NCBI GenBank assembly: GCA_963825865.1 | Contig: CAWGVG010000041.1 | Location: 1 to 30,429 of the forward strand | DNA from: an uncultured Nitrososphaeraceae archaeon | GTDB lineage: Archaea; Thermoproteota; Nitrososphaeria; Nitrososphaerales; Nitrososphaeraceae | Direction of reading: 5' to 3' | DNA: 30,429 bases | In this document: positions 1-30,429 of the stretch, piece by piece | How positions within the stretch are numbered: the first letter of the stretch is position 1 | How the letters are laid out: each line of letters opens with the position of its first letter | The notes under the pieces: generated by a model | Told to the model about the DNA's origin: nothing | The model's input: only the letters and a program-made list of their open reading frames with translations | Databases searched by the model: none | Program-made: the position numbers and the translations under genes

Positions 1-102
1 GGGGATGAACTGGTGTATAAATTGACTTTAAAGTATCTTCGACAAAAAGGCTATGATATTGGCAATAACACAATTCCACGTATAAGAAACACTTGCACGT
101 AA
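1..102 (+). CDS. 3' end of a hypothetical protein (runs off the window)
   Basis: Frame 1 reads GDELVYKLTLKYLRQKGYDIGNNTIPRIRNTCT* from base 1; protein-like, no family assigned. Confidence 0.45.
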   Translation, partial: GDELVYKLTLKYLRQKGYDIGNNTIPRIRNTCT

Positions 103-839
103 AACATTTCCCTAAACACAGGTCGGATTTATATTGATCCGCCAAGAAAAATAACAACAGCTAATAAGTTTTGAAGATGAACCGATATTTACTGTATATG
201 CTTGTTGTCTTCCAATTTGGTTTTGTCTTTGCTTGTTGTCGTTTCATAATGTTTTATCTTTGAATGAGATATCGTTGTTGCATACTTATATTCACAATGC
301 CTTGCTAAAGCTAAACTCGTCATAACATGGACTTATACACATTCATAGATACGGCATCAAAAAAGGGTTTATTATTAATTAACTTTCAATAACATGTTGC
401 TGTTAATTGACATAAAGGCAACAATATTCACACTCAATAGGTATGCAAAGCAAGGATAAAAAAGCAATGATAACAAGTTAATAAAAAAAGCTGTATTATA
501 ATATCCCAAGAAATGCCATACAATATCTTTTAACATGGATTTAAGATAACTACTGATGATATGAAGTAATGTGATTTATACAAGTTAGAATGACTATCAA
601 TTCGATGGAAGTATCCAAAGAAATAACTCTAGCACTTATTATTCTGGTAGACAATTGTACCACTAGCTTCAATGTTTAGTGTTGGACCACGAAGTCTGTT
701 TAGGTATTGCTTCATGACTTCTACATCGTTGTATCCTACTGCTACTTTTTACAAAACTACCCTCAACCACGTTGATATTCACTTAACCTATAGAAGTGCA
801 TTGCTAACCTTGAAATAGGATACGGATGTCCGAAATGTC

Positions 840-1016
840 ATTAGAGTTGAATATTTTCCAAATAGTTCATCAGAATTGAATGCTGTAGAAGAAAGCTGGA
901 AACATCTGTTGGTATCAAAATACTATCCAAGATTCCCTGATCTGAAGGTGGCAATAAGAGAATATTACTGAACTAGACGTTTCAATTTAGATATAGTCAA
1001 GTATCTATTGAGATGA
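840..1016 (+). mobile_element. IS630-family transposase C-terminal remnant
   Basis: Manual translation IRVEYFPNSSSELNAVEESWKHLLVSKYYPRFPDLKVAIREYY*TRRFNLDIVKYLLR*; matches the IS630 DDE_3 'YLPxYSPELNPIExxW' motif; internal TGA at 969. Confidence 0.8.
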
Positions 1017-1318
1017 TTACACGAATAGTAAAAGATGCTAACTATCAAATGATTAAGGATATTCCAGACATTTCTTCTAGCATGTTTATCATCTTGTAGC
1101 GTATGGATAATGGTTATGTTCAAATGTTATCCTCTTATGATACAATAGATGACCTATTCCATAGAAAGCTGTTTGTTATGTCCATTATTTTAAATGGTGT
1201 TATCAGCATTTAGGATCTTGTATTCCTTTTTTAGCATCTTCCCAACCATCACTATATCCTTGACATACCCTCAATTGTATTCTTCACTATGTTTGCTCCT
1301 GGATTACTATCAAAGCGC

Positions 1319-1415
1319 TTCGAGTGGAAAGACCTCGTTCATCGGTCTCACACCTGAGAGAACGCTGAATGATAGCGTGTCTTGCGAATCGATGGAACGT
1401 ACCACTAGGCCAACC
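1319..1415 (-). pseudogene. Zn-dependent alcohol dehydrogenase (MDR) C-terminal fragment
   Basis: Minus strand reads GWPSGT/SIDSQDTLSFSVLSGVRPMNEVFPLE with one extra base; typical C-terminal segment of AdhP/CAD-like ADHs; locally higher GC. Confidence 0.7.
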
Positions 1416-1755
1416 TAAAAAGCACTAATATCGTAGCGGGCTCGAAGGAATGTGAATCAAATTTGACACGATTTTAAGGCCCAAAGGCAATATAGAAAAA
1501 ATCTTATACAAATTACATGACAAATTTTATGGTTCACATAGTTGAAATTCTTATAGCCGTCCTTGTAGACTTTTGAGTCTGGGTAGTAGCAAGTGTCATC
1601 TAATGAGTTCTATATTAACATACGCTAAAATCTAACTGTTCTTATGATTATATAATTTTTATAATAATTAGTTTATACCGGCCAACATTCGAAGGTATGT
1701 GGTTTTCCCTGCAAGGCTATTTCGATAGACTAGGACATAGCCCTACAGTTTACTC

Positions 1756-2616
1756 CTATTGTCGTATCTGCTTATCAATCAACGAATAGAACAGACTATC
1801 GGGAATGAAGGGTCTTAATTTAACTGCTAATTTTTCTTTGGTAGATACAACAACATATTTTTGCTTTGGATTTGGTGATGATATGGCATTAGAGATGACG
1901 TTTGCAACCACATTCGGCTTTAAGCCAGCATAATTTCTTTTAATAAAATACTTGTTGTAAGATCCGATAAATCTTGAGTGTTTATTATTGGCGATTATAT
2001 CATCTACCTTTATTTTTAAAATATCATAGATGTTTGTTTCAATAACTCCTGGATTAATAGTTATGATTTTAATGTTTGTATCCCAAAGCTCCATTCTCAA
2101 TGCATCGGATATTGCTTCCAATGCATGTTTTGCAGCTGAGTAAGCTCCAATCAAAGGAAGTGAAATCAATCCAGCGAGTGAGCTAACATTTACAATTCTT
2201 CCTCCTACTCCTAATTCTCCATTTCTTTGTGTCATCATTAATGGCAATACTTTCTTTGTGAATCCCACAAGACCAAAGAAATTTGTTTCAAACTGTTTTC
2301 TTAAATTATCCATCGTTATATCTTCAACTGCTCCAGGCTCTACATAGCCTGCATTATTTACAAGACCATAAATTGTATTTTCTTTAGTTTTTGAGATTAT
2401 GTCATTAAGAATGTCGTCAAATGTTTCTGGATTGGTAATATCAAATTCTATTGGAATATAAAGATCTTTAGATAGTCTTTCAGAGGAAAGAATATTGGCA
2501 AGCTTGTCATATCTTCGTGCTAATCCAAAGACTTGATAGCCATATTCTGCTAATTTGAGTCCAGTATATTTACCAATACCACTAGAAGTTCCTGTTACAA
2601 TAATTGATTTTCCCAA
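1756..2616 (-). CDS. Short-chain dehydrogenase/reductase (classical SDR)
   Basis: TGTSSGIG Rossmann motif, NNAG, catalytic YSAAK (YxxxK), NPG; intact 286 aa. Confidence 0.95.
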   Translation of the reverse strand: MGKSIIVTGTSSGIGKYTGLKLAEYGYQVFGLARRYDKLANILSSERLSKDLYIPIEFDITNPETFDDILNDIISKTKENTIYGLVNNAGYVEPGAVEDITMDNLRKQFETNFFGLVGFTKKVLPLMMTQRNGELGVGGRIVNVSSLAGLISLPLIGAYSAAKHALEAISDALRMELWDTNIKIITINPGVIETNIYDILKIKVDDIIANNKHSRFIGSYNKYFIKRNYAGLKPNVVANVISNAISSPNPKQKYVVVSTKEKLAVKLRPFIPDSLFYSLIDKQIRQ

Positions 2617-3419
2617 TCTATTATTCTACTAGGAAATTAATGCATATAACCAATATTTCCATATCGGGTGTCTCATTGCATCTAAAGGCATAGCTATTAA
2701 GAAATGACTATAAGAAGTTTTTAAGAAATACAAGGTATTAAACTAAATATTGAAAACAAAGAGAACTGCGCTATTCTATTATTACATATTCATCTTTTCT
2801 TGCTTGCAGTTCCTTTGGAATTGCTCTTGATCTAACTCGTCTTGTGGTTTTTTCACAAACAGTTACATACCTCATATGACACTTCACAGCGCAATTTCTT
2901 ATTTATGGTTTATGCAGTAAAATGGGAAGAAAGGCATAAAGGAATGAGAAACACCAATCTATTTACTTATCGCTAGTTTTCTTGCATATCTTATAGACTA
3001 GGACATCAAGGAAATACAACAACGAAAGAAAAGCAATTTTCAGCAAAATACAGATGTAACGACTACGATGAATCTTCAACTTCTGTGGATATTCTTCGGA
3101 GAATAGAAAAATAGCATATCAATATGACGATAATTCATTTCGGACAATAAATGAATAACTAATGCGACACAAACTTACTACAGACAATGGATAACTAAGG
3201 GGAGAAGTATGACAAATTTTAAGTAACTTCCACTACTGCGATATTGTAACCAGAGTTCACATAGAGTCAGTTCGTTCCTTAGTCTAGCGTCTCTATCGCG
3301 TTATGTTGCAACGGTAGTTTGTTTGTCTATTAGGTTTACTTTGAATGAATGAACGAACCTTGAACAAAAATTGTAATTATTGTTTTCATTTGTTATCTGA
3401 AAGATTTGAAATAAAACAA

Positions 3420-3598
3420 CTATTTCACTACCATTACAGGACAATGTGCATAAGTTATAACATGTGTTGCAACACTTCCAAGTAATAGTTTCTTGAAACC
3501 TGATAGCCCCCTTGTTCCAATTACAATTAGGTTAATATCATTTTCTTCAGCATAATCTACTATACCTCCTGCTATATTTATAGAAGCAATAATTTCTG
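3420..3598 (-). pseudogene. Universal stress protein (UspA), C-terminal half only
   Basis: IVDYAEENDINLIVIGTRGLSGFKKLLLGSVATHVITYAHCPVMVVK is the USP C-terminal signature; no N-terminal half upstream. Confidence 0.85.
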
Positions 3599-4044
3599 GG
3601 CTCTGTCGAAACCATCTATTCTTGATAAGCCAAAAGCTATGTAACATTGCCATATCATACATGTGGTGAAAGAATCAAGATATGTCAAACTAGCACATAC
3701 TATGTATGCATATAATTATGCAATATGCATCTAATTTCTGTTTTTATTTGAATATTCTCTTCAATTGCTTTAAGTCTAACTTTATGCCTATGTGTACGTC
3801 ACGGTTGCTCTGCTATCGAATTTTCATACTACCGTAATCTGGGCCTCAAATTAATGTCAAATTTGATTCAAATATCAGTCAGTCGCGCATCTTAGCTAAC
3901 TTACAGCTCGTATACGACAAACTTTACAAACTGACCAGGGTGGTGCTCTTCTAGATGAATAAAACGTCTAATGCTCTTTATGATTTCTTGCTCAGATAGA
4001 GACCATTATTGATAGGGTATTGGCATCTAACTTAACTTTTTTAG

Positions 4045-4279
4045 GATAGCAGTGTTGTAAATCTTGTAAATGATTTATGAATGTCAAGATACATGTGGAA
4101 TGAGAGGATGTAATAAATCAACTGTTATAATAAGTTCAATCGATATCAAATGGTTTTACAAAATTAGCCAGACAGGTCTGTCTATTGATAGAAAAGATCT
4201 TCACAAGATAATTGAAGATCCAAATATGCCAAGAGATGTTAAAAAAGAAATAACAAGGATTTTCCCACATTTGTCATAA
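4045..4279 (+). pseudogene. Small Cys-rich hypothetical protein, probably frameshifted at the 5' end
   Basis: ORF 4070-4279 (YECQDTCGMRGC...WFYKIS...IIEDPNMP); an adjacent upstream frame adds QCCKSCK. Confidence 0.5.
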
Positions 4280-5074
4280 TGGCATATTGGATCTTTGGGA
4301 AAGTGGATCTTACATTTCGTTATTATTGATATTAATCCCTGTTTGTCCATGTATATTGTTCCTGTAATTTTTCCTATTATATCTGCGCTGTTATATCTAA
4401 TTCCTTATTTTATAGATCATATCAATTGGCCAAGGATATTAAAAATACATAAGCATAATTTAGGTGAACCTACAAGGACTTATACCACCCAGTCCACTAT
4501 TTCAAAACGAAAGGTTACGGCAGCATTTTGAGCATGTTTTTCGGATTTTGCTAGCAAAACAGAGCTTACAAAGTGTTATAACCTTGGAATTGGTTCTGAA
4601 GTTTGGATTTATGTTATTATCAAGCATACTGAAAATAGAATATGTAGTCTAGACAATATGCATATTGATATTATTTAAAATATATGTTAAAAGTGGTTGT
4701 TGTACGAATATATTTACTAGCTTCAATGAGCTGTATTTAGCTTAGCTCTAATATTCATTTGAATTGTGATTTATTGGAGATGGAAAAAAATTGAATTTAT
4801 AACAATAGGAAACACCACAATATTGGATAAAGGCAGATTGATAAAAAAATTTGCAGAAATACACGAAAATTGGAATAATAGTGAGCATTTGTTACCGATT
4901 GTCCGCTTGGTAATTGCTTTATCGTTCTTAGATCCAAATACTGCTATATGCTTTTTGAAATAATAACAATAGCAAAACCAAGTAAGAGGCATTCTGTTAG
5001 TATACCGCCAATCAAAAGAAGCTTATTGCAACACGTATCTGAGTCAATTCTTATTTTTCATCCTTTCTCCTACT

Positions 5075-5381
5075 TCATTCCATCCACTTAGGTCCACTTC
5101 AACAAATATCGATTCATTTTTCTTTGCAGCAGCAATCCATCTCTTTAATGCCTGCTTCCAGTCTACCTCGTTTTCATCATTCATATCTGTTCGAACACAT
5201 CGACAAATCTTGTATAAAATTCACCCACTTTTGTCATTGCTCTAAAATGCTCATCATCCTTTAAACCAATAGCAAATTCATTTTTGTCTTTGTTTGTATA
5301 TATACAAATCAGTGATTTTTGATGCTTATTGATATTATTATTATTCATATTGTCTTTGTTATGATTGTTGTTATTTTTCAT
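5075..5381 (-). pseudogene. Hypothetical protein, frameshifted near 5190
   Basis: ORF 5181-5381 continues in another frame as DMNDENEVDWKQALKRWIAAAKKNESIFVEVDLKWME*; Asn-rich N-terminus. Confidence 0.45.
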
Positions 5382-5536
5382 TTCTTAAATCAGGGCACCT
5401 TCAGTTTTAGATCTAGTCTAGGTAATATGCGAAGTGAGACACTCAGAGCATTTACAATGTCAGAAGCTGAAAAAATAATCGAAAAGCTATAGTGAGTTTG
5501 GTAAATATTAAAACTAGCTAATTCTTCTAATGCTTT

Positions 5537-5870
5537 ATGCAGCCTACCTATCTTAGAGATATTACTGAAGACGAGAAGAACAATCTGTATGGCATAATGG
5601 ATAATAATGCGGAAGCAGATTACAGAGCCACAATTATTCTTCTAAGAAGTGAATGTTATACTGTAGCAGAGATACGCAGACAGACAGACAAACCACCATG
5701 ATAACAACATAAGGAAATGGATACACAGATTCAACAGCCACGGTATTGATGGCATTGTATCAAGAAAACATAATCATACTGCTCCAAAGATAACTGATGA
5801 TATAGAAAAAGAGATTGTACGGATAGCTTCAACCAATCCAAGGATGGATTGGCAGTTCATTATATCATGA
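5537..5870 (+). mobile_element. IS630-family transposase N-terminal HTH remnant
   Basis: MQPTYLRDITEDEKNNL...YRATIILLRSECYTVAEIRR/TNHHDNNIRKWIHRFNSHGIDGIVSRKH...KITDDIEKEIVRIASTNPR; 'IRKWIHRFNxxGIDG' is typical of IS630 HTH; frameshift at an ACAG tandem repeat (~5680); no DDE domain follows. Confidence 0.8.
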
Positions 5871-5964
5871 AAGCATGCCCTTCTTGATATGGATTATCAG
5901 GCTGATGAGATTAGGAAGTTAAATAGCTGACTCTAGGAAACAATCTTAAATAGAATAATAGAAC

Positions 5965-6676
5965 ATGAAAAGTACGAGCTTTGTATTTTAGAAAGAGCTA
6001 CGATAACAAAATCCAGTTGCTCTCAGACCTGGTTGAAAAACTAAATAAAGCATTATCCACTGAAAATGCTTCAGCAGATAGAATAATATCAAGAATAGAT
6101 CAGACTCCGATAGAAGAAGTAAAACAAAGACTAAAGCAGCACTTGAAAGAAACAAATAATCAAAAAAGTAGGCTTAGAAGAATAATTACACGATTAGGAG
6201 GAAAGCCAACTGATGCTAAAGCAGATTTATCACTATCATTCGTATCTACTACGATGCCGAGGAGAAATAATCTTCCAAAGAATGTAAAATCAAAAACAGA
6301 GGATAACGGTCTAGAAAATTCTATGCCGGAAGAATATGAATTAGTGCAAATGAGGCGAGATTTCGCATTAAAACATGATGAATTGGTGGCCTACGATTCA
6401 CTGATCCGGGCAATGCAAATGACGGATACACCGCAACAGCATAAGAATATATCATTACTGGAAAAGAGTATGCAGGAAGAAGAATCAATGGCATATTGGT
6501 ACAAAATGCATACGCCTTTGATACTTGACAACCTATGGCCAAAGATGATTCATACTTCAATAAGACGTGGTCAAAACTTTCTTCTTAACCACATCGGTTC
6601 AAAGATTCCACTCATTATCATATATGCCGATCTTGTTGGCTCAACGAATATGAGCATGACCCTAGAAAATAGTTAG
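5965..6676 (+). pseudogene. Ferritin-like (DUF892/YciF) domain fused to the start of a class III adenylate/guanylate cyclase; 3' truncated
   Basis: ALSTENA, QHLKETNNQKSRL, LGGKP, ELVAY, EEESMA are YciF-like; IIIYADLVGSTNMS is the cyclase beta-1 motif; stops a few codons later. Likely ATG at 5965 with one extra T near 5985. Confidence 0.8.
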
Positions 6677-6825
6677 GAGCCATTTCTTTTGGTATTTGTT
6701 ATTTTTTGCTTAACCTGATATCATCATCATCATCTTCTTCTTCTGAGACTGAGTAATATTCTGTAAATGAATAGTTGTTATTGTTGCTGAATAAAATTGA
6801 GGAAGATATTTGTTATGTGTGCTAT

Positions 6826-7638
6826 CTACTGTACATAACAAATATCAGTTATTGTTCTTGTCGTTTTTCTTATCATGTTTATACTGTTGCTGCTCGCTTT
6901 AGGTAGCACCAATATTTGGCCAACCATGTTTGGCATATGTACGTGGCAGGAGTAGTTTATGGTTCCAGGGTTGTTTGCTACAAATGATACAGTGTGGATT
7001 TGTCCTCTCATAAGTTCAAAGGTATCTACTCCGTCGACAGTAATGACATGGTGTGCACCTTGTACTCCTATGAAATGGAGTGTGACTTTATCGCCTTGGT
7101 TAACGACTATTTGATCTGGGGCAAATGTAAATGATTTAAAGTCCCAAGCTCCTACTTTATTTGGTTCTGTTATCCTGAATCCTCCTCCAGTTGGTATAGT
7201 AGAATTTACAGGAGGCTTCTCTGGTGGATGTGTTGGAGTATTCTGAGGACAAGTATCACATTTTACGCCAGCATTTACGTTTGTCATTCCATCAAGGTGT
7301 ACTGTATTTATCCAGAATTCCTTGCTAGTTGATTGGTTTGGGTTAATTGCTTTTAGTGCTGCTGCACTACTTGCTGCCCAGTCTGTACTCATTTGCTGCT
7401 GCTGCAGTCTTGTATCATTTGCTGTTTCAGTTGTTTTGCTTGTTCCAGATGGGTAGACTCCTTGAGCCATTACCTTCTGCAGGTTCTGGCCATTGTTGTT
7501 GATGCCCACTATCATAGCTGCTGCAACTACTGATGCAGCTATGATTGCCACAGCCATTAGCTGTGTTTGTTTTGAAGTTGTTGTTATTATTTTTTTTCGA
7601 TTCATGTTCTTCGATCTCTTATCTATCTTGGTTTTCAT
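6826..7638 (-). CDS. Secreted/membrane-anchored cupredoxin (type 1 blue copper) protein
   Basis: Hydrophobic signal, FTFAPDQIVVNQGDKVTL, GAHH, YSCHVHMPNM (Cys-His-Met ligand loop); intact. Confidence 0.9.
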   Translation of the reverse strand: MKTKIDKRSKNMNRKKIITTTSKQTQLMAVAIIAASVVAAAMIVGINNNGQNLQKVMAQGVYPSGTSKTTETANDTRLQQQQMSTDWAASSAAALKAINPNQSTSKEFWINTVHLDGMTNVNAGVKCDTCPQNTPTHPPEKPPVNSTIPTGGGFRITEPNKVGAWDFKSFTFAPDQIVVNQGDKVTLHFIGVQGAHHVITVDGVDTFELMRGQIHTVSFVANNPGTINYSCHVHMPNMVGQILVLPKASSNSINMIRKTTRTITDICYVQ

Positions 7639-7652
7639 ATAAGCAAGGAGAC

Positions 7653-7685
7653 AAATTCCATCTCTGAATTCCAGAAGTGGAATTC
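7653..7685. promoter_or_regulatory. Tripartite palindromic operator, copy 1
   Basis: Perfect GAATTCCA-gaag-TGGAATTC (7666-7685) plus a third half-site; 15 bp upstream of the cupredoxin ATG; near-identical to 8823-8855. Confidence 0.75.
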
Positions 7686-7865
7686 GTCTAATCTAACTAA
7701 AGCAAAAATAGTAAAAGTATAATCAAACGAGTTTAGGCATTTCGCAATCTTTGTTATAATGAGTGTTCCTTAGTAAATAAAGAAAGAAGAAAAACCCATC
7801 TTATTGCATCTGTAATCGTTAATATATTAAATACGAACTGCATTAACAAGAAATCAGGGAATAAT

Positions 7866-8052
7866 GTGATAGTTCAAAGCCAAAGCGCAAAGAAAGCAAT
7901 CCTAGTCGCTTTGGCTGATGAAGAAATGACTAAAATATTGGATTCTATCATGTATCATTCTAAATCCATTGTTGATATTACAAGGGAAAACAATATTCCC
8001 CATACTACATGTTATAGAAAAACCAAATGGCTACTTAACGAAGACTTATTAC
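7866..8052 (+). pseudogene. Archaeal ArsR-like winged HTH transcription regulator, 3' truncated
   Basis: ILVALADEEMTKILDSIMYHSKSIVDITRENNIPHTTCYRKTKWLLNEDLL; after this the ORF is only the antisense of the neighbouring gene (poly-Tyr). Confidence 0.8.
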
Positions 8053-8493
8053 TGCTACCGCTCCTTCTATACTACTACTATTATCATTATCTATACTACT
8101 ACTTTCAACCATATTTTTTCCGCTTTTTTCTGCATAATAAAATCTAAACCATACCATTATAGTGAAAAAAATAGCAGAGCCAACATGAATTTGCGAACCA
8201 ATATCCGGGGGCAAAACTGAAAATATAGCAATTCTATTACTCTCTATTATTTCTCCTAAAATGTAAACTGCAATAAATACGAATATTTGAAATTGAAAGT
8301 TTTTAATACTCTTGGATCGGATTGCAAGCCATACGAATATGACCAATGGAATCAAGGACAGAATGAGTGTAATATCACTCATAGAATGCAGAAAATCAGC
8401 GGAAGTACTATTACCAACATTGTTATTTTCAAATATATTTATCATGTCTTGAGTTCCTCCTGCTGTTGCTGTTGTTGGTTTTTTATCTTCCAC
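8035..8493 (-). CDS. Small integral membrane protein (about 3 TM)
   Basis: Three hydrophobic segments with embedded GEIIE and QIH; overlaps the end of the upstream membrane gene, suggesting an operon. Confidence 0.8.
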   Translation of the reverse strand: MEDKKPTTATAGGTQDMINIFENNNVGNSTSADFLHSMSDITLILSLIPLVIFVWLAIRSKSIKNFQFQIFVFIAVYILGEIIESNRIAIFSVLPPDIGSQIHVGSAIFFTIMVWFRFYYAEKSGKNMVESSSIDNDNSSSIEGAVAVISLR

Positions 8494-8773
8494 GTATTGA
8501 TAAGATATATTGCTCCAAAGAAAAGCAATGCCGCCATTGATAATGGTTCTAGGAATCCTTTTGCCAATAACCTAAAGCCAATAATTGCAGCAATGTGGTA
8601 GAAAACCTGCACTAAAATAAAACCTACAAGTACCATTGTTAATTTTCTAAAATAATTATTATTAGTTGTTGATACTCTTTCTTGATTTTAAAATAAAGTA
8701 AGCTGGAATTATAGGCAGCAATGAGATAAACAATAGCATCAATAAGGTTATAATAATATTGAGTTTGCAGCAT
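8442..8773 (-). pseudogene. Small integral membrane protein (about 3 TM), two +1 frameshifts
   Basis: Reconstruction: MLQTQYYYNLIDAIVYLIAA/IIPAYFILKSRKSINN/NNNYFRKLTMVLVGFILVQVFYHIAAIIGFRLLAKGFLEPLSMAALLFFGAIYLINTWK...; joins track ORFs 8662-8844 and 8442-8636. Confidence 0.7.
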
Positions 8774-8822
8774 TTTAAGACAATGCTATTATAATGATAT
8801 TCTACATTAAAAGTAGTTATAC

Positions 8823-8855
8823 GAATTCCACTTTTGGAATTCACACGTGAAATTC
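8823..8855. promoter_or_regulatory. Tripartite palindromic operator, copy 2
   Basis: GAATTCCA-cttt-TGGAATTCA-cacg-TGAAATTC between divergent starts at 8773(-) and 8900(+). Confidence 0.75.
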
Positions 8856-8899
8856 GTGTCTGTTTTTATTAGAGCAATAAAGCAATTCATAGAATAATA

Positions 8900-9290
8900 A
8901 TGAATAACATAGATAATCTGAATGAAGTATCAGAAATAAAAAATCAAATTGAGAAGCTACAGAAGAAATACCAAACACACCTTCCTAAGGTCGATCCCTA
9001 CCTTGTTTATGACTTGCTGTTACGACAGCAGAAAAATCCAGCGACTATGTATATGTATAACATAGAAGTGTTTACAAGACAGGGATTAGATGCAAATGCA
9101 GCCAAAGAATATGTATACAAAAAAAGCAGGCATGGTGCCATCTGTTTACGATAAGGGTACCCATTATGTAACAAATCAAAAGCTAACGTTAGAGATACTC
9201 AAGGAAATTTCTGATTGTGAAGAAGTATTACAAGTCAGTGGTGAATACACAGGCTGCTATGCGTCCACTAGTCCATCACATGAGTCTTAG
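8900..9290 (+). pseudogene. Conserved hypothetical protein, one frameshift near 9126
   Basis: ORFs 8900-9154 and 9090-9290 join: ...LPKVDPYLVYDLL...IEVFTRQG...YKK/GMVPSVYDKGTHYVTNQKLTLEILKEISD; paralogue at 9585. Confidence 0.8.
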
Positions 9291-9420
9291 AAATCAGAGA
9301 AATTCCTCTAAATACAGTTTCTATGGATAGATAAGGATATGTTTTTACATAATAAAACTATAGCTGTTGGGAGCAAGAAGAATACATGCCAAGATGAAAA
9401 CAGGAGGAATTATAACATTA

Positions 9421-9574
9421 ATGTATAACAAAGAATCATGCAAAGTATGTGGGACTTATCTGACTTCTATTTGCACTGTGTGAGGTTTGCGAGGAGCAAA
9501 TTTTATGGGTGTGTAGTAAATGTGATAAAATGTATGATGTAACCCATGCTCACAATGTATTGGTTCTAAAATAA
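9421..9574 (+). pseudogene. Zn-finger microprotein (3x CxxC + HxH), one +1 frameshift
   Basis: MYNKESCKVCGTYLTSI/ALCEVCEEQILWVCSKCDKMYDVTHAHNVLVLK*; absent from the ORF track. Confidence 0.7.
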
Positions 9575-9584
9575 CTACTGTTAG

Positions 9585-9884
9585 ATGACAACGGATATAG
9601 ATTACTACTATAGTGATGGCAAAAGTGCGCCAATGTATACGGTAGAGGTATTTACAAAAGAGGAAATAGATTCAGAGGAAGCCAAAATGTATATAATTTA
9701 AAAAACAGGGATGGTACCGTCTATACATGATCATGGCACTCATTATGTAACAAATCAAAAGCTAATATTAGAAATACTCAAGGAAATATCTGATTGTGAA
9801 GATGTTTTAGAAGTTGCTGGTGAATATTCTGGTAGCTGTGAGTCTATAGGGTCGGTACATGAGAGTAGTGAGAAATATGAATAA
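9585..9884 (+). pseudogene. Paralogue of 8900-9290 with an internal stop
   Basis: MTTDIDYYYSDGKSAPMYTVEVFTKEEIDSEEAKMYII*KTGMVPSIHDHGTHYVTNQKLILEILKEISDCEDVLEVAGEY...; TAA at 9699. Confidence 0.8.
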
Positions 9885-10195
9885 TACAATAAATTTATGT
9901 AACTACTAAAGACATTGTTCATCATAATTGTTGTTGCTAATGCATTATTAGGAGGTAGAATTATTAAGGTTACTCAACCCAACAATTACCTCGACCAATT
10001 TTACGACCTGGTGCAGAAGTAAAGCTTAGAACCAAAAACGACATTGCCAGAAGAGCAGACAGCACCATTCAAAAAAATGTCAGTAAACATTGTAAAAATT
10101 GATACACAATGACCCAAAGGACCATGCTGTCATATTTTAAATCATTTTTTGATGATAAAACAACAAGGATGTCAGTCAAAAAAAGAAGGATGGTG

Positions 10196-10683
10196 TTATT
10201 TATTGACTACTTCAACTGTCCCTTTCATTGTATAAGGGTGATATGCACAATGATATGAGAATGTACCTGTCGTGGTTGGATTAAAAGATAGTTGGCCTGA
10301 ACCATTCGGAGATATATCATCACTTGATGGAAGGACGTCTGCTCCTGTATCTATAATTAGTTCATGTTTTGTATCTGTAGGGTTTTGAATCTTTATTACG
10401 TTATTGGCATTTGCGAAAACCTTTAACGTTGGGTTGTCTGCGCCATTACTACCGTTTATCCATCTGTAAACGCCAGATGTTACTTCCTTTACAGATAATT
10501 GAATTGCATTAGTCATGTTCTTGCTTGGAAAAGGAGTATTAGCAGTAGTAGTATTTTCCTTTTCTTGTGCAACTGCTGCTGGTATAATTGCATATAGTGA
10601 TATCCAAACAAATTAGATATCATGCCAAACAGCAATGCTGATGAGAGTACCTGAAGACAACAGTGGCGAGCCATTTTCTTCAT
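10196..10683 (-). CDS. Secreted cupredoxin (type 1 copper); signal-peptide region disrupted
   Basis: NPTL, KHELII, YHCAYHPYTMKG; the frame extends upstream of 10516 through ISLYAIIPAAVAQEK to a stop; probable ATG at 10683. Confidence 0.8.
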
Positions 10684-11622
10684 TGTACTCCTCTATAACC
10701 TGCTTAGAAATTTAAAATACATACTAGGCTTTGTAGAAAACATGCTTTTGATAGATTCCGTCAAAGCTTTCTAGAAGCATAATAGACTATGGATATTGAA
10801 GGAATCTATGTTAGACTAGCATATAGATTCACAGTAGAATATTATAAAGTAATTTCAGGCCCTTATAATACTACATGGAGAAAGCAAGTATCCTCATTGC
10901 ATTACCTGAAGGTATTGCTATTTTGGACTTATCTTTAAGACATGTGAATTTTGATCAAGGGTCATCTTGTTTACTGTTAATTCTACTAATCAAAGTCCCA
11001 AAATATGGATATGGGAAATCTATCTTTCTTTGTGGATTACTGTTTCCTGCTGTTACATTGTGTATTCCAGGACTATCCTTGCTTATCTTGCACTCCTATG
11101 AACTCAATGGCAAATTCGAATACTGCAAGGACAAATAAATATAATAAATTCCATATGCATCGTAAGTCGAACAAACAGTAATAAAGCAATATTGGAAAAT
11201 ATGATTATAGAGTCCATATATTGTAGAGCACCTTCAAGGAATCACTTTCCATCATAATAGCTCATTGAAAGGTCTATCATCAAAATGTTCGGTGGCGAAC
11301 AATTCTCAAATGTTGTCAGCTCATATACGAATAGCGGTCAGCAAGGGCGGCAACAACAAATAACTCTATTTTCTAGCAGAGTATGTGACAAGCCATTCCG
11401 GACATGGAAATTGAAGATCAAGTAGCAGATCTCATAACTAATGGTGACTTCTGCTTTAATCATATCATCGCACTACTAAAAAATGTACAAAACAAACCAT
11501 CTTTGATTATTAAAAGATTCTATTTGATACTCTTCAACAATATAAGCATATCTGGGTAAAGAAAGATACCGGTTGGGCACCAATGAACTTATGCTCCGCT
11601 ATATGGGGTTCAACTGCAGCGT

Positions 11623-12459
11623 CTAGGACCTCAGGAATGCCAGCAGGTCAGCGTTGACTTGATCCTGATGCGTGGCTGTGAGGCCGTGCGGTGCACCCGG
11701 ATAGTAAATTTCCTTCGCGCCCTTGATGAGTCTGGCTGATTTTACCGCCGCGTCTTTGACGGGAACGATTTGGTCGTCCTCGCCGTGCATGACAAGGGTC
11801 GGGACATCGATCTTCTTTAGGTCCTCAGTGAAATCGGTCTCTGAGAAGGCCTTGATGCTTTCGTAGGCGTTCTTGAGGCCGGCCTGCATGCTCCATAGCC
11901 AGAACTGATCCAGCACGCCCCGGGAGACTTTGGCCCCCTGCCTGTTGGCGCCATAAAACTGTGTCGCCAGGTCCTTGTAGAATTGCGAGCGGTCTTTCGT
12001 CAGGCCACTCCTCATGTTGTCGAAGACCTCCATCGGCAGCCCCTCCGGATTGGCTGCGGTTTTCAACATGATCGGCGGCACAGCCGCGATGAGGACAACC
12101 TTGGCAACTCTCTTAGTCCCATGGCGCGCGATGTAGCGGACGACTTCGCCGCCGCCGGTGGAGTGGCCCACGAGAGTGGCGTCCTTGAGATCGAGCACCT
12201 CGATCACAGCTGCAAGATCATCGGCATAGCCGTCCATGTCATTGGCCGAAGACGCCTGGCTTGACCGACCATGGCCACGACGGTCGTGTGCGACCACCCG
12301 GAAGCCGTTCTGCGCGAGGAAAAGCATTTGGCCGTCCCAAGCGTCAGAGCTCAGAGGCCAACCATGCGAGAACGTTACGACCGGGCCTTTGCTCCAGTCC
12401 TTGTAGTAGATTTCGGTGCCGTCCTTGGTGGTGATTGTGCTTGAGTTTAATTTACTCAT
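11623..12459 (-). CDS. cpo: Non-heme chloroperoxidase / perhydrolase (alpha/beta hydrolase)
   Basis: [22 protein letters not shown] (Ser nucleophile), HGEDDQIVP (Asp), GAPHG (His); intact, 278 aa; GC-rich. Confidence 0.93.
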
Positions 12460-12464
12460 TGATT

Positions 12465-12503
12465 AACTATAATCCTATTCAAATTATAGTTTATAAATAT
12501 AAA
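12465..12503 (-). promoter_or_regulatory. Archaeal TATA box plus inverted repeat upstream of cpo
   Basis: Minus strand TTTATATTTATAAA about 30-45 bp before the ATG; AACTATAAT-N9-ATTATAGTT (12465-12491). Confidence 0.5.
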
Positions 12504-12861
12504 TGAACAAAAGGAAAACTCTGTTTAGGGTTTCTCATTTTGTAAAGTGTTGAAAAACGCTGAGGTAGTTTTAGGAATCCTAACTACCTGCCTGTAAAGG
12601 AAAGAAAGATGATGGTAGTGAAATGGTGACATGGACCGGACATGGAATAGGACATCAATTAGAACAGATAAGACGTATTGTCTAATACTAAACATCGGAG
12701 CTAGTAGTATAATTGGTGCTACTGGTGCTTATTAGACTGAGCAAGCTTTCTGGGCTATCTAGCTATGAGTTTCAAAACTACAAGATTTCATATATAAGCC
12801 ACCATGAATATCCATTGTTTCATGAAAATGAATGTTTTGCAACATCTTTGTTCTGAGAGAA

Positions 12862-12930
12862 TCATCGTAATCCTAGGGCATCTTTCAGATCTATTTCGTG
12901 ATCCTGTTCCTATGCTATAATATCTCGTAC
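12862..12930 (-). pseudogene. Ferritin/bacterioferritin-like C-terminal fragment
   Basis: VRDIIA*EQDHEIDLKDALGLR*, an ExxH final helix. Confidence 0.6.
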
Positions 12931-12931
12931 A

Positions 12932-13180
12932 CTTCATTACAAAAGAGCAACTAAGTTCATAAATAAAATAAAATCAAGACAGATTGCTTTTGGCATTAGA
13001 GCCAAATCAATACCTGAGAATGCAACAATAAGAAAAGAATACATTAAGTGTGGAAAGGAGATGTGTGAACTAAAGCATGGGCCTTACTACTATGCTTACT
13101 GGAAAGATCCTGAAAGCAAAAAATTGAAGAAAAAATACATTGGCGATCCTATACCGAAGAATAAAGAATCAAACATATAA
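12932..13180 (+). pseudogene. DUF6788-like small Zn-binding protein, 5' truncated
   Basis: ...IRKEYIKCGKEMCELKHGPYYYAYWKDPESKKLKKKYIG...*; CxxxxC-HGPY-YIG signature; no start codon in frame. Confidence 0.75.
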
Positions 13181-13561
13181 AAAATGATCGATTCATTTAA
13201 AATAATGAAACCAATCGCAGCAATTCGTCCTCAAAAAGCATACGATGAAGCATTACAATAGGAAATTATGCTTTAGTAACCACTATCATAAAAGGAAGTG
13301 AGCCCGATGGTGAAACAATTCCATGTATGTATAGATAAAGTAACTGGACCAAATGAAGGTAACATTAACATTAAGTGCTATGAATTAATAAACGCTGGAA
13401 TAGCGCATTTAACCATAGATACCGGAGATATGTCCTCCTCCATTCAACAATAAATTCAGTCAATTACCTATATTTTTCAAAATCATTCTCCTTTAGATAA
13501 TTTCTATTTACTTCATACATAACACTATATCTTTTTAACCATTCTTACTCAAATGTAATAT

Positions 13562-14134
13562 GTGAAAAGACATTTGCAAATGATATTGACGTCACTGATT
13601 TCACTCATTGTAGTATTTTCGATCGGTGATTCTCGGTATTGTACGTCATATGCAGAGGGAAACGATAGAGGTAGCAACAGCAATATTCCCTTAATGCCTA
13701 TAGCAGTTAATAATAATATTTTTGGAAACCTTGCAAAACAGTTCAGCAGACTTGCCAAACAATTTGAATATACCGTTGACCTGGAGGGAAAGCAAATCTT
13801 TCCAAATGATACAATAAAACAAGATATTGTTACTAACTATAAATCCTCTGATTATAATATTAGCAGTTTAAAATATAGGCTTTTAGGATTTGATATAACT
13901 GCATCAGATATTAAAATACATGTTAACCCGTCAAAAATTGACAGCATAAGAACAAAAATAGATTTTCCATTGATATTTGCAAGAGATGTTAGTGTTAACA
14001 ATGGATTAATTAATTTGAAGTATGATGAATTTAACCTTGGTTCAATTTATGGTATATATGATAAAGCTACTGATAAAATCACGATGCATATTCCAATTAG
14101 CATTGCCTTACAATATCTTCCACATAATATCTAG
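13562..14134 (+). CDS. Secreted hypothetical protein
   Basis: Intact 190-aa ORF with an N-terminal signal-like segment and beta-rich body. Confidence 0.8.
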   Translation: MKRHLQMILTSLISLIVVFSIGDSRYCTSYAEGNDRGSNSNIPLMPIAVNNNIFGNLAKQFSRLAKQFEYTVDLEGKQIFPNDTIKQDIVTNYKSSDYNISSLKYRLLGFDITASDIKIHVNPSKIDSIRTKIDFPLIFARDVSVNNGLINLKYDEFNLGSIYGIYDKATDKITMHIPISIALQYLPHNI

Positions 14135-14238
14135 TATTTATATAAGCTAGCAGCTATGATTGATGCCATAATGCAATTAACATCATTCACTCAGAATAGA
14201 AGATAATATTATTTGGGAGTGCTATTCTATTAGTGGGA

Positions 14239-14420
14239 ATGTCTAAGAGAACAAGGCAAAAGATTGTGATATTTGCAATAATGGTAGCTATATTTGTGAG
14301 CAGCAGGTACTGTTGTGCTTTCTCCTTCTCCTAGTTCCAATAATAACAATAGCATAGAAATAGCATATGCACATCAGAATGATGGTAGCACTACCAATAA
14401 CAATAATAACGTACAAACAG
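14239..14420 (+). pseudogene. Orphan signal-peptide fragment of a secreted protein
   Basis: MSKRTRQKIVIFAIMVAIFV/AAGTVVLSPSPSSNNNNSIEIAYAHQ...; AYA cleavage motif; body missing. Confidence 0.45.
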
Positions 14421-14444
14421 TATTGTTCTTTCATTTTACATATA

Positions 14445-15583
14445 ATGAAAATATCAATAATAATAGCTTCAATACTTTCTCTTTATTCTATATCTTTCTT
14501 GATGTATGGTAATGCAAGTCTCACAGCGTATGCACAGTCAAACTTGCAGACAATAAAAAGTAGGGATTTAGTTCTAGATCTAGGTAATGGTCTAAAGACT
14601 AACGCCTAGCTTACTTATCCTGTTATTGGTGGAAATGGAAAATACCCTGGAGTTCTTCTCATAACTGGATCTGGTGCAGAATGTCTGGGGAAATCTAACA
14701 ATTAATAATCTGGTAGAAGATGCAAACAAAGCCTTAGCGGTTTTAATAAACCAGCCTAAAGTTGATGCTAATAAAATAACAGTATTAGGTCATAGCGAAG
14801 GTACAACAATATCGCCTAGAGTCGCAATTGCCAATCCAAGCAAAGTTAGAAATATAGTACTTATGGGGGCATTAGCACAGAATATAAGCGAAATACTTTA
14901 CTCCTAAACAGTAACCTTACCTATTTCATATGCTGAAAAAGTATTGGATAAGAATCATAACGGATTGCTCTCACTACAGGAAGCATCTACGGATGTAACA
15001 TTTCAGCGTCTAATTGGTGGAAACATAAGCTTAATTCTTACCCAGAACCTCCCTAATCGTATTAGAGTTTTAAATCCAAAAGACAATCCTAATAAAGATA
15101 CTTATATAAACATCAATACAGAACTCAAACCAGCTTTAATAGAGTAGGCAAAATCATTTTTCTCGCCATCAAAAGCAGCGACAACAGCATCATCAGGTAA
15201 GTGTATGAATTTAGATGGTTGTGATATTTATTCAAAATCATTTGTCCCTTTTGAGCCAAATTTAAACGCCATTAGCAGGATTCCCTCAAATACCAGCATT
15301 CTTATACTCAATGGAGAAAACGATACTCAGACTCCTGTTCAAGGAGCCTTATTGTACAAAAGCTGACAGAGATAAATCATCCTGATCATGTTTTGATTAC
15401 ATATCCAAACCTTGGACATGAGTTTTATCCATCATCCCAATGGCAAACACAGCATGGCCCAATACAACAATATGTCTTGGCAAACCTTTATTCATGGCTT
15501 TAAGCTCATTCTGGATTTACACATATTCCTGCTATACGCCATCATACCACTCTTTTTCGTCTACGAACTCTACTGCAAAATAA
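14445..15583 (+). pseudogene. Secreted alpha/beta hydrolase (S9/S33-like)
   Basis: Signal ...AYAQ, PGVLLITGSG, GHSEG, GENDTQTP, YPNLGH; in-frame stops at 14607, 14905, 15145, 15501; segment with RYDKRG missing near 14678. Confidence 0.88.
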
Positions 15584-16135
15584 GACAATATCAATATCTT
15601 ACCTTACGATAGAAACCTGGTTAGCAATTCTGTTACAATAGATCAAGAAATATTGGAGAAAACATTGGAGTTTGAACCTGCTATTATCCAGTTATATTGC
15701 AACAGGGATAAGAAATGTGCCCATATTTATTAAAGCAGATAATGCAGAAAAGGAAATAGAATCATTTCTGACTACTAGATAAGAAAAGCTTTACGATAAA
15801 GTAGCTAGACTCGATAACCTTGAATTTCACATTTTATCGACTCCATGTGCGCAATTGGCTCAAAGCATCTCTTTAAGAAAGTTACAGTAACAAACATTTG
15901 TATTGGATAGACATATTATGCAAAAAAACCCAAAAAATATCCTCATAGTTTTCTTCGGATCTTGATTTCTGTATACTATCCACAACGATCCTTGTTACTA
16001 TCATTTTGTAGAGTATGGGTTAAATTTTTATAGCAATTCATATTAAATATTGTAAGATCTAGATTAAAATGGTAGTAATAGGGCAAAACCAAGAGATAAT
16101 AGATATATATCAGATGTCAGCACCAACGCCCAGAC

Positions 16136-16855
16136 ATGGCAGTAGCAGTAGTTACGATACATGATGCATGTCCTGCTTTTTCTACAAAAATATTCAAGTT
16201 TACCGATGAGCTTGAAAGATTAGACATAAAATATAATATTGCATTGGTGCCATTTTTCAATGAAAAGGAAGACCTTCCACGCTTTCCAGAATTTGTAGAT
16301 AAAATCAAATCATACAAAGAATGCGAAATTGTTTTACATGGTCTTTATCATGAGGATAGAAACGGCCAGTTTGATGATTTTCTCTATAAAACAGAAGCAG
16401 CTGCAGAAGAGGAAATACGTGCCGGTCTTGAGATATTTCAAGAGATAGGGATAAAGACTAGTGTATTTATACCACCAGCCTGGAAGCTAAATGATAGCTC
16501 TATTGACGTATTAGAGAAATTAGGATTCAGCTTAGCAGAAATGCAAGAAGAATTTTTACTACTTTCACATAAACCATTTAAGAAAATAAAAGTTCCAAAG
16601 GTTTTAAATTGGGATTCAACCGGACATCCAGAAAAGAATATTCCAAATATAGGTAGAGATGGGAGACGCTTCGAACTTTTAGATCAACAACAAAAACCAG
16701 AAATGATCAGAATTGCTATACATCCACGCGACCCACACGAGGCATTAGAAGAACAAAAAGAGATGATACGCCAATTAAAAGATCAAGGATACACAATCCC
16801 ATTGTATAAGGATCTTATACTGAAATTGAAAGAAGCTCCCTATACAATCATCTGA
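16136..16855 (+). CDS. DUF2334 / CE4 polysaccharide deacetylase-like protein
   Basis: VTIHDACP, EIVLHGLYH, FIPPAW, RIAIHP; intact. Confidence 0.85.
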   Translation: MAVAVVTIHDACPAFSTKIFKFTDELERLDIKYNIALVPFFNEKEDLPRFPEFVDKIKSYKECEIVLHGLYHEDRNGQFDDFLYKTEAAAEEEIRAGLEIFQEIGIKTSVFIPPAWKLNDSSIDVLEKLGFSLAEMQEEFLLLSHKPFKKIKVPKVLNWDSTGHPEKNIPNIGRDGRRFELLDQQQKPEMIRIAIHPRDPHEALEEQKEMIRQLKDQGYTIPLYKDLILKLKEAPYTII

Positions 16856-17223
16856 TAGGATTGGGATTACTCAAAAAAGCATACCACATGGATAAGCTAT
16901 ATCTATCTCATTTCTGTTATCAAAAGCTGCTACCAAAATATTTTATCGGATATTCACCCGTTGACATTTTTGTACATGAAAACGTCCTTACAAAAATCAA
17001 AGTATAAAGAAATTAGCAAAAAATAAGTTTAAAAATAAATGTAATATTGATATATATATTATATTCAGCATATAATGCAATAGATTCACAACTCAGAGCC
17101 TTCTTGGCATGGCCAAACTACATGACACATGGCGAACATGCATTGAGAAAAGATATGAAAAAAGTTGAATGATTTGCTGGCATTTTAACTATTTTAGTCG
17201 TGCGAGCTAAATACTATCGGTTG

Positions 17224-17304
17224 TCAGATTGCGTACTGCAAATTCTCGTTCAGAGAGTCTAGAAATCTCATATCTTCAGACGTTAGCTGGAAGTCGAATA
17301 CCTG
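17224..17304 (-). pseudogene. Aldo/keto reductase C-terminal fragment
   Basis: QVFDFQLTSEDMRFLDSLNENLQYAI* matches the AKR 'VFDFELSxEDMxxLDxLN' tail. Confidence 0.65.
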
Positions 17305-17358
17305 TTTTTTTAGCTTACTGGCGTCTTTATTCTGACGATTACTGACTACTTTGACAAA

Positions 17359-17772
17359 TCAATCAGTTACGCGCCAGTGATTTCTCGTTATGAATTCGAC
17401 AAGATTGCCAGCAGGATCCCGAAAATAAATTGATTTAGACTTGATATCATTTTCCCAGGCTATTTCCTTTTCGATTTGGATATTATTTGCTGCTAGCAAT
17501 TCCTTTGCTTTCTCATATGCTTCAGCCTCGATTTCAAAAGCGATGTGAACCATTGATGGTGGAGTAGTTGCACCGTGAATCGTTTCTTTTTCAACTGTTG
17601 TTAATTCAGGATTGAAGATGAGTAGCATATTTTTTTCTGTCTTCAAAAATACATGCCTGCCAGTTTGTCCCGATACAAACTCTAGTTAGTCCCAATTTAT
17701 CAACATAAAATTTCTTCTTTTTTCTAAATCAGACGAATATACTGACGTCCCAACTATCTTTCTGAATTTCAT
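17359..17772 (-). pseudogene. VOC/glyoxalase family protein
   Basis: MKFRKIVGTSVYSSDLEK/KKFYVDKLGL/EFVSGQTGRHVFLKT...HIAFEI...SIYFRDPAGNLVEF; two indels in the 5' part. Confidence 0.85.
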
Positions 17773-18133
17773 GTTATGAACTATCATTCATTTTAAGTAC
17801 CAAGATGGATACACAAAAGATGATGAACACTATGGCAAAAGTCTGGGCAGTTTGCTGCCGTGTTATTTTTGAAAATATTTAAGACCTTTCTCCAATCGTC
17901 GATATCGTGTTTAGAATCCCCATTTGTAAAGTTCAAATTCTGGCTATCTTTGTTAAATTTCCATAACAAGTCTAATAGGTGATCTACACTAGAAGAGTTT
18001 ATTTAAAGTGCCTGCTGCTCTGTAAAAGCTAGTAATAAAGTTGACGTAAAACGAACAGACCATATTCTTGTTTCTTTGTGACAATTGCAAACCTAAATTC
18101 TACTATATTCCTTAATAATCACGCATATCTACT

Positions 18134-18640
18134 TTAATAATCCTGTTTCTGTGATGCTAATTCTACAACCTTGCGAATAATACTAGAATGATCAGATTCT
18201 ACCTCTGTAGTTATATACAGAAGATGATTCTTGCCAAGAGGCATAGTAATGCGTTTGACTTTTTCATATTCTGCTAAAACATATTTTCCTTTTCCAATCT
18301 TTGGTGTGAGTTTGCTGCGTATTTTCCATGAATTTACAGCGAGATTCAGAGACTTTTTGCTTTCTTCGGACGTAAGTAAATTCTCTATGCCTTCACGGTA
18401 GTCAGAATACATCATTTTACCATTGATATCACATATAGTAACTACCCTAATATTTGAGTCCATATTTATGATTTGTTCAAAAATGTGTTTATAATCATGC
18501 CATGCATGATGAGTGAATTTTACTTGATGATCTTGTTCCTTGCATCTATCAGAACAATAAGTCTTCCCACAGCAATAACATTCTATAGCATAATCCTGGG
18601 ACTTCCTTTCACAAAATACACAGGTTGTACTCATGTCCAT
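18134..18640 (-). CDS. MYND-like Zn finger fused to a DUF6659 (roadblock/longin-like) domain
   Basis: CVFC...CYCC...YCSDRC...H..HH, then IRVVTICDINGK...LLTSEESKK...IGKGKYVLAEYEKVKRITMP; start probably 18640 or 18634. Confidence 0.75.
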   Translation of the reverse strand: MDMSTTCVFCERKSQDYAIECYCCGKTYCSDRCKEQDHQVKFTHHAWHDYKHIFEQIINMDSNIRVVTICDINGKMMYSDYREGIENLLTSEESKKSLNLAVNSWKIRSKLTPKIGKGKYVLAEYEKVKRITMPLGKNHLLYITTEVESDHSSIIRKVVELASQKQDY

Positions 18641-19434
18641 AAAGTTATTATGCAGTAGGTACAATAAATCATTTTTATATAATACTAGCAAGCTAAATGG
18701 TGAGTGGTCAAATAAGTATCACTTACAAGATGATTAATCATGCAACAAAGCACATCTTTTATTAAGCAATAATATGATTATTGCATAAACAGCTAATTTA
18801 TTCTAAATTTAAATTATTGATTTAATTATTTTTTTTAAATTCTCTGTATGAATATTCCTTTAGGATATGTCCAGAGGGAGATCTTCTTATTTTAAGTAGT
18901 CAAAGCTATAATCCTCATCCTCAAACTCGCATGATCTGTGTAAGAAGATGGAACGCAAAAGAATGCTAGTTCACTATAGTGGATTACCAGACTTAAGAAG
19001 CATCAAATCAGTGGTTTAGAGGTCCTGTTAAAGCTATGATACCTCTACCTTTAGTTTACATTTCCTACTATAGGAAGCTATAGAACTCATAATGGTAGAA
19101 TTACAGCTTATAATAACAATAATTGCCTGTTCAACATGATGTTTAATCCAGGGCAATTTGTCTGAACATTAAGATTATTTATTGAGCAGGAATAGTAAAG
19201 TACTTGCAATAGCAGTAAAAAGGGAGCTAGATTTAGTGAACCCATGCTCAGATCAACTATTGCCAGTAACACTTTTACTGAAGGGATTCGGGCAACAATC
19301 CTGTTACTGGAACAGCTGTTGTAACTCCAGACCCAGTCGTTTCAAATAAAACATATACTAGAGGACCCCCATCTCATCCTACAATAAGGAAAAAAGCTTT
19401 TACAAAGCCAATTTCACCTAAAATTGTTAAATAT

Positions 19435-21116
19435 TTGACATTGTCTAATTTTCGTATGTTTGATTGCTTGAAACCAAAAGTTATACTAGCAACTGTGATA
19501 GTTTTTATGCTTTTAGATTTAAGCAATATTATATCATTATACTCTCCAATAGATGCACAGAGTATGAACAATAATGCTAGCAAGTTAGATATTACAGATG
19601 GTATTGCTAGTGGTGATATTACTGACCACACCGCTACCATATGGTCCCGTACCAATACACAAGCTCAGATGAATGTCCAATATGACACTAACTTATCTTT
19701 CTCTTATGCAAAGTCAAAGACAGCATTGGTCGATCATACAACAGACTTCGCTGGTCATGTAAATCTTGATTCTCTTAGTCCGGACACTCTTTATTATTAT
19801 CGTGTCTGGTTCTCTGGTAATAATAATAATAGTACTAACCAACCCATGACGATGCTAACACCGGCAATAGGAAGCAGCTGGCAAATTCCTCCTCCTCCAT
19901 AATAGGAACTTTTAGGACAGCTCCCAATCTTCTGACTAGTAGTAGATCAACTAGCTTTGTTATTGGTGGAGATGTTGGTGGTCAGAACTATTGCAGACGT
20001 GTTGATGGAGGAATGATAGTAGGTTACCCAATATTCTCAATAATGCAGGCATTATCTCCGGACTTCTTCATATTTAATGGAGATCAGATCTATGCAGATA
20101 ATGAATGTTCTACAAATGGTCCCTCCAATGTTACTGGATGGACCAACATTCCCGGAAACTTCCCTAGTGTTGTTGATAAGAAAGTTGATTGGACAAACCA
20201 AACTCAGCTGGCAAGATATTTACAACAAACATTGGGAATATAATAGAGCCGATCTGCATTTGCAAAGCCTTTTGCGTAATACATCTATGTATTCTCAGGC
20301 TGACGACCATGAGGTTGTAAATGATTATGGTGGTCATTGGTCTTATTGGACTAATACAACTAAGGACAGAGCAGCCTTTCCTAATGTTGTCAAGGCTGGT
20401 ATTAATGCCTTTTTTAACTTCTCACCAATAGATAGAAACAAAGACGAGGCAAATCGTATTTATAAGATCCTTTCACTGGGGTAAGGACCTTGATTTATTT
20501 ATACTAGATATGCATTCATATCGAAGTCGTAATGACCTGCCTGATACTCCAGAAAATGATAAAACATTATTAGGCAAGAATCAGTTTCATTGGCTAGAAC
20601 AAAGTCTTCTTAATTCTACTGCCACATGGAAAGTTATCTCTGCAGATGTACCCACTACAATTCCAAATTGCTTTAACAAACAATTAGGATGCGATAATTG
20701 GGCCATTAATGGTACTATCAGCAGTAACAGTACTTTTGATAAGACTTTTACAAGAGAACGCTCAGATTTTCTAAAATTCCTAGATGACCACAATATAAAA
20801 AATGTAGTTGTTGTTGCAACGGATGTACACTTTCCAACAAATATACTAGTTGAAGACGACCCTAATCATGACGGATGCAAACTCATTTACCACGAACTCG
20901 TTACAGGACCCCTAAGTGCAATTCCTCTTAAAGCGAATCCACTTGATCCAACCATTAATGCTACTTCCAAATATCACGAAAATAGAATGTTTAACTTTGG
21001 ATATATCAAAATACAAAAAGATAAAACTGATGGCAAGGCACATTTAATGACGGAGGTACTGAGATGGAGAAGGTCTTGTTCGTCCTGGATCAAATTGGGA
21101 TTTACCACCACAATAA
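19435..21116 (+). pseudogene. phoD: Alkaline phosphatase D, several frameshifts
   Basis: GIASGD, IWSRT, YYYR, GTFRTAP, GDQIYAD, DDHEV, HSYRS, ATDVH, FNFG across four track ORFs. Confidence 0.92.
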
Positions 21117-21500
21117 AAAGATAACCATAGCTTCAGAGCATTTTATACATAAATAAATAATAAGGCGAATAATCAGGAAACATAACGTCATCCAGTCACG
21201 GCAGGATGAAACTCCTCTTAGCTGATTTTGTTATTATTTCTTTCTCTTTCTTTCTCTTATTTTAGAAAAAGGAGCATTTGAAATGCCCTCTAAGGATAAG
21301 AAGTTCCCTCTCCTACACAATTATCACAAGGACGGGTGCAAATAGTATTTCCAGCTTCTTGAGTGCCTTGATCTTGATTTGATTCAACGAACACACGAAC
21401 AATATACAAGCTCGGCCGCTTATGATTAATTCTACAATGTCAAAAAGAGAATCTGAAGAGATCTCCTTGCCTACGGAATTATTGGATAGGTACTTAAAGA

Positions 21501-21539
21501 TTAATATACTATTAATTAATATACTAACTATTAGTATAT
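21501..21539. promoter_or_regulatory. Probable MarR operator
   Basis: Perfect ATATACTAA-cta-TTAGTATAT (21519-21539) overlapping the marR ATG; direct repeat TTAATATACTA at 21501 and 21516. Confidence 0.7.
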
Positions 21540-22104
21540 GTCGATACAAAGGTATGATTTCGGAAATAGTATTGGGTATATAATTAATCGGACGGCTAAG
21601 GCATTTGTTAAGGCTATTGATTGTCAATTAAGGGAAAAAGTAGGTGTAACTGTTGGTCAGTGGAAGGTACTAGTGATGTTAGTTGATCAAAATGGTCTTA
21701 CTCAAAAGGAAATAGCTTACAGATTGGGATTGGAAGGAGCTACACTTATTCCCATTATAGATAAGATGGAAAAGGGTAAGTTAGTAGAAAGGAAGGTTGA
21801 CCCGCATGATAGGCGAAATAATATGATCTATCGTACAGAAATGGCTGACGCTTTATGGGATAAAATGATACAATGTGCATCTAATATACAGGAAATATCT
21901 CTAAATGGCGTACCAGACGAAAAAGTCAAGATAATGAAAGATGTCCTAGAGAATATTTGGCAAAACCTTAGACTTCATTTTGACGTTGATTGTACTAGTG
22001 TTAAAAATAACCAGAATTTAGCATCACCTGTTACGACTGTAAAAAAAAGATTATCAAAAGAGGTAAGTAATAAAAATGGTAACCGCCAAAGAAAAAGATA
22101 CTAA
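21538..22104 (+). CDS. MarR-family transcription regulator
   Basis: QWKVL, GLTQKEIA, IIDKMEKGKLVERKVDPHDRR. Confidence 0.92.
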   Translation: MSIQRYDFGNSIGYIINRTAKAFVKAIDCQLREKVGVTVGQWKVLVMLVDQNGLTQKEIAYRLGLEGATLIPIIDKMEKGKLVERKVDPHDRRNNMIYRTEMADALWDKMIQCASNIQEISLNGVPDEKVKIMKDVLENIWQNLRLHFDVDCTSVKNNQNLASPVTTVKKRLSKEVSNKNGNRQRKRY

Positions 22105-23672
22105 TCACTATAACAAATCAACCTCCGGGCCATCTACTTCTCCTGTAAAGATTTCCTCCTATGCATGGAAGGTACTTGCTGTTTTAAGCCTTGTAGCTAC
22201 AATGGTCATGTATGCAGAAACAATGCTTATTCCAGCTATCCCTGATCTTATCAAAGACTTTAGAACATCATATAGTATGTCTTCATGGATTCTTACCGCA
22301 TACCTCGTATCCGGTGCAGTTATGACTCCGATAGCTGGTAAGTTATCTGATATCTATGGTAAAAAGAAGATATTGCTTATTATAATGGCAATCTATACGA
22401 TAGGAGTTTCTACTGCAGGTTTTGCTAATAACATATACTTTATGCTAGTTGCTAGAGCAATACAAGGAATAGGGATGTCAATGTTTCCTATTGCTTTTAG
22501 TATTGTGAGAGATCAATTCCCGAGAGAAAAGATGTCGATCGGTCAAGGAGTAATTACTTCGATGTTTGCATCAGGTGCTGTGATAGGGTTATCGGTTGGA
22601 GGAACTATAATTCAGCATTTTGGATGGCAAGCCACATTCTTCACAATAATACCTATCTCAATCTCACTCTTGATAGTGATCTGGCGGTTTATAAATGTAA
22701 ATCAAAATGAAAATGTAAGAGCAGCAGCCATTACATCTACAACAACAGGTAGATAAAAAATCCAGTATCGTAAATCTGAATAGCAGAAATAACGATAACA
22801 ATTCTTATATTAAAATCTCTGGTAATAAAACCATAGATGTAAAAGGTGCATTAACATTAGCTACCACCATAACTGCTTTCTACTAGTTCTTACATTTCTG
22901 GAGACAGGTAATGATAATTCTTCAATTCAGCTTGTATTTGGGTTTCTTGCGATAGCAGTTGTTTCACTTTCGTTATTCATAGTGGTGGAAAGAAGAGCGG
23001 CCTCACCATTAATTGATTTTAAGATGATGTTAGACAAGACGCTACTTCCAGCAAATATTCTGATAATGATTATTGGGCTATCAATGTTTATGGTCTTTCA
23101 AACTATACCGATATTAGTAAGAAGCCCTGCTCCAATTGGTTTTGGAGAAAGCGCTACTAACACTGGAAATGTTCAGTTACCATTTGCTCTAGTACTTCTA
23201 GTATTTGGTCCCACCTCGGGCTTTATAATATCAAAATTGGGATCATTAAGGCCAATAATGATTGGTACTATAATAAGTGGTGCAGGATTCATTGGTCTTT
23301 TGATACTACATCAAACAGAAATTGAAATATCTGCGAACCTTGCGATTCTATCAGCTGGATTATCATTGACTAGCGTTGGAGCAATGAATGTAATAATACT
23401 CTCTACTCCAAAACAGTATACTGGAATATCCTTGGGTACTAGTATGCTTATGAGAATTAGTAGGAAGCGCAATAGGTCCTGCAGTAGCAGGAATGTATAT
23501 GCAGTCTAATCAATCCATATTGATAATAAGTGGAATAACACGTCTGTTTCCATCTATAGAGTCATACAATCTCATATTCCTAACTGCTGCGATAGTATCT
23601 ATTGTGGGCATAGTAATGGCAATACTACTGCGACTGAGAGTTAGAAAAATATCCATACCAAATGTTGTTTAG
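22076..23672 (+). pseudogene. MFS drug:H+ antiporter (DHA2-like), frameshifted
   Basis: GKLSDIYGKK motif A, ARAIQGIG, SPLIDF; shifts near 22720, 22880 and 23458; ends ...RVRKISIPNVV*. Confidence 0.9.
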
Positions 23673-23693
23673 ATGATAAATACTATGGATCGA

Positions 23694-24081
23694 CATTATC
23701 CAGAAGCAGTTAGTTCGTTCTCTGTTAATGTGGGAAAAGAAAAGCTCTGAAAAGACACAAATTTTGATTTCGCAGATACCTTGAGGAAGAAGAAATTCGG
23801 AAATTAATAGAGACAGCACCTAGACTACAGAAAAAAGCTTTCTTGCATGTATGTACGAAAGTGGAGCAAGACCCGAAGAGTTTATACTACTTACTAATCT
23901 TGATATGAAAGTAGACTCTAAAGTTGCAGTCCTTATACTTAGAGGAAAGACAAGTGAAAAAAGGGTGAGGATAATACCTTTTGTCAAATTACTACAACAA
24001 TGGCTGCACGTACATGCTGTAAGAAGTCAAAATCAATATCCTTTATGGATAAGCGAGGCAACAAACTTGAGATCCCACTGA
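23694..24081 (+). mobile_element. Tyrosine recombinase/integrase internal remnant
   Basis: YPEAVSSF...LEEEEIRKLIETAP...LACMYESGARPEEF (catalytic Arg), RGKT, PLWIS; HxxR/Tyr half absent. Confidence 0.82.
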
Positions 24082-24740
24082 TATACAAGACACTTCCTCT
24101 CTTTCTAGATTGCGAAAACAGGATTTCTAGTATTGTATTATTCTATCATTCCACCGAACATTGTAGAAGCAGTATTGATATCACCATCCTCGATTTGTCT
24201 ATCCATTGCATAAAAGAAAAACGCTAGATTGAGGTAGATACTGAGTCTCAACATATTAAACGATTGGTATCGATGCGCTAAGTTATGTGAAGAAAGACGG
24301 ATCAATAAAGATCAAATGGCGAATAATAGATTATCGCAACAACGTGTATGCTATATCAGCAACGGTGGGAATTATCTTTTTATTGTGTGCAATGCCAGCT
24401 AAGGACATTTTTTTCCATGAGCAAAAACCGAAGAGAGGACAAAGAAAGTTAGTGCTAGATCCAACGCTAAAAAATGACATTATCAGGCAGGCTCTAAGCT
24501 CATACCTGCACCCATATGTTCTGCAATGTGGCAGTGGAAATGCCTCTTTTGTACGTAGTAATATGAAGAATAGAGTATGTCTTCAGCTATTGTCTTTGTG
24601 TTAAGTCAACAGAGCCAATGATACTAAAATTAATAATACAAGTAATGAGTCTCAAATAGTGGAATTTATTGATAATGAAAAGGTTATTAATTATTAATTG
24701 AAATAATCAAGTTTTTAGTATAGCTCAAGTGAGAATAATT

Positions 24741-26069
24741 ATGTCAACTAGCAAACGAGTTTTTAATGAACTGACAATGTGTGCAGGTCTTTCTATTCAA
24801 GAAGAAGAAGAAGCTCTGGTCGAGATCTCTGGCAAAGACCCAATCCTTGACACACCCATTCTTGCGGGCGAAGCAGTTGCAAGTGCACTTGCAGCACAAG
24901 TCGGCAGCAGTTTCAGAGATATGGAAATTGAAAACAGGACGACGTCAACATGTCAGAGTTGACATCAAAGCTGCATTAAATTCTATAACCGGTTTGAACA
25001 ATATTTATCAGTGTGGACACCATGTTGATACGGGATTTCAAAATGAACCTACTATAGGTTTCTACCCTACACTTGATAGCAAATGGATTTTTGTATTAGG
25101 ACTATTTCCCAGTCTTCGTGACGGGCTTTACTTAACTGCGCTCATAACAAAACTACTATAGGCGAATCTATTGCGAAGTGGAATGCACAAGAATTGGAAG
25201 ATGTGCTAGCTGAACATGATTTGTCTGGCGGTATGCTCGTGTACACAGGAAGAATGGAGATCACATCCTCAAGGCAAGGCCCTTAATGATTTACCAGTTG
25301 TTGATATTATCAAGATGGGTAAAAGTGAGCCAGAATTAAACATCAATGACAATAAAAGGCCATTATCTGGAATTAGAGTGGTCGATTTGACACGGGTCTT
25401 AGCGGGACCGATGGCCTCTCGTTTGCTTTGCTTGCAGAACAAGGAGCTAATCTAATGCATATCTCTAGCCCTAATCTTCCATATCTTCTTTCAGCTGTAT
25501 TTGAAACAGGGATGGGAAAAAAGTCTGCATTCATAGATCTAGATAGACCAAATGATGTCAGACAGATAAAAGAATTGATAAACAAATCTGATATATTCTT
25601 TGAAAATTATCATAGAAGTGGTCTATCAAAACATGGGTTGTCTCCATTAGAATTAGCTAAACTTCGACCTGGTATAATATACGTTTCAGAGAGCGCTTAT
25701 GGAGAAGCTGGCCCTTGGCAATACAGAAGAGGAGCAGAACAGCTAGCTGAGTCAGTCACAGGTATCTCAGCTGAACTTGGAGCCATTGATTCGCCAAAGA
25801 TATTTCCAGGATATTTGAATGATTACCTCACGGGATACCTTGCTGCATTCGGTGCTTGCGCAGCTCTTTTACGTAGAGAAAAAGAAGGCGGTAGTTATTG
25901 GGTACGTGTGTCACTTTGCAGAACTGCGATGTGGGTTCAAGATATAGGGAGAGTAAATCCATCTGATATAACGGATCCCATTACATGCGAGGAGCGGGAT
26001 CTCCTCTCTTGCTATTATCTGACGATGATGAATTCATTATTACCTGATGAGCCTTTATGCGCAATATAG
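24741..26069 (+). pseudogene. Family III CoA-transferase (CaiB/BaiF), two-domain type, frameshifted and 3' truncated
   Basis: RPLSGIRVVDLTRVLAGP, GKKSAFIDL, ENYH, SAYG..GPW..RRG.EQ, DYLTGY, GGSYWVRVSL. Confidence 0.9.
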
Positions 26070-26258
26070 CTTTCTAACAGTTTAAAATCTTGAATAAAAT
26101 CCAAGGAGTATTTCAATACATATTGTGTACTTTAGTTTGAGAATCAATGATTTTTTTCTTGTTTGTAGAGAAGCTCTAATAATAGGTACATTAGCCATCA
26201 GGGTGTCAGACAATTGCATTTTAGGTGTCTCACGAACAGCTTACTTCATACTACCAAT

Positions 26259-26432
26259 TTATGACTTTTTATACCTTATTCTGACACCTCCGTCCTCACC
26301 ATTCCAATTCACCCGCTTGCATTTGGCGCACCTTTCTGGTATAGGTCCATCATTGCCGTTAATACGATTAATCCATTTATAGCCACATTTAGCGCACTCA
26401 TATTCTTTAATTCGTATCACATAAATTGTCAT
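26259..26432 (-). CDS. 57-aa Zn-ribbon microprotein
   Basis: MTIYVIRIKEYECAKCGYKWINRINGNDGPIPERCAKCKRVNWNGEDGGVRIRYKKS*; below the ORF-track cutoff. Confidence 0.7.
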   Translation of the reverse strand: MTIYVIRIKEYECAKCGYKWINRINGNDGPIPERCAKCKRVNWNGEDGGVRIRYKKS

Positions 26433-26642
26433 AAATTCACTAATGGTAAGAGTTTATTAATAGATATAATCAGGAATAGTAGAGTGTTTTTAGTAATTGT
26501 ATGCCCGAAAGACAATTCATACTCAAGTATCAGCCTTGTTGCCATTCGCATTTCTTTTTCTTTGTAAGAGCAGATCCTACAATATAATAGAGATGGGACT
26601 TATGAATAATAAATCCCAAATGAAGAACAGATATCATCACTA

Positions 26643-27591
26643 ATGGCTAGATATAAGATGCCAGACAGCATGAGGGTTGGACCACCCATATTAAGAGTAA
26701 GAAATATTGATACAGTCGTAGTATTCTATGAAAACAGTCTTGGACTACAAGTGAATAACAAATATAAAGACAACGATGATGGTAATCCAATATATGAACT
26801 TGGTTTCAAACATAACATCTCTTCTGCTTCCTCTCACGAGCCGCTTCTTATTCTAAAACACGATCCCAACGCAAAAAAGAAGTTTTCTTCACTACATCCA
26901 GGAGGAGCAGGTGCAGGTCTCTTTCACTTTGCCATACTAGTGCCTGACAGAAAGAGCCTTGCCTCGACTTACTTAGCAGTTAAAAACTCAGGAATACAAT
27001 ACGACGGGTTTGCCGACCACCTTGTTAGTGAGTCGTTATACCTTAGGGATCCTGAAAATAACGGTATTGAAATTTACCGTGATTGAACTGCTAGTGAGTG
27101 GCCTCGAGACACTGAAGGACACATCATGATGGACAAATTGCCATTGGATTGAACTCTTTATTGGCTGAAATAAACTATGATAAGGAGGAAAGAAATAATG
27201 CAAAGGCATTCCCTACTGGAGCCAGGATAGGGCACATACACCTCAGGGTTACAAACCTTGAAAGGTCAATCAAGTTTTACCATGAGAAGATTGGTCTGGA
27301 TATAACCATGGATTGGACTCGATGGGTGCTCCATTTCTTTCTGCAGGCGGATACCATCATCACATTGGCATGAATACCTGGCACAGTTTGAACGGAGAAG
27401 CTCACTTGAGTGGAGAGGCAGGATTAGAATATTTTACAATAATAATCCCAGACAGGTCATTTGTTAAGACACTTGCTTCGCGTATACAACACAGCTCTAC
27501 TACTAGTAATTCTAAACAGATAAACAAGAATCAATTGTTGTTGGTTTCTGATCCAGATCACATACAGTTTCTAATTAGGTCAGAGTGGTAG
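26643..27591 (+). pseudogene. catE: CatE-like VOC protein (catechol 2,3-dioxygenase family)
   Basis: GLFHFAILVP, ADHLVSESLYLRDPENNGIEIYRD, IGHIHLRV, FLSAGGYHHHIGMNTW; TGA at 27084 plus frameshifts. Confidence 0.88.
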
Positions 27592-28198
27592 TGTAAAAAG
27601 AAGCCAACCAAGTTTTTTCGCATATGCTAATTCGCTTCAGTGTATGTATTTTATTATCAATATCTGTAGCAGCAAATAACATATGCTCTAGTTTAGTTAG
27701 TCAAAATCTCTAAAAAAGAGATATACTTATCTTTTAGCAATGTTTATGCCGGTAAAATGAGCGTCGAAGAAAACATGCAAGGTAAGGTTTTTCTTCTTCA
27801 AAGAAAATAACCTACAAGTAAATTTCCAGCATAGATTTTTAATATTCCCAATATATGTCAACAAGAACCCAGAGCTGAATCAAACTTTTTTTGATCTTGC
27901 TAAAGGCCAGGTCAATATGATGAAACCATTAACGAATGAGATGGTATTAAACAACTCAAAATTTGACTAGAGATGTTACATTCAAAAAATGTACAAGGTG
28001 TGGATTAGCAGTAGCGCATTATGTATCGACCGCTATTACTGTTATTCTTTGGAACGATGTTATTTGTCTATCTGTCCTTTAATTAAATTGTAAAGTTAAC
28101 TGTTTCCTACTTATTTTAAGCCCTAGATATGAGTAATATCTGGAGCTAATTTGGAAATAAGTATTAATACGAATTTGGAAGATAGATTATTCATTGGT

Positions 28199-28223
28199 TA
28201 ATAATAATAATAATAATAATAAT
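28199..28223. repeat. (TAA)8 microsatellite upstream of ccdA
   Basis: Direct read. Confidence 0.9.
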
Positions 28224-28264
28224 ATCATTTGTAGTAACTTTAAGGGGGGTATTGGGGACATACA

Positions 28265-29072
28265 ATGGTAGTAGAAACAACTGTATTAGTTTCTGCTCTT
28301 GCAGGAGTAGGTTCTTTCTTATCGCCATGCATTCTTCCGATATTGCCTGGTTTTATATCATATTTGTCAGGAACCGCTCCCCAATGAAGCTAAAAATATA
28401 CAAACAAGTGAAACTGAAACTGAAATTGTAAGCAGTGGCACTAGTAGAGCTGTACAACCGGTAACTCTTAAGAGATCAGTTAGGCTGAATATTTTTCTCA
28501 ATACTGTTTACTTTGTTCTTGGTTTTTCGCTGGTTTTTGCAGTTTTAGGAGTACCTCTAAATAGCGTTCTTGTAGGTGTTGGAAATGGATTTCAACATTC
28601 ACTTACATCAGCTGGTGGAATTGTGATAATCGGATTTGGTGGATACCTTATTTTATCTACTAGACTACGGACATTAAATTTTGAGAAGAAGATGATGACA
28701 AGACTACCTCGATTCAAGACAAGTTATATTACATCGTTTGTATTTGGAGCTGCATTTTGCACCGGTTGGACTCCCTGTGTTGGACCGATTTTGGGAAGTA
28801 CCTTTGCACTAGCAGCTAGCCATCCTGCCGCAGCTTATAATTCATTGTTGGCATACTCTTTAGGATTAGGAGTACCGTTTCTGATTACAGGTGCTTTCTT
28901 TTCACGAGCCACAGGACTAATCAGAAGAATGGTAAAGTATCTAAAGTACTTTAATTTGGCAATGGGTGGGATGCTAGTAATAGTAGGCATTTTGCTATTT
29001 ACAAACCAGTTGGTCCTATTAGCTAACTTCCCGCTTGTTAATCAGGTGATCAATCTTGGGAGATCGATTTAG
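28265..29072 (+). pseudogene. ccdA: CcdA/DsbD-type transmembrane thiol-disulfide transporter, one frameshift near 28380
   Basis: SFLSPCILPILPGFISYL and GWTPCVGPILG, YSLGLGVPF. Confidence 0.9.
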
Positions 29073-29103
29073 AGATGAAAAAATAACAGGGAATTTGATT
29101 AAT

Positions 29104-30352
29104 ATGAATAAAGACAATATCAGCGCCTTAATTATGGCAATTGCGACAGTAACTTTGATAGCAGCATTTGCAGTGTACTTCAACAGTCCTGGTCTTAACA
29201 AGGCATCAACGTCAGCGCAACGACAAGTAGAAAAATTCGTATCAGCAGCAACTATACAGAATGGTCCTCTAGCCACCATAAAGCTTGACAAAGCTCAGTT
29301 CCAGCAGATTGACAAGTCACAATTTATAAAGGCGCCTGAATTTGCTCAGCTAGATGGCTACATAAATACATACAATAATAGTCCATTAACACTTTCATCT
29401 CTTAAAGGAAAAGTAGTTCTAGTAGATTTTTGGACATACAGCTACATTAACTGTATACGTACTATACCTTACATCAATGACTGGAATCAAAAATATGCTG
29501 ACAAAGGCTTAGTAATAATCGGTGTTCATTCACCTGAATTTGAATTCGAGAAGAACTATGACAACGTAAAAGCAGCTGTGCAAAGACTGGGAATAACTTA
29601 TCCAGTAATACTAGACAGCGACCATGGAACTTGGAATGCATATGGAAACCAGTATTGGCCTAGACACTACTTAATTGATCAGCCAAAGATTCATAAGAGA
29701 TAATCATATAGGAGAAGGCGGTTATGATCAAACAGAAAAGGCAATTCAATCGTTGCTCGCGGAACAGGCGGCTCAAATGGGTATGAAAGAGATAAGCTTC
29801 GATACAAAACCTACTACACTGATTAAACCTAAAAGTTTACAATCTGTAGATCTAACACAAGCCACAACACCTGAAATTTACCTGGGGTATAATAAAGCAC
29901 GAGCGCCGATCGGAAATCCTGAAGGCTTCAAACCGGATCAGACAATATCATATTCTATTTCGCCTAACACGAGTTTCAAGCCTAGTATTGTATACCTTCA
30001 GGGCAACTGGAAGAACAATCCCGACAATATGGAATTACAAAGTGATACAGGACGTATTGCTTTGATATATTATGCAAAGTCTGTTAATATGGTGGCTGGA
30101 GGAAAAGGTGGAGGCATTGTCTCTAACGATAACGACGAACAAGGAGGGGTAGGAGGGCATGGACAAACAGTTGCAACTTCAGCAAATATATCAAACAATT
30201 CACTCGGAGAGGATCTATCAGTAACTGGTAGTTTCAGAATTGACGGACAAAGGCTGTATAATTTAGCAATGCATAATGACTATGATGCTCATTCCTTAGT
30301 AATAGATGTTAAAGGTAAGGGATTCCAATTATACACATTTACATTTGGATAG
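29104..30352 (+). pseudogene. dipZ: DipZ-like redoxin with C-terminal beta-sandwich domain, frameshift near 29685
   Basis: GKVVLVDFWTYSYINC, GVHSPEFEFEK, NQYWPRHYLID, HIGEGGY, TPEIYLG, YTFTFG. Confidence 0.88.
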
Positions 30353-30429
30353 ACAGACCAACGTATTCCATATCAGATAAGGTGCCAGAACTAGAGGTTG
30401 TTTTAATTAATTCTGTTTAGTACAAAACC

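Follow-up and report, generated by a model that had tools for sequence, protein, structure and literature searches.

Predicted operator arrays upstream of exported blue-copper protein promoters in soil ammonia-oxidising archaea, linked to a wHTH regulator and a two-part membrane protein

Described systems and their likeness to the locus

Ammonia-oxidising archaea are thought to use cupredoxins instead of c-type cytochromes. The regulation of copper genes in these organisms was called an open question in the excerpted text of PMC7785015. We analysed a 30,429-nucleotide stretch of DNA from an uncultured Nitrososphaeraceae archaeon (the window), which holds a cassette composed of a cupredoxin gene, a wHTH regulator gene, a pair of membrane protein genes (M1 and M2) and two predicted operator arrays. 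Two described systems combine a regulator and a membrane protein in a similar manner. TFB-RF1 (PF1088) of Pyrococcus furiosus, as presented in the excerpts of PMC5937170, is like the cassette in that the regulator is co-encoded with a small membrane protein (PF1089), controls a small autoregulated regulon and recognises a palindrome whose distance to the weak BRE and the TATA box downstream of it is conserved. However, the same excerpts give its motif as a single TCTG-N5-CAGA site, whereas the cassette operator forms N4 arrays of one to four units that depart from the TRBM consensus, and PF1089 is a 4-TMS partner in a system directed at an ABC transporter, in contrast to a 3+3 TM pair with cupredoxin targets. 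SdpI/SdpR of Bacillus subtilis resembles the cassette, according to the text seen of PMC2910880, in pairing a kinase-free 3+3 TM membrane protein, of which split 3-TM forms occur, with an ArsR-type regulator; there, SdpR is a repressor and the ligand of the system is a peptide toxin, unlike the activator reading developed below. The SdpI-type family was not among the listed matches of M1 and M2.

Further likenesses concern copper and gene arrangement. For CopR/CopT of Thermococcales and Sulfolobales, the excerpts of PMC7830388 describe an activator that binds between divergent promoters, immediately ahead of the BRE, likewise in a copper context, but CopR is an octamer of the Lrp type, bears a TRASH metal domain and has the motif TTNNCAWWWTGNNAA, whereas the cassette wHTH has 117 aa and neither TRASH nor a Cys motif. 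The Cu-limitation motif of Nitrososphaera viennensis, in the portion of PMC7785015 that treats it, also precedes the genes of exported Cu-related proteins, at 35-70 nt from the start and sometimes doubled, yet its consensus TTCSGSMTTTGWACYANT is unlike the cassette palindrome. Identity of the two motifs was considered and rejected: by eye, the upstream sequences listed in that portion of PMC7785015 contained no two-unit array and one partial likeness. Adjacent genes for a small membrane protein and a regulator also occur in the haloarchaeal DUF7521 pairs, which the excerpted preprint (bioRxiv 10.1101/2025.11.10.687552) treats as uncharacterised. Clusters of DUF7521/DUF5985 were Atlas neighbours of M1 at 0.81-0.85, which serves as a lead only, and neither was among the Pfam families listed for M1 and M2. 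In the open-licence PMC and bioRxiv literature we found no description of the operator or of the cassette.

Operator arrays, promoters and target genes

Array 1 (7653..7685) and array 2 (8823..8855), neither assigned to a strand, each consist of two overlapping palindromic GAATTCCA-N4-TGGAATTC units with a 13-bp step; the units score 26.6 and 15.2 bits in array 1, and 26.1 and 19.0 bits in array 2, which lies between divergent TATA boxes. The first-pass annotation had placed and spelled both sites correctly and had rightly counted 2 half-site differences in 25, while the second spacer, which it took to differ at all four positions, differs at three (GAGA versus CACG). The 20-bp palindrome matched exactly at 7666 and 8823, and with up to three mismatches the window held only 2 matches versus 0.31 expected, a count reached by 2 of 100 shuffles. 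Taken as inverted copies, the two sites were 77% identical over 53 nt, a likeness extending to the TATA-like box. Across nine orthologous loci the half-sites of array 1 were 94% identical, compared with 72% for the adjoining intergenic DNA.

An unseeded EM search of 78 M1-upstream regions recovered the GAATTCCA-N4-TGGAATTC pattern with a log-likelihood of 538.5 (24-31 for three shuffles), so that the motif is indeed conserved upstream of orthologues, as had been proposed as a check. With a spacer of 4, 56 of the 78 regions reached at least 14 bits, and no more than 4 did so with any other length between 1 and 8; per position, 160 distinct units carried 0.04-0.07 bits in the spacer versus 0.6-2.2 in the half-sites. 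We counted 98 arrays in 104 loci and a single one in the reversed loci. They were located upstream of M1 (63), upstream of the wHTH gene (13) or elsewhere (22), and comprised one to four units staggered by 13 bp, which fits the earlier suggestion of overlapping dimers. Both arrays were kept at orthologous places across genera, and in six loci of another family the best site, beside the same genes, had a 5-nt spacer in five.

Within the 4.98-Mb genome the two-unit form was found in five places only, all of them cassette copies (two in C41, two in C20, one in C22). The motif goes with the wHTH/membrane-pair cassette and with cupredoxins and is not scattered in the manner of a MITE end, so that on both points it withstands the refuting conditions named in the first-pass annotation. 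When the single palindrome was searched for, 13 relatives matched, only 7 of them with a link to the cassette or a cupredoxin, and the other 6 look like chance matches in unrelated DNA. The same genome has a further single-palindrome match in C33, in unrelated DNA, which we treated as chance. Across the family, array and M2 occurred together in 86 of 238 genomes, M2 only in 14 (the pattern being missing from 14 of 100 M2 genomes), the array only in 16 and neither in 122; the reversed control pattern matched in 10 genomes. This co-occurrence is overstated because the arrays from which the pattern was derived were cassette-linked and belonged to this very collection, and because kin are not independent. 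In two of the array-only genomes a site immediately precedes a diverged wHTH, and a related 158-aa membrane gene is present.

TATA-like boxes, assigned from the sequence and from the positional peak in relatives (10-12 nt beyond arrays), precede three genes of the window: the box of the cupredoxin promoter (7635..7642, minus strand) starts 11 nt beyond array 1, that of the M1-M2 promoter (8805..8812, minus strand) 11 nt beyond array 2, and that of the ORF-8900 promoter (8865..8872, plus strand) 10 nt beyond array 2. Overall, 70 of 162 flanks (43%) had such a box 9-14 nt beyond the array, as compared to 3-13% in other intervals, and the BRE position was purine-poor (purine fraction 0.26-0.51). 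This spacing behind a purine-poor BRE position is activator geometry and points to activation. Flanks facing the wHTH gene in the window-type arrangement had the TATA spacing in only 1 of 14 cases, and the arrays therefore probably serve three units (cupredoxin, membrane pair and ORF 8900) instead of the up to four suggested earlier, the wHTH unit dropping out. In RNA runs, contigs of relatives spanned cupredoxin, wHTH and M2, with word shares below 0.1 and without start sites or levels.

The targets are mostly exported type-1 cupredoxins, in addition to the membrane pair: Cupredoxin_1 matches were obtained for 42 of the 53 target ORFs scanned, and the type-1 copper loop was present in 45 of all 75. 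In the window, the likely main target (6826..7605, minus strand) translates into an exported type-1 cupredoxin with a signal anchor and a His ... Cys-x2-His-x3-Met loop, matching Pfam Cupredoxin_1 at E 1.7e-5, under the cut-off. Its start is most likely at 7605, which is 47 nt beyond the array (mostly 34-48 nt in relatives of its type); the ORF start at 7638 falls within the TATA box. ORF 8900 (8900..9290, plus strand) encodes a conserved cytoplasmic hypothetical protein without a match to a Pfam or NCBIfam family; it is a lineage-specific target, frameshifted near 9126 in the window and intact with 128 aa in L042.

The wHTH regulator and the membrane pair

In the window the wHTH gene (7866..8054, plus strand) retains residues 1-63 only, as some 209-224 bp have been deleted at 8044, and with them the wing and the C-terminal helix. 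The intact continuation occurs as loose ends in soil contigs, and the three wHTH copies detected in this genome are all broken. M2 (8035..8445, minus strand) is open, while M1 (8442..8773, minus strand) is frameshifted near 8714 and 8664 and has lost 23 bp of its leader. On its sequence, the window cassette is a decayed, pseudogenised remnant. The regulon first proposed for this DNA is partly supported: its linkage and conservation hold, whereas the units served are probably three.

The predicted model of the wHTH protein (pLDDT 87.9) has an ArsR-like winged-helix fold, with Phr (2p4w; E 1.4e-4, TM 0.67) as the best Foldseek match, followed by HlyU, NolR and CzrA; by sequence, solved structures yielded weak AspA matches only. 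The 43 aligned rows contained no conserved Cys/His metal site (no Cys in more than 12) and no conserved ligand or metal motif outside the DNA-binding core. The sole common His (35 of 43 rows) lies at the recognition helix, where it alternates with Tyr. Neither a TRASH domain nor a Cop box was found.

M1 and M2 have three TM helices each, with conserved His/Gln-x2-Tyr-His and Glu-Pro-x-Ser in M1, and Gln-x-Gln, Glu, His-x3-Met and Arg in M2. Their charge bias fits N-out/C-in halves, and in some genera the two are fused, with a hydrophobic linker. Near-invariant histidines lie in the outer leaflet, and M2 has a conserved cytoplasmic face. The first His of M1 is His in 51 and Gln in 10 of 61 rows (Gln in the clade of the window), and the His four residues on is kept in 59. 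M1 and M2 are predicted to form a GPCR-like bundle: the best VIA-align matches of the membrane model were adhesion GPCRs (Z 13.0, rmsd 4.2, 180 aligned), a range common for helical bundles, and Foldseek gave no match at E 0.001. A comparison by hhalign (probability 36.7%, E 3.6e-4) no more than hints at shared ancestry of M1 and M2; a 109-row alignment in which the two halves collapsed onto each other was left out. No solved relatives of M1 were found by sequence and no longer M1 fusions among 8000 candidates, the latter being weak evidence.

Family and fold matches for the pair were weak and mixed. The most frequent Pfam match of M1 was ETR1_N (17 of 61 rows at E up to 0.1, best 2.1e-5; 1 of 22 fused rows), the alignment shown scoring 15.2 bits versus a cut-off of 27, and ABC2_membrane_5 was nearly as frequent (15 of 61). 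ETR1_N searches of 3 and of 301 genomes gave nothing above cut-off, the 3-genome run (E 0.001) being blank for controls too. The ethylene-binding domain of ETR1, as described in the excerpts of PMC10266040, is likewise a 3-TM unit with two potential helix II ligands one turn apart, Cys65/His69 corresponding to His-x3-His of M1 if the presumed register is right. The same excerpts present ETR1 as working as a dimer, whereas M1/M2 would be a heterodimer or fusion instead of a homodimer. Its Cys-x3-His copper ligands are not found in M1, in which His (51) or Gln (10) replaces Cys, and M1 differs further in being without GAF or kinase. Elsewhere, M1/M2 pairs stand beside other partners, namely a helical domain (L148) and a KaiC-like ATPase (L226), with no cupredoxin in the flanking DNA examined. 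The NCBI-named M1 protein of Nitrosotalea sinensis (P0168) suggests a named organism for follow-up.

A candidate circuit and its alternatives

Taken together, we favour, with some reserve, a circuit that works without a kinase and links a membrane sensor to a wHTH activator and its cupredoxin targets. The arrays very probably serve as operators for the ArsR/Phr-fold wHTH protein encoded next to them, several dimers of which, staggered by 13 bp, would sit directly upstream of the weak BRE and TATA box. Bound wHTH would turn on the promoters at one or both sides, probably by aiding TFB/TBP loading, activation being likelier than repression by a fair distance. The regulon would comprise the genes of exported blue-copper proteins, a small number of further envelope genes and, as feedback, the M1-M2 operon. 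Paired or fused, M1 and M2 would make up a helix bundle (3+3 or 3+1+3) whose outer side bears a His/Glu/Met pocket and whose cytoplasmic face is conserved. We regard M1/M2 as the likely sensor for the wHTH because the wHTH has no conserved metal motif, M1/M2 have outer histidines and their output partners vary; the bundle would sense an outside cue, most likely via a bound metal (Cu or haem), and control the wHTH by direct contact. For the metal cofactor as such, the chances appear even.

A less likely reading makes the wHTH a repressor: its outer half-site would crowd the BRE, and M1/M2 would relieve the repression by membrane sequestration of the wHTH, as SdpI does with SdpR. The ArsR/SmtB-like fold neighbours of the wHTH, many of which are repressors, and a weak SdpR family match in 2 of 43 wHTH rows agree with it, as does the precedent in the excerpted text of PMC2910880; moreover, an array ending only 9-11 nt before the TATA box means that the footprint could reach the BRE. 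However, repressor sites lie within or downstream of the promoter according to the excerpts of PMC5937170, whereas the whole of each array stands upstream of TATA, with constant spacing and a BRE position poor in purines, a layout shared by the tested activators TFB-RF1 and CopR in the parts of their descriptions consulted.

Still less probable is that the operator is real but M1/M2 are merely regulated targets, which would form a module for metal uptake, chaperoning or electron transfer that serves the cupredoxin, and that the wHTH itself senses a cytoplasmic cue. An array precedes M1-M2 in most loci, 9 of 65 M2 rows have weak cytochrome b561 matches, two M1 relatives are named haem-binding membrane subunits in their source records, and some M1/M2 copies have no wHTH within the flank examined. 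Against this stand the lack of a conserved ligand or metal motif in the wHTH beyond its DNA-binding core, the signalling-type partners that the pair adjoins without a cupredoxin in the DNA examined, and the conserved cytoplasmic face of M2.

That an unlinked factor binds the palindromes, or that they are structural or mobile repeats, is very improbable: the genome is full of diverged duplicated segments, weak paralogous wHTHs are present in genomes without the cassette and 16 genomes have the pattern without an M2 match, but confinement to cassette copies and persistence at orthologous places across genera led us to reject a MITE end or recent duplication, absent arm covariation (0.650 paired versus 0.657 +/- 0.010 shuffled; 10 of 160 units perfect) and the lack of an Rfam match led us to reject an RNA hairpin, and sites at the paralogous-wHTH loci scored at most 10 bits in 169 intervals.

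The favoured circuit would resemble TFB-RF1/PF1089 and SdpI/SdpR but draws on unnamed protein families. We consider it doubtful, if conceivable, that M1/M2 are a split receptor-like 3+3 sensor, distantly akin to the ethylene-binding domain, whose histidines carry a metal (Cu or haem). Such a sensor would respond to a gas or redox signal, for instance NO, O2 or an alkene, and would induce the blue-copper electron carriers in soil ammonia-oxidising archaea by docking the wHTH activator directly, with no kinase in between; in other lineages the same module would have been connected to a helical adaptor or a KaiC-like ATPase.

Judging from sequence comparison, soil ammonia-oxidising archaea carry a repeated predicted DNA switch that immediately precedes the promoters of exported blue-copper proteins. 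It is most likely read by a small wHTH that is cued by an adjacent two-piece membrane sensor. The analysis defines a predicted operator precisely, names candidates for both activator and sensor and lists the target cupredoxins. A candidate model also emerges for the membrane partner, so far unexplained, of TFB-RF1-type activators, as do signs of an unnamed sensor module to which archaea may have coupled different outputs.

The two operator sites and their linkage to the cassette

Re-reading of the sequence confirmed both sites proposed by the first-pass annotation, position and letters alike: array 1 (7653..7685), between the cupredoxin gene (6826..7605, -) and the winged-helix regulator wHTH (7866..8054, +), and array 2 (8823..8855), between the membrane-protein gene M1 (8442..8773, -) and the cytoplasmic hypothetical ORF 8900 (8900..9290, +). 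The second spacer, said to differ at all four positions, differs at three. The most fitting description of each site is a pair of GAATTCCA-N4-TGGAATTC units that overlap with an offset of 13 bp. The exact 20-bp palindrome occurs at 7666 and 8823, with no further match in the window at up to three mismatches (2 matches versus 0.31 expected; 2 of 100 shuffles gave 2). Half-sites were 94% identical to those of nine orthologous loci, versus 72% for adjoining intergenic DNA. The window's genome (4.98 Mb, 82% complete) contains the array form at five places, always in diverged copies of the cassette (wHTH, M1 and the second membrane gene M2, 8035..8445, -) on contigs C41, C20 and C22.

Recurrence of the motif upstream of orthologues was borne out by an unseeded palindromic EM search of 78 M1-upstream regions, which included the C20 copy and excluded the window's own: it returned the same motif, with a log-likelihood of 538.5 versus 24-31 on three shuffles. 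The spacer was 4 nt in 56 of the 78 regions, any other length occurring in at most 4; spacer positions carried nearly zero information, and no covariation was found between the palindrome arms. Scanning of 104 loci gave 98 arrays of one to four units, stepped mostly by 13 bp (1 in the reversed loci), of which 91 were kept once overlapping and weak ones were dropped. Single palindromes with at most one mismatch were present in 13/36 same-family genomes and 0/24 others; seven of these 13 relatives have them linked to the cassette or a cupredoxin, and six look like chance. The operator is real and conserved.

M2 was present in 100/238 family genomes and in 8/163 and 1/2 genomes of two other families; Nitrososphaeraceae MAGs make up most of the named records in which the membrane gene occurs. 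Typically M1 is followed by M2 and a convergent wHTH, with the two membrane genes fused in some genera. Among the 238 family genomes, 86 had both array and M2 (including three unpublished, G130, G131 and G196), 14 M2 only, 16 the array only and 122 neither, in a count whose pattern was built from cassette-linked arrays and whose members, being kin, are not independent. Five array-only genomes were checked: two had a diverged wHTH immediately preceded by a site, together with a related membrane gene of 158 aa, one had weak paralogues only and two had nothing. At six loci of another family, f13, the best site had a 5-nt spacer in 5/6, so the operator changes with lineage. At f13 loci L157, L160, L163, L164, L165 and L167, with the 5-nt operator spacer, wHTH-M1-M2 form one operon. 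Among three single-contig genomes of genus g15 the cassette wHTH was found in G113 and not in the other two; model strains may therefore lack the system.

Promoter geometry and putative target genes

A TATA-like hexamer started 9-14 nt past the array end in 70/162 distinct flanks, peaking at 10-12, versus 3-13% in other intervals, and the 7 nt ahead of it were purine-poor. This spacing was seen at 29/53 M1-facing flanks versus only 1/14 wHTH-facing ones. Of the up to four transcription units postulated earlier, cupredoxin, M1 and ORF 8900 have the spacing in the window. Since the array position matches the sites of the tested activators TFB-RF1 and CopR, both directly upstream of a weak BRE (PMC5937170 and PMC7830388, respectively), we infer by analogy that the arrays would activate neighbouring promoters.

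Among 75 other first-downstream ORFs, 45 carry a Cys-x2-His-x-Met loop. Of these 75, 53 were scanned (22 short, cut or doubtful ones being left out by eye), and 42 matched Cupredoxin_1 at E ≤5e-4, many under the curated cut-off. In multi-copy genomes, extra arrays lie upstream of unlinked exported or small membrane genes. Non-cupredoxin array neighbours in relatives (L018:7084-8763, L206:667-1146, L192:535-1260, L195:1663-2040, L212:1606-2022) are exported DUF7482 proteins, a protein with RTX repeats and a family of small membrane proteins that contain His. The window encodes a second cupredoxin (10196-10516, -; Pfam above cut-off) of a type often behind arrays in relatives; the array scan found none here. 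A 77% direct repeat (9121-9284 and 9700-9863) marks a second, broken ORF-8900-family paralogue, and in locus L144 a relative of this family adjoins a paralogous wHTH; the family had no match in Pfam or NCBIfam.

The regulator and the membrane pair

The 117-aa regulator is predicted (pLDDT 87.9) to adopt a winged-helix fold, supplemented by a further pair of strands and a helix at the C-terminus, and is closest in structure to P. furiosus Phr. Its invariant residues are concentrated in the recognition helix and wing, and no metal motif was found among the conserved ones.

Three TM helices are present in each of M1 and M2, and their charge bias points to an N-out, C-in topology; fusions carry an additional hydrophobic linker of variable strength. 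Conserved polar residues lie on the outer half (M1: His/Gln47, Tyr50, His51 in 59/61, Glu-Pro-x-Ser; M2: Glu56 in 58/65, His77 in 64/65, Met81), and the cytoplasmic face has Gln42, Gln44, Arg91 (65/65) and a basic helix. The model of a fused protein (pLDDT 78.8), in which the linker is unresolved, gave no significant Foldseek match; against GPCR bundles it reached Z ≤13.0 at rmsd ~4, possibly a common arrangement. Weak Pfam matches of M1 were most often to ETR1_N (17/61), then ABC2_membrane_5 (15/61). In ETR1, Cu is bound via Cys65 and His69, one turn apart on helix II (PMC10266040), to which the M1 His-x3-His may correspond. Haem is an alternative to Cu, given weak cytochrome b561 matches of M2 (9/65).

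A sensor module is favoured over a transporter by the genes that follow the pair: in L148 one for a helical domain, in L226 one for an ATPase that we take, from its Walker A motif, to be KaiC-like; the latter arrangement suggests a portable sensor module. At L226:1221-2468, in a genome from a different family of the phylum (G481), the M1-/M2-like genes lie directly 5' of the ATPase gene, which takes the place of a wHTH. The ~97-aa helical domain, after or fused to M1/M2 (L148:1231-2109, protein P0073), presumably recalls NitrOD/Death-like domains; no such match was found in Pfam or NCBIfam.

Probable decay of the window copy and comparison with known systems

Set against intact relatives that are 88-90% identical, the window is short of 209-224 bp at 8044; in its M1 there is one surplus base near 8714 and another near 8664, the leader is 23 bp shorter, and a frameshift lies at 9126. 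Soil contigs of two runs, one of which may depend on the window, contain the intact wHTH continuation; in relatives' soil contigs the surplus base is absent from 8714 in both runs and from 8664 in one. As frameshifts abound across the window, the single-base errors may be assembly artefacts. The long deletion at 8044 is more likely real decay. The three wHTH matches in the window's genome are all partial; an intact copy could lie in its unassembled part. Frameshifted genes are numerous throughout window and genome, and many segments recur on other contigs as copies of 75-97% identity, despite a reported contamination of 2.77%; the cause would be faulty assembly, a mixture of strains, or mass duplication followed by decay. 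A 73-bp element (18680-18752) with 97-100% copies on many contigs was negative as a tRNA in ARAGORN and is possibly a dispersed repeat. The ferritin-like DUF892 protein (5981-6676, +) appears C-terminally fused to an unrelated fragment.

The likeness to TFB-RF1/PF1089 of Pyrococcus furiosus lies in promoter geometry; the TFB-RF1 motif differs, and the present operator falls outside it. With SdpI/SdpR of Bacillus subtilis the likeness is one of logic (PMC2910880). The system falls outside CopR, and the wHTH outside the metal-sensing ArsR group. The N. viennensis Cu-limitation motif appears unlike the present operator, judging from the text passages and Dataset S1 rows compared (PMC7785015); the alignments in its Fig. 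S8 may bear on this point. A search of open-licence PMC and bioRxiv papers found no description of the operator or the cassette. The three-part regulatory cassette is coherent and apparently undescribed; the full model as a whole, with its predicted sensor-wHTH contact, we hold to be somewhat probable. Our verdict is that the cassette is a new variant among kinase-free systems of membrane sensor and regulator.
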